Assembly: GCA_038851755.1 (NCBI GenBank)
Contig: JAWCKR010000006.1
Location: forward strand, 2,216 to 66,215
Length of the DNA: 64,000 nt
Direction of reading: 5' to 3'
From: Candidatus Hadarchaeales archaeon
GTDB lineage: Archaea; Hadarchaeota; Hadarchaeia; Hadarchaeales; WYZ-LMO6
Positions 1 through 64,000 of this stretch are shown one piece after another; the stretch's first letter is position 1; each line of letters begins with the position of its first letter. A model generated the notes under the pieces. It was not told the DNA's origin, made no database searches, and worked only from the letters and a program-made list of their open reading frames with translations. The translations under genes were made by a program, and so were the position numbers.

Positions 1-1
1 T

Positions 2-544
2 GATCCGTACAGGCACCTCGCCATCCTGCCATATCCCACCAAATACGTCACCACTTGGAGACTGAAGGACGGAACGGAGGTGATTCTCAGGCCGATCAGG
101 CCGGAGGACGAAAAGATAGAGGAGGAGTTCATCAAGGGACTCTCGGAGGAGACCAGCAGGTTCAGGTTTTTCAGGATAATCCGGGATCTTTCGCACCAGG
201 ATTTGGTGCGTTTCTGCAATATAGATTACGATCGAGAAATAGCGATAATCGCCGAGATCAGAGAAGGGAGCAAAAAGAAAGAGATTGGCGTGGCGAGGCT
301 CATCACCGAGCCAGGGAAAAAGCGCGGTGAGTTCGCAATTGTCCTGGCGGATGAATATCAGAGTAAAGGTTTGGGTACCAAGCTGACGGACATGATCATC
401 GAGATAGCCCAGGAGAAGGGTCTTGAAAGCATATACGGCATTATCATGCGTGAGAATGAGAAGATGATTCGTCTGGCCCAGAAGATGGGGTTCGTCCTCA
501 AACCCTCTAAAGAGGGTTATATAGCGATTCTGAATTTGGTGTGA
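2..544 (+). CDS. C-terminal GNAT domain of an acetate-CoA ligase/GNAT (Pat-type) protein acetyltransferase, 5' truncated by the window
   Basis: Frame open from base 2: HLAILPYP..LKDGTEVILRPIRPEDE..RFCNIDYDREIA..YQSKGLG. Confidence 0.85.
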   Translation, partial: DPYRHLAILPYPTKYVTTWRLKDGTEVILRPIRPEDEKIEEEFIKGLSEETSRFRFFRIIRDLSHQDLVRFCNIDYDREIAIIAEIREGSKKKEIGVARLITEPGKKRGEFAIVLADEYQSKGLGTKLTDMIIEIAQEKGLESIYGIIMRENEKMIRLAQKMGFVLKPSKEGYIAILNLV

Positions 545-598
545 CTTCATTTTTCGGTGAGACTTAAGTTTAATACTCAGAGAAAAGGAAACACAAAT

Positions 599-1072
599 GT
601 GAAGGGTCCGGAAGCTAGGAGGAAAGTAGGTGAGCTGGCTTCCAGGTACGAGAGGGAGTTTCACGGGTGTTCGCAGGCGGTGGTACGTGCCTTCCAGGAA
701 ACGCTGGGATTTGGTGACTCAACCCTTTTCAGGGCTTCAGGTTCTCTGGTAGGGGGAATGTACTCGGGACTGACCTGCGGGGCTCTCACCGGAGGTTTGC
801 TGGTTCTCGGTCTCAGGATGGGGAGGGCTCGGATGGAGGAGGGAATAGAGGGGTTGCTGGCGTCCTTCGACCCTGCCCAGCGGCTGGTGAAATGGTTCCA
901 GGAGGAGTACGGTACCACCCTTTGCAGGGAACTCACGGAGACGGACTGGTTTGATGTCAACCAGGTGATGCTTTTCCTGAGATCTCCAGAGAAATTGGAG
1001 AGGTGCGTGGAGAGGGTGGGCAGGACTGCCGAGAAAGTGGCCGAACTCTTGGAAGAACTGGGGATGGGTTAA
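599..1072 (+). CDS. C_GCAxxG_C_C family putative redox protein
   Basis: HGCSQAV, TCGALTGG, TLCREL and ERC motifs; GTG start at 599 inferred. Confidence 0.8.
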   Translation: MKGPEARRKVGELASRYEREFHGCSQAVVRAFQETLGFGDSTLFRASGSLVGGMYSGLTCGALTGGLLVLGLRMGRARMEEGIEGLLASFDPAQRLVKWFQEEYGTTLCRELTETDWFDVNQVMLFLRSPEKLERCVERVGRTAEKVAELLEELGMG

Positions 1073-1164
1073 TTCCTTTCATGTTTTTGAGCAGGGCGTG
1101 AAAGAACAATGACCAACCATAAGGGCGAGTGGGATGGGATTCAACCGCTGCGTTATCGAGAGAG

Positions 1165-1251
1165 TGCGGGGGGAGAGATTTGAACTCTCGACGACCCTAA
1201 GGTCACAGGATCTTAAGTCCTGCCCCTTTGACCAGGCTCGGGCACCCCCGC
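1165..1251 (-). tRNA. tRNA-Leu(TAA)
   Basis: GCGGGGG acceptor stem, CAGGA-CT TAA GA-TCCTG anticodon arm, long variable arm, GTTCAAATC T-loop; CCA not encoded. Confidence 0.95.
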
Positions 1252-1293
1252 CTGCACTATGTGGTAAAGAAAAAAAATAAAGGTGAGGGAGCC

Positions 1294-2502
1294 TCACTCC
1301 CTCTTTATGATCACGGCCTCCCCTTGTCCACCGCCCACGCAGGGAGTGGCCAGACCGTAGGTCCCTCTCTTCTCCTGCAGGATCCTGGCCAGCGTGCCCA
1401 CCAGCCTGCATCCGCTGGCGCCGAGCGGGTGTCCTATGGCTATGGCTCCTCCCTTCACGTTGACCCTCTTCGGGTCTGGAATCTTCAGCTCGTAGATGGT
1501 GTTCAGGGGCACAATGGCGAAGGCTTCGTTGATTTCCCAGTAGTCGATGTCCTCCACCTTTAGTCCAGCCTTCTGGAGGGCCATCCTGCTCGCCGGCACG
1601 GGACCTCTGCCCATCACCCCAGGGTTCACCCCTCCCCACCCAAGGGACACGATGGAGGCCAGGGGCTTCAACCCGTACTCCTCAGCCTTCTTGCGGGACA
1701 TCAGCACCATGGCCGTGGCTCCGGCGTTGAGGGGTGAGGAGTTCCCCGCCGTAATCGCTCCTCCTTCCTTGAAGGCAGGTGGCAGCGAGGCTATCTTCTC
1801 CAGGGTGGTGTCTGGTCTTATGGAAAGGTCCCTGTCCACCTTCATCACCGTACCGTCCGCCTGGGGGGCCTCCACGGGCATGATTTCGCCCTTGAAGTAT
1901 CCCTCCTCCAGCGCCTTGGCGGCTTTCAGGTGGCTTTCCACCGACCACTTATCCATGTCTTCTTTGGTGATCACATCCTTCCTCATCTCCGCCAACTTCT
2001 CTGCCGTGAGTCCCATGTTCATGCCCGTGACCAGGTCGTACTTCTCATACCTGGGGTCGGTCATCAGATCCGGGCAGGGGTCCACGAACTCCAGCATGTA
2101 CTCCGCCTGCATGGGTACATGCGTCATGTGCTCGTACCCTCCCACCAGTACTATGTCGGAGAAGCCAGACATGATTTCCATTGCCCCCACCCTGATGGCC
2201 ACCATGGAGGAAGCGCACTGCTTCTCCACGAAGGTGGCCGGCACCGTTTCGGGCAATTCAGCCAGGAAAAGTTGGAACCTTCCCCCGTAGCTCCAGTTCT
2301 CTTTCACCGGCAGAGCGCAGCCTGAGATGACATCGTTGATTTCCTCAGGTTTTATTCCCGTCCTCTCCACCAGCTTCTTGTAGAGCATCCCCAGCACCAC
2401 GTCCATCCTCAGTCTGTTGAAGGCGTCCCTGTCAGGCTCCCTGGGCCTAGACCGGGAAAAGGGAGACCGCAGGTAGTCCACTATTACGGCTTCGTTTTTC
2501 AT
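1294..2502 (-). CDS. Acetyl-CoA C-acyltransferase (thiolase)
   Basis: QCASS, EINEAFA, GHPLGASG and CVGGGQG thiolase motifs. Confidence 0.95.
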   Translation of the reverse strand: MKNEAVIVDYLRSPFSRSRPREPDRDAFNRLRMDVVLGMLYKKLVERTGIKPEEINDVISGCALPVKENWSYGGRFQLFLAELPETVPATFVEKQCASSMVAIRVGAMEIMSGFSDIVLVGGYEHMTHVPMQAEYMLEFVDPCPDLMTDPRYEKYDLVTGMNMGLTAEKLAEMRKDVITKEDMDKWSVESHLKAAKALEEGYFKGEIMPVEAPQADGTVMKVDRDLSIRPDTTLEKIASLPPAFKEGGAITAGNSSPLNAGATAMVLMSRKKAEEYGLKPLASIVSLGWGGVNPGVMGRGPVPASRMALQKAGLKVEDIDYWEINEAFAIVPLNTIYELKIPDPKRVNVKGGAIAIGHPLGASGCRLVGTLARILQEKRGTYGLATPCVGGGQGEAVIIKRE

Positions 2503-2631
2503 TTTAGAACCGTTTTTTTCTTCTCTCTTCCCTTAAATAGCTAACTGAAAATTCTAACCCTCAGGCTTGGGGTGAGGAGGTGAGTGGGAGCGACTATGCC
2601 GATATATAAAGAAAAATCGTAATTTCAGTGC

Positions 2632-3216
2632 ATGAAGAGAACGATGGAGAACCTGGCGAAGGCCTTCGTGGGGGAAAGTCAGGCGAGGAACAGGTACACT
2701 TTCTATTCCAAGGTGGCCAAGAAAGAGGGGTTCGAGCAAATCGCGGAGATCTTCCTCATCACGGCGGAGAACGAGAGGGAGCACGCGACCTGGCTCTTCA
2801 GGCTGATCAACGAGCTGGGAAAGAAGACCGGAAGTCTGCCGCAGGAGATGAGGGTGGAGGCAGCCGTACCCACCACCTTGGGCACGACCGCGGAGAACCT
2901 CCGGGCGGCCATAGCCGGGGAGAACTACGAGTGGACCAGCATGTATCCGGAGTTCGCCAAAGTGGCGGAGGAGGAGGGCCTGCCGGAGGTGGCGTCCAGG
3001 CTCAGGGCCATAGCGGTGGCGGAGAAGCACCACGAGGAGAGGTACTCCAAGCTCCTGCGCGAGGTGGAAAAAGGAACGGTGTTCAAGAAGGAGAAAGAGG
3101 TCTGGTGGGTATGCAGGGAGTGCGGTTACGTACACTTCGGGAAAGAACCGCCCGAGAGGTGCCCCTCCTGTGACCACGAGAGGAGCTTCTACCAGCTGAA
3201 GTGCGAGGAGTACTGA
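2632..3216 (+). CDS. rbr: Rubrerythrin
   Basis: GESQARNRY, ExEHA and EKHHEERY di-iron motifs; C-terminal CRECG..CPSC rubredoxin domain. Confidence 0.95.
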
Positions 3217-3237
3217 CGCCGTGTCCTGCTGGCAATC

Positions 3238-4644
3238 CTACCTGTGGGCCTTCCGGTATACCGCCCTGTACTTCCCCCTCTTCTTCCTTTTTTTCTCCAG
3301 TTCTTCCTCCAGCTCCAGCAGCTCCTCGTAAGGCTCTTCTTTGAAGTCACCCTCCTCGAAAAGTCTGGAAGCGGTTTCCTCCGCCATCTTCACCACTTTT
3401 TCCTCGTCCAGGGTTAAAAGCTTGCGCCTTCTCATGAGGACTCTCCCGTCCACGATTACGGTGTCTACCAGCTCCCCGGTGGAGGCGTAGACCAGATGGG
3501 AGAGCACCTGGTGAAGGGGGGTGAACCTGAGGCTCCGCAGGTCGATCAGGATGAGGTCCGCCTTTTTACCCTCCTCTATGGATCCCACCTCCCCCTCCAT
3601 ACCCAGGGCCCTGGCCCCGTGGAGGGTGGCCATCTCCAGCACGGTCTGTGCGGGCAGGAGGGTGGGGTTCCTTCCCCAGCCCTTGTGGATCAGAGCCGCG
3701 AGCTTCATCTCCTGGAACATGTCCAGGCTGTTGTTGGAGGCCGCCCCGTCCGTCCCCAGCGCCACCGGTATCCCCCTCCCCAGCATGGCGGGCACCGGAG
3801 AAATCCCGGAGGCGAGCTTCAGGTTGCTGGCAGGGTTATGGACGGGCTTCACCCCGCTCCTGGCCATGAGCTCCATCTCTCCCTCGTCCACCCACACGCA
3901 GTGGGCCGCGAGCAGCCTGGGCCCCAGCAGGCCTATGGAGTGGAGGAGTTCCACTGGACTCTTCCCGTACCTTTCCTTCACCTCCCTCACCTCCCTCTCG
4001 GTCTCCGAGAGGTGGATGTGTATCCCCACCCCGTACCTCTCTGCCCTTTCCCTGACCTTCTGGAGGCACTCGGGGGAGCAGGTGTAGGGGGCGTGGGGAC
4101 CGAACATGGTCTGGACCCTTCCATCGAAGGAGCCGTGGTGCTCCCTCACCAGCCTCTCCCCCTTCCTCAGCTCCTCCTCGCACCTGCCGGGTACGCCCAG
4201 CTCTATCATCCCGTAGGAGAGGGAAGCCCTGAGCCCGCTCCTCCCCACCGCCTCCGCCACCTTCTCCATGAAGAAGTACATGTCGGCGAAGCAGGTGGTC
4301 CCGGACTTGATCATCTCCGCGCAGGCCAGCAGGGCCCCCACGTAGCAGTCCTCGGCCTTCAGCCTGGCCTCCACGGGCCAGATCTTCTCCCTCAGCCAGG
4401 GTTCAAGCTCCATGTCGTCGGCGGCCCCCCTGAAGAGGGTCATGGGGGAGTGGGTGTGGGCGTTGATCAGCCCCGGCAGGACCGCCATTCCCCTGGCTTC
4501 TATCACCCGGTCGGCTCCCCCCTTTATTTCCTCCCCCACCCCGGCCACCCGGCTGCCCTCCACCAGCACTGACCCCCTTTTCAGAACCCTCCTCCTGGGG
4601 TCCATGGTCACGAGGTAGCCGTCCTTTATCAACAGCTTTTCCAT
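3238..4644 (-). CDS. mtaD: Amidohydrolase, 5-methylthioadenosine/S-adenosylhomocysteine deaminase family
   Basis: PGLINAHTH, HAPYTC, HIHLSET, HNPASNLKL and GTDGAASNN motifs. Confidence 0.85.
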   Translation of the reverse strand: MEKLLIKDGYLVTMDPRRRVLKRGSVLVEGSRVAGVGEEIKGGADRVIEARGMAVLPGLINAHTHSPMTLFRGAADDMELEPWLREKIWPVEARLKAEDCYVGALLACAEMIKSGTTCFADMYFFMEKVAEAVGRSGLRASLSYGMIELGVPGRCEEELRKGERLVREHHGSFDGRVQTMFGPHAPYTCSPECLQKVRERAERYGVGIHIHLSETEREVREVKERYGKSPVELLHSIGLLGPRLLAAHCVWVDEGEMELMARSGVKPVHNPASNLKLASGISPVPAMLGRGIPVALGTDGAASNNSLDMFQEMKLAALIHKGWGRNPTLLPAQTVLEMATLHGARALGMEGEVGSIEEGKKADLILIDLRSLRFTPLHQVLSHLVYASTGELVDTVIVDGRVLMRRRKLLTLDEEKVVKMAEETASRLFEEGDFKEEPYEELLELEEELEKKRKKRGKYRAVYRKAHR

Positions 4645-4659
4645 TCTCCTCCCTCAGGT

Positions 4660-4765
4660 TGGTGCCCCGGGCGGGATTTGAACCCGCGTCTGTGGCTCGA
4701 TTGGCCTGGACGACTCCTCGCCGTCCATGAGGCCACTATGATTGGCCGGGCTACACCACCGGGGC
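4660..4765 (-). tRNA. tRNA-Glu(CTC) with a 28-nt intron (4701-4728) inside the anticodon
   Basis: GCCCCGG..CCGGGGC-ACCA with a Glu-type D-arm; removing 4701-4728 at the BHB-like sites gives GTGGC-CT CTC GA-GCCAC. Confidence 0.9.
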
Positions 4766-4810
4766 ACCCACAATACTCTCCTCCCCCTTTTTTCTCCTTT
4801 CCGGAGCTTG

Positions 4811-4871
4811 GGGCTCAGGAGCTTGGGGTTCCCTCATCGTCTCCTCCGAACCCTTTCTCTCATCATCGCCC
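4811..4871 (-). ncRNA. Box C/D-like (K-turn) small RNA
   Basis: GGGC-gATGATGA (C)..CGGA (D')..ACGATGA (C')..CTGA (D)-GCCC, with a terminal stem. Confidence 0.65.
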
Positions 4872-4911
4872 TTCACGGTTTCTTCGGGGAGGTCTTAAGG
4901 GAAGCTGAGGG

Positions 4912-4989
4912 TGGCGGGCCCGGTGGGATTCGAACCCACGATTTGCAGCTTAGAAGGCTGCCGCCTTATCCTGGCTTGGCCACGGGCCC
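4912..4989 (-). tRNA. tRNA-Arg(TCT)
   Basis: GGGCCCG acceptor stem, GCAGC-CT TCT AA-GCTGC, GTTCGAATC T-loop, encoded CCA. Confidence 0.95.
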
Positions 4990-5050
4990 CTTTCCTCCTG
5001 GGTTCGGCTGGATTAAACTTTTAGAGGGGGAGGGGAAGAAACAAGGTGGG

Positions 5051-6517
5051 ATGTCTTCTCCCGCCGAGAGGGAAAGGAGAGAGGACTTCATCGTGAATTC
5101 GGTGCAGAGGTGGCTGGGGAACCCCCTCACCCGCCTCCTCCTCAGGTTCGTTACGGGTGAGAGGAAGGGGGGAGGGAGCAGGTTGGACCTGGCCATCAGG
5201 AGGTATGTGGGGGAAGAGGTGGAGGGTGAGGCCAGGGACCTCCTCTCCTTCCTGCTGGTGGGGGTAGTGCTCGACAGGGGCACCCACCTCTTCGGGTACC
5301 CCAGGGAGAAGCTGAAGGAACTGCTGAGGGAGCCCGTGATGAGGAGGGGGATGGTCAATGTTCTGGAGGGAATAGCCAGGTACGGGGTGAGGAGGCCCTT
5401 CGTCACCGCCGCCCCCTTTCTGGTGGTCTGGAACTATACCAATGCCTGCAACCTGAGGTGCCTTCACTGCTATCAAAACGCGGGAGCGGCCGGGGGAAGC
5501 GAACTCACGACCGAGGAGGCCAAGGGAGTGATCGATGAGTTCTTGGACTCAGGGGTGGTAGCCGTGGCTTTCTCCGGAGGGGAACCCCTGCTCAGGAAGG
5601 ACCTGCTGGAGGTCGCCGCCCGCGGCAAGGAGGGTGGGCTCTTCCTGTCCGTGGCCACGAACGGTACCCTCCTCACGAAGGAAAAATGCAGGGAGATGAG
5701 GGGGGTCCTGGACTACGTGGAGGTCTCGCTGGATGGTTTCGAGCAGACGCACGACCGTTTCAGGGGGATACCGGGGATGTGGAAGAGGACCTGCGAGGGG
5801 ATAAGGAATGCGGTGGAGGAGGGTCTGGACACCTGCGTGGCCATCACCGCTACCCGCTGGAACCTCAAGGAGATTCCCTCCCTCATAGACTTCGTCAGGG
5901 AGGAGCTGGGGGTCCAGAGGGTGATGGTCTTCAACTACGTGCCCGTGGGGAGGGGGAAGGAGATAGTGGAGGAGGACCTCACCCCGGAGGAGCGTTGGGA
6001 GCTCCTGCGCCATCTTTACGGGAGGATGGTGAGGACGGGCTTTTTCTGCCTGAGCACCGCCCCACAGCTCTCCGTGGTCTCCCTCCAGATGGTGGAAGGG
6101 GGGGAGGGGAGAATGGGTCCCGTTCCCACCCACTTCGCCAGCGAGGAGACCCTGAGGGCCCTGAGGGGCAGGACCAGGGGGCTCGCCGATTTCCTGGGAG
6201 GGTGTGGGGCCGGGAGGTTGTACTGTGGACTGCAGCCCGACGGGGAGGTGGTGCCCTGCGTGTTCATGCCCATCCCCCTGGGGAACCTGAAGGAGAGGAG
6301 GCTGAAGGAGATCTGGGGGGATTCGGAGGTCCTCTGGAGGCTCAGGGACAGGGATTCGCTGGAGGGTTGTGGTTCCTGCGGGTACAGGTACGTGTGCGGG
6401 GGGTGCAGGGCCAGGGCCTACGGGTACTTCGGGGACGTGCAGGGGGCGGACCCGGGCTGTCCCTACAATAGGGAGTACTGGGAGGGGCTGAGGGCCTCCG
6501 CCGGGGCTCAGGTCTGA
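5051..6517 (+). CDS. Radical SAM/SPASM domain protein (PqqE-like archaeal family with N-terminal extension)
   Basis: CNLRCLHC, FSGGEP and SPASM cysteines (CGAG, PC, CGSC..CGGCRARA..DPGC); ATG 5051 chosen because the longer ORF overlaps tRNAs. Confidence 0.85.
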   Translation: MSSPAERERREDFIVNSVQRWLGNPLTRLLLRFVTGERKGGGSRLDLAIRRYVGEEVEGEARDLLSFLLVGVVLDRGTHLFGYPREKLKELLREPVMRRGMVNVLEGIARYGVRRPFVTAAPFLVVWNYTNACNLRCLHCYQNAGAAGGSELTTEEAKGVIDEFLDSGVVAVAFSGGEPLLRKDLLEVAARGKEGGLFLSVATNGTLLTKEKCREMRGVLDYVEVSLDGFEQTHDRFRGIPGMWKRTCEGIRNAVEEGLDTCVAITATRWNLKEIPSLIDFVREELGVQRVMVFNYVPVGRGKEIVEEDLTPEERWELLRHLYGRMVRTGFFCLSTAPQLSVVSLQMVEGGEGRMGPVPTHFASEETLRALRGRTRGLADFLGGCGAGRLYCGLQPDGEVVPCVFMPIPLGNLKERRLKEIWGDSEVLWRLRDRDSLEGCGSCGYRYVCGGCRARAYGYFGDVQGADPGCPYNREYWEGLRASAGAQV

Positions 6518-7677
6518 AGGAGTTCCGAGAAGCTCCCTATCCTCCTCAGGATAGGGGAGGGCTCGTACCACCTGCCCCTGGGCCTGAGCTCCTCCAGCTT
6601 CTTAACCACCCTCTCCACCCCGAACTCCCCCGCCAGGCAGAAGAGGCCAGGAGGAACGAAGGAGAGGCTGGAGACCCTCTCCACCTGGTTGGCGTCGGTT
6701 ATTCCCCCCTCGATCATCCCGCAGGCCTCGTTGACCATGGGCGCCAGCAGACGCAGGGGATCGAAGTCCTTCCAGTCTTTCCTTTTGATTTCCGGGGGTC
6801 CATGGGAGTAGTCGTAGAAACCCTTCCCGGTTTTCTGCCCTAGGTACCCTTGCTCCACCATCATTTTCAGTGCCTCCGGGGGAGCGTAGTCCTCCCCCAA
6901 CGCCCCCCTCAGGTACTCTAGGATGTAGAGGGCCACGTCCAGCCCTATCACGTCGATGAGCTGGAAGATCCCCAGTGGCATTCCCAGGCCGTAGATGGCC
7001 GAGGCGTCTATCTCGTATGGGTCCGCTTCCTCCAGGGTGGAGGAGACCTCCAGGCCAGCCCTGACCAGGAGCCTGTTGGCCACGAAAGCCGGCGTGTCCT
7101 TCACCACCTCAGGCACCTTCCCTATCCTCCTCATCACCTCCACCGCCAGCTCCAGCGCCTCCTCCGCCACGTACTCCGTCCTGACCACCTCCACGAGGGG
7201 GAGGAGGATGGAGAAGTGTGGGGGCATGAAGCCGTCCACCCTCTGGGGGGCGTGGACGAAGTGGGTACCCACCACCCTTTCGGGCCTAGAGGTAGCCTTT
7301 GCCAGCCTGGAAACGCTTATGGAGGAGGTGTTGGTGGAGAGCACGACCCCGGCGGGCAGGACCTCGTCCATCTTCCTGAAGAGTTCCTCCTTAAGGTCCA
7401 CCTTCTCCGTGGCGGCTTCGAGTGCGAAGTCGGCCTCCCGCAGTGCCTCCTTCAGGTCCACCGTGGGACGGATCCTCCGCACAACCTCCTCTACCCCCTC
7501 CTTCAGCTCGCCTTCCATCATCCTCAGGCTCTTCTCGATCTTCCTCAGGGCCTCCCGGAGTACTTCCCTGCTCACATCCACCAGGTTCACCTCGTACCCG
7601 TGCATGGCGAAGAGCTCCGCTATCCCGTGCCCCATGGACCCAGCCCCCACCACCGCCACCTTCCGGACCTCCCTCAT
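6508..7677 (-). CDS. 3-hydroxyacyl-CoA dehydrogenase
   Basis: VVGAGSMGHGIA, STNTSSIS, GTHF and LGQKTGKGFY motifs; start at MREVRK. Confidence 0.9.
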   Translation of the reverse strand: MREVRKVAVVGAGSMGHGIAELFAMHGYEVNLVDVSREVLREALRKIEKSLRMMEGELKEGVEEVVRRIRPTVDLKEALREADFALEAATEKVDLKEELFRKMDEVLPAGVVLSTNTSSISVSRLAKATSRPERVVGTHFVHAPQRVDGFMPPHFSILLPLVEVVRTEYVAEEALELAVEVMRRIGKVPEVVKDTPAFVANRLLVRAGLEVSSTLEEADPYEIDASAIYGLGMPLGIFQLIDVIGLDVALYILEYLRGALGEDYAPPEALKMMVEQGYLGQKTGKGFYDYSHGPPEIKRKDWKDFDPLRLLAPMVNEACGMIEGGITDANQVERVSSLSFVPPGLFCLAGEFGVERVVKKLEELRPRGRWYEPSPILRRIGSFSELLQT

Positions 7678-8417
7678 CCCTCGCCCTCCGGCAGCCTCTT
7701 CCCCTCCAGGGAGGGTTCGTGGCCGGGATAAACCAGCTCCTTGCGGGAGGCCACCCTCAGGGCCTTGTGGACGCTCCAGAACCAGTCCCTCAGGTCCACG
7801 ATGATGGCGGGAGGATAGAAGGGCGTGTGGGGGAAGGGGGAGTGGAGGTTCAGGTAGGTGTAGAGGAGGTCGGAGGCCAGCACCGCCGTTCCCGCCTTCG
7901 TGCGGAGGGCCAGTCCCTGCATTCCCTCCGTGTGCCCTGGCAGGTGGAGGAGCTTCAGTCCCTCCTCCAGCTCGTGGTCCCCCTCCACCAGCACCAGGTC
8001 CATCCCCTCCAGGGGCTCCAGAAGCCCACGGTCGTAGAAGGGGCGGAGGGGAGGGAGGGGGGAGAGGGCCACCTCCCACTCCCTCCTCTGGACGTAAATC
8101 CTCGCGTTCTCGAAGAGCCTGACGCAGGCCGTATGGTCGAAGTGGAGGTGGGTGAGCACCAGCACCTCCACCTCTCCGGGGGAGAGCCCCACTCCCTCGA
8201 GGGCCTTCCTCAGCCCCTCCTCCCCTCCCCCCCTTACCTCGAAGTCCCCCCTTCCCCTCGCCTCCACCCCGGCGTCCACCAAGATCTTCCTCCTCCCTCC
8301 CTCCACACACCAGACGTAGACGGGGGCGGTCACCTGCTGGGTCATGTCCCCCATGAGCATACCTATCCCCATGGGAGCCGCAATCTCTGCCTGTTTGAGG
8401 GGGATCAGGTGGTACAC
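7674..8417 (-). CDS. Metallo-beta-lactamase fold lactonase (N-acyl-homoserine lactonase family)
   Basis: THLHFDH, PGHT, ASD and PGH motifs. Confidence 0.8.
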   Translation of the reverse strand: MYHLIPLKQAEIAAPMGIGMLMGDMTQQVTAPVYVWCVEGGRRKILVDAGVEARGRGDFEVRGGGEEGLRKALEGVGLSPGEVEVLVLTHLHFDHTACVRLFENARIYVQRREWEVALSPLPPLRPFYDRGLLEPLEGMDLVLVEGDHELEEGLKLLHLPGHTEGMQGLALRTKAGTAVLASDLLYTYLNLHSPFPHTPFYPPAIIVDLRDWFWSVHKALRVASRKELVYPGHEPSLEGKRLPEGEG

Positions 8418-8421
8418 CTCC

Positions 8422-9183
8422 TCACCTCAGCTCGAACCTGTGGAGGATTTTCTTCTCCGTCTCGGAGATTTCGGCCACCACCTCGACGTAGTCCTGTAGC
8501 CCGGATTTCCTTATCCTCTCCCTCAGCAGCCGGTCCACCTGAAAAATGCCCGCGGAGTTGGACATCTTTATCCTTATGGTCACGGGCTTTTTCTCCCCCT
8601 TCAGCACCTCCACGTTTTCTATGGCCAGGGCGGAAACCGAGTGGATGTCCACCTTGCCGGCGTCGAAGGGTATCCTGGCCCTCCCCTTCTCCATGTCTAG
8701 GGCGTCGGCTATGCACAGGATCCCGGCTTCCTTGGTCAGGCAGACCCCGGAGTAGTGGGAGGTGATGGCGTGGAGGACCTCCGAGAGGATGATGGCCCTC
8801 TCCTCCGGCGGGTAGTCGTGAAGGAGCTTGTGGAGGAAGTGGTGGGCCAGCACCACGCTGTACTTCTCGTGTTCCTCCCTCTGGACCACCATCCCAAGGT
8901 CGTGCAGCACGGCCGCCAGAAAGACCACGATCTCGGAGTACTCCTGGGGGAGGTGGTGGTCCCTCACCACCCCTGGTCCTTCCACCCCCTCCAGCAGGTG
9001 GGAGAGACGCAGGGCGGCGTTGGCCACGATCTTCACGTGCACCGGTCCGTGGTCGGTGAAGCCCAATCGGTCTATGGCCATGACGTTGGAGCACTTCCAG
9101 AGCTCCTCCAGTTCTGCGTCGCCCTCCACCCTCTGGATGAGCTTCTTGAGCTTTTCGTTCTCGGTGGGGATGTTCAGTTTCAT
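8422..9183 (-). CDS. HD-superfamily phosphohydrolase
   Basis: DHGPVH, LHDLG and ADALDM motifs. Confidence 0.85.
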   Translation of the reverse strand: MKLNIPTENEKLKKLIQRVEGDAELEELWKCSNVMAIDRLGFTDHGPVHVKIVANAALRLSHLLEGVEGPGVVRDHHLPQEYSEIVVFLAAVLHDLGMVVQREEHEKYSVVLAHHFLHKLLHDYPPEERAIILSEVLHAITSHYSGVCLTKEAGILCIADALDMEKGRARIPFDAGKVDIHSVSALAIENVEVLKGEKKPVTIRIKMSNSAGIFQVDRLLRERIRKSGLQDYVEVVAEISETEKKILHRFELR

Positions 9184-9307
9184 TCTTCTCTAGGTTTGGG
9201 GTGGGTGAGTATTAATCTCACCCTCCCCCCCTTCCCGTGTTTCGTCATTTCCTCTGTGTTACGAAATTGTTAATCCGTGTAGCATTTTTTCACCACTTCT
9301 ACCCCCC

Positions 9308-9317
9308 TTTTATATAA
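9308..9317 (+). promoter_or_regulatory. TATA box of the 9350-11766 operon
   Basis: TTTTATATAA about 35 nt upstream of the GTG at 9350. Confidence 0.5.
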
Positions 9318-9349
9318 GGCATCCTGAAAAGGGAAAAAGCGGGGGAGAA

Positions 9350-9673
9350 GTGGAAGAGCTAAAAATGAAGATGGGGGAAGACGAGGTTTCTGAGCTGATA
9401 AGGAAAGAGCTACAGCAGAGCCTCTCGGAGGAACTCAGGGGACTCATAGAACCCACTCTCCGGCAGTCCATCTTGGAGGGCCTGGACAAGCTGAAGATGG
9501 GGGAGCTGAAGACCTCCGTGATTCAGAAGACCAAGAAGAGGATGGAAGAGAAGTTGGAGAAGATGATAGAGGAGGCCCTGGACAAGACCACTCCCCAGGA
9601 TGTCAGTGGGGCGCTCTTGTCGGCGCTCGACAGGAGCGTGGAGGAGATAAAGAAACTGCTGGAGGGACGGTGA
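9350..9673 (+). CDS. Hypothetical charged alpha-helical protein
   Basis: 107 aa, E/K/L-rich, host-like codon use, purine-rich RBS. Confidence 0.65.
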   Translation: MEELKMKMGEDEVSELIRKELQQSLSEELRGLIEPTLRQSILEGLDKLKMGELKTSVIQKTKKRMEEKLEKMIEEALDKTTPQDVSGALLSALDRSVEEIKKLLEGR

Positions 9674-9697
9674 GGTAGACCGGGCGCGGGGGTAAGC

Positions 9698-10690
9698 TTG
9701 GGCATCCCAGAAGCCACGGAATCCCTGAAACACCTTTTGGCTGGCGGCGCGGACCGCGATGGTGGTAATCCCAGCGTAGGGGGAGTCCCGGAACCAGAGG
9801 TGGAGATTTCCCAGGAGGTGGCCCCCCCGGTGGAGGTTCCCCCAACCCCTGAACCCTCGGGGGGGAGGCACTTCCGTCTTCCCTCCCTCCCCCACCTCAA
9901 GGGCCTGGGAGAGAAGTGGAACTCGGTGGCCATCACCATAGGGATGGGCTTCCTCAACTTCTGGAACAAGAAGCACTTCGTCTTTCCCATCCTGCTCGGG
10001 TGCTGCGCCCTGACCGTCTGGTACCACAGCTTCACCCACTCCCTCCTCTCCTTCACCCTCTCCGTGACCTTCCTCCTCACCACCCTCCTCCTGGCTTTCA
10101 TCGGGCTGGTGGTGATGGACTACATACAGAAGGACCTGGCCTCCACGGGGAGGGTGGTAACCCAGACCCTGGCGGGCATCTCTCTGCTGCTGGGCTTCCT
10201 CTTCTACCTCGACCTCTCCATAGGGGGCTTCCTTCCCGCCCCACCCCTCCTCATCCTGCTCTCCATCATGTGGGCCGTTCCCATCCTCCCCTATGCGGTT
10301 TTGGCTATCTTCCTCCCCCTCTTGGTGGGCCGCCTTCCCTGGTTCAGGTCCAGGTGGGAGTCCCTCAGGGAGAGGTATCCCTTCTGGGCGATCTACTGCG
10401 CAGTGCTGGGTGGTCTGATAATTCTCTATGTGCCACTGAGGTTCTTCCCCATGTACATGTACTCTTCCCTCGTCTTCTGGGGGATGTTCTTGGGGAGTTC
10501 ATGCCTGGCCATGGCGGCCATCATGGCCATGTTCCCCAGGAGGGAGTCGTGCAAGATAGTGGGTCTCTTCCTGGTCATCATGGCGGCCCTGTCGTGGATG
10601 GGGACGCTGGGGGGAGCCCTCCTAGGCTCCCTCTTCTGCATAGCGGCCGGAGCCCACGCGTATGCGTGGAGGCCAGCTTCAGGGTCATAG
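9698..10690 (+). CDS. Polytopic membrane protein with a C-terminal DUF6114-like segment
   Basis: Pro/Glu-rich N-terminus, about 8-9 hydrophobic helices, ending GTLGGALLGSLFCIAAGAHAYAW. Confidence 0.65.
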   Translation: MGIPEATESLKHLLAGGADRDGGNPSVGGVPEPEVEISQEVAPPVEVPPTPEPSGGRHFRLPSLPHLKGLGEKWNSVAITIGMGFLNFWNKKHFVFPILLGCCALTVWYHSFTHSLLSFTLSVTFLLTTLLLAFIGLVVMDYIQKDLASTGRVVTQTLAGISLLLGFLFYLDLSIGGFLPAPPLLILLSIMWAVPILPYAVLAIFLPLLVGRLPWFRSRWESLRERYPFWAIYCAVLGGLIILYVPLRFFPMYMYSSLVFWGMFLGSSCLAMAAIMAMFPRRESCKIVGLFLVIMAALSWMGTLGGALLGSLFCIAAGAHAYAWRPASGS

Positions 10691-10730
10691 GAATGAATCC
10701 TATGACATAACGAAAAGGAGGGAAGAAAAA

Positions 10731-11222
10731 ATGGAAGGGTTCGGAAAAATGGCGGCGGTTGGGCTGGCGTCGGTAGCGAGCGTGATAGTGTTTTCCACGG
10801 TGACCGGGGTGGGCCTGGCGATGCCTGTGAACGACTTCAAGCTCACGGCGGGTAGCATCAACGGACAGAACCTCAACATGTATGTCGGTACCATGGAAAA
10901 CTACGGTGGGAAGATTTTCCAGGAGCTGAGCAGCGCCACCATCTCCAACTTGGAAATAGTGAAGGAGATGAGCATTGGAGGGCTGACGATAAAGACCATC
11001 ATCCAGAGTCCGCTGGCATCCGCCAGTGGGGTGCTGATGAAGTGCGATGATTTCTCGGCGAAAAGCATGAGTGCGACCAACCAGCGCATAGGTCCCTACG
11101 GAGGCAGGGACTTCGCCGTGACCGCGGACACCCTTTACGTGGAGAACGTCAGCGCTTGGGTAACCGAAATGGTTGTGGCCTCCTTGGACCTCGGGGACAT
11201 GGTGATAAAGCTTGAGACGTGA
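10731..11222 (+). CDS. DUF6230-like N-anchored beta-rich protein
   Basis: N-terminal hydrophobic helix followed by FKLTA, SATISNL and FAVTAD beta-strand pattern; GGAGG RBS. Confidence 0.6.
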   Translation: MEGFGKMAAVGLASVASVIVFSTVTGVGLAMPVNDFKLTAGSINGQNLNMYVGTMENYGGKIFQELSSATISNLEIVKEMSIGGLTIKTIIQSPLASASGVLMKCDDFSAKSMSATNQRIGPYGGRDFAVTADTLYVENVSAWVTEMVVASLDLGDMVIKLET

Positions 11223-11766
11223 AACCAGACGCCAGCCTTTTCATTTTTTTAGGCGGGGGAGGAAAGGGGTTGCTGCTATCCCGCTGTTGGTCTTTTCTTT
11301 CCTCCTAGCCACCCCCCTTCTGGGGAATCCTGACCGTACCTTCGAGGTCTGGGCTTCTTATTCCTACACTTGGAGCGAGCTTCACATGGTGGGCTACGAG
11401 AACGAGAACGTTACGGTGATCACCTCTCCTTCCATCCACTTCGAGAACGTGAGGATGCGGGTGGAGGGCATGTGGATAGAGCTGAAGAGCGCGGACGCGG
11501 AGAACTTCTATCTGAAGGCGAAGTACATGGAAACCGATATCATCGTCCTAAACTTGCTACCCTTGAGTCACATAATAATAAATGGTTCGCACGTGGATCA
11601 AGGAATACCCCTTATCGGGGGATTGATGGGTCTGCAGACCTGTCAGACGGTCGATGCCCACATGTATCCTCCCCTTACTTGGTTGGTCCAAATGCAGAAC
11701 ACCTATATAGTGGCGGAAGAACTCAGGCTCAGTCTGGTTTCTGAGAACGTAAAAATCCATCTCTAG
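11212..11766 (+). CDS. Secreted or membrane-anchored beta-rich protein, possibly a distant DUF6230 paralogue
   Basis: Basic plus hydrophobic signal-like N-terminus, alternating beta pattern; TTG start overlaps the previous stop. Confidence 0.5.
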   Translation: MRRETRRQPFHFFRRGRKGVAAIPLLVFSFLLATPLLGNPDRTFEVWASYSYTWSELHMVGYENENVTVITSPSIHFENVRMRVEGMWIELKSADAENFYLKAKYMETDIIVLNLLPLSHIIINGSHVDQGIPLIGGLMGLQTCQTVDAHMYPPLTWLVQMQNTYIVAEELRLSLVSENVKIHL

Positions 11767-12809
11767 AAGTAGTCCTTCGCCGTCTCCAGGGCTTTGGCCA
11801 CCAGCTCGCTGGCGTTCTTCAGGTCGGAGAGATCCAGGGTTTCCACTCCCGAGTGGAGGTAGCGGGTGGGCACGCTTATCACTCCCGTGGGTATGCCCGC
11901 CCTGGTGAGGGAGATGGCGGTCGCGTCGGTGGTGCCTCCCTTGGCCACGTCCAGCTGGTAGGGGATCCCGTGCGCCTCCGCCGTTTCCGTGAGCCACCTG
12001 AGGACCCTCTCCGAGACGATAATCCCCCTCCCGCTGGCGTCCGTGACGGTGATGGAGGGACCTTTTCCCATCTCCAGCGTGGAGTCCTTCTTCTCCATCC
12101 CGGGGTAGTCACCGGGAAGGGACACGTCCAGGGCTATGGCTACCGAGGGTTCCAGACCGAAGGCCGAGGTCTTTGCCCCCTTCAGGCCCACCTCCTCCTG
12201 CACCGTTCCCACCGCGTAGACCGTGGAGCGGGTCTTCGTGATCCTCACCGCCTCGATCATCACCGCCAGCCCCGCCCTGTTGTCAAACGCCTTCCCCGCG
12301 ACCCTGCCTGCGAGGAGGGGTCGAAGCTGCCGGTCGAGGGCGGCCACGGAGCCCACCCCTATCCCGGCTTCCCTGACCTCGGCCTCGCTCTTCGCCCCCA
12401 CGTCGATGAACATGTTCTCCACCTTCACGGGTTTCTTCCTCTCTTCCTCCTCCAGCAGGTGGGGTGGTTTGGAGCCTATCACCCCATAGACGGGCCCCTT
12501 CCTGGTCCGGAAGACCACCCTTTCGTTCAGGAGAGTCTGGTCGAACCAGCCACCCAGCGGGACGAACCTTATGAAGCCTTTCTCGTCGATGTGCTTTACC
12601 ATCAATCCTATCTCGTCCATGTGAGCTGCCACCATGCAAGAGGGCTCGGAACCCCTCTTCACCCCTATCAGGTTGCCCATGGCGTCCCTCCTCACCTCAT
12701 CCACGAAAGGCTGGAGTTCAGCCTTCACGAGTTCCGCCACTTCCTCCTCCCTGCCCGAAACTCCCACGGCGTTAGACAGTTTCTCGAGCAGCTCCTCTAT
12801 CCCGGGCAT
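11763..12809 (-). CDS. M42 family (TET-like) aminopeptidase
   Basis: AHMDEIG, FDNRAG, QEEVG, GTTDA and RYLHS motifs. Confidence 0.95.
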   Translation of the reverse strand: MPGIEELLEKLSNAVGVSGREEEVAELVKAELQPFVDEVRRDAMGNLIGVKRGSEPSCMVAAHMDEIGLMVKHIDEKGFIRFVPLGGWFDQTLLNERVVFRTRKGPVYGVIGSKPPHLLEEEERKKPVKVENMFIDVGAKSEAEVREAGIGVGSVAALDRQLRPLLAGRVAGKAFDNRAGLAVMIEAVRITKTRSTVYAVGTVQEEVGLKGAKTSAFGLEPSVAIALDVSLPGDYPGMEKKDSTLEMGKGPSITVTDASGRGIIVSERVLRWLTETAEAHGIPYQLDVAKGGTTDATAISLTRAGIPTGVISVPTRYLHSGVETLDLSDLKNASELVAKALETAKDYF

Positions 12810-12867
12810 TCATCCTCCTCCCCCCGCCGGCTCAAAAGCTTTTTCCCGCGGCGGGAAAGGAGGAAGG

Positions 12868-13611
12868 ATGAAGGTAATCTACAGCGAGAACTTCCGAACG
12901 GTCTACTCCTCCGATCCAGCTTCGGCGCCAGGTAGGATGGAGGCCATAGTAAGGGAGCTGGTCGGTTTCGAGTTCGTGGAGCCGGAGCCTGCGAGGGAAG
13001 AGGACATCTTGCTGGTCCACACACCTTCCCACCTGGAGAGGGTGAAGGCCCTCCCTTCGGTCTATCCCTTGGCCCTGCTGGCTGCTGGGGCAGCCATAAA
13101 GGCCTCGGAGTTTGCCATGCGGGGGGAGCCCTCCTTTGCCCTGCTGAGGCCACCTGGTCACCACGCTGGACCCAACAGCTTCTGGGGCTTCTGCTACTTC
13201 AACAACCTGGCTCTCTCCCTCCAGAGGTTGCTCGGTTCTGGAAGGGTAAAGAGGACGGTGATTCTGGACTTCGACCTGCACTACGGTGACGGCACGGCGG
13301 CCATCTTCTCGGGCTCCAGCACGGTTTCCTACCATCACGCGGAGGGGAGGAGGGAGGAAATCTTGGAGGGGATAGCCTCCTTTCTCTCACGGGAAGACTA
13401 CGACCTGGTGGCCGTGTCGGCTGGCTTCGACAACCACGAGGAGGACTGGGGAGGCACCCTCAGCACCTCTGACTACAGGGAAATAGGGAGGATGGTGAGG
13501 GGGTGGGCGGAGGAGAAGTGCGGGGGGAGGAGGTACGGAGTGCTGGAGGGTGGATACAACCACTCGGTCTTGGGGAGAAACGTCAGGGCCTTCCTGGAGG
13601 GATTCGGGTGA
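12868..13611 (+). CDS. Histone deacetylase family (Zn-dependent) deacetylase
   Basis: RPPGHHA, GFCYFNN, DFDLHYGDG, SAGFD and LEGGY motifs; ATG after GGAGG. Confidence 0.9.
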   Translation: MKVIYSENFRTVYSSDPASAPGRMEAIVRELVGFEFVEPEPAREEDILLVHTPSHLERVKALPSVYPLALLAAGAAIKASEFAMRGEPSFALLRPPGHHAGPNSFWGFCYFNNLALSLQRLLGSGRVKRTVILDFDLHYGDGTAAIFSGSSTVSYHHAEGRREEILEGIASFLSREDYDLVAVSAGFDNHEEDWGGTLSTSDYREIGRMVRGWAEEKCGGRRYGVLEGGYNHSVLGRNVRAFLEGFG

Positions 13612-14669
13612 GGGAGCTGGAGGAGCTGAGGGAGTTCCGCCGCGAGGTGGGCCCCATCCGTCCTCCCTCTGAGGGAGGAAGCTGTTCCCTCCTCCTGAGG
13701 GTAACCAGGAACTGTCCCTGGTCCCTGTGCAAGTTCTGTTATGGCAGACCATACGGGAGGGGGAGGTTCTCCCTCAGGACGGTGGAGGAGGTGAAGGGGG
13801 AGGTGGAAAAGATGGGCAGGGTGTTGGAACTCCTGCGGGAAAAAGGGGAGGAAGTATGGAGGCTGCTTCCCCACCTCCCTGAGGGAAGCCGGGAGGGCCT
13901 GTATAACCTCCTGTCATGGTCCTCCTCCGGCAGCCGGACCATCTTCCTCCAGGATGCAGATGTGCTCCTCATGCCCACCCCAAAGTTGGTGGAGATACTG
14001 GAGGAGGTGAGAAGAAGGCTGGGGGAGATGGAGAGGATCACATGCTACGCCAGGGGGAGGTCCCTCTCCCGGAAGTCGGTGGAGGAGCTGGGGAGGCTCA
14101 GGGAGGCGGGGCTCTCCAGGCTGCACGTGGGTCTGGAGAGCGGGGACGGGGAGGTGCTGGAGAGGATGAACAAAGGTCTGACTCCGCAGGAGGTGGTGGA
14201 GGGTGGGAGAAAGGCCGGGGAGGCGGGGCTGGAGCTTTCTCTCTACTACATTCTGGGTCTCGGAGGAGAAGAGAGGTGGGAGGCGCACGCCAGGAACACG
14301 GCGAGGGTCCTCAACGAGGTAAATCCCGAGTTCGTGAGGGTGAGGCGCCTGGTACCCCTGAGGGGCACCCCCCTCTTTCAGGAGTGGAGGGAGGGAAGCT
14401 TCAGGCTCCAGAGCCCCCACGGTGAGCTGAGGGAGCTGAAGCTGCTGGTGGAAGAGCTGGAGTTCTCGGGCAGGCTGTGCTTCGACCACTTCGCCAACCC
14501 TTTCTACCTCACCCCGGGGGGACCCAGGTGGGTGTTCGATCAGAGTTACAGCGGTTACCGCTTTCCCGCCGAGAAGGATGAGGTTCTGAGGAGGATAGAG
14601 GAAGGGCTTGAGAGGGAGGAAACCCTCTACGTCAGCTCGGCGAGCCTTTCAGTGCTGGAAGCCCTGTGA
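13608..14669 (+). CDS. Radical SAM protein, function unknown
   Basis: IRPPSE..CPWSLCKFC and HVGLESG motifs; GTG start overlaps the upstream stop. Confidence 0.85.
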   Translation: MRELEELREFRREVGPIRPPSEGGSCSLLLRVTRNCPWSLCKFCYGRPYGRGRFSLRTVEEVKGEVEKMGRVLELLREKGEEVWRLLPHLPEGSREGLYNLLSWSSSGSRTIFLQDADVLLMPTPKLVEILEEVRRRLGEMERITCYARGRSLSRKSVEELGRLREAGLSRLHVGLESGDGEVLERMNKGLTPQEVVEGGRKAGEAGLELSLYYILGLGGEERWEAHARNTARVLNEVNPEFVRVRRLVPLRGTPLFQEWREGSFRLQSPHGELRELKLLVEELEFSGRLCFDHFANPFYLTPGGPRWVFDQSYSGYRFPAEKDEVLRRIEEGLEREETLYVSSASLSVLEAL

Positions 14670-14672
14670 ACC

Positions 14673-14852
14673 TCATTCGGGGAAGGTGATGGCGCCGGTG
14701 GTGCAGACGGCCTCGCAGGCCCTGCAGTCCACGCAGTCCTCGGCCTTCACCACCTTGGCCTTCTTGTCGTTCACTTCCAGCACGCTCACGGGGCAGGCGT
14801 TGACGCATTCCCCGCAGCCTGTGCATTTCTCGGTGTCTATCTTAGGTGGCAT
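14673..14852 (-). CDS. 2[4Fe-4S] ferredoxin, 59 aa (not in the ORF track)
   Basis: Translated by hand: MPPKIDTEKCTGCGECVNACP..DCVDCRACEAVCTTGAITFPE. Confidence 0.9.
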   Translation of the reverse strand: MPPKIDTEKCTGCGECVNACPVSVLEVNDKKAKVVKAEDCVDCRACEAVCTTGAITFPE

Positions 14853-14899
14853 CCTTTTTCGTAACTTCCGTTGTATTTAAACTTTATCCGGGGAGCAGG

Positions 14900-16813
14900 T
14901 CAGACACCCGCTAGGAGGAGAATCCGGTACATCACCCCTCCCAGCCAGAGCGCGAAGAGGACCTCCGCGAGCGCGATGTAGAGGGACCTCCTCCAGCCCA
15001 CCTCCCTCACCAGGGCGGCCAGCGTGGCCACGCAGGGAAAGTAGAACATGGTCACGGTGGCGAAAGTGAGCATCTGGGCGTGGGTGAGGTGGAGGGAGAG
15101 GTCGGACCCTAGGAGCAGGGTGAGCATGATGAGGGTGAGTTCCTTCCTCAGCAGGCCGAAAAGGAGGACCACCCCCGCCACTGCGGGCAGGCCCAGCCAG
15201 CCCACCGTGAGGGGGCTCAGGAGGTTGGAGAAGGGGTCCAGGAGGCCCGCCACCCTCAGGAGCGTGAGGATCAGGCTGCCGCCCAGGATGAAGGGCAGGG
15301 CCACGTAGAGGAAGTCCTGGGTCCTGTTCCAGCTACCGCGGAGGACCGTGGGAAGGTGGGGCCTGCGGTAGGGAGGGATTTCCATGATCAGCCCCACGGG
15401 TTCCCCAGGCAGGATTTTGAAGGCCAGCCTGCCTAGCAGGAAGATCACCGCCAGGTCCAGCAGGTAGAGGAGAAGGGCCCATCCCATCCCCACGAACTTG
15501 CCCACCAGGCCCAGGATTACCACCGTGCGGGCCGCGCAGGGTACGAGGGTGGAAAGAAAGATGGAGAGGAGCCTCTCCCTCTCCGTTTCCATGATCCTGC
15601 AGCCCAGGCAGGCCGGAACGTTGCATCCGTAGCCCAGCAGGAGGGGAATGAAGGCCTTACCGTGCACCCCCACCCTGTGCATGAGCCCGTCCATCAGGAA
15701 GGCGCCCCTCGCGAGGTAACCCGAGTCCTCCAGGAGGGTGAGGAGGAAATAGAAGGGCAGGACGAAGGGCAGGACGATGGTCAGACCAGCCAGCACCCCT
15801 CCCAGCACCCCCTCCCCCACCAGGCCCCCGAACCTCTCCGAGGTCCACTCCACCAGGGGGTTCGTAAGCCTCTCCAGGGCCTCCTCCACCCTTCCCCCGA
15901 CCCAGAAGACCGTGAGGAGGATGGAGAGGAGCACGCACGCCAGGATGAGGTAGCCCAGCACGGGATGGGTGGTCAGGGCATCCAGCCTTTCGGTGGGGGT
16001 GGGGGCGGGGTGGATGCGCTGGGTCTGGTTCGCTATCCTGTGGGCCAGGCCGTACCTGCAGGAGCTGAGGAGGGTGGAGGCCCTCTCCCCGTAAAGCCTC
16101 TCCAGCTCCCGTGAGTACCTCCTCGCCAGCTCAACCGCCCCGGGTGCGGTCCTGCCTACGAGTTTCCTGACCTCCTCGTCCCCCTCCAGAAGCTTCAGGG
16201 CCAGCCACCTGGGGGGATACCCGGTGCCCGCCTTCTCCAGCAGGGGGAGGAGGGTACGTACCCTCCTCTCGATCTCCCTCCCGTAGGAGAACCTGCGTAA
16301 CCTGATCTTCCTCCTGCCCTCCGCCACCTCCACGGCCCTCTCCAGCAGGGTGTGCATTCCCTTCCCCCTCACGGCCACGGTGGGCACCACGGGGACCCCG
16401 AGCTGTCTCTCCAGCTCCCTGGGGTCCACCTTCACACCCTTCCTCTCCGCCACGTCCACCTGGTTCAGGGCCACCACCACCTTGGGCTCCAACTCCAGCA
16501 GCTGGAGGGTGAAGAAGAGGTTCCTCTCCAGGGAGGAGGCGTCCACCACGTTGATCACCACGTCCGGTCTCTCCCCCGCGATGTACTCCCTGGAGATCCT
16601 CTCCTCCAAGGAGAAGGTGGAAAGGGAGTAGATTCCGGGGAGGTCTATCACATCCACCACCCTCCCTCTGAAGTGCAGGGTCCCCTCCGCCTTCTCCACG
16701 GTCTTCCCTGGCCAGTTGCCCACATGCTGGTGGAGGCCCGTGAAGTGGTTGAAGATCACCGATTTCCCCACGTTGGCGTTCCCTGCCAGGGCTATCCTGA
16801 GGTGGGCCTTCAT
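14900..16813 (-). CDS. feoB: Ferrous iron transporter FeoB
   Basis: GNANVGKS, GNWPGKTVE and DLPG motifs, followed by a membrane domain with GCNVPA and PCVAT. Confidence 0.95.
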   Translation of the reverse strand: MKAHLRIALAGNANVGKSVIFNHFTGLHQHVGNWPGKTVEKAEGTLHFRGRVVDVIDLPGIYSLSTFSLEERISREYIAGERPDVVINVVDASSLERNLFFTLQLLELEPKVVVALNQVDVAERKGVKVDPRELERQLGVPVVPTVAVRGKGMHTLLERAVEVAEGRRKIRLRRFSYGREIERRVRTLLPLLEKAGTGYPPRWLALKLLEGDEEVRKLVGRTAPGAVELARRYSRELERLYGERASTLLSSCRYGLAHRIANQTQRIHPAPTPTERLDALTTHPVLGYLILACVLLSILLTVFWVGGRVEEALERLTNPLVEWTSERFGGLVGEGVLGGVLAGLTIVLPFVLPFYFLLTLLEDSGYLARGAFLMDGLMHRVGVHGKAFIPLLLGYGCNVPACLGCRIMETERERLLSIFLSTLVPCAARTVVILGLVGKFVGMGWALLLYLLDLAVIFLLGRLAFKILPGEPVGLIMEIPPYRRPHLPTVLRGSWNRTQDFLYVALPFILGGSLILTLLRVAGLLDPFSNLLSPLTVGWLGLPAVAGVVLLFGLLRKELTLIMLTLLLGSDLSLHLTHAQMLTFATVTMFYFPCVATLAALVREVGWRRSLYIALAEVLFALWLGGVMYRILLLAGV

Positions 16814-16817
16814 CCCT

Positions 16818-17435
16818 TCACCCGAGGGGTTTCACGAAGACCCTTGAGGCCAGCCCCCTGCCCACCGCCAGGGTGGTGTCCCTCACCCTCACCATGAGGG
16901 GCCCGCGGAAGAGGGCGGACTTCAGGACCTCCACCTCGGTCCCCGGGGTGAGCCCCATGTCGGCCAGCCTGCGGCAGGCGGAGGTACCGCCGGAGAGGAA
17001 GGAGACCACTCCTCTCTGCCCTTCCAGAAGACCCGTGAGGGGGAGGGAGCCGGTGGGCACCCCCCTGGGCAGCCGCTGGGCCTCCATCCGCCGGTGGATG
17101 GCGGCCTCCACCTCCTCGGGGATGTGGTGCTCCAGCTCGCATGCCTTCTGGTGGGCCCTTGAGGGGGAGAGTCCGAGGCTGCTGAGGAACCTCTCCATCA
17201 CCCTGTGCTTCCTGAGGATGCCCCTCCCCACCTCCTCCCCCTTCCTGGTGAGGGTCACCCCCCGGTAGGGGTGATGGCGGAGGTAGCCTCCTTTGGCCAG
17301 CTTCTTGAGCATGAGGGTGGCGCTGGAGGGGGCCACTCCCAGCTCCCTCGCCACCTTCGTGGTGGTGCTCCTCTCCCCCCTTTCCTTCAGGCGGTAGAGG
17401 GCCTCTAGGTACTCCTCCGAACTCTCGGTGGTCAT
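16818..17435 (-). CDS. DtxR/MntR-family metal-dependent repressor with C-terminal FeoA domain
   Basis: EEYLEALY HTH, RKHR..E and ELEH motifs; RRLADMGLTPG FeoA motif. Confidence 0.9.
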   Translation of the reverse strand: MTTESSEEYLEALYRLKERGERSTTTKVARELGVAPSSATLMLKKLAKGGYLRHHPYRGVTLTRKGEEVGRGILRKHRVMERFLSSLGLSPSRAHQKACELEHHIPEEVEAAIHRRMEAQRLPRGVPTGSLPLTGLLEGQRGVVSFLSGGTSACRRLADMGLTPGTEVEVLKSALFRGPLMVRVRDTTLAVGRGLASRVFVKPLG

Positions 17436-17437
17436 CC

Positions 17438-17464
17438 TTAGGTTTAGGCTTGTCTAAATTTAAA
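17438..17464 (-). promoter_or_regulatory. Putative DtxR-type operator overlapping the TATA box of dtxR-feoB
   Basis: Inverted repeat TTA-nn-TTTAG-N6-CTAAA-nn-TAA directly before the ATG; TTTAAAT on the minus strand at 17458-17464. Confidence 0.6.
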
Positions 17465-17596
17465 GGACGGGGACAGGATGGAGGCATGGAGGGTGAGCAC
17501 AGGGAGGGACCCCTCCACGTGTTTTAAATTCAGTAACGCTTATACCCCTCCCCGCTTACCCTCCACGATGGAAAAGAGAATGGGGGTGGGCGGGGA

Positions 17597-18847
17597 ATGA
17601 GGATCCTCTACTTCTCCTTCGAGTACCCCCCCTTCTTCGTGGGGGGGCTGGGCACTTACGCCTACGAGATGACCAAGCGCTTCGCCAGGAGGGGGCACAG
17701 CGTGACGGTCTTCGCCAAGAACCCTGGGAGCGTGCCCACTTCCGATCTGGAGGAAGGAGTGGAGGTCCACAGACCGATGACGGTCGATGCCACGGACCTC
17801 CTGCCCCTCATCGTCCCCGAGGACGTGAAGCACTGGCCACCCCCTGCCCAGCAGTACTTCGCCGATGCCTTCATCTACAATGTCCTCTCCTCCACCAAGG
17901 CCTGCAACCAGCTGGTGAAGGCTGACCAGAGGCAGTTCGACCTGATCGTGGCCCACGACTGGATTTCAGGGATAGCGGGGATCACCTGCAAGAAGGATTT
18001 GAAGAAGCCCTTCATCTTCCACCTGCACTCGGTGGAGGAGGGAAGGGTGGGTGATGGCTCCCCCACCGTCAAGAGCCTGGAGAGGCTGGCCGCCAGGACG
18101 GCCGAGGCGATCGTGACGGTGAGCTACAGCATGAGGGACCAGCTGATCTCGCTTGGGTATGAGGAGAGGAAGATCAGGGTGATCTACAACGGGGTGGATG
18201 AGAAGAAGTACGACCCCTCCACGGTGAGGGAGGAGGAGGTGCTCAAGCTGAGGGAGAGATTGGGGGTGGGCACCGATCCCATGATCCTCTTCGTGGGGAG
18301 GCTCTCCTGGGTGAAGGGGGCGGACACCCTGGTGAGGGCCATGCCCCTCATCCTGGCGGAGGTCCCCAACGCCAAGCTGGTCCTCCTAGGGAAGGGAGAG
18401 CAGGAGAAGATGCTCAGGGATTTGATCAGGCAGCTGGGGATAGAAAGGAGCGTGGTGACGGAGTTCCAGTACGTGAGCGAACAGGAGAGGATCCTGCACT
18501 ACGCGGCGGCCGATGTGGCGGTTTTCCCCTCGAAGTACGAGCCCTTCGGGATCGTGGCCACGGAGGCCATGAGCATGGGGAAGCCTGTGGTGGTGGGGGC
18601 CAAGGGGGTCTCGGGCTTCAGGGAGCAGGTGATCCACCAGGGTCCCGAGAGGTGCGGGTCGCACGTGAACCCCGACGATCCCTACGACATCGCGAAGTTC
18701 GTGGTGGAGTTGCTCAAGGACGAGAAGCTCAGGAGGGAACTGGGGAAGAACGCCAGGAAGCGCGTGCTGGAGAAGTTCACCTTCGACCTAGCGGCGGACA
18801 ACACCCTGAAGCTGTACGAGGCGGTCCTCCAGAACCATCTCCACTGA
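17597..18847 (+). CDS. GT4 glycosyltransferase (glycogen synthase-like)
   Basis: EYPP..GGLG, AHDW, FVGRL..KG and EPFGIVATEAM motifs. Confidence 0.9.
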   Translation: MRILYFSFEYPPFFVGGLGTYAYEMTKRFARRGHSVTVFAKNPGSVPTSDLEEGVEVHRPMTVDATDLLPLIVPEDVKHWPPPAQQYFADAFIYNVLSSTKACNQLVKADQRQFDLIVAHDWISGIAGITCKKDLKKPFIFHLHSVEEGRVGDGSPTVKSLERLAARTAEAIVTVSYSMRDQLISLGYEERKIRVIYNGVDEKKYDPSTVREEEVLKLRERLGVGTDPMILFVGRLSWVKGADTLVRAMPLILAEVPNAKLVLLGKGEQEKMLRDLIRQLGIERSVVTEFQYVSEQERILHYAAADVAVFPSKYEPFGIVATEAMSMGKPVVVGAKGVSGFREQVIHQGPERCGSHVNPDDPYDIAKFVVELLKDEKLRRELGKNARKRVLEKFTFDLAADNTLKLYEAVLQNHLH

Positions 18848-18886
18848 CCCGCACCTATTTTTGAGGGGTTTCCCAAGGGTGAGGAT

Positions 18887-20047
18887 ATGAGAATAGCGAT
18901 GCTCGCTTGGGAGTCCCTGCACTCCATCTGGATAGGGGGGCTGGGGGTGGTGGTGAGCAAGCTCTCGGCGGAGCTCTGCAGGAGGGGGCACGAGGTGCAC
19001 CTCTTCACCCGGTGGGTGGAGGGGCAGGAGGAGCACGAGGTGCTGGACGGGGTCCACTACCACCGCTGCAAGTTCGACCCAGGTTTCGACCTCTTCTCCC
19101 TCACCCGGAACATGTCCCACGCCATGGTGGCCTCCATGAAGTGGGTGGAGGGGAGGGAGGGGAGGTTCGATCTGGTGCACGGTCACGACTGGCACGTGGT
19201 GGAGGCCCTCCATCTCCTCAGGCAGGAGGGCAGGCGCCTGGTTTTCACCTACCACTCCACCGAGTACGGCAGGAACGGGAACAGGTTCGGTGACTGGTGG
19301 GAGTTCAGGGAGATCTCGGGGAAGGAATGGTATGGGGGTTACCTGGCGGACATGGTGACCACGGTCTCGAACCACATGAAGAAGGAGGTATGCTGGCTCT
19401 ACCGCCTCCCAGAGGAGAAGGTGGAAGTGGTCCCCAACGCCGTGGACGTTGAGGAGTTCAGGGTGGAGGTGGATCCCGAAAGGGTGAGGAGGGAGTACGG
19501 CCTTTCCCAGGGCCCCCTGGTGCTCTTCCCCGGCCGCCTGGAGTACCAGAAGGGCCCCGACCTCCTGGTGGAGGCCATCCCCAGGGTGCTGGAGAAGAGG
19601 GGGGAGGCGAGGTTCGTGTTCACGGGTGCGGGAAGCATGAGGGAGGGACTGGAGCGGAGGGTGAGGGAGCTGGGGGTAGGGCACGCCGTGAGGTTCGCAG
19701 GTTTCTTGCCCCTGCGGAAGTACATCGAGCTCCTGAACGCCTGCGACCTGGTGTGCATCCCCAGCCGGAACGAGCCCTTCGGCATCGTCCTCCTGGAGGC
19801 CTGGGCGGCGGGGAAGCCCGTGGTGGCGACGGGGGTTGGGGGGCTCAACGAGAACATGGAGAACCTCGTGGAGGGGGTGAAGGTCCAGACCCAGCCTGAG
19901 TCGATAGCCTGGGGTATCAGCTACCTGCTGGACTCCCCCTCGGAAAGGGAGAGAATGGTGAAGAACGCGCGGGAGAAGGTGAAGGGCTTCAACTGGGGGA
20001 GGTCCGCGGACAAGCTCCTGGACGTGTACCAGAGGATGCTCGACTGA
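18887..20047 (+). CDS. GT4 glycosyltransferase
   Basis: GGLG, HGHDW, GRL..KG and EPFGIVLLEA motifs. Confidence 0.9.
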   Translation: MRIAMLAWESLHSIWIGGLGVVVSKLSAELCRRGHEVHLFTRWVEGQEEHEVLDGVHYHRCKFDPGFDLFSLTRNMSHAMVASMKWVEGREGRFDLVHGHDWHVVEALHLLRQEGRRLVFTYHSTEYGRNGNRFGDWWEFREISGKEWYGGYLADMVTTVSNHMKKEVCWLYRLPEEKVEVVPNAVDVEEFRVEVDPERVRREYGLSQGPLVLFPGRLEYQKGPDLLVEAIPRVLEKRGEARFVFTGAGSMREGLERRVRELGVGHAVRFAGFLPLRKYIELLNACDLVCIPSRNEPFGIVLLEAWAAGKPVVATGVGGLNENMENLVEGVKVQTQPESIAWGISYLLDSPSERERMVKNAREKVKGFNWGRSADKLLDVYQRMLD

Positions 20048-20050
20048 GCC

Positions 20051-20698
20051 CTAGAAGAAGTACCCCTTCACGAACTCGAAGTTCCTCCTTATCCTTTCCT
20101 CCCCCTTCAGGACGCCGCCGTGGCCTGGGAGGAGGTACTGGAGGTCGAGGTTGGAGACCCTCTCCAGGGAAGCCGCCAGCTCCTCCGAGCTCCCTCCCGG
20201 GAAGTCCGTTCTCCCCACCCCTCCCTCGAACACCAGATCCCCGCAGAGGAGGAGCCTCAGTTCCCGGTGGTAAAGGCTCACGCTCCCCGGAGAGTGACCG
20301 GGCGTGTGCAGAACCAGCAGTTCCGTCTCCCCCTCACCCACCCTCTCCCCCAGGTAGGCGTCCACCCCGAACTTCTGCACCTCCATCCCGAAGTACCTCC
20401 CGAATTCCAGGCTGAACCTGAGGTGGTCCTCCTCTTCCCGGTGGATCATGATCCTGGCGCCCGAGAGTTCCTGGAAGGATCGGTTGGCACCGCAGTGGTC
20501 GGGGTGGCTGTGGGTGTTGACTATTATCTCTATCCCCTCAGGGTCCAGGCCGTCCTCCCTCATCTCCCTCAGGCGCTTCTGCAGATACCGGGGGTTCCCC
20601 GGGTCCACCAGGATGGTGGGATCCCCCTCCACCACGTACACGTTGCAGTCCCCCAGGCCCCTTTCGGGATACCAGTAGACGTTCCTGACCAGCCTCAC
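20051..20698 (-). CDS. MBL-fold hydrolase (glyoxalase II-like)
   Basis: THSHPDH, TPGHSPG, GRTD and PGHG motifs. Confidence 0.85.
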   Translation of the reverse strand: MRLVRNVYWYPERGLGDCNVYVVEGDPTILVDPGNPRYLQKRLREMREDGLDPEGIEIIVNTHSHPDHCGANRSFQELSGARIMIHREEEDHLRFSLEFGRYFGMEVQKFGVDAYLGERVGEGETELLVLHTPGHSPGSVSLYHRELRLLLCGDLVFEGGVGRTDFPGGSSEELAASLERVSNLDLQYLLPGHGGVLKGEERIRRNFEFVKGYFF

Positions 20699-20702
20699 TC
20701 TC

Positions 20703-21119
20703 TCACCCCAGCAGACCTTCTCCCCTCAGGACCCTGGCGGTGGTCCTGGTGAGCTCACTCCTCTCCAGCTCTTCCCTCCCGAACCACCTGACGTCCAGCA
20801 CCTCCCCCCCTCTTCTCACCCTCGTGGAAAGGGGCTCACCCCTGAAGCACACGGTCACGTAGTGATACCTGAGGCGTCCTCTCCCATCCCTCTCCAGGAT
20901 GTCGTACACGCCCACAAGCCCCTTGAGCCTCACCTTCACACCCGTTTCCTCCTCCACCTCCCTAACCGCCGCCTTCCCCACCTCCTCCCCAGGCTCCACC
21001 AGGCCACCTGGCAAGGCCCACCTCCCCTTTCCCGGCTCTGAGCCCCTCCTCACCAGCAGCACCTTCCCTCCCTTCTCCACCAGCACGGAGGCCCCCACCC
21101 TGGGAAGGGTCTTTCTCAT
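20703..21119 (-). CDS. NUDIX hydrolase (ADP-ribose pyrophosphatase-like)
   Basis: Nudix box GGLVEPGE..AAVREVEEETG. Confidence 0.9.
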   Translation of the reverse strand: MRKTLPRVGASVLVEKGGKVLLVRRGSEPGKGRWALPGGLVEPGEEVGKAAVREVEEETGVKVRLKGLVGVYDILERDGRGRLRYHYVTVCFRGEPLSTRVRRGGEVLDVRWFGREELERSELTRTTARVLRGEGLLG

Positions 21120-21901
21120 GCGGCCTTCTCCTCCAGCACCTTGCTGAGTTCCACCATTCTGGAGAAGAACCCCTTCCCCTCTTCCAGGTCGAAGACGGAC
21201 TTCCCCAGCAGCTCTGCCCTCAGCACGGCCTCCTCGTGGGGAAGGACGGCCAGCACGGGCATGCCTTCCTCCTCCAGTCTCCTCACCACCCCCTCACCCC
21301 CCTCCCTGAACTTGTTGACCACCGAGAAGATCCTGCCTATCCCCAGGTCCCCACCCAGCTTCTTGATCTGCTTTGCCGTCTCCAGGGACTTAAGGCTTGG
21401 CTCCACCACCACGAGCATCACCTCGGTGGTCCTGGTGGTCCCCCTCCCCAGGTGCTCGACCCCGGCCTCCATGTCCAGGATGAGGACCTCTGCTGCCCCG
21501 GAGAGGTGGTCAACCAGCCTCCTGGCCAGAGCGTTGGCGGGACAGAAGCACCCCTGCCCTCCCCTCCTGATCTTCCCCACCACCAGGAGCCTCACCCCGT
21601 CCCTGCACCGGATACCGAAGCGCTCCACCAGGTCGTCCACCTTCGGGTTGAGCTTGAAGACCAGTCCGTATCCCTCCGGGGGGGCCCCCGTTCTTTCCTG
21701 GATGAGGGAGGACCTTTCCATCAGGGGGACCAGCTTCTCTTCCGGCACTTCACCTTCCGCCCCCAGCGTGAGGAGGAGGTTGGGGGAGGGGTCCACATCC
21801 AGGGCCACCACTTTCTTCCCCCTCCTCCCGAAGGCCCTGGCCAGCCCCGCCGCCAGGGTGGTCTTTCCCACCCCGCCTTTGCCCGTCACCGCTATCTTCA
21901 A
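21116..21901 (-). CDS. cooC: CooC/AcsF nickel-insertion ATPase
   Basis: KIAVTGKGGVGKTT, GCFCP and DMEAGVEHLGRG motifs; TTG start at 21901. Confidence 0.9.
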   Translation of the reverse strand: MKIAVTGKGGVGKTTLAAGLARAFGRRGKKVVALDVDPSPNLLLTLGAEGEVPEEKLVPLMERSSLIQERTGAPPEGYGLVFKLNPKVDDLVERFGIRCRDGVRLLVVGKIRRGGQGCFCPANALARRLVDHLSGAAEVLILDMEAGVEHLGRGTTRTTEVMLVVVEPSLKSLETAKQIKKLGGDLGIGRIFSVVNKFREGGEGVVRRLEEEGMPVLAVLPHEEAVLRAELLGKSVFDLEEGKGFFSRMVELSKVLEEKAA

Positions 21902-21961
21902 GTCCCCGCCCCTGCTGAAAGGCTCGATAAGATTAAAGTCCTCTCGGTTTAAGGGTTGGGG

Positions 21962-22372
21962 ATGGGGGAAAAGATTACCAGGATAAGCATCACCCTTCCC
22001 GAGGATCTCCTGCGCGAGCTCGACCGCTCCCTCAAGTCTCAGGACTACGCCAGCCGCTCCGAGGCCATCAGGGACGCCGTCAGGGACTTCCTTACCAACT
22101 ACAAGTGGCGCAGCGAGCTGGAGGGGGAGCTCCTGGGGGTGGTGGTGATGGTCTACGACCACGAGGTGAGGGGCCTGACGGAGGAGATCGTGGAGATACA
22201 GCACAGGAGCGAGGGGATCATCCGCTCTTCCCAGCACCTGCACCTCGACGAGAGGAACTGTATGGAGACCCTGCTGGTCAAGGGCACGGCCGGGGAGATC
22301 AGGAAGCTGGTCGACAGGCTAGGGGCACTGCGCGGGGTCAAACAGGTGAAGCTCGTGGTGGCAGGTGCTTGA
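21962..22372 (+). CDS. nikR: Nickel-responsive regulator NikR
   Basis: RHH domain RISITLP..SRSEAIRDA; YDH, IQH and HLHLDERNCME motifs. Confidence 0.92.
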   Translation: MGEKITRISITLPEDLLRELDRSLKSQDYASRSEAIRDAVRDFLTNYKWRSELEGELLGVVVMVYDHEVRGLTEEIVEIQHRSEGIIRSSQHLHLDERNCMETLLVKGTAGEIRKLVDRLGALRGVKQVKLVVAGA

Positions 22373-22375
22373 GCT

Positions 22376-22498
22376 TCACTTGGGCCGCTTCTTGGCCACC
22401 TTCTTGAATTCCTCCCACTCCTTCAGGCTCTCGGACTTCTTCTTGGAGATCTTTTCCTCCTCGATCGTGGCGCTTACTTCAGCTCCTCCGCAGGCCAT
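22376..22498 (-). CDS. Small hypothetical protein, 40 aa (not in the ORF track)
   Basis: MACGGAEVSATIEEEKISKKKSESLKEWEEFKKVAKKRPK; GGTGAT RBS, upstream TTTTATA, host-like codons. Confidence 0.6.
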   Translation of the reverse strand: MACGGAEVSATIEEEKISKKKSESLKEWEEFKKVAKKRPK

Positions 22499-22541
22499 GG
22501 AATCACCCTCCCGCTTTCCCCTCCCGCTATAAAAAGGTGGG

Positions 22542-23075
22542 TCAGGGCTGTGGCCTGTCGAAGAAGGGACTTTTGCCCGAGGCGGAGAGGGGCAGGGCGA
22601 TTACCACGTCCGCCTGCATGAGGCCAGCCTTCCTGGCCGCCACTCCCGCCGAGAACATCATCCTGTTGTCCACGTTCAGCAGGGAAGCGGTCTTGGCGGC
22701 AGAGCCCAGGGCTATACCCAGGTTGAGGGCGTCCACCACGCAGGTGGGCCCGGCGCATCCCCTCCCCTCTTTTTTCCCCTCCCTCCTCATCTCCTCGCAG
22801 TTCCTGCCGCAGGCCCCGCAGTTCAGGTCAAGGGGTTCACCCGCCAGCCCCACCAGCAGGACGGCCCCGGCTTCCCTCACGTTCCTGGCGTCCCTGCGGA
22901 AGAACTCGTACTGTCCGGCCATCTCCTCCATCTTCACCGCCAGCCTCTCCTTCTCCTCCCCCTCCAGCAACCTTATCCTGAGGTGGTCCCTTCCCCTGGC
23001 CTTTGGCGCGGTCCTGGCGGAGAGGGCCATGAGCCTGGCCGCCTCCAGCAGGCCCTCCTTCTCCAGTCCCTCCAT
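22542..23075 (-). CDS. DUF2148 ferredoxin-domain protein
   Basis: ARTAPKARGRD, NCGACG..C, GPTC and LGIALGSA..DNRMMFSAG motifs. Confidence 0.85.
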   Translation of the reverse strand: MEGLEKEGLLEAARLMALSARTAPKARGRDHLRIRLLEGEEKERLAVKMEEMAGQYEFFRRDARNVREAGAVLLVGLAGEPLDLNCGACGRNCEEMRREGKKEGRGCAGPTCVVDALNLGIALGSAAKTASLLNVDNRMMFSAGVAARKAGLMQADVVIALPLSASGKSPFFDRPQP

Positions 23076-23141
23076 CCTTTCTTGTTTGGGGGTAAGGACT
23101 AAAAACGGTGCCTTTTTTTCTCCCGAGCTGGAGGGGAGAGG

Positions 23142-23981
23142 ATGAGGGCGGCGGCAGTGCTCCTGCTCCTCTTCCTGAGCGTGCAGCTCCTGGGCCTGGT
23201 GGCTGGAGACAGGTACCTCGACCTGATGGAGGAGGGAGAAACGGAGCCCCTCTTCTCCAACCCCCAGAGCCCCTGGAACTCCCTCTACCTCTTCGCCGCC
23301 CTCCTCCCCCTCACCCTCTTCGTGATCCTCCTGCTGAAGTTCAGGAGGAGGTGGTTCAGGGTGTTTGAGCTGATGGTGGTTTTCCTCTGTTGCTGGCTCA
23401 CGCTGGACCTCCTGGTAGGGATACAGCTGGGCTGGGTCTCCTCCGGGTTGCTGCTCTCCCTCCTGCTGGTGGGGTGGAGGGTGCTTAAGCCCACCCACCT
23501 GAACAGGGACCTCGTCCTGGTGCTCTCCGCCGTGGGGGTGGGGGCGGTGCTGGGGGTCTCCCTGGGCCTGGCCCCGAGCCTGCTCCTCCTGGCCCTCTTC
23601 TCCGCCTACGACTACTTCTCCGTCTTCATCAGCAGGCACATGGTCTTCATGGCTAAGAGGCTGGTCCCTTCCTCCAGCTCCCTTCTCCTCTCCGTTCCCA
23701 AGGACCTCCGCGAGTTCGTGAAGGAGGGGAAGCCGGAGAGGGTGGGTAAGGGGAGGGTCCTCTACCTGGGGGGTGGGGACCTCATCCTACCCCTGGTCTT
23801 CTCCACTTCCGTGCTTTCGGCCGAGGGGGTCCCCAGTTCCTTCCTCGTTTCCCTCTTCTCCTCCCTCTTCCTTCTCTTTCTCCTGCTCCTCCTCTCCCGC
23901 AGGCCGGGAATGGTCCTCCCCGGTCTTCCCTTCCTCTCCACGGGGTGCCTGCTCGGCTTCCTGCTTTCCAGGATGCTGTAG
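23142..23981 (+). CDS. Presenilin/A22 intramembrane aspartyl protease
   Basis: YD (AYDYFSV), GxGD (LGGGD) and PGLP motifs; multiple TM helices. Confidence 0.85.
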   Translation: MRAAAVLLLLFLSVQLLGLVAGDRYLDLMEEGETEPLFSNPQSPWNSLYLFAALLPLTLFVILLLKFRRRWFRVFELMVVFLCCWLTLDLLVGIQLGWVSSGLLLSLLLVGWRVLKPTHLNRDLVLVLSAVGVGAVLGVSLGLAPSLLLLALFSAYDYFSVFISRHMVFMAKRLVPSSSSLLLSVPKDLREFVKEGKPERVGKGRVLYLGGGDLILPLVFSTSVLSAEGVPSSFLVSLFSSLFLLFLLLLLSRRPGMVLPGLPFLSTGCLLGFLLSRML

Positions 23982-24062
23982 GTCGCACCGAAACGGATAA
24001 GGACGGCCTTCACTTATTTCTCCGGTATGAGGCCCATCTACGAGCCCGGGGAGGGGAGGAAA

Positions 24063-24749
24063 ATGAAGGTCTTGGTCCTTTTCTCGGGAGGGGCCAGCGC
24101 CCTGCCTTTCATGGTGGGCGGAAAGGAGTACGAGGTGATAGGAGGAATTTCTTCGAGCAAGAGCGCTTCCGGCATCTCCAGGTTCCAGTCCCTAGGGATA
24201 CCGGTGGAGGTGGTGGACATCAAGGACTTCTATGCGGGCAGACCCATCAAGGACATGCAGGTAAGGGGTGAGTACGAGAGGAGGCTCCTTTCGGTGATGG
24301 AGGAGAAGGGGTGGGAGCCCGATGTGGTGGCCTGCTCGGGTTACATGTACGTCCTCACTCCCGTCTTCCTGAAGAGGTTCCCCAACCGCGTTTTGAACGT
24401 TCATCCCGCCGACCTCTCCATAGAGGAGGGTGGGAGGAGGAAGTACACGGGTCTGCACGCCGTGAGGGATCAGCTGGAGGCTGGAGAGAAGGTGACGAGG
24501 TCCACCGTGCACGTGATGATCGAGGAGGCTGACCAGGGCCCCATCCTGGTGATCTCTCCACCCCTGCCAGTGGAGGGCAGGAGTCCGGAGGAGCAGCAAG
24601 AGCTAATGAAGGTGAAGTGCGACGGTCCCGCCTACAGGGAGGCCCTCCGCCTCCTCTCGGAGGGCAGGTTTGCCTTGGACGAGAGGGGAAGGACTTATGT
24701 GAGGACGGACGGAGGGTGGAAGGAGGGTTACGTGAGGATGGAGGGATGA
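24063..24749 (+). CDS. purN: Phosphoribosylglycinamide formyltransferase (PurN-like)
   Basis: VLFSGG, SGYM, LNVHPA and STVH..DQGP motifs; adjacent to purD. Confidence 0.8.
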   Translation: MKVLVLFSGGASALPFMVGGKEYEVIGGISSSKSASGISRFQSLGIPVEVVDIKDFYAGRPIKDMQVRGEYERRLLSVMEEKGWEPDVVACSGYMYVLTPVFLKRFPNRVLNVHPADLSIEEGGRRKYTGLHAVRDQLEAGEKVTRSTVHVMIEEADQGPILVISPPLPVEGRSPEEQQELMKVKCDGPAYREALRLLSEGRFALDERGRTYVRTDGGWKEGYVRMEG

Positions 24750-24750
24750 G

Positions 24751-26145
24751 ATGGCAGTGGGCGTGCTGGGGGTGAGCTACGGCAGCAGGTTCGCCTGCTT
24801 GGCCGATACCCTCTGCCGGAGCTGGCATATGGTGAGGCTCTTCATAGCGGACAGGCAGAGGAACCCCTTCAACCTGAGGAAGGCCCAGGAGACGGGAGGA
24901 GAGCATGTGGTCATCCCCGATTTGAACGTGCAGGAAATCGTGAGGTTCGCGAAAAGGCACGCGAGGGAGATCGCATTCGGGGTGCTGGGTCCGGAGGGCC
25001 CTGGCATGCAGGGGATAAGGGACGTGCTGGAGAGGGAGACCGGGATAAGGATGATCTGTCCCAGGCTGGAGTACTTCTTGGAGAAGAGCAAGGTGAGGCA
25101 GCGGAGACTCCTGCAGGAGGTGGCCCCGGAGGCCAACCCCAGGTTCAGGGTCTTCGATCCAGCCGAGATCCCGAGGGAAAGAGTGAAGGAGGAGGTCTAT
25201 CGCTGGCTGGACGAGGTGGGGGAGAGGGTGGCCGTGAAGCCCGATGCCCCCGCCACCGGGAAGGGGGTGGGGGTGTGGGGGGACCACTTCAGGACCAGGG
25301 AGGAGATGTTTCAGGAGTACTTCCTTCCCTCCTTCTCGAAGGGCCCCGTGATCGTGGAGGAGAAGCTGGAGGGGGAGGAGTTCTCCCTCCAGTTCCTCTC
25401 CGATGGGGAGCACCTTGTGCCCACCCCCTGCGTGAGGGACTACAAGAGGGCCTTCGACTGGGACAAGGGGCCCAACACGGGCGGCATGGGCTCCTACAAG
25501 GACAGGGAGGAGCTCCTCCCCTTCATGGAGACGAGGGACTGGGAGAAGGCCGTGGAGGTGGCGGAGCGCCTTCACCGGAAGCTGAAAGGGGAGGGGAGGA
25601 ACCCCGGCCTGATGGGGGTGATGTACATGGGCTACATCCTCACCCGGGAAGGGGTGAAGGTCCTGGAGGTGAACAGCAGGTGGGGGGACCCCGAGGTGAT
25701 GAACCTGATGCCCCTGCTGGAGGATGACTTCGTGGAGGTCTGCTTCCGTTGCCTGGATGGGGATTTGAGGGCGATGAGGTTCAGGAAGAAGGCCAGCGTG
25801 GTGGTCTATGCGGTCCCCCTCGAGTACGGGGGGTACGGGAGGTACTCTGGGCCCAGGAGGGTGAGGATGGAGGAGGCGGAGGCCTTGAAGAAGAAGTACG
25901 GGGAGGACCTCAGGCTCTACCCCGGGTCCATGGAGGTGAGGGAGAACGGTGAGCTCTGGGCCCTGGGTTCCAGGACGGTGGCGGCGGTGGGGATAGGGGA
26001 GGACCTGGAGAAGGCCAGGGAGATAGCGCTCGAGGCCGTGAGGAAGGTGGATGGCCCCCTCAGGCACAGGGAGGATGTGGCTCTGAGGGAGCACGTGGAG
26101 AGGAGCATCCTGCACATGAGGACCCTCAGGTCCTCAGCTCCCTGA
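24751..26145 (+). CDS. purD: Phosphoribosylamine-glycine ligase
   Basis: GPE, GKGV, DYKRA..GPNTGGMG and EVNSRWGDPE motifs. Confidence 0.9.
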   Translation: MAVGVLGVSYGSRFACLADTLCRSWHMVRLFIADRQRNPFNLRKAQETGGEHVVIPDLNVQEIVRFAKRHAREIAFGVLGPEGPGMQGIRDVLERETGIRMICPRLEYFLEKSKVRQRRLLQEVAPEANPRFRVFDPAEIPRERVKEEVYRWLDEVGERVAVKPDAPATGKGVGVWGDHFRTREEMFQEYFLPSFSKGPVIVEEKLEGEEFSLQFLSDGEHLVPTPCVRDYKRAFDWDKGPNTGGMGSYKDREELLPFMETRDWEKAVEVAERLHRKLKGEGRNPGLMGVMYMGYILTREGVKVLEVNSRWGDPEVMNLMPLLEDDFVEVCFRCLDGDLRAMRFRKKASVVVYAVPLEYGGYGRYSGPRRVRMEEAEALKKKYGEDLRLYPGSMEVRENGELWALGSRTVAAVGIGEDLEKAREIALEAVRKVDGPLRHREDVALREHVERSILHMRTLRSSAP

Positions 26146-26845
26146 GGCACCTGAGCTGGGCTTCCTTGGCTTTCCTCATGCTCGAATCCAGGTCCTCACC
26201 CCAGCTGCTCTCCAGGAGTGCCTTGGACTCACGCAGGGGGAGGGGCTGCAGGGAGAGGATCCTCTCCACGTAGAGCCTGACACCCTCCTCCAGGGAGGGG
26301 AAGATCCCGTTCACCAGACCCACCCTTTCTCCCTCCTCCGCCGTCATCCTCCTCCCCGCCAGGATGAACTCTCTGGCCACCCCGTCCCCCACTATCCTGG
26401 GCAGGAGGTGGAGGGCCCCCATGTCGGGGAGGATGCCGAACTCCGGCTCCCTGAGGAAGAAGACGGTCCCGGGGGTGGCGAGCCTCAGGTCGGCGGCCAG
26501 GGCCAGCTGCATCCCTCCGCCTATGGCGTACCTCTGGCAGGCGGCCACCACCGGGCATTCCATCCTCCTGATCTTCACTATCACCCGCTGGGCCAGGTCT
26601 ATCACGGGGAGGAGCTTCTCCTCCTCCCACCTCGCCAGCTCGGCCAGCACGGAGGTGTCCAGGCCCGAGCAGAAGGTATCACCCTTTCCTCCCAGCACGA
26701 CCACCCTGGGTCTCTCCCTCCTCACCTCCTCCAGGACCGCATCCAGCTCCTCCAGCAGCCTCAGGTCTATGGCGTTCTTCCTCTCGGGTCGGTTCAGCCT
26801 TATCCTGGAAACCTCCCCCAGCTCCACCTCCACCCTTTCCGGCAT
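26126..26845 (-). CDS. Enoyl-CoA hydratase/isomerase family protein
   Basis: LNRPERKNA, FCSGLD, AIGGG and EPEFGILPD motifs. Confidence 0.9.
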   Translation of the reverse strand: MPERVEVELGEVSRIRLNRPERKNAIDLRLLEELDAVLEEVRRERPRVVVLGGKGDTFCSGLDTSVLAELARWEEEKLLPVIDLAQRVIVKIRRMECPVVAACQRYAIGGGMQLALAADLRLATPGTVFFLREPEFGILPDMGALHLLPRIVGDGVAREFILAGRRMTAEEGERVGLVNGIFPSLEEGVRLYVERILSLQPLPLRESKALLESSWGEDLDSSMRKAKEAQLRCLRELRT

Positions 26846-26895
26846 CCCTCCCCCTTCTCCTCAGGGATAAAAAGCTTCGAGGGGAAAGTGGAGAG

Positions 26896-27828
26896 ATGGA
26901 GAAGCTGATTATCACCGTGGCCCCCACGGGAGGGGAGTTCGTTTCCAAGATGTTCACCCCCCATGTCCCCTGCACGGTGGAGGAAATCGTGGAGGAGGTG
27001 GTGAGGTGCCGCAGGGCGGGGGCCTCCGTGGTCCACCTGCACGCCAAGGACCCAGAGACGGGGTTCCCACACCCCCAGCCCAACTCCGTCTTTCCCGAGT
27101 ACGTGAGGAGGATCAGGGAGAGCGAGGCCTCGGACATCATCATCAACCTCACCACGGGGGGAGGAAGGCCCCTGCCCGGTCCCCTGGCGGAGATGCTGGG
27201 GAGGAAGACGGAGATGACCCCGGAGGAGTACCGGAGGAGCCTGGACAGGGTGATGGAGGAGAGGATGACCTTCGGGCAGGAAATGAGTTCCCTGAACATG
27301 GGCTCCATCAACCTCTGGGAGGACATGGGCTTCCCCTCCCTCAGGGAGGAGATCTTCGACAACCCCGTGGCCAGGATAGAGAGGTGGGCGGAGTACATGT
27401 ACCGCAACGGGGTGAAGCCCGAGCTAGAGATCTACGACACGGGTCAGATCAACACCGCCAAGGTCCTGGTGGAGGAGGGAAAGCTGAAGGAGCCCCTTCA
27501 CGTCCAGTTCGTGATGATGGGCGGGCTCTCCTGCATGTCCCCCACCGCGGACACCCTCCTTTACTGCGTGAGGGCCTTGCCCGCGGGGTGGACCTGGTCG
27601 GTGTGTGCGCCCGGGAGGCACGAGATGCCCATGGCGGCCCTGGCCATTCTCCTGGGGGGTCACGTGAGGGTGGGGATGGAGGACAACCTCTACGTGGAGA
27701 AGGGGGTGCTGGCGAAGAGCAACGCCGAGCTGGTGGAGAAGGTGGTCAGGCTGGCGAAGGAGCTGGGCAGGGAGGTGGCCTCCCCCGAGGAGGCCCGCAG
27801 GATCCTGGGCCTCAAGCCCAGGTCCTAG
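26896..27828 (+). CDS. Beta-keto acid cleavage enzyme (BKACE/DUF849, Kce family)
   Basis: IITVAPTG, VHLHAK, NLTTGG, KPELEIYD and HVRVGMEDN motifs. Confidence 0.9.
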   Translation: MEKLIITVAPTGGEFVSKMFTPHVPCTVEEIVEEVVRCRRAGASVVHLHAKDPETGFPHPQPNSVFPEYVRRIRESEASDIIINLTTGGGRPLPGPLAEMLGRKTEMTPEEYRRSLDRVMEERMTFGQEMSSLNMGSINLWEDMGFPSLREEIFDNPVARIERWAEYMYRNGVKPELEIYDTGQINTAKVLVEEGKLKEPLHVQFVMMGGLSCMSPTADTLLYCVRALPAGWTWSVCAPGRHEMPMAALAILLGGHVRVGMEDNLYVEKGVLAKSNAELVEKVVRLAKELGREVASPEEARRILGLKPRS

Positions 27829-28235
27829 CCTTCGGGCTTCAGCTCCAGGGTCTCCCACCTCACCCTTCCTCCCTCCACCACCTCCTTGATCTTCCTCTCC
27901 ACGGGAGTGAGGACGCTCCTCCCCGTCTTCACCTCCAGGAACACCACCTCCGTGGGCTCCCCCCTGCTGTGCCCCTCGAAGATCACGTAGTCCACCGGGG
28001 AGCCTATGAAGCGGGCGTCGGAGGGCTCGTACTTGAACTGTGGGAGGAGGGGGGCCATCTGTTCCCCTATCCTCCCCTTCAGGACGGCCCTGCTCCTCTC
28101 CAGGGCCTCCCTCCTGAGGGTTTCCTCCACTTCAAGCTTCCATCTCTCCAGCTTGCTCCTGAAGAGGGAGAGGAGGAAGAGATAGGCTGCTCCCAGCCCC
28201 AGCAGGAAGCCCAGCAGCAGCCAGAGGGTCTCCAT
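27825..28235 (-). CDS. Membrane-anchored Holliday-junction-resolvase-like endonuclease
   Basis: N-terminal TM helix; SRAVLKGRIGEQ, FIGSPVDY and FLEVKTG PD-(D/E)XK motifs. Confidence 0.85.
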   Translation of the reverse strand: METLWLLLGFLLGLGAAYLFLLSLFRSKLERWKLEVEETLRREALERSRAVLKGRIGEQMAPLLPQFKYEPSDARFIGSPVDYVIFEGHSRGEPTEVVFLEVKTGRSVLTPVERKIKEVVEGGRVRWETLELKPEG

Positions 28236-28388
28236 CCTCCTCTTTTCTGAAAGGAGCAGGTAAAGCCTTTGTATCCAGGCAAAAAGGCTGGGGGAAAATT
28301 CTTGAGTCCTCTTTTAAAAGGAATAAATCCGACTCGAATGAGAAGCAGGGCTATAGGAGGACGGATGGAGGACCTCTAAGGGACCGGA

Positions 28389-30086
28389 ATGGAGGGAGTC
28401 CTGAAAAAGACGGTGAAGCTGAAGCTGAATATAGAGCCTACAGAGTTGGAAGAGGTGATGAGTAAGTACTCAGCCGCCGTGAACTTTTACATCAAGCGCT
28501 GCTTCCAGGTTCTAACCAACAACCGTTGGCTAGGAAAGAGTGAGAGGTTCCAGGCTACCTGTTCGTCGTGCGGGACCGAAGGTACCGTGGTCTCCGTCGG
28601 GTCTCTGGGAAGCTTGTGCGCCGACTGCCGTAGGAACATGCTTAGTTACAATGCCCTGCGCAAACGTTTCACTCCTACCAAAGAGAGGCGCGTACCGGCC
28701 GCAGATAATGTTTACCTCGCGGCTCGTAACTTATCGCCTACCCTCGCCGCTCAGGCTTTTCAGCATGCACAGGCAATTCTCAAGAGCTGGTTTGCCCTGA
28801 AAAAGAAGAGGGATTACGCACTTAGGGACGTGGAGAAGAAGCTAAGGCTCTGGAAGGAAGTCCTGGAAGACAGCGAAGTGGTGGCGGGGGAGGGGAAGAT
28901 TAAAGCACGCGTAGTGGTGCCCCCCAAGGGACGACAGCGTCTGCCTAGGTTCAAGCATGTCCTTCACCCGGAGAACTTCAAAGGAAGGACCCTGAGGGGG
29001 ATAGAGCTAGCCATCGAAAAACTGGAGAGGAGACGTCGCGCACTTTTGAAAGAGCAGTTGCCCCCCAAGTTCCGCGGAGAATCGATGTGGCTTCACAAGA
29101 ACTCGATAAAATTCTTGGACGAGCGGAGGGTCAAGCTCGTGCTGGAAGGGAAGCACATGGAAGTGCAATTTCATGCTTTGGAGGTCGAGCGCGAAAAGAG
29201 CAGAGATTACCTAATGAGGTATGTTCGCTTAGCGCTCGAGATGCAGGAGAGAAACATCCATGCCTATCCCAGGTTGCTCATTGAAAACGGTTCTTGCTTC
29301 CTGGAGTTTCCGGTCAGGATACCCTTTGGGACACCAGAGCCTGACGAAACTTTCGGGGCAGTGGGTATCGACCGTGGGGTCAACTCGCTTATAGCTTTTG
29401 CTGCGGTCAACCGCTACTTGGGCAAGCCCCATCATTTGTGGTTGGCGAGCGGTGGGGAATTGTCCTTGCTTAGGGCGAAGGGAAGGCTGCTCCGGAGGAG
29501 GTTATATGAGGTGGGCAAAGTTCACCGCGAGCAGGGGAAGCGTTTCCGGTTACGCAGGAGATTAAAATCGATGAAGAAAGAGAGTGAGCTCTCGAAACAT
29601 ATCCTGCATGGGATTGCGAAGTCCGTGGTGAGGAAGGCGAAGGAGCTGTATCCCGACGGACGCGTGGTTATAGTAATGGAGAAGCTCGAAGGCCTTCGCC
29701 CGGTGAAAGGGAAGAAGCATGAGCGCTCTTTGAATTTCAAGCTTTCGAGTTTTGCATACAGGAGGCTCGGGGAATACATACATTACAAGGCTCAGGAGGA
29801 GGGAATACCCGTAATTTTCGTACCACCCTCAGGGACCTCCACCAGGTGTTCTAAGTGCGGTTGCGACAATCCCTCTAACAGGTCAGGTGGTTTCTTTAGG
29901 TGCTCCAATTGTGGATTCCAAATGAACGCTGACCTGAACGCTGCAATAAACATTGCCAACCGCTTCTACGAAAATTTTAAAGGCGGAGAAAAACAGAACG
30001 GAATTGGGGCCGAGGAACGCCCGGACCCCTCGGCTCCGAGTAGGTCAAGCTCACCAGAAGGTGAGGAGCGCGCCCCTAACCCCTGA
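28389..30086 (+). CDS. cas12f: Type V-F CRISPR effector, Cas12f2 (Cas14b)-like RuvC nuclease, 565 aa
   Basis: RuvC-I GIDRG, RuvC-II VMEKL, RuvC-III NADLNAAINIA, C-terminal CSKC/CSNC Zn finger, N-terminal CSSC..CADC Zn finger; followed by tracrRNA and repeats. Confidence 0.85.
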   Translation: MEGVLKKTVKLKLNIEPTELEEVMSKYSAAVNFYIKRCFQVLTNNRWLGKSERFQATCSSCGTEGTVVSVGSLGSLCADCRRNMLSYNALRKRFTPTKERRVPAADNVYLAARNLSPTLAAQAFQHAQAILKSWFALKKKRDYALRDVEKKLRLWKEVLEDSEVVAGEGKIKARVVVPPKGRQRLPRFKHVLHPENFKGRTLRGIELAIEKLERRRRALLKEQLPPKFRGESMWLHKNSIKFLDERRVKLVLEGKHMEVQFHALEVEREKSRDYLMRYVRLALEMQERNIHAYPRLLIENGSCFLEFPVRIPFGTPEPDETFGAVGIDRGVNSLIAFAAVNRYLGKPHHLWLASGGELSLLRAKGRLLRRRLYEVGKVHREQGKRFRLRRRLKSMKKESELSKHILHGIAKSVVRKAKELYPDGRVVIVMEKLEGLRPVKGKKHERSLNFKLSSFAYRRLGEYIHYKAQEEGIPVIFVPPSGTSTRCSKCGCDNPSNRSGGFFRCSNCGFQMNADLNAAINIANRFYENFKGGEKQNGIGAEERPDPSAPSRSSSPEGEERAPNP

Positions 30087-30242
30087 AAGAAGGGGGACGG
30101 CAAGCGTGCTCGGGCAGCGTCGCACTGCCAGAGCTCGGACCTGCCCCGCTTTCGAGCGGGATGCAAGGCTCCGGCCCCGATGACATGAGGGGACGGGTCA
30201 GAACGGGCGACGCCTTCCCAACTTTTGAACGTCTTTATAAAC
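30006..30242 (+). ncRNA. Putative tracrRNA of Cas12f
   Basis: Series of hairpins; loop GTCGCA (30119-30124) is complementary to the repeat end TGCGAC; anti-repeat at 30217-30242; exact ends uncertain. Confidence 0.8.
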
Positions 30243-30324
30243 CTTCTTTGTAAAAACCGAAGTTCAAACGGTGGGAACCAGGGAGTCCAGTGGGGCCGTA
30301 CTGGCATCACCAGAAACGAGGGGG

Positions 30325-30469
30325 GTTTCAATAGACTCAGGAGTTGGGTGGGTGATGCGACCACTACGGAGTTGTACTTTTCTCCCTCAGGAGGTGAGGA
30401 TTCTCGCCTTGACGAGGCGAAGATCTTGGGTTGTTTCAATGGACCCAGGAGTTGGGTAGGTCATATCTT
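30325..30469 (+). CRISPR. Minimal CRISPR array: two 37-nt repeats and one 71-nt spacer
   Basis: R1 GTTTCAATAGACTCAGGAGTTGGGTGGGTGATGCGAC (30325-30361); R2 GTTTCAATGGACCCAGGAGTTGGGTAGGTCATATCTT (30433-30469), 28/37 identical and degenerate at the 3' end. Confidence 0.8.
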
Positions 30470-30484
30470 AAAGTTAGATGGGGT

Positions 30485-31054
30485 TTACCTGAGCCTGGCC
30501 CCCAGGTGGGCTAGTGTGGCCTTCTTCACTTCCTCGGCTTTCTTCCTCCCCACCAAGTGCTTCAGGAGCTCAAGGGCGAAGGCGAAGGCAGTGGCCGGTC
30601 CCATGCTGGTGATGATCTTCCCGTCCGCCACCACCAGTCCCCTTGAGGGCTTCCCTCCGCCCTTCTTCAGCTCCGCTTCCATGCCGGGGTAGATGGTGCT
30701 CTTCTTCCCCCTGAGCACCCCAGCCTCTGCGAGGACGGAGGGGGCACCGCAGATGGCAGCCACGATTAACCCCCTCTCAGCCGCTTCCCTCACCAGCTCC
30801 AGCACCTTCCGGTTTTTCCTGAGGTTCTCGTACCCGGGATACCCTCCGGGACAGATCACGGCGTCGAAGTCCCTCACGCTGACTTCCTCCAGCTTGCGGT
30901 CAGGAATCACCTTCACCCCGTGCGATCCCTCCACCGGCGTCTCCAGTCCCGCCGTCACCACCTCCACCCCTCCCCTCCTGAGGAGGTCCACCACCGTCAT
31001 GGCCTCCACCTCCTCGAAGCCCGGGGCCAGGAAGACGAGGGCCTTCACCATCAT
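30485..31054 (-). CDS. DJ-1/PfpI (YajL-like) protein
   Basis: GFEEVEA, CPGG, AAICGAP and TSMGPAT motifs. Confidence 0.92.
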   Translation of the reverse strand: MMVKALVFLAPGFEEVEAMTVVDLLRRGGVEVVTAGLETPVEGSHGVKVIPDRKLEEVSVRDFDAVICPGGYPGYENLRKNRKVLELVREAAERGLIVAAICGAPSVLAEAGVLRGKKSTIYPGMEAELKKGGGKPSRGLVVADGKIITSMGPATAFAFALELLKHLVGRKKAEEVKKATLAHLGARLR

Positions 31055-31100
31055 TCTCCTTTCTCCGGGGTTTTTAAAATCGAGCGGGAGAGGAGGGTGG

Positions 31101-31799
31101 ATGGAAGCGGTGGGGATGATCCTCTGCGGGGGTTACGGTAAGAGGCTTTTCCCCCTCACCCGGACCCTACCCAAGGTCCTGCTGGAGCTGAGGGAGGGCT
31201 ACACCATCCTCGACCACCAGCTCTCCCTCTACCGCAGGGCGGGCATCAGGGAGGTCTACCTGCTGGCCGGGTACCGGGCGGAAGAGATCAGGAAGAGGTA
31301 CGGGGCGTCCTGGGAAGGAATGGAGCTGAGGTACGTGGTGGAGAAGGAACCCCTGGGCACCCTTAACGCTATCAGGCTTGGGATGAGGGAGGCTGGAAGG
31401 GAGGCGGTGGTGAGCAACGGGGACGTGGTGATGGAGCTGGACATGGGAAAAATGTGGGAGGACTTCCGGAGGTCGAAGGCCCTGGCTTCCCTGTTGGCGG
31501 TGAGGATGAGGAGCCCCTACGGGGTCCTGAAGCTCAGGGGCAGGAGGATCGTCTCCTTCGTGGAGAAGCCCCTCCTTCCCCACTACGTGAACGGAGGGGT
31601 CTACTGCCTCAGCCCCCTCCTCCTCCCCCTGATGGAGAGGTTCGGAAAGGGGAACGTGGAGCAGACCCTCTTCCCGGAACTGGCCAGGAGGGGAAAGCTC
31701 AGATGCTACAGGGCAGACCCGCCCCTCTGGGTCCCCGTGGACACCTTCAAGGACCTGGAGGAAGCCAGGAAGAGGCTGGAGGGGCTCAGGAGGGCTTGA
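31101..31799 (+). CDS. Sugar-phosphate nucleotidyltransferase
   Basis: ILCGGYGKRL..LPK, EPLGT, NGD and FVEKP motifs. Confidence 0.88.
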   Translation: MEAVGMILCGGYGKRLFPLTRTLPKVLLELREGYTILDHQLSLYRRAGIREVYLLAGYRAEEIRKRYGASWEGMELRYVVEKEPLGTLNAIRLGMREAGREAVVSNGDVVMELDMGKMWEDFRRSKALASLLAVRMRSPYGVLKLRGRRIVSFVEKPLLPHYVNGGVYCLSPLLLPLMERFGKGNVEQTLFPELARRGKLRCYRADPPLWVPVDTFKDLEEARKRLEGLRRA

Positions 31800-32565
31800 G
31801 GGCCTCGGGAAGGGACTTCAGGAAGCGGGAGGACTCACCCCTCTCCGCCTTCCCCACGAGGAGGAGCGCCATCACCTCTTCCTTTCTCCAGATCGCCCCG
31901 TCTATCTCCTCCTTCTCCAGGTGGAAGTGTGCCAGCCCCGGGTGGCTCTCGTAGAGCCTGTCCCCCAGTTTGCCCAGCACCTCCTGTAGCCCTGCCCTGG
32001 CGTCCTCGGGTGAGGGAAAGAGCAGGGTGTAGAGGGCCAGCCTCTCCCCCCTCTCGCCTTCCCAGAGCCTGAAGAAGCCCTCAGCGCCGGTTCCAGGTCT
32101 TCCGAGGATGGCTTCCTCCTTCACGCCACCCTCACCCACCTCCTTCCAGCCGGGGAGGGAAACCTGCCTGAGCCAGGAGAGGAGGTCTGGTCGGGCCTTG
32201 GCCTCAGGTGCTTCCGGCCTGGGTTCCAACACCTCTTCAGCTTTTTCCAGAGCCTCCTTGAGCCTGGAGATTACCTCTCCCCCCCCTTCCTGAGTTTTTG
32301 GCTCGGGGGGTACCCTCTCCGTCTCCGGGGCCTTTTCTTTGACCTCTTCCCTTTCCGGAACCGCCTCTACTTTCTCCACGGGGCCCTCCTCTTCCTCTGG
32401 GCCCTCCATCACCGACACGGCGAACAGGAGGAGGAGGACGAAGGCTATGCCAGCCGCGAAGACGAAGGAGAGCTCGGGGGAGGAGGGGGGAAAGAGGATG
32501 AAGAGGATGACCCCTGCCGCGGCAACCACCAGAGAGACCATTGCGAGGAGCCTCGCTTGTTCCAT
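31786..32565 (-). CDS. Hypothetical membrane-anchored protein
   Basis: Two N-terminal TM helices, Glu/Pro linker and a globular C-terminal domain; host-like codons. Confidence 0.6.
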   Translation of the reverse strand: MEQARLLAMVSLVVAAAGVILFILFPPSSPELSFVFAAGIAFVLLLLFAVSVMEGPEEEEGPVEKVEAVPEREEVKEKAPETERVPPEPKTQEGGGEVISRLKEALEKAEEVLEPRPEAPEAKARPDLLSWLRQVSLPGWKEVGEGGVKEEAILGRPGTGAEGFFRLWEGERGERLALYTLLFPSPEDARAGLQEVLGKLGDRLYESHPGLAHFHLEKEEIDGAIWRKEEVMALLLVGKAERGESSRFLKSLPEALKPS

Positions 32566-32657
32566 GCCTGTCCTATAACTAGGAGGAACTCCTTATAGAG
32601 CCTGCGGGGGGAAGAGGTCCCAAAAACCTCTTTTAACTCCAGGTTTTAAGGGAGTGA

Positions 32658-33578
32658 ATGAGCGTAAACCCCACTAGGTTCATCTGGATGGATGGGAAGC
32701 TGGTTCCCTGGGAGGAGGCCAAGGTGCACCTGCTGACCCACACCCTCCACTACGGATACGGGGTGTTCGAGGGGATAAGGTGCTACCGGACTCCAGGAGG
32801 TCCCGCCATCTTCAGGCTGAGGGACCATATGCTGAGGCTCCAGCGCTCCGCCGACATCGTGGGGATGAAGCTCCCCTACACGGTGGAGGAGCTGGTGGAG
32901 GCGGTCAGGCTCACCGTGAGGGAGAACGGGCTGGAGGAGTGCTACATAAGGCCCATCGCCTACTGCGGCTACGGGGTGATGGGGCTGAACCCCAGGGGGG
33001 CTCCCGTGAGGGTGGCCGTGGCCGCCTGGCAGTGGGGGACCTACCTGGGGGAGGAGGGACTGAGGAACGGGGTGAGGGTGAAGATCTCTCCCTACCGCAG
33101 AATCCATCCCTCCGTGCTCCCACCCCATGCCAAGCTGGTGGCCAACTACGCCAATTCCATCCTGGCCAAGCTGGATGCGGTGGACAGCGGTTATGACGAG
33201 GCCCTCATGCTCAACCTCTCGGGCAACGTTTCCGAGGGGCCGGGGGAGAACCTCTTCATAGTGGAGAGGGGGTCCCTGATTACCCCTCCTGTGTCCGAGT
33301 GCGCCCTTCCAGGGATAACCAGGGATTCCGTCCTGCAGATCGCCCAGCGGGAGGGCATCCCCACCCGGGAGGAGCCCATCTCCCTCGAGAGGCTTCACGG
33401 GGCGGAGGAGGCCTTCTTCACGGGCACGGCCGCGGAGGTGACCCCCATAAGGGAGGTGAATGACCGCCCCATAGGGAACGGGAGGAGGGGGAAGATCACT
33501 GCCAGGTTACAGGAGCTTTACTTCAGGGTGGTGAGGGGAGAGGAGAAAGGCTACGATCACTGGCTGGAAAGGGTCTGA
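32658..33578 (+). CDS. ilvE: Branched-chain amino acid aminotransferase
   Basis: LHYGYGVFEG, AK..ANY, EGPGENLF, LPGITR and GTAAEV motifs. Confidence 0.95.
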   Translation: MSVNPTRFIWMDGKLVPWEEAKVHLLTHTLHYGYGVFEGIRCYRTPGGPAIFRLRDHMLRLQRSADIVGMKLPYTVEELVEAVRLTVRENGLEECYIRPIAYCGYGVMGLNPRGAPVRVAVAAWQWGTYLGEEGLRNGVRVKISPYRRIHPSVLPPHAKLVANYANSILAKLDAVDSGYDEALMLNLSGNVSEGPGENLFIVERGSLITPPVSECALPGITRDSVLQIAQREGIPTREEPISLERLHGAEEAFFTGTAAEVTPIREVNDRPIGNGRRGKITARLQELYFRVVRGEEKGYDHWLERV

Positions 33579-33581
33579 GGT

Positions 33582-34568
33582 TTACTCCTTAGAGGTGAGG
33601 GTCTTCTCCAGCTGGCTTAGGATGAACCTCCTGACCTCCCTCAGGCTACCCCTTCCCGTGGCGCTGGCGGCCCCGGGATGCCCCCCTCCAGAGCCCCCGA
33701 AGGACCTGCCCACCTCCTGCATGAGGGATCCGAGGTGAAGTTGGGTACTCTCGCAGAGTTCTGGCGTGGCCCTTCCAGAAATCCTGAACTCTCCCTTCTC
33801 CTCGGAGCCCACGAAGCTCAGGTCAGCCCCCAGCCTCAGGAGGACGGAGGCGGCATCGGCCTCGAAGGCGCTGAGCTCCGAGAAGACCACCAAGTGTTCT
33901 CCCATGCTCCTGATCTCCATGCGCTGGGCGGCCTTGAGCATGGCCATGCGCCTGGACCGGTCCTCCGGCAGCTTGAGGGTTTCCAGGAGCTGCCTGTAGT
34001 CGGCCCCACACCTTATCAGCCCGCACACGGCCTCCAGCGTGGAGTTGCGGGCGAGCTTCAGTCCGGCAGTGTCCGTCAAGATTCCGGCCAGTAGCAGGTT
34101 TGCCTGTTCCGCGGAAGGCTCCTTCCCCATCTCACGGAGCAGGTGCAGGATCATTTCCGCCGAGGAGGTGGCGTGCTCGTCCACCCAGGCGACCTCCACC
34201 TCCTCCTTCATCCCCTCCACCTCCAGGTGGTGGTCTATGAGGAGGACGGGTTTCCTCCTCACCTCCTCCCCCACCTTTCCCAGGTGGCTGAAGCTGGAGG
34301 CGTCCACCATCACCACTAGATCGGCCTGGAGGTTGGGGGAGGTGCTCACCTCCCTCCCGTAGCGCTCCAAGAGGAACTGGGCGAGCTTGTTCATGCCCTC
34401 GGGGACCACCACCTCAGTCCTCGCCCCCAGTTCCTCCAGAACCTCGGAGAGGACGACGGCGCTCCCCACTCCGTCCGGATCGGCCTGCTGGTGGGAGACG
34501 AGTAGAACGCACCTCCCCTCCCTGGCCTTCTCCAGGAGAAGCCTCGCAGCCTTCTCTAGGGGGGTCAA
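33582..34568 (-). CDS. DHH family phosphoesterase
   Basis: HQQADPD, IDHH, ILTDT and GGGHPGAA motifs; conserved position after pfdB. Confidence 0.9.
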   Translation of the reverse strand: MTPLEKAARLLLEKAREGRCVLLVSHQQADPDGVGSAVVLSEVLEELGARTEVVVPEGMNKLAQFLLERYGREVSTSPNLQADLVVMVDASSFSHLGKVGEEVRRKPVLLIDHHLEVEGMKEEVEVAWVDEHATSSAEMILHLLREMGKEPSAEQANLLLAGILTDTAGLKLARNSTLEAVCGLIRCGADYRQLLETLKLPEDRSRRMAMLKAAQRMEIRSMGEHLVVFSELSAFEADAASVLLRLGADLSFVGSEEKGEFRISGRATPELCESTQLHLGSLMQEVGRSFGGSGGGHPGAASATGRGSLREVRRFILSQLEKTLTSKE

Positions 34569-34921
34569 GCTTCAGGCCTTTTCGTTTTTAGGGCCTCTTC
34601 CAGCTTCTGCTGCAGCTCCCTGAGCCTCTCCGTCACCCTCTCCTCCTGACGCTCCAAGGTCTTCACCCTCAGCTCCAGGGTCTCCCTCTGCTCCTCCAGT
34701 TCCTTCCGGAGTGCCTCCCTGTCGGCCCTCACCAGCAGGGGTCCCACTCCCTTGTAAACCGCCGCATCCTGAGGGCTTTTGTCCAGTTCTTCCACGGCCT
34801 TCTTGGTCTCCAGCATCAGCAGCTCCAGCTGCTGCCTCTGGGCGGCTAGGGCCTGGGCGTGCTGCTGCGCCTGCTGGTACTGCGCCACCATGTGCTTCAG
34901 CTGCGGGGGGAGTTCCTCCAT
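34565..34921 (-). CDS. pfdB: Prefoldin beta subunit
   Basis: MEELPPQ..VYKGVGPLLV flanked by coiled coils; synteny. Confidence 0.92.
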   Translation of the reverse strand: MEELPPQLKHMVAQYQQAQQHAQALAAQRQQLELLMLETKKAVEELDKSPQDAAVYKGVGPLLVRADREALRKELEEQRETLELRVKTLERQEERVTERLRELQQKLEEALKTKRPEA

Positions 34922-35178
34922 CTTCCTTCCTCCTTGAGTTCCATCATGTCACGCACCACCGCCACCAATCTCAGGAGGGAGTTCAGGGCGGCGCGCAGGG
35001 AGGGCGTATCCCTCGCCCTCACCTCCAGCCTCAGGGTCTTCCCCCTGGACAAGACCTTCACGGAGCTCTTGTCCTTCCCCGGGGAGGACTCCTCCGGCTT
35101 GAGGGCCAGGCAGGCCCTCCTGGCAAGCTCCGCGCTGGGGAAGACCACTTCCACCTCGGCTTCCGAACGTGTGGACAC
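34897..35178 (-). CDS. pcc1: KEOPS subunit Pcc1
   Basis: ARDTPSLRAALNSLLR motif; synteny. Confidence 0.88.
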   Translation of the reverse strand: MSTRSEAEVEVVFPSAELARRACLALKPEESSPGKDKSSVKVLSRGKTLRLEVRARDTPSLRAALNSLLRLVAVVRDMMELKEEGRWRNSPRS

Positions 35179-35187
35179 CTCACCACC

Positions 35188-35319
35188 TCACAGGGCCTTT
35201 ACCCTCCTGACCACGGGCTGGCGCACCTTGTAAAAAATCCTGAACCCGCAGCGGGGGCAGACTATTCTCTCCAGCTTCTGGATTTCCACGGTTTCCCCGC
35301 AGTGATAGCACTTGTACAT
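35188..35319 (-). CDS. rpoP: RNA polymerase subunit P (Rpo12), 43 aa (not in the ORF track)
   Basis: Translated by hand: MYKCYHCG..VCPRCGFRIFYKVRQPVVRRVKAL. Confidence 0.92.
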   Translation of the reverse strand: MYKCYHCGETVEIQKLERIVCPRCGFRIFYKVRQPVVRRVKAL

Positions 35320-35320
35320 C

Positions 35321-35557
35321 TCATCTCCTCCAGCCCTCTGGGGAGGGGGGTTGGTAGGCCTGGCCTGCGAACTTGCTCCCGCACTTGAAGCACTCCCAGA
35401 TACCCGTGCTGGTCCTCTTCAACTTCAAGGACCCGCAGGAGGGGCACACCTTCTTCCCCGACTTCTCGGCCTCTATTTCCCCGGCCAGTCTCCGGTCCTT
35501 GAGCCCGTACCTGGGACCGTACTTTCCCGCCGCGCCCACCTTTTTTGTCCTTCCCAT
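35321..35557 (-). CDS. rpl37ae: 50S ribosomal protein L37Ae (eL43)
   Basis: RTKKVGAAGKYGPRYG, CPSC and GIWECFKC motifs. Confidence 0.95.
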   Translation of the reverse strand: MGRTKKVGAAGKYGPRYGLKDRRLAGEIEAEKSGKKVCPSCGSLKLKRTSTGIWECFKCGSKFAGQAYQPPSPEGWRR

Positions 35558-35561
35558 ACCC

Positions 35562-36323
35562 TCACAGCTTCTTCCTCAGTTCTTCCCCGCATCTCCTGGC
35601 GAGCTCGTAGGCCTTCTCCAGTTCCTCCCTTTGGAAGAACCCGCTTCCCCCTTTCTGCATGGCGCAGATGTCCCCGTTCTCCAGGGTGGAGATGGTCAAC
35701 CTCACGTCCGCCGTGTTCTCCTCCTCCAGACCAGCGTCCACCATCATCACCCCGTTGAGCTTCACCACGGTCACGGCAACGGGTTTGGCCCGGAGGGGAA
35801 ACTCGGGGAGGGTCCACTCCTCCGCGGCCGGGGGCTTCACGTCGTAGAGGGCCGCCACGCTGGCGAGGACGGAGGCATCTATCAGGTTCCCGTCGTGGTC
35901 GAGGACGTAGATGTCGATGAAGACCGCCCATACCTCCTCCCCTTCCTTGATGCACAGCTTTTCCAGGTCTATCATCTGGGACTCCCTGATCGTCCTGTCG
36001 ACCACCCTGGCCAGCTCTATGGCGTTCTCGTTGGGCGGTCCTGGCTCGAAGGTGGGTGAGGCGAGGGGCAGGAGTTCGGCGTTCACCACCAGGATGCCGG
36101 AGGTGGGGGTATCGGGGAAGGGCTCCCCTTTCTCCAGCTTCACGCCCACCATCACCTGCGTGTTCCCGAGCTTCACCAGGGCGGAGCCCTGGGCGGTCCC
36201 TATTATCCCCCTTTCGATCGAGACCTCCCGGTACTGGTCTAGGGCCCTGCCGTCCACCCTTTTCCCCTGGCTGGCCAGGTCCACCAGGTACTCCCTCTTC
36301 ACGCTTGCTATGAGCTCCTTCAT
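35562..36323 (-). CDS. rrp42: Exosome subunit Rrp42
   Basis: [19 protein letters not shown] and LDHDGNLID motifs. Confidence 0.95.
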
Positions 36324-37054
36324 CTTCCTTCCTCCAGCGAGGGCAGGTACTTCTCCTTCAGGGCCTCCTTCTGGGCCTCGTATATCTGCTCCGCCCCCTT
36401 GAAGGCCAGGTCAAGGGCTTGCCTGAACTCCTGGGGGGTGAAGTTCCCGTCCATCTGCAAGAGGGTGATGCACTTCTTCCTGGGCATGACCGCTATGGGC
36501 ATGTCGGCTTCTCCCCACTGGTCCTCCTCCTTCATCAGATCCAGCACCACCGTGCCGTCCACCTTCCCCGCCGAGATCCCCGCCACCAAGTCCCTCATGG
36601 GCACACCCGCGTCGGCAAGGGCGACGGAGGCGGCAGTGATCCCTGCCGTACGGGTCCCCGCGTCTGCTTGGAGGATTTCGATGAACACATCTATCACGGC
36701 CCTGGGGTACAGGTGCAGGAAGAGAACGGGCTCCAGGGCCTCCCTTATCACCTTGGAGATCTCCATGGACCTCCTGTCGGGTCCGGGTCTCTTCCTCTCC
36801 TCCACCGAGAAGGGAGCCATGTTGTACCTGCACCGCAGCACGGCCACATCAGGCTGCTGATGATGTCGTGGGTGCATCTCCTTGGGGCCATAGACGGCGG
36901 CCAGGATCTTGTTCTTCCCCAGCTCTATGTAGGCCGACCCGTCCGCACGCTTCAGGATCCCGGCTTTTATGCGGAGGGGCCTCAGCTCGTCGGGCCTCCT
37001 CCCATCCAGCCGCCTCCCGTCTATCAGCAGCCTCTCGGGTTTTCCCGCTACCAT
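36320..37054 (-). CDS. rrp41: Exosome subunit Rrp41
   Basis: [16 protein letters not shown] and QADAGTR motifs. Confidence 0.95.
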
Positions 37055-37734
37055 TATCTCTCCTTCTCCAGTTTGGCTTTTATTCTATCCGTAAGTCCAG
37101 ATAAATGTGCTTCTCTCTCTATTAACAGTATTGCTTCCACCACCGCGTTCACCTTCCTGGGGTCCCTCCCCCTGATCAGGACCCTCCCGTTCAGCCCCAC
37201 CTCCAGCTTGCATCCCGAGGTCTCCTCCAGGACCTTCAGCATGGAGCCCTTCCTCCCTATCACCCGTGGAATCTTGGCGGGGCTTATCTCCACCAGCCTT
37301 CCACCCCTGATCCTCCCCAGCCCCCTCTCGGAGGCGTTCAGCTGTACCCTCCATCTCTCGTCCACCTCCCTCACCTCAGCCAGCACGGTGTCACCTATCC
37401 TCAGGAACTTTCCTATGTCCTCCTTGAAGACATCCACCTTTCTCCCCACCAGCTCCGAAACCATCAGGTTACCGGTGTAGGGGGAGTTGAGGTCGAGGGT
37501 CCATCCGAACGGGTGGGCATCGGTGACTATGCCTATCACCTTGTCCCCCCTTCTGGGGATGTACCTGCCCTGCAAGGAGATCACGCTTATGCTCTTCTCC
37601 CTTATCTCCGCAAGCCCTATCACCGCGGAGAAGACCTTCCCGTCCTCGATGAAGGTGCCTTCCCCTGGGAAGTAATCCCCCTCGGCGAGCAGCCTGCCGG
37701 GCACCACCAGCTCCCGGTTCTCCACGAACAGCAT
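37054..37734 (-). CDS. rrp4: Exosome RNA-binding subunit Rrp4
   Basis: VVPG and YIP..GD (S1 domain); RVIGRKGSM (KH domain). Confidence 0.95.
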
Positions 37735-38426
37735 CAGAGCACCTTCGTCTGGACCTCACCCTTGGTGAGGTCGTTCACCTTATCGAAGAACTCGGGCTGG
37801 AAGCCTGCGGGGATCTCTACCAGGAGGAGGAGGGAACCGTCGGTGAGCCATTCCTCCTTCTTCACCTCCGCCATGCCCTTTATCGCGTGCAGCGACTTGC
37901 CCGCGTACTGGGGAGGGATCTTCAGGGCTATCCTCCTCATCTCGAACTTCAGGGGAAGGACGGACTGGATGGCCTTCACCACGGCTGGGATCTGTTCCTC
38001 AGCGCTCTTGAACTCGTCTATCCCCACCCTGGCCTTCCTCACGGCCTCCTCCACCCTCGAGGGGGGATGGGGTAGACCCGTCTGGGGGTTGACGGCCCTC
38101 CTGGCTATAAGGGAGACGATCAGCTTCAGTTTTTCCTCCCTCATCTTCCTTCTCTGCTCAGTGGTCAGCTGAATCTTCCCTTTCAGGAGGATTTGCTCAG
38201 CCACCTTCTTCACCTCGTCGGTCCCGAAGACCTTGAGCAGGGACTCCCTGGAGGCGGCTTCCCCCTTCCCGGCGTCCTTGAAGATCTTCTCCACGGCCAG
38301 GAGATTTCCCATCTCCACGCTCTTGCCCTCCCTGAAAGCCACGGCGAGGTCGGGGTCTACCAGCACCTCGAAGTCCATCCCCTGCGCTGAGAGCCTCGCC
38401 ACAACGGCGTCTTCCAGCTTTACCAT
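37734..38426 (-). CDS. Ribosome maturation factor SBDS/Sdo1
   Basis: FEVLVDP, IQLTTEQR and NPQTGLPHPP motifs. Confidence 0.95.
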   Translation of the reverse strand: MVKLEDAVVARLSAQGMDFEVLVDPDLAVAFREGKSVEMGNLLAVEKIFKDAGKGEAASRESLLKVFGTDEVKKVAEQILLKGKIQLTTEQRRKMREEKLKLIVSLIARRAVNPQTGLPHPPSRVEEAVRKARVGIDEFKSAEEQIPAVVKAIQSVLPLKFEMRRIALKIPPQYAGKSLHAIKGMAEVKKEEWLTDGSLLLLVEIPAGFQPEFFDKVNDLTKGEVQTKVL

Positions 38427-38436
38427 CTTCCCCCCG

Positions 38437-39159
38437 CTACTTCAGCTTGGAGAGGTAGCCGGCGATCTCTTCCGTGGTGAGTTTCTGGAACTTTTTGGTT
38501 TTGAGGGGAACCACGGCCACCTCCAGCTTGGTGGGGTCGAGCTCCCCCTCAATGACCAGCTTCAGGGCCCTGAAGGCCAGCAGCACGGCTTCCTCCAAGC
38601 TTATTTTCTCCCCGTATTCCTTCTCCAGGAACTCGAGCACAGTTGGCGCCCCCCCTCCTATTGCCTGTGCCTTGTAGGCGGCCACCACTCCGCTGGGGTC
38701 GGTCTCGAAGAGGTGTGGCCCGTCCCTGTCCACTCCACCTATCAGCAGCCTGGCGCCGAAGGGTCTCACCCCCCCGTGCTGAGTGTAGAGCTGCTTCAGG
38801 TCCCCTATGTGCTTGGCTATGGACTGCACGCTCACCGGCTCGTCGTACCTGAGCCTGTTTATCTGGGCCTCTATCCTGGCGTTCTCGATCAGGACCCTGG
38901 CGTCGGCTATCAGGCCGGAGGCGGCCGCACCCACGTGCTCGTCTATCTGGAAGATCTTTTCAATGGAGAACTCCTCGGCCAGCTTGTTCCTGAGCCTCCG
39001 TTCGGCGGAAAGGACCACCCCGTCCCTGGCCTTTATCCCCAGCGCGGTCAGGCCTTTCTTCACGGCTTCCTGTGCATACTGCACTTGGAAGAGCTTTCCG
39101 TCGGGGCTGAAGACCGTTATGGCCCGGTCGTATCCTGCTCCTGGTGGTGCGAAAACCAT
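38437..39159 (-). CDS. psmA: Proteasome alpha subunit
   Basis: YDRAITVFSPDG, SGLIADAR and RPFG motifs. Confidence 0.97.
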   Translation of the reverse strand: MVFAPPGAGYDRAITVFSPDGKLFQVQYAQEAVKKGLTALGIKARDGVVLSAERRLRNKLAEEFSIEKIFQIDEHVGAAASGLIADARVLIENARIEAQINRLRYDEPVSVQSIAKHIGDLKQLYTQHGGVRPFGARLLIGGVDRDGPHLFETDPSGVVAAYKAQAIGGGAPTVLEFLEKEYGEKISLEEAVLLAFRALKLVIEGELDPTKLEVAVVPLKTKKFQKLTTEEIAGYLSKLK

Positions 39160-39246
39160 ACAGGTCTTACTTATTGGGTGGGGTCCGTATTTAACCTCAT
39201 CGTCGGTCAGAGGGTGGGGGGAGCGGAAGGTTTGGGCTTTTAGAGG

Positions 39247-39528
39247 CTAGCTGGCAGAGTAGCCCTTCCTGGCCAGGAACCTCCGCGCGCCCTTCATCGT
39301 CCCAGAGACCCCAAGTACCCTTATCCCCCTGAGGGAGAGCAACGCTCTGAGTTTCTCCACCTGCAGGTGTCCGCAGCGGAGGAGGGCCAAGTCCGAGCTG
39401 AGGGGGAGAAGCTTCAGATGGGTTCGGTCTAGACTAGGCTCTCCCTCCAGCAGGGTCTGAAGGGAGTTCCCACTGGCCTTCCCCCCGAGTTCCAGGATCA
39501 GGTACCTCTTCCTGACTCTTTCCCTCAT
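39247..39528 (-). CDS. rnp2: RNase P protein Pop5 (short, 93 aa)
   Basis: RKRYL..GVSGTMK motifs; position upstream of psmA. Confidence 0.7.
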   Translation of the reverse strand: MRERVRKRYLILELGGKASGNSLQTLLEGEPSLDRTHLKLLPLSSDLALLRCGHLQVEKLRALLSLRGIRVLGVSGTMKGARRFLARKGYSAS

Positions 39529-39959
39529 CCTTCCTTCCCCAGTGACTTGAGGAATTCCAAGAGTCCACCCGCCTTGGAAGGGCCGCCTCCGCCCCTGAGG
39601 GTGAGGTGTATCACCTCGTCTCCCCTCCCCAGCACCCACCTGCCCCGACAGGCCAGCTGCTTGTCGAGCCTCAGGTAGAGGTTTCCCTGCTCGTCCATGT
39701 AGCTCCCCAGGCTCGAGAGCAGGGCCTCCCTGTTCTCGAGCTTCCGGAGAAGGGAAGAAATCGTCCCCTCCACCTCCCTCCTGCCCCTCACCCTGGCTTC
39801 CAGCAGAGAGATGGGATTGCCATGTTGTCCCTCCAGCTCGGTCCTCTCCACCTTCGTACCTGCGGGGAGGAGGACCCTGAGGACCTCCGCCAGCTTGCTT
39901 TCATCTTCGGTGGCGTGGACCAGGATCTTAACCCTGATCTCCCTGAGGGGGAACCTCAT
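39525..39959 (-). CDS. Predicted RNA-binding protein (DUF54 family)
   Basis: HATED, GQHGNPI and YLRLDKQ motifs. Confidence 0.85.
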   Translation of the reverse strand: MRFPLREIRVKILVHATEDESKLAEVLRVLLPAGTKVERTELEGQHGNPISLLEARVRGRREVEGTISSLLRKLENREALLSSLGSYMDEQGNLYLRLDKQLACRGRWVLGRGDEVIHLTLRGGGGPSKAGGLLEFLKSLGKEG

Positions 39960-39998
39960 CCGGGTGAAAGAGGTACGGGGGCGGGAAAAACCCTTCGC

Positions 39999-40442
39999 TC
40001 AGAGCCCCCTGGCCTTCCTTCCCGCGGAGGTCAGGCCCCTGAAGACCCTTCCCCTGGCCTTGATCTGGGAGAGCTGCGGATCGCTCCTTATGGCGGGATG
40101 GTGGGGATCGATCAGTATCACCTCGAAGTACTCGTTCTTCCCATCGGAGTCCACCCAGTAGGAGTTGAGGACCTCCAGGTTGGGGTACTTCCTGGCCGCC
40201 CTTTCTTCCGCTATCCACTGAAGGCTCTTGGCGGGCGTGAACTTCCGAACCCCCATCCTGCGGGGCTTTCTACCCCTGACGGGTCTCGGTTTCCTCCTTC
40301 CTCCTTTCCTCACCCTCACCCTTACCACCACCACACCCTGTTTGGCCTTGTACCCCAGGGCCTTGGCCCTTCTTAGCTTGGTGGGTTTGGGAATCCTCAC
40401 CACGGAGGGCTCCTTCCCGGTTCCCGTTTTCCCAGGGTTCAT
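39999..40442 (-). CDS. rpl15e: 50S ribosomal protein L15e (eL15), short form
   Basis: [23 protein letters not shown] and [10 protein letters not shown] motifs. Confidence 0.92.
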
Positions 40443-40449
40443 TCCTCCA

Positions 40450-41361
40450 TCACCCCATCAGCTCTCTTATCCTCTGGGAGAGGATGAGAGCCATGTTCTG
40501 CTGGGATTCCACGGTGGAGGCGCCTATGTGGGGGGTGGGGATCACCTGCTCCAGCGACAGGAGTTCAAGGTTCTTGGTGGGTTCCTCCGCGAAGACGTCC
40601 AGGCAGGCCCCCGCTATCTTCCCCTCCCGCAGGGCGCGGACCAGGGCATCCTCGTCCACGATTTTTCCTCGGGAGGTGTTTATCAAAACGGCGGTGGGTT
40701 TCATGAGGGAGAGCTCCCTTTCACCTATCATCTTTTCCGTCTCCGGGGTGAGCGGAACATGTATGGTCACGAAGTCGGACTCCCGGAGGAGGGTGGGCAG
40801 GTCAACGTACACCACTCCCTTCTCCCCCATCTCCTCTCTCCTCACTAGGTCATATCCCAGCACCCGCATGCCGAAGGCCAGGGCCTTGGAGGCTACCTCC
40901 CCCCCTATCCTCCCCACCCCTATCACCCCCAGGGTTTTTCCCTTGAGCTCGGTCCCCATGAACTTTTCCTTCCCCCATCTCCCTTCCTTGAGTTCCCTGT
41001 AGGCCTGGGGAATCTTCCTGGCCCAGCAGAGCATCAAACCCATCACCAGCTCCGCCACGGCGGTCTTGGAGGCCTCGGGGGCGTAGACCACCTTTATGCC
41101 CCTCTCCTCTGCGGCCTTCACATCGATGTTGTCTATTCCCACCCCGGCCCTGGCCACGATTTTGAGTTTTTTCCCGGCCTCTATCACCCTCCTGGTGACC
41201 TTGGTGGCGCTTCTCACTATCAGGACCTCGTACTTCTCTATCTCCCTGCAAAGTTCCTCTTCGGAGAGCCCCGGTTTGACCACCACCTCCCCCAGCTCCT
41301 CCATCTTCTTGGCGAAGTCGGGTAAGACGCGGTCAGCCACGAAAATCTTCAGGGTCCCCAC
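40450..41361 (-). CDS. serA: D-3-phosphoglycerate dehydrogenase (short type)
   Basis: [22 protein letters not shown] and TPHIGAST motifs; start uncertain. Confidence 0.85.
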
Positions 41362-41368
41362 CTTTTCC

Positions 41369-42550
41369 TTACAACTTTCTTTCCCCAAAAATCTGGTAGG
41401 GCAGGGTGAAAAGCCTGACCATCCCCTCGGCCTCCCTCTGGTCCAGACCCTTCTGCTTCACCGACCTCAGTTGGGGCAGGAAAAGGGAGGAGGGTGATTC
41501 CCTCTTCACTATCCTCATCCCTCCCTTGTAGAGCTCCACCTCCACCCTGCCGTTCACGGTCCTCTGGGTGGAGTCGATGAAGGCATCCAGGTCCTTCTTA
41601 AGGGGATGCAGCCAGGAAGCGTGGTAGACCATGTCGGCCCAGAGCCTGTCTATTTCCCTCTTCACGCGCAGCTGTTCCTTGGTGAGGGTGAGGTGCTCCA
41701 GGTCGGCGTGGGTGTAGAGGAGGATGGTTGCGGCTGGGGCCTCGTATAGCTCCCTGGATTTCAGACCTAGCATGCCGTCCTCCAGGATGTCGATGATCCC
41801 CACCCCGTTCTTCCCCCCCACCTCGTTCAGGTAGAAGATCATCTGGACGGGGTCCCTTATTCCGTCCACCTCCACGGGCACTCCCCTCTCGTAGGTGATG
41901 CTGACCACGGTGGGCTTGTCCGGTGCCTTCTCCGGTGGAACAATCCACAGGTAGTCCTCCGGGAACTGGGAGACGAGGTCCTCCACCTGTCCGCTCCCCA
42001 TGGAGTGGGACCACATGTTGATGTCTCCTCCAAGCTTGCCTTTCGGCCTCTTGGGCTCCACCCCGTGCTTCCTCAGCATCTCCTCCTCCTCCGCCCTGGA
42101 GAGGTTGAGCTCCCTCACGGGTGCGATGATCCTGATGTTGGGCAGATAGTACCTGAAGACGGACTCCACCCTGAACTGGTCGTTGCCCTTCCCGGTGCAG
42201 CCGTGCGCCACCGCCTCCGCCCCCTCCTGCTTGGCCACCTCCGCCACCTTGGTGGCTATCAGCACCCTGCTCATGGAGGTGCCGACGGGATATCCCTCGT
42301 AGCTCCCGTTGGCCTTTACGCACTTGTGGATGTACTCCGTGACGAACTCCTTCTTGGCGTCTATGAACCTGACCTCAGCCCCCAGCTTTTTCGCCCTCTC
42401 GAAACCTATCTGGATCTCTTCCTCCCCCTGCCCCACGTCCACAAGTACCGGTATCACTTCATCGTAGCCGTACCTCTCCCTCAAGAGAGCGATGAGGAGG
42501 GTGGAATCGAGCCCTCCCGAGTAGGCCAGCGCCACCTTTTTGCCGGACAT
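41369..42550 (-). CDS. argG: Argininosuccinate synthase family protein (paralogue 1, divergent)
   Basis: AYSGGLDS, HGCTGKGNDQFR and KSRELYE motifs; adjacent to argH. Confidence 0.8.
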   Translation of the reverse strand: MSGKKVALAYSGGLDSTLLIALLRERYGYDEVIPVLVDVGQGEEEIQIGFERAKKLGAEVRFIDAKKEFVTEYIHKCVKANGSYEGYPVGTSMSRVLIATKVAEVAKQEGAEAVAHGCTGKGNDQFRVESVFRYYLPNIRIIAPVRELNLSRAEEEEMLRKHGVEPKRPKGKLGGDINMWSHSMGSGQVEDLVSQFPEDYLWIVPPEKAPDKPTVVSITYERGVPVEVDGIRDPVQMIFYLNEVGGKNGVGIIDILEDGMLGLKSRELYEAPAATILLYTHADLEHLTLTKEQLRVKREIDRLWADMVYHASWLHPLKKDLDAFIDSTQRTVNGRVEVELYKGGMRIVKRESPSSLFLPQLRSVKQKGLDQREAEGMVRLFTLPYQIFGERKL

Positions 42551-42564
42551 TCTCTCCCTTTCCC

Positions 42565-44064
42565 CTAACTCGATATATAAGCCTTCACGGTTTTCGCCAG
42601 TTTTTCCCCGGCTTCCTCCAGCTTTTTCTTCCTCTGGTCCAGCCTGGCCCTTCTCCTCTCCAGTTCCCTCTTCCTGGTCCCCAGCATCCTCCTCACCTCC
42701 CTGGGGGAGGGGCTCCCCACGGTCCTCCTCATCCTCAGGGAGAAGAGGGGGTCCAGGTACCTGAGCACCTTCTGCTCCACCCTCACCTTCCTTCCCAGGG
42801 CCTTCTCTCCCGCCCTCTCCAGGAGTTCCACCGAGAGGTCCTTGACGGTGAGGCCAGAGGAGAAGGCCTCTTTCACCGCCTGCCCCACCACCGCGTGGGC
42901 CTCCCTGAAGGAGAGCCCAGCCTCCCTCACCAGACCCTCCGCCAGGTCCCAGGCGAGCGCCCAGCTGAGGGAGGAAGAAGAGGTCGTCCTCTCCTCCTTC
43001 ACCTTCATGGTTTCCACCACCCCCTTCATGATCTCCAGGCAGCTCCTGGTTTCGTCCAGGCACCTCCAGAGGGGAGGCTTCACCTGCTGCAGGTCCCTGT
43101 TGTACCCGCTGGGGATGCCCTTCAGCAGGGTAAGGAGGGAGAGGAGGGATCCGTGGACCTCCCCCACCCTCCCCCTTATAAGCTCCAGGGTGCAGGGGTT
43201 CTTCTTCTGAGGCATGGCGCTCGAGGTGGAGGAGTACTCGTCAGAGAGCTCCACATACCCGAACTCCTGCGTGGACCAAAGGATGAGGTCCTCCGCCATC
43301 CTGCTCAGGTGGGTCATGAGGAGACTCATGCAGGCAGCGGCCTCCAGCACCGCGTCCCTCGAGCTCACCGCGTCGAGGGAGTTCTCCACCAGTCCCTCGA
43401 AACCCAGCAGGGAGGCGGTCCTCCTCCTGTCGAGGGGGAAGGTGGAGCCACCCACCGCTCCTCCTCCCAGCGGGCAGAGGTTCACCCTGCGGTAGCAGTC
43501 CTCCATCCTGTCGAAGTCCCTGAGGAGGAGGTCGGTCTGGGCGAGCAGGTAGTGCCCCACCGTTCCCAGCTGGGCGTGCTGGGTGTGGGTGAGGAGAATG
43601 AGGGGAGTTTCCAGGTGCTCCTCGGCTCTCCTGAGGAGGACCTCCACCAGCTGGAGAAGGGAGGAGGAAATGAGGTTCAGTTCCTTCCTGAGCCTCAGCC
43701 TGAGGTCCAGGGCCACCTGGTCGTTCCTCGATCTCCCGGTGTGGAGCTTGCCCCCGATTTTCATCCCCACCTCCGCTATCACCCTGGCTTCCAGGAGCTC
43801 GTGCACGTCCTCGAATCTTCCCTCCACCTTCAGCTTCCCCCTCCTGTGCTCCTCCCTCATCCTCTCCAGGGAGGTGAGGATGGCCTTCAGCTCCTCCCGG
43901 GAGAGGATGCCCTGCTCGTGGAGCATAATCTCATGGGCTTCCGTTCCATCTATGTCCTCCTCCACCATCCTCTCGTCCTCCTTGAGGGAGGAGACGAACC
44001 TCCAGACTTCCTCCTTCAGCCCCCTCGAAACCCTGCTCCTGTAGATTCCCTTCTCATCCCGCAT
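42565..44064 (-). CDS. argH: Argininosuccinate lyase
   Basis: [19 protein letters not shown] and YNRDLQ motifs. Confidence 0.93.
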
Positions 44065-45187
44065 GGATTTCCTCCAGCTTCCGTGCCACGGCCTCTCCCA
44101 CCTCGTGGGTCTTGGAGGTTCCACCGAGATCGTGCGTGAGGTGCTTCCCTTCCCTGAGCACTTCCATTACGGCTTTCTCCACGAGCTGCGAGGCCTCCTT
44201 CTCCCCGAGTTCTTCCAGCATCATTTTTCCGGCCAGAATGGCGGCCAGGGGATTGGCCAACCCCTTTCCAGCGTACTTGGGGGCGGAGCCGTGGATGGGC
44301 TCGAACATGCTTATCCCTTCCGGGTTCAGGTTTCCGCCTGGGGCCAGACCCATTCCCCCCTGGATCATCGCCCCAAGGTCGGTTATGATGTCCCCGAACA
44401 TGTTGGGGGTGACCACCACCTCATACCACTCTGGGTTCTTCACCATCCACATGGTCATGGCGTCCACGAAGGCAAACTCAGTCTCTATTTCCCTGTAATT
44501 CTTCGCCACCTCCTGGAAAACCTCCCTCCACAGGCTGTATACATGGGTGAGGACGTTGGCCTTGTCCACGGCTGTTACCTTCCCCCTTCCCTCCCTCTTG
44601 GCCAGCTCGAAGGCGTACCTTATCACCCTCTCCGCGCCCCTGCGGCTCATCACTCCTATTTGGTAAGCTACCTCCTCCTTCCCGCTCTCCAGGTCCACCC
44701 CAAGCTTGAGCTGGTACAGCTCCCTCATCATGCGGTGCTCATCCTTCCACTTCCCTTTTCCCCTTCCCCCCAGTCCCACGTAGAAATCCTCGGTGTTCTC
44801 CCTGACCACGTAGAAATCTATGTCTTCAGGCTTTTTGTTCTTCAGGGGACAGGGGACTCCAGGGTAAAGCTTGATGGGACGCAGGTTGATGTACTGATCG
44901 AAATAAAACCTCAGGGTGAGCAGGAGGCCTTTCTCCAGCACTCCGGTGGGCACCCTGGGATCGCCCACCGCCCCCAGGTAGATGGCATCGAACTTCGAGA
45001 GCTCCTTCAGATCGTCCTCCCCCAGGAGCTTTCCCGTCCTGAGGTAGTACTCCCCGCCATAGGGAAATTCCTCCAGGGAAAGCTCCACCCCGGTGAGTTC
45101 GCACGCGGCTCGGAGAACCCTCACACCCTCCCTTATTACCTCTGGACCTATACCATCCCCTGGTATAACAGCGATTCTGTGACCCAT
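44054..45187 (-). CDS. leuB: 3-isopropylmalate dehydrogenase family protein
   Basis: [24 protein letters not shown] and EPIHGSAP motifs. Confidence 0.85.
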
Positions 45188-45214
45188 GGGTCTCAATTAT
45201 CTTGAGGGGACTCT

Positions 45215-45727
45215 TTATAACTTATTCCTTCTTTTCGCTCCCGCGACGGCCCTCCTGGACCTCAAGTACGGGATGAGCCCCCCCGCCCTGAGGATGGAGA
45301 CAAGGAAGTCAGGTAGGGGTTCTGCTTTCTTTTCGATGCCCCTGCTCACGTTTCTCACCACTCCCCTGGTCAGGTCGTACTCCACTTCTTCCCCGGTGGA
45401 GAAGGAATCCTTCACTCCCCTGCAGATCATCACGGGAAGACCCTGGTTCACGGCGTTCCTGAAGAAAATCCTGGCGAAAGATTCTGCGATCACCGCCCCC
45501 ACCCCCGCCCCCTTCAGGGCCAGGGGCGCCTGCTCCCTGCTGGAGCCGCATCCGAAGTTCCTCCCAGCTATGATCACGTCACCCCTCCTCACCTGTGCAG
45601 AGAATCCTGGCAGGAGGTTCTCCAGGGCGTGCCTCCCCAGCTCCTCCGGGCTCCTCTTCACCAGGTACCTTCCCGGGATGATGTCGTCCGTGGACACGTT
45701 GTCTCCCAGGACCCAGGCCTTGGGCAT
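45215..45727 (-). CDS. leuD: 3-isopropylmalate dehydratase small subunit
   Basis: STDDIIPG, NFGCGSSREQA and FARIF motifs. Confidence 0.9.
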   Translation of the reverse strand: MPKAWVLGDNVSTDDIIPGRYLVKRSPEELGRHALENLLPGFSAQVRRGDVIIAGRNFGCGSSREQAPLALKGAGVGAVIAESFARIFFRNAVNQGLPVMICRGVKDSFSTGEEVEYDLTRGVVRNVSRGIEKKAEPLPDFLVSILRAGGLIPYLRSRRAVAGAKRRNKL

Positions 45728-46974
45728 TACACCTCCCTCGGATCGGTCAGTTTTCCTCTGAGGGCGGAGGCCGCCACGGTGGCAGGGGAAGCCAGGTAGA
45801 TCTCTGCTTCGGGGCTCCCCATCCTTCCCCTGAAGTTCCGGTTGGAGGAGGATACGCACACTTCCCCAGGGGCCAGCATGCCTATGTAGCTTCCCATACA
45901 GGCCCCGCAGCCCGGAGGCCCCAGCGTGGCGCCGGCCTTCACCAGCCTTTCTATCACGCCCAGCCTCAGGGCCTCCAGGTAGGTTTCCCTGGAGGAGGGG
46001 ACCACCAGCATCCTCACGCGCGGATGGATCTTTCTTCCTTTCAGGATTCTCGCCGCTTCTATCAAATCCTCGGTCCTCCCGTTGGTGCAGCTCCCCAAGA
46101 AAGCCTGGTCTATCTCCTTTCCTTCCACCTCCCTCACGGGTTTCACATTGTCCACCCTGTGGGGACAGGCCACCTGCGGTTCTATGCTGGGAAGGGAACA
46201 GGTCCTCTCGTCGGCGTACTCCGCCCCGGGGTCGCTCCTCATCTCCTCGAAGGGGAACCTCGCCCTTTTCTCCACGTACCTGCGAGTCAGGGCGTCGGGT
46301 GGCACGAGGGCAGTTTTTGCCCCCATCTCCACCCCCATGTTGCACAGGGTCATTCTCCCTCCGATGCTCATCTTCTTCACCCCCTCACCCTGAAACTCTA
46401 GGGCCTGATAGGTGGCACCGTCCGCCCCTATTTCTCCCACCAGGTGGAGGATGACGTCTTTGGGGTAGACCCTTCTCCCCAGTCTTCCCTCCAGCACGAT
46501 TTTCACGCTCTCGGGAACCCTGAGCCACAGCTTTCCAGAAGCCATGGCCGCCGCCAGGTCTGTGGATCCCACCCCTGTGGCGAAGCTCCCCAGCGCCCCA
46601 TAGGTGCACGTGTGGGAATCGGCTCCGAGGATGAGGAGCCCGGGAAGAGCGAAGCCCTTCTCAGGCAGCACCTGGTGGCAGACACCCTCGGTGAAGAGAT
46701 TCTGAATCCCCTGCTCCCTGGCGAACCTCCGCATCATCGCGTGGTCCTTGGCTATCTCTATGGAGTTGGGGGGCATCTGGTGGTCGAAGATTATCACCAC
46801 CCTGGAGGGGTCCCACACTTTCTCGGCTATCTCCCCGAAGCTCTCTATGGCCAGGGGACCGGTGAGGTCATTCATCATCACCACATCCACTCTGGCTTCC
46901 ACGATTTCTCCCGGCTCCACTCGTTCCTTCCCGGCTTTCTTGGCCAGGAGCTTTTCAGCCAGGCATCCGGTCAG
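45727..46974 (-). CDS. leuC: 3-isopropylmalate dehydratase large subunit (probable CTG start)
   Basis: ADSHT, GSCTNGR, CGAC and NRNF motifs; LAEKLLA N-terminal motif lies upstream of the track's GTG. Confidence 0.9.
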   Translation of the reverse strand: MTGCLAEKLLAKKAGKERVEPGEIVEARVDVVMMNDLTGPLAIESFGEIAEKVWDPSRVVIIFDHQMPPNSIEIAKDHAMMRRFAREQGIQNLFTEGVCHQVLPEKGFALPGLLILGADSHTCTYGALGSFATGVGSTDLAAAMASGKLWLRVPESVKIVLEGRLGRRVYPKDVILHLVGEIGADGATYQALEFQGEGVKKMSIGGRMTLCNMGVEMGAKTALVPPDALTRRYVEKRARFPFEEMRSDPGAEYADERTCSLPSIEPQVACPHRVDNVKPVREVEGKEIDQAFLGSCTNGRTEDLIEAARILKGRKIHPRVRMLVVPSSRETYLEALRLGVIERLVKAGATLGPPGCGACMGSYIGMLAPGEVCVSSSNRNFRGRMGSPEAEIYLASPATVAASALRGKLTDPREV

Positions 46975-46978
46975 GGTC

Positions 46979-48628
46979 TTACCCCCTCACGGCCCCCTCG
47001 GCGGCCGAGCTGGCATGCTCGGCGTAGAACTTCAGGTACCCCGTCAGGGACACTTTCCTCGGCCTGAAGGCTTTTTTCCTCTCCTCGAGCAGGCCCTCCT
47101 CCACGAGCAAATCCAGCCTGCCCTCCCTCGCATCGATGAGGATTCCATCACCGTCTTTCACCAGGGCTATCGGTCCCCCCTCCACCGCCTCTGGGGAGAC
47201 ATGGCCCACGCACATTCCTCTCGTTCCCCCTGAGAACCTTCCGTCCGTCACCAGGGCCACCTCCTCCAGCATGCCCATTCCGGCCAGCAGGGAGGTGGCT
47301 GAGAGCATCTCCCTCATTCCTGGACCTCCCTTGGGACCCTCATACCTTATCACCACCACCTCCCCCCTCCTGATCCTCTTCTCGGAAATGGCCCTCACCG
47401 CCGCTTCTTCCCCATCGAAGACTCTGGCCTTTCCAGAGAACCGGAGGCTTCTCAGTCCGGCCACCTTCAGCACGGCACCCTTGGGCGCAAGGGTTCCGTA
47501 GAGGATAACGATTCCTCCACTCTTCCTGTAGGGCCTCGAGAGGGGTCTTATGACCTCCCCCTTCATCACCTTCACCCCTTTTAGGTTGGAGCCCACGGTC
47601 TTCCCTGTCACGGTGAGGGGAGTGCCCTTCACCAGCCTCCCCAGCTGCTTCATGAGGGCCGGAATCCCTCCCGCCTCGTGCAGGTCCACCACCATGTGCT
47701 CCCCCCCCGGACGCAGGCTACAGAGTTGCGGGACCCTCTTGCTGAGCCTGTCGAAGACCTCAAGGGGAAGGCTGATTCCCACCTCTCTGGCTATAGCCGG
47801 TAGGTGGAGTACGGTGTTGGTGGAGCCACCCAGCGCCATGTCTACCGTCACGGCGTTTTCGAAGGCGCTCCTGGTCAGGATTCTGCTGGGTCTAATCCCT
47901 CTTCTGAGAAGCTCCATCACCTGCTCGCCGGTCTTCCTGGCGAGCTTGAGCTTCTCCGAGCTCACGGCCGGGCACGTGGCTACGCCGGGCAGGGACATTC
48001 CCAGCGCCTCTATCACGCAAGCCATGGTGTTGGCGGTGAACATGCCCGCGCAGGAGCCAGGGGTGGGGCAGCAGCGGTCCTCTATCTCAAGCGCTTCGTG
48101 CTCCATCAGTTTCCCGCTCTTCACCTCACCCACGGCCTCGAAGGCGGTGATCACATCCACCCTCTTCCCCCTCCACTCCCCCGGCAGCATGGGGCCCCCG
48201 GTGAGCATGATGGAGGGAAGGTCGACCCTAGCCAGAGCCATGAGCATGCCTGGCTCTATCTTGTCACAGCTGGCTATGGCCACCGCCGCATCGAAAGGGT
48301 AGGCTCTCAGCATCAGCTCCAGGCTGTCCGCTATCACTTCCCTGGAGGGGAGGGAATAGCGCATCCCCTCGGTGCCCATGCATATCCCGTCGCAGATGGC
48401 TATGGTGTTGAACTCCATGGGCGTGCCGCCGGCGCACCTCACGCCTTCCGCCACGGCCTCGGCCAGAGCTCTGAGGTGGACGTGTCCTGGCACCACCCTG
48501 TTCCAGGAGTTGGCTATGGCCACCAGGGGACGACCGAGATCGGTGTCGTTGTAACCGCAGGCCTTCAGGAGGGCTCTCTTGGGCAGCCCCTCTATTCCCC
48601 CCACCACCTCTCGGCTGCGGAGTTTCAT
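46979..48628 (-). CDS. ilvD: Dihydroxy-acid dehydratase
   Basis: [19 protein letters not shown] and TDGRFSG motifs. Confidence 0.95.
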
Positions 48629-48673
48629 CGAGGTCTAAAGAATTTCTTCTTTGGGCTTAAAACTTTCTCGAGC

Positions 48674-49660
48674 TTATTTCTCTATTCCCGCCCACTTCCG
48701 GAGTTCTCTTCCCACCTTCTCTATCAGGTGTTCCTTCCCCTTCTCCCTCATCTCCCGCAGATGGGGTAGCCCCTTCTGGCTTTCCTCTATCCACTCCCTG
48801 GCGAAGGTCCCGTTTTGGATGTCCCGCAGGAGTTCTTTCATCACCTTCCTGGTTTCTTCTCCGATGAGCCTTGGTCCCCTGGTCCTCCCCCCATACTCTG
48901 CGGTGTTGCTCACTGCCGCCATCATCCCTTCTATTCCCCTCTCGTAGATGAGGTCCACAATGAGCTTCAGCTCGTGAAGGCACTCGAAGTAGGCGTTCTC
49001 AGGCTGGTACCCTGCTTCCACCAGCGTCTCGAAACCGGCCTTGATGAGCTCAGATACCCCTCCCACCAGTACCGCCTGCTCTCCGAAGAGGTCGGTTTCG
49101 GTCTCCTCCTTGAAGGTGGTCTGGAGCACACCTATCCTGGTGAGACCTATGCCTTTGGCCATGGCCAAAGCGGTCCTCAGGGCTTTCCCCGTAGCGTCCT
49201 GGAACACCGCCACCAGGCCCGGGGTGCCCGACCCCTGCAAGTACATCTTCCTGAGCATGGCCCCAGGAGCTTTGGGTGCCACCATGATGACATCCACCTT
49301 GGGTGGAGGTACGATCTGTCTGAAATGGATATTGAAGCCGTGGCTGAAGCCCAAGGTCTTGCCCTCCTTGAGGTGAGGGGAGATGGCGTTCCTGTAGAGG
49401 GGTCCCTGTTGTTCGTCAGGGATGAGGAAGTGGAGGATATCGGCCCTCTTGGAGGCCTCCTCAACCTCGTAGACCTCGAAACCGTCCCTCTCCGCCCTTT
49501 CCCAGCTGGGGCCCTTTCTTGCCCCCACGATGACCCTGCAGCCAGAGTCCCGGAGGTTCTGTGCCTGGGCATGTCCCTGGTTCCCGTAGCCTATCACGGC
49601 TATGGTCCTGTTTTCTATCCAGCCCAGGTCGGCGTCTCCATCCAGGTAGATCTTGGACAT
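48674..49660 (-). CDS. ilvC: Ketol-acid reductoisomerase
   Basis: [12 protein letters not shown] and ETDLFGEQ motifs. Confidence 0.96.
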
Positions 49661-49710
49661 GATGTCCGCCGAGTTTATAGGGAGGTGGGAGTTATAAAGC
49701 TCGCTGGGGG

Positions 49711-50211
49711 TCAGGGGGAACCCTTGTTGTTCCTCGAGAGGTAGACTTGTCCGGAGCGGGCCACCTCTTTCAGCAGGCCCTGACCCAGCGAGGAGAGGAG
49801 ACGCTCCACCTCCTCATGGTTCCCGCCTATCTCTCCTATGAGGCTTCCCTCCTTTATCTCCAGCACCCTCCCTCCAGCAGATTGAACGAGTTTTATGGTA
49901 TCAGACATCTCCTCCTCCTCGAGCTTCCTCGTCTTGAAGAGGCAGATCTCCCTCGCTATGCTGTTCTCTGGCTCCAGCACCTCCACCTCCACGATGGGCT
50001 CCAGCCTGAGGAGGACCTTCCTCATGAAGGCCGCCATCCTGTCATCAGCCTGGAAGAGGATGATCATCCTGGCCAGACCGGAGGGCTCTATGCCCACGGT
50101 GATGGAGTCCATGTTGATCTGCCTGCGGGTGAAGCATCGGGACACCCTCATCATCACACCCGCCACGTTCTCGCAGAGCACGGAGAAGATTCTGGTCTTC
50201 ATCTCAGTCAC
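49711..50211 (-). CDS. ilvN: Acetolactate synthase regulatory subunit
   Basis: ACT domain [15 protein letters not shown]; directly after ilvB. Confidence 0.85.
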
Positions 50212-51889
50212 CCACGATCATCTGGTCCAGCTTCCCGCCTGCGGGGACCATGGGCAGCACGTGCTCCTCAGGGTCTATCACCACGTCCAGAACCGCGGGT
50301 TTCCCGCACCTGAGGGCCTCCCTCAGCTTGGGAGCCATCTCTCCCGGTCTAGTGACCCTGTCTCCCCAGGCGCCGTAAGCCTCGGCCAGCTTCACGAAGT
50401 CCGGGCTCTTCCCCAGGTAGGTCTGCGATCTCCTGCCCCCGTAGAAGAGGTCCTGCCACTGCTTCACCATCCCCAGGTAGGAGTTGTCGAAGATGCAGCA
50501 CACCACGTTGATTCCGTTCTCCACAGCCGTAGCCAGTTCTTGGGAGTTCATGAGGAAGCTCCCGTCTCCAGCCACATCCACCACCTTCTTCTCAGGCAGG
50601 GCGACCTTCACCCCCAGCGAGGCAGGGAAGCCGAATCCCATGGTTCCCAACCCTCCGGAGGAGATGAACTTCCTGGGCCCCCTGACGGTGCAGTAGTGGG
50701 CGGCCCACATCTGGCACTGGCCGACCTCCGTCACCACCACGGAATCCTCGTCCAGCACTTCCATGATCTCCTTTATCACCCTCTGGGGTTTCAGGGGGAT
50801 GTCGTCGTAGTCCATCTTGGGGTAGAACTCCCTGCGCATTTGCAGGACCCTCTCCCTCCACTCCGACCTCACTCCCCTCCTCGCCCTCCCCTTCAGGGCC
50901 TTCAGAATCTCCCTGAGGGTGCGCTTGGCGTCACCCACGATCGAGACATCCACCCTCACCAGCTTCCCTATCTCCACGGGATCTATGTCTATGTGGATGA
51001 TCTTGGCCTTCGGGGCGAAGTGCTTGGCGTCCCCCGTGGACCTGTCGCTGAACCTCACGCCCACGCCTATCAGGAGGTCGCACTCCGTCACGGCCAGGTT
51101 GGCGGCCCTCCTCCCGTGCATTCCCAGCATTCCCAGGGAGAGGGGATGGTCCTCGGGTATGCTCCCCTTTCCCATGAGGGAGGTCACGACCGGGGCACCC
51201 AGCAGCTCGGCCAGCTCCACCAGCTCAGGGGAGGCCCCCGACCAGATCACCCCTCCCCCGGCGAAGAGGACCGGGCGCTCAGCCCCCTCGATGAGTTTCA
51301 CGGCTTCCTCCACCCGGTGCGGGTCTGGATCTCGCCTCTCCTTTTCCCTCCTCAGGACCTCAGCGGGTATCTTCACCAGGGCCTTGGAGGTCTGGACATC
51401 CCTCGGCAGGTCGATGTGAACGGGACCTGGCCTGCCCGCCATGGCGATCTGGAAGGCCTTTCTGACCGCCTCCACCAGTTCCTGCACGCTCTTGACCAAG
51501 AAGTTGTGTTTGGTGATGGGGAGCATGAGGCTGAGGAGGTCGGCTTCCTGGAAGGCGTCGGTCCCCAGGAAGGAGGTGGGCACCTGACCGGTGATGGCCA
51601 CCACCGGTGAGCTGTCCATGTAGGCGTTGAGGATGCCGGTCACCAGGTTGCAGGCCCCAGGGCCCGAGGTGGCCATGCATACCCCAGGTCTTCCCAGGGC
51701 CCTGGCGTAGCCGTCGGCGGCGTGGGCTGCCGCCTGCTCGTGCCTCACCAGGATGTGCTTGAGGGAAGGCTCCTCGTAGAGCACATCGTAGACGGGGATG
51801 ATGGCCCCTCCAGGAATCCCGAAGATGTGCCTCACCCCCTCGCTCTTGAGAGCAGAGATGAGGGCAGCAGCACCCGTGATTTCTTTCAT
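50204..51889 (-). CDS. ilvB: Acetolactate synthase large subunit
   Basis: RHEQ, SGPG, GDGSF and LGMVKQWQ motifs. Confidence 0.96.
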   Translation of the reverse strand: MKEITGAAALISALKSEGVRHIFGIPGGAIIPVYDVLYEEPSLKHILVRHEQAAAHAADGYARALGRPGVCMATSGPGACNLVTGILNAYMDSSPVVAITGQVPTSFLGTDAFQEADLLSLMLPITKHNFLVKSVQELVEAVRKAFQIAMAGRPGPVHIDLPRDVQTSKALVKIPAEVLRREKERRDPDPHRVEEAVKLIEGAERPVLFAGGGVIWSGASPELVELAELLGAPVVTSLMGKGSIPEDHPLSLGMLGMHGRRAANLAVTECDLLIGVGVRFSDRSTGDAKHFAPKAKIIHIDIDPVEIGKLVRVDVSIVGDAKRTLREILKALKGRARRGVRSEWRERVLQMRREFYPKMDYDDIPLKPQRVIKEIMEVLDEDSVVVTEVGQCQMWAAHYCTVRGPRKFISSGGLGTMGFGFPASLGVKVALPEKKVVDVAGDGSFLMNSQELATAVENGINVVCCIFDNSYLGMVKQWQDLFYGGRRSQTYLGKSPDFVKLAEAYGAWGDRVTRPGEMAPKLREALRCGKPAVLDVVIDPEEHVLPMVPAGGKLDQMIVGD

Positions 51890-51926
51890 GCTTTATCTCC
51901 CGAGGTGTGCGGGTTATTAACCCTTC

Positions 51927-52217
51927 TCACATCCTCACGAACTGGGCGTGGGCTACCCCCTGTACCCTGAGCACGCACCCTGGATCTATGAGGCCCTCCT
52001 TCACAGCGTCCTCCACGATGGAACCCACCAGGTTGCCTATGGTGGCCTCCCTCATGGCCTGCAGGCACTCCGACACGGTCGCCTCTCTCCCTCGGTAGAA
52101 CTCCTCGCTCACCTTCAACCTTATCTCTCCCTCCTTAAACTCCTTTCCCAGCAGCTCCGCGTCGCACACCGTTACCAGGACCTCCTCTCCCACCCTCCTT
52201 ATCCTGAGTTCGGGCAT
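51927..52217 (-). CDS. DUF424 protein
   Basis: VCDAELLG, FYRG and NLVG motifs; follows aIF-2beta. Confidence 0.85.
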   Translation of the reverse strand: MPELRIRRVGEEVLVTVCDAELLGKEFKEGEIRLKVSEEFYRGREATVSECLQAMREATIGNLVGSIVEDAVKEGLIDPGCVLRVQGVAHAQFVRM

Positions 52218-52624
52218 CAGATGTTCCTCACGGAGGCCCTGGCCCCGCAGGCTTCGCACCTCATCATGTAGACCCTCCCCTGCTTCACCAGCTTGGTGTC
52301 GGGCCTGTTGCAGCTCTTGCACCTCACGAACTCCTCCACGTACCTGTCTATCCTTCCCTTCACCACGGAGGAGGTGAACTTCCCCTGGAAGAGGGCCTGG
52401 GTCCCGTCCGAGCTGCCTGCCGCTCCCAGCTCCCTGAGGAGGTACTTCATGAGGTGCTCGGGTTCCCTGTTGAGGGCGGAGGCTATGGCCTTGAGGTTTT
52501 TGAGGACCGTCCTGGTTCCGGCGGTGACTACTTCCGGCTCGGGTATCTTCAGCCTTTCCTTCTCGGACTCCACCTTGGGGAGGTTCTGCAGGGCCCTCTC
52601 AAGCCACTCCTGGTACTTGTCCAT
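52217..52624 (-). CDS. eif2b: Translation initiation factor aIF-2 beta
   Basis: LNREPEHL..ELG and CKSCNRPDT..CEACGA motifs. Confidence 0.95.
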   Translation of the reverse strand: MDKYQEWLERALQNLPKVESEKERLKIPEPEVVTAGTRTVLKNLKAIASALNREPEHLMKYLLRELGAAGSSDGTQALFQGKFTSSVVKGRIDRYVEEFVRCKSCNRPDTKLVKQGRVYMMRCEACGARASVRNI

Positions 52625-53329
52625 TCACCTCACCCTCTGGTACCTCCCCGCCCTCACCTCAAATACCTCTCCCTCGTCCATGAGGACGAGCAGGACATCC
52701 TCCACCTCCTTCCTCCCCACCCCAAGCTCCCTCTCCAGTTCCTCCTCCCTCACCCCCTCTCCCCTGTCGAGCCTCTCCAGGGCCAGCAGGGTCCTCTTCT
52801 TGAGCTCCTCAGGCACCTTCGGGAGTTCCAGCTCCTCTATCTCCTCCACCTCGACCTCCTCTTCCCCGCCCCCGGGGGAGGCCTCGACCCTCAGCTCCCT
52901 GGCCTCGAGCTTCTTGGGTCTGATGCCCCTGGCCAGAGCCTTTCTCCTGGCCAGCAGGATCTCCAGCTCCCTCACCACCTCCCAGTTCGGGTCTTTGACC
53001 TTGAGCAAGAGGTATGGCCTGAGGTATCTCTCCCCCAGGTACTCCCTCACCCCCCCTATCACGTCCACGAGGTCCCCCACCTTCAGCTCATCGAGTTCCT
53101 TCACGCTTTCTCCCCACCCCCTCAGCGAGATCACGCCCGTGCCGTCGTCCAGGTGGACAGTGCAGTACCCACCGTCTTCCCTCACCCACTTATCCACCAC
53201 CGTCCCCATCACCCTCGCCCTGGAGACCTTCTCCCCCCATGGTGTGATCAGGTGGGGGGCCTCCTCCTCGGAGGAAACGTATTCGCCCTGGAGCAGTTCC
53301 TCCACCTTCACCTTCCGGGCCGCGGCCAT
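52625..53329 (-). CDS. RPA2-like OB-fold/winged-helix protein
   Basis: RARVMGTVV and LDDGTG (OB fold), DPNW, C-terminal winged helix (EGEVFE..Y). Confidence 0.8.
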   Translation of the reverse strand: MAAARKVKVEELLQGEYVSSEEEAPHLITPWGEKVSRARVMGTVVDKWVREDGGYCTVHLDDGTGVISLRGWGESVKELDELKVGDLVDVIGGVREYLGERYLRPYLLLKVKDPNWEVVRELEILLARRKALARGIRPKKLEARELRVEASPGGGEEEVEVEEIEELELPKVPEELKKRTLLALERLDRGEGVREEELERELGVGRKEVEDVLLVLMDEGEVFEVRAGRYQRVR

Positions 53330-53355
53330 TCTTAAACTGTCAGCATGGCTATTAT

Positions 53356-53919
53356 TTGATGCTTGTGATGGGGCTCATCACCTTCCAGCTGTCTGAACTC
53401 CGCAGGTGGGTGGGCCTGGCGGGGGGAAGGGCCAGTCCCCTCCCGGTGGAGGAGGTGCTGGAGAGGGTGAGGAAGGTGGATGGGGAAAGGGGGACGGTCA
53501 CCCAGCTCTTCGACGCCACCAGGGTAGCAGGACTGGCCCACCTCGCCCATGCGAGCAGGCTGGCCCTCCTCGCCCGCTCGAGGGGTTCGGGTTTCGCCGA
53601 CTCCCTTTCCATGGAGCTGGTGTGCTGGGCGGCGGCGGATAGACAGATAGGGAGGGCCCTGGAGAAGGTGGGCCTGAGGAAGGACTCTCGCACCGTGGCC
53701 CTGGTCTCGGTGGGGGAAGAGAGGGAGGCGGTGGAGAAGGCCCTAGAAGACATCATGCGGGAAACGGGGATGAAGAGGGAGGACGGCGTGGTGGAGTTCC
53801 ACCCCTCCAAGGTAAAGATCCTCTCGGAGGTTTTCTCGCTTCCTGAGGAGATGGTCAGGAAACTTGGGGTTCAGAAGCTGGTGCTGGAGAGGGTGGCGCT
53901 CCTGGCTCTGGAGCGGTGA
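53356..53919 (+). CDS. cgi121: KEOPS subunit Cgi121
   Basis: QLFDA..VAG..H, E..AAADRQI..ALEKVG and LERVAL motifs. Confidence 0.8.
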   Translation: MMLVMGLITFQLSELRRWVGLAGGRASPLPVEEVLERVRKVDGERGTVTQLFDATRVAGLAHLAHASRLALLARSRGSGFADSLSMELVCWAAADRQIGRALEKVGLRKDSRTVALVSVGEEREAVEKALEDIMRETGMKREDGVVEFHPSKVKILSEVFSLPEEMVRKLGVQKLVLERVALLALER

Positions 53920-55087
53920 TTTTCTCCGATTTGCACATCTCCGCGAACCTCTTGAGGGCCCGGTAGGTTCCCCTGACCACCAGCCAGTCCCCCGCCTTCA
54001 GTCTCCTCTTTGCCTCAGGCTCGAACAGGTATCTCCTCCCCCTTTCTATCGCCATCACATCCACCCCCACGCTCGTCTCCAGGTTCAGCTGCCCGAGGCT
54101 CTTTCCCTCCAGCCTGGAGCCCTTCTCCACCTTTACCTTGGCCACCTGCTCGTCCGCCCTCGAGAGGGCCTCCGCGAACACTGGGTGCAGTTCCTCCCCC
54201 CTCAGCACCACATCGGCGATGGTGTCAGCCGCGTCCGAGATCTTCTCCAGGCACTTCACCACCTGCAAAAGGCTGTTGAACCTCCTGAGGTCCTGCTCTT
54301 CCCTGCTCGTCTTCAGAGTTTCCAGCCACAGCTGGTAGTTCAGCTTGTCGAATCTCTCCTCCAGCCTCCTGACCTCCTCTGCCAGTTCTCTGGAGGTGAG
54401 GAGGACGGAGGAGTAGGCGAGGTCCACCATCACGCTGCTCAGGTCGTACATCTGGGCCAGCTCCAGCTCCAGCTTGGAAGGCTTCTCCCTTCCCTCCGCC
54501 TGGGCCTTCCTGAGGCCGCTGAGCCTCTGCAGCACGGAAATCCCCCCTTCGGGCCCCCTGGCCACCAGCAGGTCCCCTTCCCTCAGCTCCATGTCAGGCG
54601 GAGGGGGAACGGACCAGTCCTTCTCCCTCTTCACCGCCAGGATTCTCACCCCGATCTTGGAGGGCAGCTCAAGCTCCTCCAGCTTCTTGTGCAGAAGGGC
54701 CGACCCCTCGCCCACGGTTACTTGGGAGATCCTCTCCTCGCAACGGAGGATGGCCTTCTTCACCACCGGGTGTATCTCCATCCCCCTCAGGACCAGGTCC
54801 ACCATGTCATCGGTGGAGTTGGAGAGGGCCTCAGCGGCGCTGGCTATCTGCAGCACCCCTGCGATCTTCCTCGCCTCTTCCACGTTGCGCGCGGCGAGCA
54901 CCGCCACCGTGCGTATTTCGTACATGAGCTTGTCCATCTTCAGCTCCAGCTCCCTCACCTTTTCCGCCAGCTCGCGATTCTCGAAGAGGAGGGAAGCGCG
55001 GGCTAGGTCCATCACCCAGTCCGAAGTGTTCTTCATCTCGGTGAGCAAGCCGCGCACGCTACGTGGCTCTTCCTTGCTTTCTGCCAT
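53855..55087 (-). CDS. Tandem PhoU-like/TrkA-C (RCK_C) regulatory protein
   Basis: Two repeats of (DLAYS..ISDAAD) plus TrkA-C. Confidence 0.8.
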   Translation of the reverse strand: MAESKEEPRSVRGLLTEMKNTSDWVMDLARASLLFENRELAEKVRELELKMDKLMYEIRTVAVLAARNVEEARKIAGVLQIASAAEALSNSTDDMVDLVLRGMEIHPVVKKAILRCEERISQVTVGEGSALLHKKLEELELPSKIGVRILAVKREKDWSVPPPPDMELREGDLLVARGPEGGISVLQRLSGLRKAQAEGREKPSKLELELAQMYDLSSVMVDLAYSSVLLTSRELAEEVRRLEERFDKLNYQLWLETLKTSREEQDLRRFNSLLQVVKCLEKISDAADTIADVVLRGEELHPVFAEALSRADEQVAKVKVEKGSRLEGKSLGQLNLETSVGVDVMAIERGRRYLFEPEAKRRLKAGDWLVVRGTYRALKRFAEMCKSEKITAPEPGAPPSPAPASEPQVS

Positions 55088-55139
55088 GTTCTTGTACATC
55101 TTGAGTTCACCCCAAGAAAAATAAGCGTTTCGAGAGGCC

Positions 55140-56225
55140 TCAGGGCTCCAAGTTTAGGCCCAGTCCCTCCGCCTCCTCCACCGCCCTCCTGAACTCCCGG
55201 GGGCTGAGAGGGCGGTTTATCTCCGGGTATTCCCCTGCCCTGTAGCAGGGACGGTACTGTGCCATCACGTTCACCCTCACCTCCCTTCCCAGGTTCTCCG
55301 CTATCCACCTGAGGACGGGAAAGGTACAGCACTCCAGGTGACCGGGCATCACCAGGTGGCGGATGAGGAGTTCGGCGTCCGAGTGGGCGGTGAGGTGGTT
55401 CCTGGTCACCGTCTCCCAGTACCTGGGTATGCCGGAGTATTTCCTGGCGCAGCGGTCGTTCCCCCACTTGAAGTCCGTCAGGTAGATGTCCTGGGTTCCC
55501 TTCAGGAGCTCCGCACTCTGGGAGCTGTAGTACATGTTGGAGTTCCAGACCGAGCTGAGGCGTCCTTCGTATTCCCTCAGGGTCTCCAAGATGAAGAGGA
55601 GGTGGGGATCGGGGTTACCTCCCACGAAGTTCATGTTCCTGGCGCCCTGTCTTTCGGCCGCCGAAAGGAGGGTGGAAAGCTGTCTGGGAGAGAACTCCTC
55701 CCCCTCCTCGGGGTACTGGGAGATGTCCCAGTTCTGGCAGAAGCAGCACCTGAAGGTACATCCGGAGAAGAAGATGGTGTAGGAGGGGACCAGCACGCTC
55801 TCCTCTCCGTAGTGCATGAACTCGGAGGCTACCCTCGTCCTGTCCACCCCGCAGAACCCCTTCTCCCCCTTCAGCCTGTTGACGCCGCACCGGTGCTCGC
55901 AGAGCTGGCAGGAGGAGAGAAGGCGGTGCGCCAGCTCCACCTTGAGGTCGAGGAGGGAGGACTCGGGCTTCTCCATCTCCTCCAGCTTCCTCCCTCCCCC
56001 GTCCAGGAGGGCCAGGGTCTTCCTGAACTCCTCCAGGGAGAGCCTGTGGACTCTCCAGAGCTCCTCCGTCTCCCAAGAGGGCTCGAAGGGTGCGGGTATT
56101 CTCTTGCACACCTGGAACCTGGGGGGAAGCTCCCCCCTGAGCACCCTGAAGTACCTGGGGAAGGACCTCTTGGCTCTCTCGTCACCCAGCACGGAGAAGG
56201 CGTCGGGTCTGAGAATCCTCCACAT
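55140..56225 (-). CDS. Radical SAM protein, PflX-like
   Basis: CQLCEHRCGVNR, CTFRCCFCQN, IRHLVMPGH and MAQYRP motifs. Confidence 0.88.
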   Translation of the reverse strand: MWRILRPDAFSVLGDERAKRSFPRYFRVLRGELPPRFQVCKRIPAPFEPSWETEELWRVHRLSLEEFRKTLALLDGGGRKLEEMEKPESSLLDLKVELAHRLLSSCQLCEHRCGVNRLKGEKGFCGVDRTRVASEFMHYGEESVLVPSYTIFFSGCTFRCCFCQNWDISQYPEEGEEFSPRQLSTLLSAAERQGARNMNFVGGNPDPHLLFILETLREYEGRLSSVWNSNMYYSSQSAELLKGTQDIYLTDFKWGNDRCARKYSGIPRYWETVTRNHLTAHSDAELLIRHLVMPGHLECCTFPVLRWIAENLGREVRVNVMAQYRPCYRAGEYPEINRPLSPREFRRAVEEAEGLGLNLEP

Positions 56226-56289
56226 TCCCTAAGTTTCAGGGTGAGTACATAGATTTATAAAACGCTCCCAAGGAGAAACTTGGAACGAG

Positions 56290-57171
56290 ATGATCGTGGT
56301 TGGGGGATCGGCCTCCAGGAAGCTCTCCTGGGAGATAGCGAAAGAGCTCGACTGCAGGCTCTCCCAGCCCGAGGTCAAATCCTTCCCTGACGGGGAGCTT
56401 TACGTGAGGATACCGGAGGACCTCTCCGGAGAGGAGGTGGTGGTCGTGCAGTCCACGCCGCCGCCCCAGAACGAGAACCTGATGGAGCTCTTCCTGCTCC
56501 TGGAGGCGGTCTCCGAGCAGGGGGTACGCAGCTTGAAGGCCGTGGTTCCCTACCTGGCCTACGCCCGCCAGGACAAAATTTTCAAGAAGGGTGAGGCCCT
56601 CAGTCTCAAGCTCGTCTCCAAGTTCATAGAGGAGGCGGGGGCGGAGGAAGTGGTGGTGGTGGACATCCACGAGAGGGAGTCCCTCTCCTACTTCTCCGTG
56701 CCCGTGAAGAACGTCACCGCCGCCCCTCTGCTGGGCAGGTACTTCAGGGGGATGGGCCTGAGAGACCCCCTCTTCCTGGGTCCAGATGAGAAGGCCGTCC
56801 AGCAGGCGAGCAGGGCGGCCCAGGAGCTGGGGGCTTCCTTCGATTCCCTGGAGAAGGAGAGGCTTACCCCCGAGCTGGTGGTGACCTCGGGCAAGGAGCT
56901 CCGGGTGAGGGACAGGGACGCGGTAATCATAGACGACATCATAAGCACGGGGGGAACGATAGCTGAGGCGGCCAAGATCCTGAAGAAGTGCGGGGCCAGG
57001 AGGGTCTTCGCCGCCTGCACCCATCCAGTGCTCTCTGGGAACGCGTTGCAGAAGATGACGGACGCGGGGGTGGAGAGGGTGGTGGGGACGAACACCATAG
57101 AGAATTCCCACAGTGTGGTTTCGGTGGCTCCCGCTGTGGTGGAGGGACTCAGGCAGTCCCGTCTCTCCTGA
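56290..57171 (+). CDS. prs: Ribose-phosphate pyrophosphokinase
   Basis: FPDGE, YLAYARQDK and DDIISTGGT motifs. Confidence 0.95.
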   Translation: MIVVGGSASRKLSWEIAKELDCRLSQPEVKSFPDGELYVRIPEDLSGEEVVVVQSTPPPQNENLMELFLLLEAVSEQGVRSLKAVVPYLAYARQDKIFKKGEALSLKLVSKFIEEAGAEEVVVVDIHERESLSYFSVPVKNVTAAPLLGRYFRGMGLRDPLFLGPDEKAVQQASRAAQELGASFDSLEKERLTPELVVTSGKELRVRDRDAVIIDDIISTGGTIAEAAKILKKCGARRVFAACTHPVLSGNALQKMTDAGVERVVGTNTIENSHSVVSVAPAVVEGLRQSRLS

Positions 57172-57202
57172 GTTTTATAGCCTCTCCGTGGCTGGATAGG
57201 AT

Positions 57203-58231
57203 GTGAGGCTGGTCTTCTTCCTCTCCGGGGAGCATCCGCAGCTCCCCAGGGCGGAGGTCCTGGGGGCCCTGCAGGCGGAGGGAGCCTCAGCCAGGGTGCT
57301 GGAGGAGTTCGAGCAGGTGCTGGTGGTGGAGACGGAGGCCGACCCGGTTAAAGTGGCTTCCAGGCTCGGGATGTCGCACGAAGTGTGGATGCATCTCTGC
57401 ACCTCGAGGGTGGAGGAGCTTCTGGAGGCGGTGGCGAGCACCGACGTGGTTGACCTGATGCCCCACGGCAGGACCTTCGCGGTGAGGGTGGAGCGCGTGG
57501 GGAGGTCCTCTCCGCTGGTGAGCAGGGAAAAGCTTTCGAAGGAGGTGGCCGACCTGCTGAGGAGGGAGGTGGGGTTCAAAGTGGATCTGGAGAGACCGGA
57601 GGTGGAGCTCTCCATAGCGCTCACGGGGGAGGTGGGGGTGGTGGGGATGAAGCTGGCCTCCACCGCCAGGAACCAGCTGATGAGCCGGAGGCCCAGGCAC
57701 CGCAGGGCCTTCCACCCCAGCACGCTTCACCCCGCCCTTGCCAGGTGTATGGTGAACCTCGCCAGGGCACCCAGGGGGGGAACCCTCCTGGACCCCTTCT
57801 GCGGGGTGGGAGGCATCCTCATAGAGGCTGGGCTGATGGGGATGAGGGTGGTGGGTGTGGATTTGGACCCGGAGATGGTGGAAAAGGCCAGGATGAACCT
57901 GGAGGGCTACGGGGTGAGGGGGTTCAGGTTGGAAGTGGGAGACGCCTGCGAGTGGAAGGGGAAAAAGGTGGATGCCGTGGCCACCGACCCCCCCTACGGG
58001 AGGCAGGCCAGCACCTGGAGGAGGGGAGTGAAGGAGCTGTACCGCAGGGCCCTCCCCGTGCTAGCGGGGGCGCTGAAGAGAGGAAGGTACATGTGTCTGA
58101 CCTCCCCCTCCGAGCTGGACCTGGGTGAGATGGCGGCGGAGATCGGGCTGAAGGAAAGGGAGAGGTACGAGCAGAGGGTCCACCGGAGCCTCACCAGGAG
58201 GATCTACGTCTTCGGGGGGTTGAGAGGATGA
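57203..58231 (+). CDS. tRNA (guanine-10, N2) methyltransferase Trm11/TrmG10
   Basis: LSGEHP, THUMP domain, DPFCG.GG, TDPPYG and VHRSLTR motifs. Confidence 0.88.
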   Translation: MRLVFFLSGEHPQLPRAEVLGALQAEGASARVLEEFEQVLVVETEADPVKVASRLGMSHEVWMHLCTSRVEELLEAVASTDVVDLMPHGRTFAVRVERVGRSSPLVSREKLSKEVADLLRREVGFKVDLERPEVELSIALTGEVGVVGMKLASTARNQLMSRRPRHRRAFHPSTLHPALARCMVNLARAPRGGTLLDPFCGVGGILIEAGLMGMRVVGVDLDPEMVEKARMNLEGYGVRGFRLEVGDACEWKGKKVDAVATDPPYGRQASTWRRGVKELYRRALPVLAGALKRGRYMCLTSPSELDLGEMAAEIGLKERERYEQRVHRSLTRRIYVFGGLRG

Positions 58232-59148
58232 ACCTCACCCTGACCTTTCTTGGGACGGGCGGGAGCATCCCCTCCCCCTCCAGGGCCCTCCCCTCCCTCG
58301 CCGTCAGGAGGGGTGGGGAGCTCCTCCTCTTCGACTGCGGGGAGGGCACGCAGGCACAGATGGTGAGGGCTGGCCTCAGCCCCCTGAAGGTGGATGCCGT
58401 GTTCATCTCCCACCTCCACGGCGATCACTTCCTGGGGCTGGCTGGGCTGGTGCAGACGATGTCGCTCTTCGGGAGGACCCGCCCCCTTGAGGTTTACGTC
58501 CCCGAGGGGGAGGAGGAGAGAATAGAGACCCTCGTAGGGCTACCCCACTACACCCTCGAGTTCGAGGTGAGGGTGAGGGGGCTCAAGGGTGGGGAAAGGT
58601 TGGAGAGGAACGGTTATCGTCTCTCCACCTCTCCGACCAGGCACGGGGTGGCTGGTCTGGCCTTCTCCCTGGAGGAGTTCCCCAGGCCAGGAAGGCTCGA
58701 CCCGGAGAAGGCGGTGGCGCTGGGGGTGACCCCTGGTCCGGCTTTTTCCTTCCTGAAGGCGGGGAAGTCGGTGGCCCTTCCCGGGGGAAGGGAGATCAAA
58801 CCGGAGGAGGTGCTGGGTCCACCTCTCCCCGGGAGGAAGGTGGTGTACGCGGTGGACACCAGACCCTCGGAGCAGACGGTGGCCCTCGCCAGCGGTGCGG
58901 ACGTGCTCGTTCACGATTCCATGTTCGGGGAGGAACTCCTGGAGAGGGCGAGGGAGGGAGGACACTCCACCTCCTCCGAGGCCGCCTGGGTGGCCAGGGA
59001 GGCGGGGGTGAAGCTGCTGGTCCTCACTCACCTGAGTCCCAGGTACAGGGAGGCCTCGGTCCTCCTGGAGCAGGCCAGGAGGGTCTTTCCCAACACGGTG
59101 GTGGCGGAGGACCTGATGGTGCTGGAGGTCCCCCTCGCGGGGAGTTAG
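58228..59148 (+). CDS. rnz: Ribonuclease Z
   Basis: FLGTG, DCGEG, HLHGDH, GVTPGP exosite, HST and THLSPRY motifs. Confidence 0.95.
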   Translation: MNLTLTFLGTGGSIPSPSRALPSLAVRRGGELLLFDCGEGTQAQMVRAGLSPLKVDAVFISHLHGDHFLGLAGLVQTMSLFGRTRPLEVYVPEGEEERIETLVGLPHYTLEFEVRVRGLKGGERLERNGYRLSTSPTRHGVAGLAFSLEEFPRPGRLDPEKAVALGVTPGPAFSFLKAGKSVALPGGREIKPEEVLGPPLPGRKVVYAVDTRPSEQTVALASGADVLVHDSMFGEELLERAREGGHSTSSEAAWVAREAGVKLLVLTHLSPRYREASVLLEQARRVFPNTVVAEDLMVLEVPLAGS

Positions 59149-59541
59149 ATGCCTCCACGCGGGCGCGCCTGGTTCCTGCTTTTATGGTTTCTCCCCGTGG
59201 TGGACCTCTTCGCCATGGGGAGGATCTTGGGCTACTACGCGGGGAGGGGGGTGCGGGTTCCACGCTCCCACGCCAGGCTGGCCATGGTGGAGCGATGGGT
59301 GGGCTACCTGCCTGCAGGCTTCCTGGTGGGCAGGTGGCTGGGTCCCCTCGGGGCCCTCTCCCTCTTCCTTCTAGGCATGCTCCTGGCCGGTCCCCTGGAG
59401 GTCCTCCTGATGTGGAAGGGAAGGGGCCCGTGGCGCTTCCTGCGGGGGAGGGGAGGAAGGCTCCTGGTCTGGATCTTCCTGCTGGAGGGCTACAACGCCC
59501 TGGGATACTTCGCAGTGGGTATCCTGCTGGGTATCCTCTAG
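59149..59541 (+). CDS. Hypothetical membrane protein
   Basis: Abuts the rnz stop; several hydrophobic segments. Confidence 0.55.
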   Translation: MPPRGRAWFLLLWFLPVVDLFAMGRILGYYAGRGVRVPRSHARLAMVERWVGYLPAGFLVGRWLGPLGALSLFLLGMLLAGPLEVLLMWKGRGPWRFLRGRGGRLLVWIFLLEGYNALGYFAVGILLGIL

Positions 59542-59963
59542 GCCCCCTTCCTCACCTCTTCCAGGGAGACCTCCCTCAGGGCCCTGCCTTCCTTCGTCCT
59601 GGGGGCGAGATAATCGAGCACCAGTTCCGTGTCCTTTGTCTCTATGAGTACCCTGATGGGTCCCAGGGGCGCCTCCCCCTCCGTGAAGCTGACCTTCCCC
59701 ACGAAGGCTGCCTGCTTGTTGAGCCAGAACTCCAGCCTTCCCTCCCCCCTCCCCTTCAGGAGGCAGTTCCTGGAGGAGTCCCTGATGGCCTGGAGGCGAA
59801 GGAGGTCCCTGAGATGGGAGAGCACCCCGGGGTCCTCTGAGCCCCCCCTCACCTTTCCTTCCACCCTCTCCAGCGGGAGGGAGGGGAAGAGGTTCCTCAC
59901 CGCCCTCTCCACCTTGGAGGGGTCCTCGCTGGGTTTCACCTCAGCCTCCACCCAAACCCTCAT
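59538..59963 (-). CDS. UPF0201/DUF54 RNA-binding protein
   Basis: PSEDPSKV..NLFP, LNKQAAFVG and LGPI motifs. Confidence 0.85.
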   Translation of the reverse strand: MRVWVEAEVKPSEDPSKVERAVRNLFPSLPLERVEGKVRGGSEDPGVLSHLRDLLRLQAIRDSSRNCLLKGRGEGRLEFWLNKQAAFVGKVSFTEGEAPLGPIRVLIETKDTELVLDYLAPRTKEGRALREVSLEEVRKGA

Positions 59964-60513
59964 CCCTCAGCAGCCCCCTGAAGAGCTCCTCGGCCTTCCC
60001 CTTGAGCTCCTCCAGCGTGCCCTCGTTGACGAGGAGGCGGTCGGCGAGGGCCAAGGCGTTGCCCGCCCCCCACTCCAGCTCCCTCCTCTCCTTCTGCAGG
60101 AAGCGCTCGTAGTCCCCCGCATCGTCCTCCCTCCTCCTAGAGCAAACCCTGGAGTACCTGAGGGAGGGACTGGACCAGACTCCCACCACCACCAGGTCCT
60201 TCCCGAAGGCCCTCCTGAACTCCTCCACCTCCTCCACCGAGCGGATTCCGTCCACCACCACCACGCCCCTCTCCCTCACCCTCTCCCTTATGAGGGGGAG
60301 GCACATCCGGGCCACCACCCCCCTTCCCCCTTCCTCCCTCAATCTGCTGGCCACCTTTCCCACGTTCTCCTCGTTCACCTCCAGGCCCAGCTTCCTGGTC
60401 TCGGCGATTACCACCTCACCCATGCGGAGGCAGGGGATGCCCAGGGAGAGGGCCACCTTCGCCACCTCCGTCTTCCCCGCGCCCTGGAGCCCCACCAGCC
60501 CCACCACCTTCAA
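59941..60513 (-). CDS. UPF0200 P-loop kinase (dephospho-CoA kinase-like)
   Basis: GLQGAGKT, MGEV, VDGIRS and RELEWG motifs. Confidence 0.85.
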   Translation of the reverse strand: MKVVGLVGLQGAGKTEVAKVALSLGIPCLRMGEVVIAETRKLGLEVNEENVGKVASRLREEGGRGVVARMCLPLIRERVRERGVVVVDGIRSVEEVEEFRRAFGKDLVVVGVWSSPSLRYSRVCSRRREDDAGDYERFLQKERRELEWGAGNALALADRLLVNEGTLEELKGKAEELFRGLLRDEGLGGG

Positions 60514-60525
60514 GCAGCCACCGTC

Positions 60526-60837
60526 CTACGCGGCCGCCGGGGTCCCCTGGGTCTTCTCTCCTTCCGGAAGAGGGGAGATCGTCACCTCGTCCTTGTGTTT
60601 GAGCTTCGTGTGAATGCCCAGGATGCGCCTCACCGGCCTGTTGTTGAGCAACACCTGATAGTGGTCGCTGAGCTCCCCCGTGGTGGGATCAAGCACGCTC
60701 TCCACCACCCTCGGGTGCCTTCTCCCCAGTTTCATCAGGAGGGAGTCCAGGGTTTCCTCGTTATCTATGGGGACCCTCACGCTCCCAGTCCCGGCTCTCT
60801 TGCCCAGGTCCCCCTGGAGGGTAACCATCACATACAT
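60526..60837 (-). CDS. MoaD/ThiS/SAMP-like beta-grasp protein lacking C-terminal GG
   Basis: VLLNNR..TKLKHKDEVTISP ubiquitin-fold pattern. Confidence 0.7.
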   Translation of the reverse strand: MYVMVTLQGDLGKRAGTGSVRVPIDNEETLDSLLMKLGRRHPRVVESVLDPTTGELSDHYQVLLNNRPVRRILGIHTKLKHKDEVTISPLPEGEKTQGTPAAA

Positions 60838-60985
60838 CCGGTCGCCGACGATCTTTGGACGTTTCTTCGTCTAGACACTCCCTCTGGTTTTTATACAGGT
60901 GAGAGTATTCCCCGCGCCATAAAAACTTTTCACGCCACCCTTCCCCCAAAGCCTATATTTGGGCTCAGGCAAAAAAGTTGTTTAC

Positions 60986-62155
60986 ATGAAGGTCGTGCTG
61001 GGGTTCAGCGGTGGGCTCGACACCTGTGCCTGCCTGAGGCTCCTCCAGGAGAAGTACGATGCGGAAGTCATCACCGTCATCGTGGATGTGGGGCAGAGAC
61101 CCGAGCTCTTCAAGGTGGCTGAGGAGAGGGCGAAGAAGCTGGGGGCGGTGAAGCACGTGTACATCGACGCCAAGGAGGAGTTCGTGAGGGAATACGTCTT
61201 CCGGAGCGTGAAGGCCAACGGATGCTACGAGGGCTATCCCCTCTCCATCTCCCTGGCCAGATATCCCACCGCCAGCTGGCTGGCCAGGATAGCCCTCCAG
61301 GAGGGAGCGGAGGCGGTGGCTCACGGCTGCACCGGGAAGGGTAACGATCAGTTCAGGTTCGACCTGACCCTCTCCGCTCAGGCGCCCGGCTTGCGCATCA
61401 TCGCCCCCGTCAGGGAACTCAACCTGACGAGGGAGGTGGAGGTGGAGTACCTGGGGAAGTGCGGTCTCTCCTTTCCCTCCGCACCCTACAGCGTGGACGA
61501 GAACCTCTGGGGAAGGTCCATTGAGGGGAGGGAGCTGGAGGATCCCTTCAGGTCCCCCCCCGAGGAGGCCTTCCAGCTCACCCAGAACCCCGCCAAGGCC
61601 CCCAGGGAAGCCACCCTGATCACCCTAGGCTTCGAGGAGGGGGTCCCCGTTACCTTGAACGGTGAGCGCATGGGAGGGGTGAAGCTGATAGGAGAGCTCA
61701 ACCGGCTGGCGGGTACCTACGGGATAGGGAGGATAGACGTGATGGAGGACAGGATACTGGGCCTGAAGGTGAGGGAGGTCTACGAAGCCCCAGCCGCCAC
61801 GGTGATCTTGGAGGCCCACAAGGCACTGGAGGCCCTTGTCTTGACCCGAGAGGAGCTGGTGGTCAAGGAAAGAATAGACCACAAGTGGAGCGAGATGGTC
61901 TACGGTGGAAGGTGGTTTGATCCCCTCAGGGAGGATCTGGAGGCCTTCATAGAGGCTACCCAGCGCAGGGTCACGGGAGAGGTGAAGGTGGAACTCCTTC
62001 CGGGAAAAGCGCAGGTGGTGGGGAGGTCGTCACCGCACTCCCTCTACGAGAAGGAAATCGTGTCCTTCCACCTGCAGGGCTTCGACCAGAGGATGGCAGC
62101 CTCCGTCACCAAGTTCCACGGTCTGGACGGAAGGGTTAGGGGGATGAAGGGATGA
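60986..62155 (+). CDS. argG: Argininosuccinate synthase (paralogue 2)
   Basis: FSGGLDT, HGCTGKGNDQFRF, YSVDENLWGRSIEG and KVREVYE motifs; operon with argC and argJ. Confidence 0.9.
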   Translation: MKVVLGFSGGLDTCACLRLLQEKYDAEVITVIVDVGQRPELFKVAEERAKKLGAVKHVYIDAKEEFVREYVFRSVKANGCYEGYPLSISLARYPTASWLARIALQEGAEAVAHGCTGKGNDQFRFDLTLSAQAPGLRIIAPVRELNLTREVEVEYLGKCGLSFPSAPYSVDENLWGRSIEGRELEDPFRSPPEEAFQLTQNPAKAPREATLITLGFEEGVPVTLNGERMGGVKLIGELNRLAGTYGIGRIDVMEDRILGLKVREVYEAPAATVILEAHKALEALVLTREELVVKERIDHKWSEMVYGGRWFDPLREDLEAFIEATQRRVTGEVKVELLPGKAQVVGRSSPHSLYEKEIVSFHLQGFDQRMAASVTKFHGLDGRVRGMKG

Positions 62156-63180
62156 TCCGCGTCTCGCTGGTGGGGGTGGCGGGCTACACGGGCGGAGAAC
62201 TCCTCAGGCTTCTCCTGAGACATCCCGAGGTGGAGATAGTGGGGGTTTTCGGGGACGAGCACGTCGGGTCACGCCTCGTGGATCTGCATCCCCACCTCTC
62301 AGGGGTGGTGGGGGAGAGGAGGGTGGAGAAGCCGGACTATGACAGACTGGGCTCCGAGTCCGACCTGGTCTTCATGGCCACGCCCAACGGCGTGGCGATG
62401 AGGGTGGTCCCTCAGCTTCTGAAAGGAGGGGCCAAGGTGGTGGACCTCAGTGCCGACTACAGGTTCGAGGACGTGAGGGTCTACGAGAAATACTACACCA
62501 AGCACGAGAGCCCTATGGTGAAGGGGGTCTACGGGCTCCCCGAACTTCACAGGGGGGAGATAAGGAAAGCTGACCTGATCGCCAACCCGGGTTGCTACCC
62601 CACCGCGGCCATCCTGGCCCTGGCCCCCCTGGTGAAGGGTGGGCTGGTGGAGCTCGACCGCCTGGTGGTGGATGCCATCAGTGGCACCTCTGGGGCGGGG
62701 AGGGGCCTCAGGGAGAACCTCCACCACCCAGTCTGTGGAGAGAATGTCAGCGCTTACTCCGTCACCAGACACCGCCACCTTCCGGAGATAAGGCAGGAGC
62801 TGGAGAGGCTGGCGGGAGGGAGGGTGGGTGTGTGCTTCACCCCCCACCTGGCCCCCGTGGTCAGGGGAATCCTCTGCACGGCCCACGCCTTCCTCAAGGA
62901 GAAGAGCTCCAAGAAGGAACTGCTGGAGTCCTATAGGGAGTTTTACTCCGGGGAGCCCTTCGTGAGGGTGGTGGAGGGTCTTCCGGAGCTCAACTACGTG
63001 GTAGGCTCCAACTACTGCGACATAGGCCTGGAGGTCTCGGAGGAGGGGAGGTGGGTGGTGGTGGTCTCCGCCATCGACAACCTCTTGAAGGGGGGCTCAG
63101 GCCAGGCCATCCAGAACATGAACCTGAGGTTCGGGATGGAGGAGACGAAGGGGCTGGAGGCCCTCCCCATGCGCCCGTGA
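62152..63180 (+). CDS. argC: N-acetyl-gamma-glutamyl-phosphate reductase
   Basis: GYTGGEL, DLSADYR, ANPGCYPT and IDNLLKG motifs. Confidence 0.93.
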   Translation: MIRVSLVGVAGYTGGELLRLLLRHPEVEIVGVFGDEHVGSRLVDLHPHLSGVVGERRVEKPDYDRLGSESDLVFMATPNGVAMRVVPQLLKGGAKVVDLSADYRFEDVRVYEKYYTKHESPMVKGVYGLPELHRGEIRKADLIANPGCYPTAAILALAPLVKGGLVELDRLVVDAISGTSGAGRGLRENLHHPVCGENVSAYSVTRHRHLPEIRQELERLAGGRVGVCFTPHLAPVVRGILCTAHAFLKEKSSKKELLESYREFYSGEPFVRVVEGLPELNYVVGSNYCDIGLEVSEEGRWVVVVSAIDNLLKGGSGQAIQNMNLRFGMEETKGLEALPMRP

Positions 63181-63184
63181 GAGG

Positions 63185-64000
63185 ATGGAACTGAAGAGGC
63201 TGAAGGGCGGAGTCACGGAGCCGGAGGGTTTTCTGGCGGCGGGAGTGAGGGCGGGCGTGCGCTCCAAGGGCCTGGACCTCGCCCTCCTGAGCTGCGAGGG
63301 AGGTCCCGTTCCCTCCGCAGGCGCCTTCACCACCAGCGCCGCCAGGGCCGCGCCCGTCATCCTCACCATGAAGCATCTGCGCAGGGAGCGTAGGTTAGGG
63401 GCGATCGTGGCGAACTCAGGCTGTGCCAACTCCTTCACGGGGGAGAGGGGCCTGAGGGACGCGGCCAGGATGGCGGAGCTGACGGCGGAGCTTCTGGGAC
63501 TCAAGACCCACCATGTGGGCGTGGCCTCCACCGGTATGATAGGGACCTACCTGCCCATGGAAAAGGTGGAGGCAGGGATAAGGGAAGCCGTGGCCAGACT
63601 CTCACCCTCCAGAGAGGCCTCCCGCCTGGCGGCGCAAGCCATCCTCACCACCGACCGTTCCCCCAAGGAGGTGGCCGTGCGCGTGGAAACGGAGGAAGGC
63701 GTGCCCATAACCATAGCGGGGATGGCCAAGGGGGCGGGCATGATACGTCCTAGGTTGAGGACGGCCACCATGCTGGTCTTTCTTACCACCGACGCCAAGG
63801 TGGACCCCCTCTTCCTCCGATCCTCCCTCCAGACCTCGGTGGACAGGAGTCTGAACATGATCACGGTGGACAACGACACCAGCACCAACGACATGGTCCT
63901 AATGATGGCGAGCGGGAAGGCGGGGAACGAAGAACTGAAGGGAGACCGGAGGTTCCAGCAGGGTCTGGACTTCGTTCTCACGGAACTGGCCAAGATGATC
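63185..64000 (+). CDS. argJ: Ornithine acetyltransferase ArgJ, 3' truncated by the window (not in the ORF track)
   Basis: Translated by hand: GGVTEPEGF, NSGCAN, STGMIG, ILTTD, MAKGAGMI..ATML and DTSTND motifs. Confidence 0.92.
   Translation, partial: MELKRLKGGVTEPEGFLAAGVRAGVRSKGLDLALLSCEGGPVPSAGAFTTSAARAAPVILTMKHLRRERRLGAIVANSGCANSFTGERGLRDAARMAELTAELLGLKTHHVGVASTGMIGTYLPMEKVEAGIREAVARLSPSREASRLAAQAILTTDRSPKEVAVRVETEEGVPITIAGMAKGAGMIRPRLRTATMLVFLTTDAKVDPLFLRSSLQTSVDRSLNMITVDNDTSTNDMVLMMASGKAGNEELKGDRRFQQGLDFVLTELAKMI

What the first reader, a model, noticed from the sequence alone, without database searches (positions are those of the whole stretch)
28389..30469. Complete miniature type V-F (Cas12f2/Cas14b-like) CRISPR system in a probable thermophilic archaeon
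Seen: in about 2.1 kb, a 565-aa nuclease with all three RuvC acidic residues and two Zn fingers, then a structured RNA with two anti-repeats, then 37-nt repeats. The N-terminal half (NNRWLGK, CxxC..CxxC, RKRFTPTKERRV, KGRTLRGI) matches my recollection of Cas14b/Cas12f2 proteins described from DPANN archaea, not ordinary ~400-aa TnpB. The host has broad amino-acid biosynthesis and does not look like DPANN. Inference: an undescribed, possibly thermostable compact RNA-guided nuclease whose guide can be designed directly from this sequence. Automatic annotation would probably call it a transposase and miss the two-repeat array.
Basis: partly seen in the sequence, partly recalled or inferred. Interest (0 to 1): 0.92.

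Follow-up and report, generated by a model that had tools for sequence, protein, structure and literature searches.

The report
Minimal Cas12f2 CRISPR cassette in hot-spring archaeon
A 2.2-kb inserted cassette in a hot-spring archaeal genome carries a small RNA-guided nuclease of the known Cas12f2 family with its helper RNA and a tiny CRISPR array, so it is a genuine but not fundamentally new system.

Summary
Window 28389-30086 (+) encodes a 565-aa protein that matches NCBIfam NF049972 "type V CRISPR-associated effector Cas12f2" end to end (554.8 bits, cut-off 450). The RuvC residues D328/E431/D515 and two CxxC..CxxC zinc fingers are intact. Downstream lie a conserved, structured ~225-nt tracrRNA region (30005-30229), a promoter-bearing leader, and two 37-nt repeats (30325-30361 and 30433-30469, the second degenerate) around one odd 71-nt spacer.

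The tracrRNA is 89% identical to that of the only close relative found (G037, protein 57% identical). It carries a hairpin loop and a 3' anti-repeat that match the repeat. The same two-part design is seen in 8 of 8 and 7 of 8 Cas12f2 loci examined.

The gene is single-copy. The cassette is low in GC and absent at the same site in three same-genus genomes. Filled and empty sites, and other spacers, coexist in hot-spring metagenomes. There is no adjacent cas1/2/4; one such module sits elsewhere in the genome beside an array with a look-alike leader.

Verdict: a new member of a known kind, in an uncharacterised thermophile subclade. Activity is inferred, not shown.

The parts
28271..30483 (.). 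Inserted cassette (about 2.21 kb) between a Holliday-resolvase-like small gene (27825-28235, -) and a DJ-1/PfpI gene (30485-31054, -). TTT is present at both junctions (28268-28270 and 30484-30486).
   Evidence: Same-genus genomes G003 and G004 join the two flanks with 29 and 6 nt between them, and G002 also lacks the cassette. GC is 53.5% against 61.6% for the window. Metagenome contigs join 28242 to 30484/30485 with 29 other letters between.
28312..28319 (+). TTTTAAAA, a TATA-like element about 70 nt upstream of the cas12f2 start (putative promoter).
   Evidence: Read directly from the sequence. This is inference only.
28389..30086 (+). cas12f2 ORF, 565 aa. The conserved part ends near residue 532. 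Residues 533-565 are an unconserved tail translated across the tracrRNA region.
   Evidence: NF049972 scores 554.8 bits against a cut-off of 450, covering residues 8-530. Catalytic and zinc-binding residues are intact. AF2 model pLDDT is 84.7, with the tail below 50. The best solved folds are Cas12f1-type.
29975..29981 (+). TTTTAAA, a TATA-like element inside the gene's 3' end, about 25-30 nt before hairpin 1 (putative tracrRNA promoter).
   Evidence: An A/T-rich block aligns at the same place in L164. This is inference only.
30005..30229 (+). Putative tracrRNA. The ends are inferred. It overlaps the last 82 nt of the ORF.
   Evidence: 89% identical over 173 nt to G037 against 57% protein identity. 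Fold z-scores are -2.68 and -3.90, with 0 of 200 shuffles as good in each. Three compensatory pairs appear in the two-sequence consensus fold.
30005..30038 (+). Hairpin 1 of the tracrRNA (11-bp stem).
   Evidence: It is predicted in the window and at the equivalent place in L164. The stem sequences are entirely different while the loop is similar.
30113..30129 (+). Hairpin whose 7-nt loop (30118-30124, CGUCGCA) is complementary to the repeat's last six bases UGCGAC (anti-repeat 1).
   Evidence: In 8 of 8 Cas12f2 loci the loop hexamer GU(U/C)GCA is complementary to the local repeat end UGC(A/G)AC. The stem covaries: score 0.55 against 0.14 in shuffles, 0 of 500 reaching it, and slid controls at most 0.064.
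30206..30229 (+). Anti-repeat 2, which pairs with repeat nt 12-35 (20 bp including G-U pairs).
   Evidence: RNAduplex gives -30.3 kcal/mol, with 0 of 1000 shuffled repeats as good. The same relative position is seen in 7 of 8 loci. The duplex with the host's other repeat is only -10.
30230..30324 (+). CRISPR leader with TATA box TTTATAAA (30234-30241) and motif AAAAACCGAAGTTCA (30252-30266).
   Evidence: It aligns with the leaders of the host's C2 array and of L164. The 12-mer AACCGAAGTTCA occurs only twice in the genome, at the two leaders, each 21 nt after TTTATAAA.
30325..30361 (+). CRISPR repeat 1 (37 nt, GTTTCAAT...GATGCGAC).
   Evidence: Length and termini match the family repeats (37 nt, ending ATGCAAC in 6 loci and ATGCGAC in L164).
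30362..30432 (+). Single spacer, 71 nt. Its last 29 nt (30404-30432) are a 28/29 copy of the host tRNA-Val(GAC) gene.
   Evidence: It matches C3:54370-54398 at E 6e-8. The same 29-mer with 1 mismatch is in 4 of 5 other genomes of the host family. The first 24 nt have no exact match in viral contigs.
30433..30469 (+). Repeat 2, the degenerate terminal repeat. It matches repeat 1 at 28 of 37 positions, and the last 5 nt all differ, so the UGCGAC end is lost.

Best explanation
This is a bona fide type V-F2 (Cas12f2/Cas14b-family) CRISPR interference module in its smallest form: effector gene, tracrRNA, leader and a one-spacer array. It is carried on a ~2.2-kb horizontally acquired cassette in a Hadarchaeales archaeon from hot springs.

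Likely mechanism, inferred from the anatomy and from the family:
1. The tracrRNA (about 30005-30229) and the pre-crRNA (started by the leader TATA box at 30234) are made from the + strand.
2. The repeat's 3' part pairs with the tracrRNA at two places. Its last six bases pair with a hairpin loop, and nt 12-31 pair with the tracrRNA 3' end.
3. The Cas12f2 protein binds this dual RNA.
4. The first ~20 nt of the spacer guide PAM-dependent cleavage of double-stranded DNA by the single RuvC site (D328/E431/D515).
5. New spacers are probably supplied in trans by the genome's only cas2-csa1-cas1-cas4 module, whose array has a near-identical leader core and the same first nine repeat bases.

Shown here: family membership, intact catalytic and zinc sites, a conserved and covarying tracrRNA, the cognate repeat, single copy, the insertion, and population variation.

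Inferred: transcription, RNA ends, cleavage, PAM, trans adaptation and thermostability.
For: Protein:
- Family HMM above its cut-off over the full length.
- Invariant D/E/D and eight Cys.
- A tree places it inside the array-linked long-protein clade.
- Foldseek's best hits are Cas12f1 ternary complexes (8j12, E 2.9e-17), ahead of TnpB (8h1j, rank 30).

tracrRNA:
- 89% identical to G037's, against 57% for the protein.
- Fold z-scores -2.68 and -3.90.
- Loop-to-repeat-end complementarity in 8 of 8 loci, with a U-A to C-G switch in the window subclade.
- Hairpin stem covariation, 0 of 500 shuffles reaching the observed score.
- Anti-repeat 2 at -30.3 kcal/mol, 0 of 1000 shuffles as good, and positioned as in 7 of 8 loci.

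Locus architecture:
- 7 of 8 more distant full-length loci have a 37-nt-repeat array 240-450 nt after the gene.
- Published Cas12f2 minimal loci are arranged gene, putative tracrRNA, array, and cut dsDNA after position 21 next to a 5' T-rich PAM (PMC7229846, section 15).

Population data:
- A contig in run X4 has an extra 37-nt spacer between two repeat copies.
- Other sequences follow the repeat in X2 and X9.

Leader: motifs are shared with the host's Cas1-linked array.
Against: - No expression or activity data. No run is reliably RNA.
- The array in this assembly has one spacer of abnormal length (71 nt), and its terminal repeat has lost the conserved 3' end.
- There are no adaptation genes in the cassette. 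Trans use of the C2 module is inferred from leader similarity only, and the two repeats differ after base 9.
- In the closest relative, L164, anti-repeat 2 is weak: -13.3 kcal/mol with 230 of 1000 shuffles as good, and 154 of 300 in the whole-intergenic test.
- The loop/repeat-end covariation amounts to one evolutionary event (the window subclade against the rest).
- No protospacer was found, so no PAM can be given.
- The assembly may under-represent the array.
Confidence: 0.85

Rival explanations
1. Decaying orphan: a once-functional Cas12f2 locus that has lost its adaptation genes and almost all of its array. It is no longer used for defence, or has been co-opted for some non-defence role.
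For: - Only two repeats, the second degenerate at the functionally conserved 3' end.
- One 71-nt spacer, against 35-40 nt in 7 other arrays, partly made of host tRNA sequence.
- No cas1/2/4 in the cassette, whereas 5 of 8 distant loci have cas1 and cas2 next to the gene and L011 has a cas4 match only.
- The empty-site allele is deeper than the filled one in 2 of the 3 runs that show both alleles.
Against: - The ORF is intact with all catalytic and zinc residues.
- The tracrRNA is far better conserved than the protein (89% against 57%).
- Repeat 1 keeps the conserved end and strong anti-repeat pairing.
- Population contigs show additional canonical 37-nt spacers after the same repeat, which implies recent adaptation.
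Confidence: 0.1
2. IS200/IS605-type TnpB transposon: the nuclease and its 3' RNA are a TnpB/omega-RNA pair, and the 'repeats' are transposon-end features.
For: - Precise presence/absence polymorphism of a 2.2-kb unit.
- The RNA overlaps the 3' end of the ORF in the window, as omega RNAs do.
- The general TnpB-family model NF040570 also matches (128.5 bits).
Against: - One copy in the genome.
- The RNA's DNA is found in only 2 of 66 genomes of the phylum.
- NF038281 IS200_TnpB scores 37.8 bits against a cut-off of 425.
- No TnpA, no terminal inverted or subterminal hairpin repeats, and only TTT at the junctions.
- The protein is nested among CRISPR-array-linked genes.
- Repeats have the family's 37-nt length and conserved end.
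- Variable spacers occur after the repeat.
Confidence: 0.02
3. Assembly artefact of the array: the real array in this strain is longer, and the two-repeat, 71-nt-spacer form arises from collapse or mis-joining of repeats in a metagenome assembly.
For: - Contigs of runs X2 and X4 stop inside repeat 1 (at 30354).
- Loose ends with other sequences follow 30361 in X2 and X9.
- A loop-back joint 30361>30325 in X4 carries a different 37-nt spacer.
- The host's other array lies at a contig end.
Against: A 440-nt contig of run X1 covers 30075-30514 with no difference, spanning tracrRNA, leader, repeat 1, the 71-nt spacer, repeat 2 and the flank (table 8). X1 may be the sample the window was assembled from, so it is not independent. 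Collapse of repeats would give a normal-length spacer, not a 71-nt one.
Confidence: 0.2

Closest known systems
Cas12f2 (Cas14b), type V-F2 CRISPR-Cas: Mi1Cas12f2 (Cas14b4), Mi2Cas12f2 and AuCas12f2 of Karvelis et al. 2020 (PMC7229846)
   Same: The same protein family by a curated HMM. The length class is about 520-590 aa, with an N-terminal CxxC..CxxC finger, a RuvC triad and a TNB zinc ribbon. The locus order is gene, tracrRNA, array, with 37-nt repeats. The expected activity is dsDNA cleavage with a 5' T-rich PAM, but this comes from the paper's section 15 and was not tested here.
   Different: - At most about 36% identical to members outside its own 5-row subclade.
- The repeat ends ATGCGAC instead of ATGCAAC, with a matching change in the tracrRNA loop.
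- No adjacent cas1-cas2-cas4.
- The host is a non-DPANN Hadarchaeales archaeon from hot springs, with 61.6% GC over the window.
- The array has two repeats.

I could not compare directly with the published Mi1, Mi2 and Au sequences.
   Same: The protein is 57% identical. The tracrRNA is 89% identical, with compensatory changes. It shares the leader core and the ATGCGAC repeat end. It also lacks adjacent cas1/2/4 on its 9.5-kb contig.
   Different: - It has five repeats with normal 35-38-nt spacers.
- The gene stops before the tracrRNA rather than overlapping it.
- The middle of the repeat differs, and anti-repeat 2 is weak.
Cas12f1 (Cas14a/V-U3; for example AsCas12f 8j12 and Un1Cas12f1 7c7l)
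   Same: These are the best solved-structure matches (Foldseek E 2.9e-17, TM by target about 0.6). A two-part repeat:anti-repeat design is recalled from Cas12f1 structures, but was not checked here.
   Different: Only 14-17% identical. Sequence profiles align mainly to the C-terminal RuvC half (profile positions about 276-511 of 525). No Cas12f2 structure was found in the PDB copies searched.
IS200/IS605 TnpB with omega RNA
   Same: A shared RuvC/TNB core (NF040570 at 128.5 bits), and a guide-RNA scaffold encoded at or after the 3' end of the gene.
   Different: The window's locus has an extra ~190-residue N-terminal part with a zinc finger, is single-copy, has a CRISPR repeat-spacer array with a leader, and has no TnpA.

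Membership tests
Cas12f2 / type V-F2 CRISPR-Cas | The protein matches the curated family model above its cut-off over the full length. | tested here: met
   NF049972 gives E 2e-166 and 554.8 bits against a cut-off of 450, covering residues 8-530 on model positions 1-523 of 524. Of 10 relatives scanned, 5 are above the cut-off at 451-587 bits and 5 are below at 373-401 bits.
Cas12f2 / type V-F2 CRISPR-Cas | An intact tri-split RuvC (D..E..D) and a C-terminal CxxC..CxxC zinc ribbon. | tested here: met
   D328, E431 and D515, plus C487, C490, C505 and C508, are invariant or nearly invariant in 19 sequences. PF07282 matches at E 3.6e-23.
Cas12f2 / type V-F2 CRISPR-Cas | The family-specific N-terminal half with a CxxC..CxxC finger. 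| tested here: met
   C58 (90% or more of rows) and C61, C77 and C80 (all rows) in 19 rows. The HMM covers the protein from residue 8. That this is a defining feature is my reading of the alignment, not a published criterion.
Cas12f2 / type V-F2 CRISPR-Cas | A CRISPR array next to the effector, with the family's 37-nt repeat. | tested here: met
   Two 37-nt repeats begin 239 nt after the stop codon. Repeat 1 ends ATGCGAC, compared with ATGCAAC in 6 loci and ATGCGAC in L164. There are only two copies, and the second is degenerate.
Cas12f2 / type V-F2 CRISPR-Cas | A tracrRNA encoded between the gene and the array, with an anti-repeat. | tested here: met
   Met by computation only: conservation, folding, the loop anti-repeat in 8 of 8 loci, stem covariation, and the 3' anti-repeat. 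Transcription was not testable, as no reliable RNA run was available.
Cas12f2 / type V-F2 CRISPR-Cas | An adjacent adaptation module cas1-cas2-cas4. This is typical of Cas14b loci but is not an effector-defining feature. | tested here: not met
   None lies in the cassette or its flanks. The single cas2-csa1-cas1-cas4 set is at the end of contig C2. Cas1 and cas2 are adjacent in 5 of 8 distant loci, L011 has a cas4 match only, and L190 has none.
Cas12f2 / type V-F2 CRISPR-Cas | RNA-guided, PAM-dependent dsDNA cleavage. | not testable with these tools
   This is known for three family members (PMC7229846, section 15). It needs biochemistry for this protein.
IS200/IS605 TnpB | A match to the element-specific TnpB model, and a protein of about 400 aa. 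| tested here: not met
   NF038281 scores 37.8 bits against a cut-off of 425, and NF038280 scores 36.9 against 350. The protein is 565 aa.
IS200/IS605 TnpB | A mobile element with several copies, TnpA and/or conserved ends. | tested here: not met
   There is one copy in the genome. No end repeats were found. The neighbouring genes are a resolvase-like gene and DJ-1/PfpI.

The most novel reading that the evidence does not exclude
The 2.2-kb unit is a self-contained, horizontally mobile 'interference-only' Cas12f2 cassette (promoter, nuclease, tracrRNA, leader, seed array). It hops between Hadarchaeales genomes without any transposase or integrase. It plugs into whatever Cas1-Cas2-Cas4 machinery the host has through a shared leader.

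Its odd 71-nt spacer, ending in a copy of the host tRNA-Val gene, would be a relic of, or a weapon against, tRNA-Val-integrating elements. That would make it a living intermediate between TnpB-like selfish nucleases and full CRISPR systems. It would also be a natural example of effector modules exchanged independently of adaptation modules within one hot-spring population.
Probability: 0.2. Interest if true: 0.65.

Novelty: new member of a known kind. Interest (0 to 1): 0.45.

Why it matters
Cas12f2 is the least studied branch of the miniature Cas12f nucleases. My library searches found 13 papers holding 'Cas12f2' and 33 holding 'Cas14b', several of the latter unrelated. In the passages I read, only Karvelis et al. 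reports experiments on it. No solved structure was found.

This locus and its G037 relative define a GC-rich, hot-spring subclade whose guide-RNA parts can be read from the sequence. The tracrRNA boundaries, two anti-repeats, leader and repeat are laid out here, backed by comparison across eight loci. That makes a thermophile-derived compact nuclease directly testable.

Biologically, three things offer a small but clean case of modular exchange of CRISPR effector cassettes in nature:
- the presence/absence polymorphism;
- spacer turnover in the same samples;
- a leader shared with the host's only adaptation module.

None of this overturns current understanding.

Tried and rejected
Searches that found nothing or were unavailable:
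- Rfam, whole window at gathering thresholds: only three tRNAs, nothing at the locus.
- ARAGORN on 29900-30600: no tRNA, so the tRNA-Val-like piece is a fragment and not a gene.
- The search for related loci with the single protein in genome contigs: nothing.
- The search for related loci with the alignment: the only pattern used was the generic RuvC-III motif, so most of the 160 loci returned are ordinary TnpB. I used only the 7 with full-length matches: L004-L008, L011 and L084.
- Protospacer hunts by exact match in viral contigs: 0 hits for the first 24 nt of the window spacer and for the first 26 nt of two L164 spacers. So no PAM can be inferred.
- No RNA holder listed: two runs carry the label METATRANSCRIPTOMIC but are flagged 'probably DNA', and only contigs were available, so nothing can be said on expression.
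- Cas3 core, Cmr2, Csm1 and Cas6 families: no match above cut-off in the 93%-complete assembly. This does not show absence.

Considered and dropped:
- That the tracrRNA tail's TTGAAC is a third anti-repeat. It belongs to the leader/promoter block shared with the C2 array.
- That Cas12f2 uses the C2 array. The duplex with that repeat is only -10 kcal/mol.
- A homodimer job with complex prediction, because the report makes no binding claim.

Not seen: the supplements of PMC7229846 (Cas12f2 sequences and RNAs). They might already describe the tracrRNA design.
Full report
**What is there.** The window holds an open reading frame at 28389-30086 on the + strand, 565 aa.
- Pfam sees only the Cas12f1-like TNB domain (PF07282, E 3.6e-23).
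- NCBIfam's curated model NF049972, 'type V CRISPR-associated effector Cas12f2', matches from residue 8 to 530 over model positions 1-523 of 524. The score is 554.8 bits against a cut-off of 450.
- The element-specific TnpB models are far below cut-off: IS200_TnpB 37.8 against 425, and IS607_TnpB 36.9 against 350.

In an alignment with 18 full-length relatives, several columns are invariant or nearly so:
- the RuvC residues D328, E431 and D515;
- four N-terminal cysteines (C58, C61, C77, C80);
- four C-terminal cysteines (C487, C490, C505, C508).

An AlphaFold2 model built on that alignment is confident (mean pLDDT 84.7, pTM 0.71) except for residues 437-440 and 533-565. Its best matches among solved structures are Cas12f1 ternary complexes (AsCas12f 8j12, E 2.9e-17). 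TnpB (8h1j) comes only at rank 30. Neither a profile search of PDB sequences nor the fold search found a Cas12f2 structure.

**How rare and where it sits.**
- An exhaustive HMMER scan of 1.84 billion cluster representatives gave 19 proteins at E up to 1e-30.
- The word-indexed search gave three close relatives, at 56%, 53% and 43% identity.
- In a quick maximum-likelihood tree of 45 rows, the window protein lies in a 5-row subclade (SH-aLRT 100) with L164/P0002, P0003, P0004 and P0023. The rows were 29 long proteins I chose from the searches and 16 short TnpB-like proteins used as outgroup.
- That subclade is nested in the long-protein clade (98), which contains all eight genes that have an array next to them.
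- The gene is single-copy in its 1.25-Mb, 93%-complete genome.

**The RNA and the array.** The repeat finder reported one 37-nt two-copy family. The close relative L164 carries five 37-nt repeats with 35-38-nt spacers. Comparison with it fixes the register:
- repeat 1 at 30325-30361 (GTTTCAAT...GATGCGAC);
- a 71-nt spacer at 30362-30432;
- repeat 2 at 30433-30469, which matches repeat 1 at 28 of 37 positions and differs at all of the last five.

The repeat occurs nowhere else in the genome.

Between gene and array, window 30040-30225 is 89% identical to the G037 locus over 173 nt. It was found in no other of 66 genomes of the phylum. The proteins are only 57% identical, and the coding DNA is 65-75% identical. 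The alignment shows several features:
- conserved hairpins with compensatory changes, for example GGCAG..CUGCC against GGCCG..CGGCC;
- a first hairpin whose stems are wholly different in sequence but equal in place;
- an A/T-rich TATA-like block about 25-30 nt before that hairpin in both loci.

Both RNAs fold better than all 200 shuffles, with z -2.68 and -3.90.

In the window the RNA region starts about 82 nt before the stop codon. In L164 it starts after the stop. The window's last ~33 residues are unconserved and modelled as disordered. I therefore read them as incidental translation across the tracrRNA gene.

**Anti-repeats.** Two parts of the RNA are complementary to the repeat.

(i) The tail 30206-30229 pairs with repeat nt 12-35.
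- The duplex energy is -30.3 kcal/mol, and 0 of 1000 shuffled repeats do as well.
- The same tail gives only -10 with the host's other repeat.

(ii) The 7-nt loop of the hairpin at 30113-30129 contains GUCGCA, the complement of the repeat's last six bases UGCGAC.

I tested both across the family. Six more distant Cas12f2 loci all have 37-nt repeats ending ATGCAAC. Each has exactly one GTTGCA in the gene-to-array spacer, in the loop of a small hairpin. The window and L164 have ATGCGAC and GTCGCA. So loop and repeat end are complementary in 8 of 8 loci, in two versions. In evolutionary terms this is one switch.

The hairpin stem covaries:
- two of five pairs change on both sides;
- the covariation score is 0.55 against 0.14 in shuffles, with 0 of 500 reaching it;
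- slid controls are at most 0.064.

The best duplex between the whole gene-to-array region and repeat nt 1-31 lies downstream of that loop in 7 of 8 loci. Where a TATA box is recognisable, the duplex lies just before it. Shuffled repeats reach it in at most 2 of 300 trials in 5 loci, in 6 and 16 of 300 in two, and in 154 of 300 in L164, which fails this test.

The design therefore matches the family's. It also agrees with the published layout of Cas12f2 minimal loci: gene, putative tracrRNA, array (PMC7229846, section 15).

**Leader and adaptation.** Window 30230-30324 carries TTTATAAA (30234-30241) and AAAAACCGAAGTTCA (30252-30266). The same two elements, at the same 21-nt spacing, precede the genome's only other array, at the end of contig C2. 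The 12-mer AACCGAAGTTCA occurs only at these two places in the genome. L164's leader shares the core.

The C2 array follows an AAA-ATPase gene, cas2, csa1, cas1 and cas4. Its repeat shares the first nine bases with the window's repeat. Trans adaptation is thus plausible but unproven. No Cas3, Cas10 or Cas6 match above cut-off was found in the assembly. With 7% of the genome missing and the array at a contig end, this does not show absence.

Among the more distant loci, 5 of 8 have cas1 and cas2 next to cas12f2, 3 of them with cas4, and L011 has a cas4 match only. 7 of 8 have an array. The window and G037 share the stripped-down form.

**An insertion, variable in nature.** In same-genus genomes G003 and G004, the resolvase-like gene and the DJ-1/PfpI gene that flank the cassette are 29 and 6 nt apart. 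G002 also lacks the cassette. The inserted segment is 28271-30483, with TTT at both junctions and no other terminal repeat. Its GC content is 53.5% against 61.6% for the window.

The DNA is held by nine runs from three studies, all labelled hot springs metagenome. I laid contigs of four of these runs on the region:
- Three runs contain both the filled site and an empty site, which joins 28242 to 30484/30485 with 29 other letters between. Contig depths, empty against filled, are 2874 against 554, 774 against 176, and 4.4 against 5.2.
- One contig loops from 30361 back to 30325 with 37 new letters. That is a further canonical spacer between two repeat copies.
- Other sequences follow the repeat in two runs.
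- A second tracrRNA-like sequence (13 differences in 157 nt) sits on another contig.
- A 440-nt contig of the best holder reproduces the window's two-repeat arrangement exactly. That run may be the source sample.

**Host.** The genome search ranks G052 in the same order as the window's genome. Its contig stretch L165 is contained in public locus L008, whose title reads Candidatus Hadarchaeales archaeon. So the host is a Hadarchaeales archaeon, not DPANN. In the one survey I read passages of, 9 of 10 archaeal species with Cas14 homologues were DPANN (PMC10606334). Three of 66 Hadarchaeota genomes searched carry a full-length Cas12f2: G000, G037 and G052.

**Unexplained.** The spacer is twice the normal length. 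Its last 29 nt are a 28/29 copy of the host's tRNA-Val(GAC) gene, running from the anticodon arm to the 5' strand of the T arm. It could be a spacer taken across the attachment site of a tRNA-integrating element, two fused spacers, or debris. Only the first ~20 nt next to repeat 1 should act as guide, and they match nothing I could search. How the cassette moves is also unknown.

**Verdict.** It is a Cas12f2 system by every test available here, in a minimal and recently acquired form, from a thermophile-associated subclade that nobody appears to have characterised. A search for papers holding both 'Hadarchae' and 'Cas12' found one, which is unrelated.

It is a new member of a known kind. Activity, PAM and thermostability remain to be shown. 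Interest is moderate: useful for tool development and for the natural history of modular CRISPR exchange, but not surprising to a specialist.

Noticed in passing
window 30404-30432; genome contig C3:54350-54425: The 3' 29 nt of the lone spacer copy the host tRNA-Val(GAC) gene at 28 of 29 positions. The same 29-mer with one mismatch is in 4 of 5 other genomes of the host family and 2 of 3 of family f5, but in 0 of 46 of family f2.
   Followed up: partly
genome contig C2:115328-119556 (locus L189 11329-15557): The only adaptation module is an AAA-ATPase with an MCM-C winged helix, then cas2, csa1, cas1, cas4, a leader and an array that runs into the contig end. No Cas3, Cas10 or Cas6 match above cut-off was found anywhere in the 93%-complete assembly.
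   Followed up: partly
runs X2 and X4, contigs laid on window 30062-30218: A second, related tracrRNA-like sequence (13 differences and 2 gaps in 157 nt) lies on a different contig, with a leader of the C2/L164 type. This suggests another Cas12f2 cassette in the same hot-spring communities.
   Followed up: no
window 4663-4765 and 1165-1251 (- strand): tRNA matches of 103 and 87 nt, longer than a standard tRNA. They possibly contain introns, as is common in archaea.
   Followed up: no
genome G023 (same order, family f4): Six TnpB-like matches, several at contig ends, indicate a multicopy IS element there. This contrasts with the single Cas12f2 gene in the window's genome.
   Followed up: no
L164 3761-3790: After the last repeat of the G037 array comes ...GTGATGCAAC. 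This carries the canonical Cas12f2 repeat end (ATGCAAC) but is out of phase with the array. It may be a relic of an older repeat type.
   Followed up: no
window 27825-28235 (-): The small gene left of the cassette matches PF10107, an endonuclease related to the archaeal Holliday junction resolvase (E 4.6e-40). It is itself absent at this site in same-genus genome G002, so the neighbourhood is variable.
   Followed up: no

What the first reader, a model, noticed from the sequence alone, without database searches (positions are those of the whole stretch)
30006..30242. tracrRNA with Cas12f-type architecture that starts inside the nuclease ORF
Seen: stems 30006-15/30028-37, 30050-55/30060-65 and 30066-73/30104-11 (inner CCCCT/AGGGG). 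Stem 30113-17/30125-29 has the loop CGTCGCA, and a UUCG-capped stem spans 30136-30173. Loop GTCGCA pairs with the last six repeat bases (TGCGAC). CCCAACTTTTGA (30217-28) pairs with repeat TCAGGAGTTGGG (12 bp, 2 G-U), extended by GTCT/AGAC. From memory this mirrors the Un1Cas12f1 tracrRNA, whose stem-3 loop pairs with the repeat 3' end, with covarying sequence. The stop codon (30084-86) lies inside a stem, so the low-complexity protein tail overlaps the RNA, as TnpB omega-RNAs overlap their ORFs. Inference: a retained TnpB-like trait.
Basis: partly seen in the sequence, partly recalled or inferred. Interest (0 to 1): 0.8.

Follow-up and report, generated by a model that had tools for sequence, protein, structure and literature searches.

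The report
Cas12f2 tracrRNA overlapping its nuclease gene
This is the guide-helper RNA (tracrRNA) of a miniature CRISPR nuclease, Cas12f2, in a hot-spring archaeon; its first hairpins lie inside the end of the nuclease gene, probably because this lineage lost its old stop codon rather than because an ancestral transposon trait survived.

Summary
The loop GTCGCA is the exact complement of the last six repeat bases. The anti-repeat pairs with the repeat far better than with shuffled repeats (0 of 2000).

The ORF 28389-30086 is a Cas12f2/Cas14b nuclease (NCBIfam NF049972, 554.8 bits, cut-off 450). Its closest relative with DNA, G037, is 57% identical in protein. Yet G037 keeps the RNA scaffold at 89% nucleotide identity, with two compensatory pair changes and a fully covarying first hairpin.

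The loop/repeat-end pairing covaries in 6 of 6 Cas12f2-type loci: GUCGCA:UGCGAC in two, GUUGCA:UGCAAC in four.

The overlap of about 83 nt is real at sequence level. However, the 34-residue tail is predicted disordered. It is missing from 3 of 3 close homologues, and 4 of 6 loci stop before the first hairpin. So the overlap looks derived and recurrent, not retained.

No RNA data exist. The whole 2.2-kb cassette is a clean insertion that is polymorphic in hot-spring populations.

The parts
28267..30486 (.). Inserted low-GC cassette: 2,217 bp, either 28267-30483 or 28270-30486, with TTT at both junctions. It carries cas12f2, the tracrRNA gene, the leader and a mini array.
   Evidence: GC is 0.48-0.56 inside against 0.60-0.68 in the flanks. 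Metagenome contigs join 28242 to 30484/5 as an empty-site allele. Sister genomes G003 and G004 have the two flanking genes adjacent.
28389..30086 (+). cas12f2 (Cas14b-type) nuclease ORF, 565 aa, stop TGA at 30084-86.
   Evidence: NF049972 at 2e-166, 554.8 bits against a cut-off of 450, aligned over residues 8-530. Pfam Cas12f1-like_TNB. D328, E431 and D515 (my reading as the RuvC catalytic residues: recalled, not tested) and both CxxC..CxxC zinc fingers are invariant in the 4-protein alignment.
29982..30083 (+). Coding DNA for the C-terminal tail, residues 532-565. The tail is low-complexity and lineage-specific.
   Evidence: pLDDT 31-37 with no secondary structure. It lies outside the NCBIfam model. 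It is absent from P0003, P0004 and P0005.
29974..29981 (+). TATA-like ATTTTAAA, about 26 nt upstream of stem 1. Inferred internal promoter of the tracrRNA.
   Evidence: Read directly from the sequence. G037 has a TATA-like box about 23 nt before its own first hairpin. This is inference only.
30004..30039 (+). tracrRNA stem 1: a 12-bp hairpin with a 12-nt loop, lying inside the ORF.
   Evidence: Fold. G037 has a 13-bp hairpin of unrelated stem sequence at the same place, with a similar loop (AA.CCCGGA.C).
30050..30065 (+). tracrRNA stem 2: 6 bp with loop AGAA, lying inside the ORF.
   Evidence: In G037 the stem is identical and the loop is wholly changed to CUUU. The population SNP 30056 A>G falls in the loop.
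30066..30111 (+). tracrRNA three-tier stem 3. The stop codon sits at the end of its inner 5' arm.
   Evidence: -25.7 kcal/mol, 0 of 200 shuffles. Compensatory change 30066/30111 from G-C to A-U in G037. The SNP 30107 T>C turns a G.U pair into G-C.
30113..30129 (+). 5-bp hairpin whose loop (30118-24, CGTCGCA) pairs with the last six repeat bases. Pseudoknot-type anti-repeat:repeat duplex 1.
   Evidence: Compensatory change 30116/30126 from A-U to C-G in G037. Loop and repeat end covary in 6 of 6 loci.
30135..30174 (+). Long UUCG-capped stem. It corresponds in position to stem 4 of the Un1Cas12f1 tracrRNA.
   Evidence: 16 pairs, of which 15 are identical in G037 and one goes from C-G to U.G.
30175..30192 (+). 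Small 4-bp hairpin.
   Evidence: One pair is lost in G037.
30206..30243 (+). 3' anti-repeat (core 30217-28). It pairs with repeat bases 1-35.
   Evidence: -34.9 kcal/mol; 0 of 2000 shuffled repeats reach it; pair I25. No letters are shared between the window and G037 over window 30217-30223, where their repeats also differ.
30234..30241 (+). TATA-like TTTATAAA. [quoted passage not shown]
   Evidence: Read from the sequence. GTCTTTATAAA recurs in G161, and similar boxes occur in G037 and in metagenome relatives. Inference.
30257..30277 (+). Conserved CCGAAGTTC followed by a stretch complementary to the anti-repeat. Function unexplained.
   Evidence: Inverted repeat 30215-33/30259-77, 84% complementary. 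The hairpin has z -3.28, 0 of 200. G037 has a covarying counterpart (8 of 200). The motif is also present in L186.
30325..30361 (+). CRISPR repeat 1, 37 nt, ending GATGCGAC.
   Evidence: Other spacers abut both ends in metagenome contigs, and one contig shows repeat, 37 nt, repeat.
30362..30432 (+). 71-nt inter-repeat stretch (spacer material). Its last 29 nt (30404-32) match the genome's own tRNA-Val(GAC) gene.
   Evidence: 22-nt perfect match at E 3.8e-5, with 28 of 29 identical in the alignment. ARAGORN calls tRNA-Val. No phage match.
30433..30469 (+). Terminal repeat copy, degenerate at its 3' end. It lacks the TGCGAC that pairs with the loop.
   Evidence: 84% identity to repeat 1 over 37 nt (30320-56 against 30428-64); alignment.

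Best explanation
The region 30004 to about 30245 (+) is the tracrRNA gene of a type V-F2 (Cas12f2/Cas14b) CRISPR system. The system sits on a 2.2-kb inserted cassette.

How it most likely works:
- The RNA folds into 5' hairpins (stems 1-3), a 5-bp hairpin, a long UUCG-capped stem, a small hairpin and a 3' anti-repeat.
- The loop of the 5-bp hairpin (GUCGCA) pairs with the last six bases of the repeat (UGCGAC). This forms the pseudoknot that places the guide.
- The 3' anti-repeat pairs with the 5' and middle part of the repeat.
- The tracrRNA:crRNA pair then loads Cas12f2 for DNA cleavage. By analogy with characterised Cas12f2 enzymes, the target would be double-stranded DNA next to a T-rich PAM.

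What is shown: the structure, the complementarity and the covariation.
What is inferred: transcription, RNA ends, protein binding and cleavage.

Stems 1, 2 and the 5' half of stem 3 (30004-30086, about 83 nt) are also read as the last 27 codons and stop codon of cas12f2. I read this overlap as derived. This lineage lost the family's usual stop codon, and translation now runs 34 codons into the adjacent RNA gene. The result is a disordered, probably dispensable tail.

The RNA is probably made from an internal TATA-like promoter at 29974-81. Processing from the mRNA 3' end is the alternative route.

Sub-confidences: real tracrRNA 0.9; DNA-level overlap of at least the stem-3 arm 0.85; overlap derived rather than ancestral 0.65.
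For: 1. The protein is Cas12f2: NF049972 554.8 bits against a cut-off of 450. D328, E431, D515 and the zinc-finger cysteines are invariant in the 4-protein alignment; reading the first three as the RuvC catalytic residues is recalled, not tested.
2. All stems fold as described.
3. The RNA scaffold is kept far better than the protein. G037 is 57% identical in protein but 89% in DNA over window 30044-30216.
5. 98.9% of cells are paired, against 35-50% when partners are slid by 1-3 columns.
6. Stem 1 has no stem sequence in common with G037's hairpin, yet both are hairpins with a similar loop at the same position.
7. The loop is complementary to the last six repeat bases in 6 of 6 loci, once per locus, always in a hairpin loop. 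It reads GUCGCA/UGCGAC in the window and G037, and GUUGCA/UGCAAC in L186, L023, L024 and L199.
8. The anti-repeat is significant in the window (0 of 2000), L186 (0 of 500), L023 (1 of 500) and L024 (9 of 500).
9. G.U pairs in stems 1 and 3 and in the anti-repeat exist only on the + strand.
10. Population data: the SNP 30107 T>C strengthens a pair and 30056 A>G lies in a loop. Several other contigs carry the same scaffold, and several different spacers flank the repeat.
11. The tail is derived. It is absent in 3 of 3 close homologues, has pLDDT 31-37 and lies outside the family model. G037's stop is 1 nt before hairpin 1.
12. The architecture matches Un1Cas12f1 as described by Xiao 2021.
Against: - There are no RNA data. 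No RNA holder is on record, so the 5' and 3' ends, and expression itself, are unproven.
- Only one close relative has DNA available. With two sequences the shuffle control is uninformative (124 of 500).
- The anti-repeat is not better than shuffled repeats in G037 (586 of 2000) or in L199 (290 of 500).
- In the window and G037 the loop could instead pair within the RNA, with GCGACGC at 30207-13 (7 bp). The four distant loci lack that alternative partner.
- The 5-bp hairpin alone is not unusually stable (24 of 200). The whole-region z-score is only -2.45.
- RNAalifold prefers a different fold for 30133-30210.
- 'Derived' rests on few lineages. C-terminal tails of 30 aa or more occur in 4 of 18 near-full-length family representatives, and I could not see their DNA. 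A wider, older habit of overlap is therefore not excluded.
- In the second allele the tail carries 2 synonymous changes and 1 non-synonymous change. That is too few to say it is unconstrained.
Confidence: 0.7

Rival explanations
1. The overlap is an ancestral trait kept from TnpB, whose omega RNA overlaps the 3' end of tnpB. Relatives without overlap would then have lost it secondarily.
For: - TnpB omega RNAs overlap the ORF end, and the overlapped TnpB C-terminal domain is disordered and dispensable (Nakagawa 2023, PMC10097598, passages). The tail here is likewise disordered.
- Cas12n is reported to carry its tracrRNA in an unstructured tail (bioRxiv 10.64898/2026.03.27.714800, passages).
- In all 6 loci the first hairpin lies within 26 nt of the stop codon or spans it.
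- A second locus, L023, also overlaps.
- Non-homologous tails of 30-49 aa occur in 4 of 18 near-full-length representatives.
Against: - The closest relative and 3 of 3 close homologues lack the tail.
- 4 of 6 loci stop before the first hairpin.
- The two overlaps lie in different branches, involve non-homologous hairpins and have unrelated tail sequences.
- The guide here is a separate crRNA from an array, not contiguous with the scaffold as in an omega RNA.
Confidence: 0.17
2. There is no functional overlap. The mature tracrRNA starts downstream of the stop codon, or is trimmed to there. Stems 1-2 would be an mRNA 3'-end element or dispensable leader that never forms part of the active ribonucleoprotein.
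For: - In Un1Cas12f1, stem 1 makes no protein contact and can be deleted (Xiao 2021). Truncating 18-21 nt from the tracrRNA 5' end (the stem 1 region) even raised indel frequency (Kim 2021).
- TnpB-bound omega RNA is processed at its 5' side.
- Sequence-level conservation with G037 starts only at 30044.
Against: - Stem 3 (30066-30111) is the most stable element (0 of 200 shuffles) and the best conserved, and it carries a compensatory change.
- It sits 1 nt from the loop-bearing hairpin and contains the stop codon. A scaffold starting after 30086 would therefore lose its 5' arm.
- Stem 1 covaries completely with G037's hairpin. That argues for selection on the structure.
Confidence: 0.1
3. It is a decaying relic. 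The cassette would be an inactive remnant with a collapsed array, and the structure would merely be inherited from a once-functional ancestor.
For: - The window has only one intact repeat and a degenerate second copy, separated by an odd 71-nt stretch.
- The cassette holds no adaptation genes.
- In two runs the contigs of the empty-site allele have higher depth than the island contigs.
Against: - Two alleles that differ at 21 sites over 1,866 nt both keep the ORF open with no gaps.
- The catalytic-position and zinc-finger residues are intact.
- Metagenome contigs show further repeat-spacer units and several different spacers next to this repeat.
- The differences from G037 avoid or compensate paired positions.
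Confidence: 0.03

Closest known systems
Un1Cas12f1 (Cas14a1) tracrRNA:crRNA, solved in PDB 7C7L and 7L48/7L49
   Same: - Same order of elements: 5' stems, then a 5-bp hairpin whose 6-nt loop pairs with the repeat-derived part of the crRNA, then a long stem, then a 3' anti-repeat forming a second duplex (Xiao 2021).
- The gene lies between the nuclease gene and the array on the same strand.
- The 5' stem is peripheral.
   Different: - The protein belongs to a different subtype, Cas12f2. PDB Cas12f1 chains match only the C-terminal part, at E 1e-10 to 1e-14.
- The window and its closest relative have the loop/repeat pair GUCGCA/UGCGAC, where four more distant Cas12f2-type loci have GUUGCA/UGCAAC. 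I did not see the Un1 letters in any call.
- There is an extra three-tier stem and an extra small hairpin.
- The first 83 nt overlap the ORF.
Cas12f2/Cas14b systems (Mi1, Mi2 and AuCas12f2; Karvelis 2020, PMC7229846)
   Same: - Same protein family by the NCBIfam model.
- Same locus plan: nuclease gene, putative tracrRNA region, array.
- Those enzymes cleave dsDNA next to a T-rich PAM.
   Different: - In that paper the tracrRNA is only a 'putative' intergenic region. I saw no structure or ends for it; its supplements are closed.
- The cassette here has no cas1/cas2/cas4, unlike G052 where cas1 is adjacent.
- The host is a hot-spring archaeon from a small phylum (66 genomes held). The published examples come from Micrarchaeota archaea (Mi1, Mi2) and an Aureabacteria bacterium (Au).
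TnpB omega RNA (ISDra2; Nakagawa 2023, PMC10097598)
   Same: - The RNA scaffold starts inside the 3' end of the nuclease ORF.
- The overlapped protein part is disordered and, in TnpB, dispensable.
- A pseudoknot precedes the guide.
   Different: - An omega RNA is a single RNA with its guide attached, and it ends at the transposon end. Here the guide comes from a separate CRISPR array.
- The overlap here is short (83 nt of about 240) and is not shared by the closest relatives.
Cas12n (type V-N) tracrRNA inside an unstructured C-terminal tail
   Same: An unstructured C-terminal tail whose coding DNA doubles as tracrRNA (as reported in bioRxiv 10.64898/2026.03.27.714800).
   Different: - In Cas12n this is described as a subtype-wide feature that holds the tracrRNA. 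Here only the first third of the RNA is overlapped, and only in some loci.
- That preprint reports no unstructured tail like Cas12n's in any of its novel subtypes.

Membership tests
Cas12f2 (type V-F2, Cas14b) effector | Score above the curated cut-off of NCBIfam NF049972 | tested here: met
   554.8 bits against a cut-off of 450, E 2e-166, model positions 1-523 of 524.
Cas12f2 (type V-F2, Cas14b) effector | Intact RuvC catalytic residues and zinc fingers | tested here: met
   D328, E431, D515 and C58/C61/C77/C80 plus C487/C490/C505/C508 are invariant in the 4-protein alignment. Their roles are inferred from family knowledge, not assayed.
Cas12f2 (type V-F2, Cas14b) effector | Adjacent CRISPR array downstream on the same strand | tested here: met
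   Repeat 30325-61 and degenerate copy 30433-69. More units appear in population contigs.
Type V-F tracrRNA | Encoded between effector gene and array, on the same strand as the array | tested here: met
   30004-30245 lies between the conserved protein core (ending at about 29981) and repeat 1. G.U pairs fix the strand.
Type V-F tracrRNA | 3' anti-repeat complementary to the repeat | tested here: met
   -34.9 kcal/mol, 0 of 2000 shuffled repeats. Caveat: not significant in G037 (586 of 2000) or L199 (290 of 500).
Type V-F tracrRNA | Loop of a short hairpin pairs with the 3' end of the repeat (pseudoknot-type duplex next to the guide) | tested here: met
   Exact 6-nt complement, present once, in a hairpin loop, in 6 of 6 loci, with a C:G to U:A covariation between groups. 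The physical pairing itself was not tested.
Type V-F tracrRNA | Secondary structure conserved in relatives | tested here: met
   46 pairs, 98.9% of cells paired in the window plus G037. 2 compensatory pairs, 1 one-sided change, 1 broken pair. Stem 1 covaries fully. Only two sequences, so the shuffle control is weak (124 of 500).
Type V-F tracrRNA | Expressed, and bound by the effector together with crRNA | not testable with these tools
   No run on record as RNA holds the stretch.
Rfam-curated RNA family | Match to any Rfam 15 model | tested here: not met
   No match at gathering score or at E up to 1 over 29900-30520.
TnpB-type omega RNA arrangement | [quoted passage not shown] | tested here: met
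   The stop codon 30084-86 lies inside stem 3, and stems 1-2 are wholly inside the ORF. This is at DNA level only; RNA ends are unmapped.
TnpB-type omega RNA arrangement | Overlap shared by relatives (a family trait) | tested here: not met
   4 of 6 loci stop 1-26 nt before the first hairpin. 3 of 3 close homologues lack the tail.
TnpB-type omega RNA arrangement | Guide contiguous with the scaffold at the element's right end; IS200/IS605 context | tested here: not met
   The guide comes from a separate repeat-spacer array. No Y1 transposase (PF01797) was found in the 93%-complete genome, and the genome has a single copy.

The most novel reading that the evidence does not exclude
The 2,217-bp unit (cas12f2, tracrRNA, leader, mini array) may itself still be a mobile cassette. 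On this reading it is a CRISPR-bearing descendant of a TnpB element that inserts precisely, and whose compact ORF/RNA overlap reflects selection for small size.

Facts that leave this open:
- TTT at both junctions.
- No transposase gene in the cassette.
- Presence/absence polymorphism within hot-spring populations.
- Absence from three sister species.

The conserved hairpin that pairs the anti-repeat with a downstream repeat-like stretch (30215-33/30259-77) could then be a vestige of the unsplit, omega-RNA-like single guide.
Probability: 0.1. Interest if true: 0.8.

Novelty: new member of a known kind. Interest (0 to 1): 0.4.

Why it matters
- It gives a comparative, covariation-backed secondary structure for a Cas12f2 (Cas14b) tracrRNA. 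In the papers I could search, this RNA appears only as a 'putative' intergenic region.
- It shows that the pseudoknot-type loop/repeat pairing known from Cas12f1 structures also holds, and covaries, in Cas12f2.
- It documents that the nuclease ORF end and the tracrRNA start abut so closely in this family that the stop codon drifts into the RNA gene in some lineages. That is a small natural example of how TnpB-like and Cas12n-like overlaps can arise or re-arise.
- Practical points. The cassette is a complete nuclease-plus-guide unit of under 2.3 kb from a hot-spring archaeon, so it may be heat-tolerant. The last 34 residues are probably removable, but any recoding of them would also alter the guide-helper RNA.
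- The basic finding is what a specialist would expect next to a Cas12f2 gene.

Tried and rejected
- Expression data. The look-up of sequencing runs listed no holder on record as RNA. Two runs labelled metatranscriptomic are flagged as probably DNA, and all were laid only as contigs. Nothing can be said about transcripts or RNA ends.
- More close relatives.
  - The search for related loci in genome contigs with the single protein found none.
  - With the alignment it returned mostly TnpB-like loci, because the pattern DLNAAINI is generic. Only L023 and L024 were full length.
  - The metagenome scan was likewise swamped.
  - The viral scan found none. Exact tracrRNA-core patterns in viral contigs gave 0 hits.
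  - The DNA search of the order found only G037 (3 of 65 genomes matched, counting G000 and a 25-nt chance-level hit).
  - NF049972, with a match over the cut-off: 3 of 66 genomes in the window's phylum, 1 of 401 genomes in G066's phylum, and 0 of 401 in G067's phylum.
- The rival that a minus-strand ORF (29966-30439) explains the conservation is rejected. The window and G037 differ by two separate 1-nt indels and a 7-nt gap within it.
- The intramolecular partner GCGACGC for the loop was considered. It is present only in the window and G037, and absent in the 4 distant loci.
- Spacer targets. There was no phage match for the 71-nt stretch (66 nt of it searched). The only own-genome match is the tRNA-Val fragment.
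- IS200/IS605 mobility. No Y1 transposase was found and no convincing terminal repeats. The left-end similarity to G037's upstream region is weak, and there is none at the right end.
- I did not build a covariance model. There are too few alignable sequences.
- Supplements of Karvelis 2020 and of the structure papers are closed and may hold Cas12f2 tracrRNA sequences. Harrington 2018 (the Cas14 discovery paper) is recalled only and was not seen.
- The statement that an ORF overlap is not described for Cas12f2 rests on searches and on the passages read.


Full report
**What is there**

The finding lies at the 3' end of a 565-codon ORF, 28389-30086 on the + strand. The protein scores 554.8 bits on NCBIfam NF049972 'type V CRISPR-associated effector Cas12f2' (cut-off 450, E 2e-166). 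The alignment covers residues 8-530, so the last 35 or so residues fall outside the model. Pfam finds the Cas12f1-like TNB domain. Solved structures match only distantly, as Cas12f1 and TnpB chains at E 1e-10 to 1e-14 over the C-terminal part.

Downstream there is one 37-nt repeat (30325-61, ending GATGCGAC). A second copy, starting 108 nt after the first, is degenerate at its 3' end. The genome is 1.25 Mb in 26 contigs and 93% complete. It holds one copy of the gene and no other array with this repeat.

**The observation**

- Stem 1: 12 bp at 30004-15/30028-39.
- Stem 2: 30050-55/30060-65.
- A three-tier stem: 30066-30111 (0 of 200 shuffles as stable).
- A 5-bp hairpin: 30113-17/30125-29 with loop CGTCGCA.
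- A UUCG-capped stem: 30135-74.
- A further 4-bp hairpin: 30175-92.

The stop codon 30084-86 ends the inner 5' arm of the three-tier stem. GTCGCA is the exact complement of repeat bases 32-37 and occurs once in the region. The anti-repeat 30206-43 pairs with repeat bases 1-35 at -34.9 kcal/mol. Shuffled repeats average -18.3, and 0 of 2000 reach the observed value. The whole-region z-score is modest at -2.45, and the 5-bp hairpin alone is unremarkable (24 of 200). Rfam has no matching family.

**Comparative evidence**

The protein is rare. Only 4 proteins reach E 1e-20 in the 5.8-billion-sequence search, and 19 reach 1e-30 among the 1.84 billion representatives.

The one close relative with DNA is G037, locus L004, at 57% protein identity. 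It has a true five-repeat array whose repeat differs but also ends GATGCGAC. Its DNA is 89% identical to window 30044-30216, so the RNA scaffold is far better kept than the protein.

There are 21 differences in that core.
- Four form two compensatory pairs: 30066/30111 from G-C to A-U, and 30116/30126 from A-U to C-G.
- One keeps a wobble pair, one breaks a terminal pair, and one is a deleted paired base counted as a gap.
- 98.9% of cells pair, against 35-50% when partners are slid by 1-3 columns.
- With only two sequences the shuffle control is uninformative (124 of 500).

The loop of stem 2 is wholly different (AGAA against CUUU) on an identical stem. Stem 1 shares no stem sequence with G037. 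Yet G037 has a 13-bp hairpin (0 of 200 shuffles) at the same position with a similar loop.

**The loop/repeat pairing across the family**

I examined four more distant Cas12f2-type loci:
- L186 (G052), 689.8 bits.
- L199 (G161), 586.5 bits.
- L023, 388.5 bits, which is below the cut-off.
- L024, not scored against NF049972; 30% protein identity to the window protein.

Their repeats end ATGCAAC. Each has, between gene and array, one hairpin whose loop holds GTTGCA. So in 6 of 6 loci the complement of the last six repeat bases occurs exactly once, in a hairpin loop. The letters covary: GUCGCA:UGCGAC in two loci and GUUGCA:UGCAAC in four. The hairpin stems differ as well (GGCAG, GGCCG, GCGG, ACTG, GCTG, GCGCAC).

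An alternative intramolecular partner, GCGACGC at 30207, exists only in the window and G037.

This matches the solved Un1Cas12f1 guide. There, the loop of a 5-bp stem 3 forms anti-repeat:repeat duplex 1, the tracrRNA 3' end forms duplex 2, and stem 1 is dispensable (Xiao 2021, PMC8053092, passages; Kim 2021, PMC8763643, passages).

The anti-repeat is significant in L186 (0 of 500), L023 (1 of 500) and L024 (9 of 500). It is not significant in G037 (586 of 2000) or L199 (290 of 500).

**Population data**

I laid Logan contigs of four hot-spring metagenome runs on the region.
- A second allele differs at 21 sites over 28229-30094 and has no gaps, so the ORF tail stays open.
- 30056 A>G falls in the loop of stem 2. 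30107 T>C turns a G.U pair into G-C.
- In the tail, 29984 and 30056 are synonymous and 30004 changes I to N. 29981 is also synonymous but falls in codon 531, the last codon before the tail.
- Other contigs match only 30062-30218, with 13 differences, and then diverge. These are related scaffolds from other loci.
- One of them has a 7-bp stem 2 capped by UUCG. Another has the loop CGCCGCA.
- One contig shows repeat, 37 nt, repeat. Several different spacers abut the repeat. This fixes the repeat at 30325-61 and shows that the array varies in nature.

**Is the overlap ancestral?**

At DNA level the overlap is plain. Stems 1 and 2 and the 5' arm of stem 3 (30004-86) are read as codons 539-565 plus the stop. 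Several results point to a derived state:
- The tail (residues 532-565) is predicted disordered, with pLDDT 31-37 after a last helix at 514-531 (the model is only moderate overall, mean pLDDT 68).
- The three close homologues end 8-14 residues after the NRFYE motif.
- In G037 the stop lies 1 nt before hairpin 1. In L199 the gap is 5 nt, in L024 5 nt, and in L186 about 25 nt.
- In L023 the stop lies inside the hairpin that is homologous to L024's second hairpin. This is a second, independent overlap with an unrelated tail.
- Among 18 near-full-length representatives with E up to 1e-30, four have 31-49 unaligned C-terminal residues and two have about 20. These tails are unlike each other.

I therefore read the overlap as derived and recurrent. 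The ORF end and the RNA start abut so tightly that losing a stop codon extends translation into the RNA gene. With DNA for so few lineages, I give this reading 0.65.

Known parallels are TnpB and Cas12n. The disordered C-terminal domain of TnpB overlaps its omega RNA and is dispensable (Nakagawa 2023, PMC10097598, passages). Cas12n is reported to hold its tracrRNA in an unstructured tail (bioRxiv 10.64898/2026.03.27.714800, passages). My literature searches turned up no description of such an overlap for Cas12f2. Karvelis 2020 (PMC7229846, passages) used a 'putative tracrRNA' region between gene and repeats and showed T-rich-PAM dsDNA cleavage for three Cas12f2 enzymes.

**Likely mechanism**

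Structure, complementarity and covariation are shown. The rest is inferred.
- A TATA-like box, ATTTTAAA at 29974-81, lies about 26 nt before stem 1. G037 has one about 23 nt before its own hairpin. The tracrRNA could therefore start near 30004 from a promoter inside the ORF end. Processing from the mRNA is the alternative.
- T-rich runs after the anti-repeat (30223-50) would suit archaeal termination.
- A second TATA-like box, TTTATAAA at 30234-41, recurs in G161, G037 and metagenome relatives. It probably drives the leader and array.
- The loop/repeat duplex and the anti-repeat duplex would assemble the tracrRNA:crRNA pair on Cas12f2.

**Context**

- The cassette is a low-GC island.
- Metagenome contigs carry an empty-site allele, at higher contig depth than the island in two runs (2874 against 554, and 774 against 176). 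Contig depth is only a rough guide.
- Sister genomes G003 and G004 have the flanking genes adjacent. G002 also lacks the island, and in G001 only the downstream flank matched.
- Alignment places the insertion at GTAAAGCC/TTT/ACCTGAGC, with TTT at both junctions. The inserted segment is 2,217 bp.
- The flanking genes are a Holliday-resolvase-related endonuclease and a DJ-1/PfpI protein.
- No Y1 transposase was found. A cas1 gene lies on another contig.
- How the cassette moved is unknown.

**Verdict**

This is a real Cas12f2 tracrRNA, well supported by comparison and of the known type V-F design. It has a short overlap with the nuclease ORF that is probably secondary. The basic finding is expected next to a Cas12f2 gene. 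The overlap, the family-wide covariation of the pseudoknot pairing and the mobile-looking mini cassette add moderate interest.

Noticed in passing
window 28243-30486; L192 1471-1501; L193 1491-1498: The cas12f2-tracrRNA-array cassette is a clean 2,217-bp insertion with TTT at both junctions. It sits in a near-palindromic intergenic site (GTAAAGCC TTT AC). It is absent from three sister species (G003, G004, G002). In hot-spring metagenomes it is polymorphic, and the contigs of the empty-site allele have higher depth in two runs. The cassette holds no transposase or integrase gene.
   Followed up: partly
window 30404-30432; L197 950-1025 (-): The last 29 nt before the degenerate second repeat are 28 of 29 identical to the genome's own tRNA-Val(GAC) gene, from the anticodon arm to the start of the T stem. 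The inter-repeat stretch is 71 nt, about twice the 37-nt spacer seen in a population contig. It could be a spacer taken from the attachment site of a tRNA-integrating element, or a self-match.
   Followed up: partly
window 30215-30233 / 30259-30277; L004 3328-3338 / 3369-3379: The anti-repeat can also pair in cis with a downstream repeat-like stretch (19 nt, 84% complementary; z -3.28, 0 of 200 shuffles). G037 has a covarying counterpart. The 3' arm begins with CCGAAGTTC, which is conserved in the window (30257-65), in G037 and in G052. The loop holds a TATA-like box. Function unknown: it could mask the anti-repeat, mark the start of the leader transcript, or be a vestige of an unsplit single guide.
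   Followed up: partly
metagenome contigs laid on window 30062-30218: Several contigs from other loci or organisms in the same hot springs carry the same tracrRNA scaffold, with about 8% differences and different anti-repeats. One has the loop CGCCGCA instead of CGTCGCA, which predicts a repeat ending TGCGGC. Depth over 30040-30166 is several-fold above the rest of the island.
   Followed up: no
L023 4620-4648, stop codon 4627-4629: In a Woykebacteria MAG the Cas12f2-like ORF (388.5 bits, below the NCBIfam cut-off) also ends inside a hairpin. That hairpin is homologous to the second tracrRNA-region hairpin of L024. This is an independent ORF/RNA overlap.
   Followed up: partly
proteins P0008, P0009, P0011, P0012, P0016, P0017, P0018: Family representatives carry C-terminal tails of 20-49 residues after the last conserved motif, and the tails are not homologous to each other. 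This is what ORFs running into downstream non-coding DNA would produce. Their DNA could not be fetched.
   Followed up: no
G000:C2:117701-118573 (L198); G052:C22:11987-12826: The genome has a cas1 gene on another contig, so a second CRISPR system is present. In G052 cas1 lies directly upstream of cas12f2 (a full Cas14b-type locus), whereas no cas1 was found in G037 (92% complete). The cassette in the window has no adaptation genes.
   Followed up: no
window 4663-4765 (-): A 103-nt tRNA match, long enough to hold an intron. That would fit an archaeal genome.
   Followed up: no
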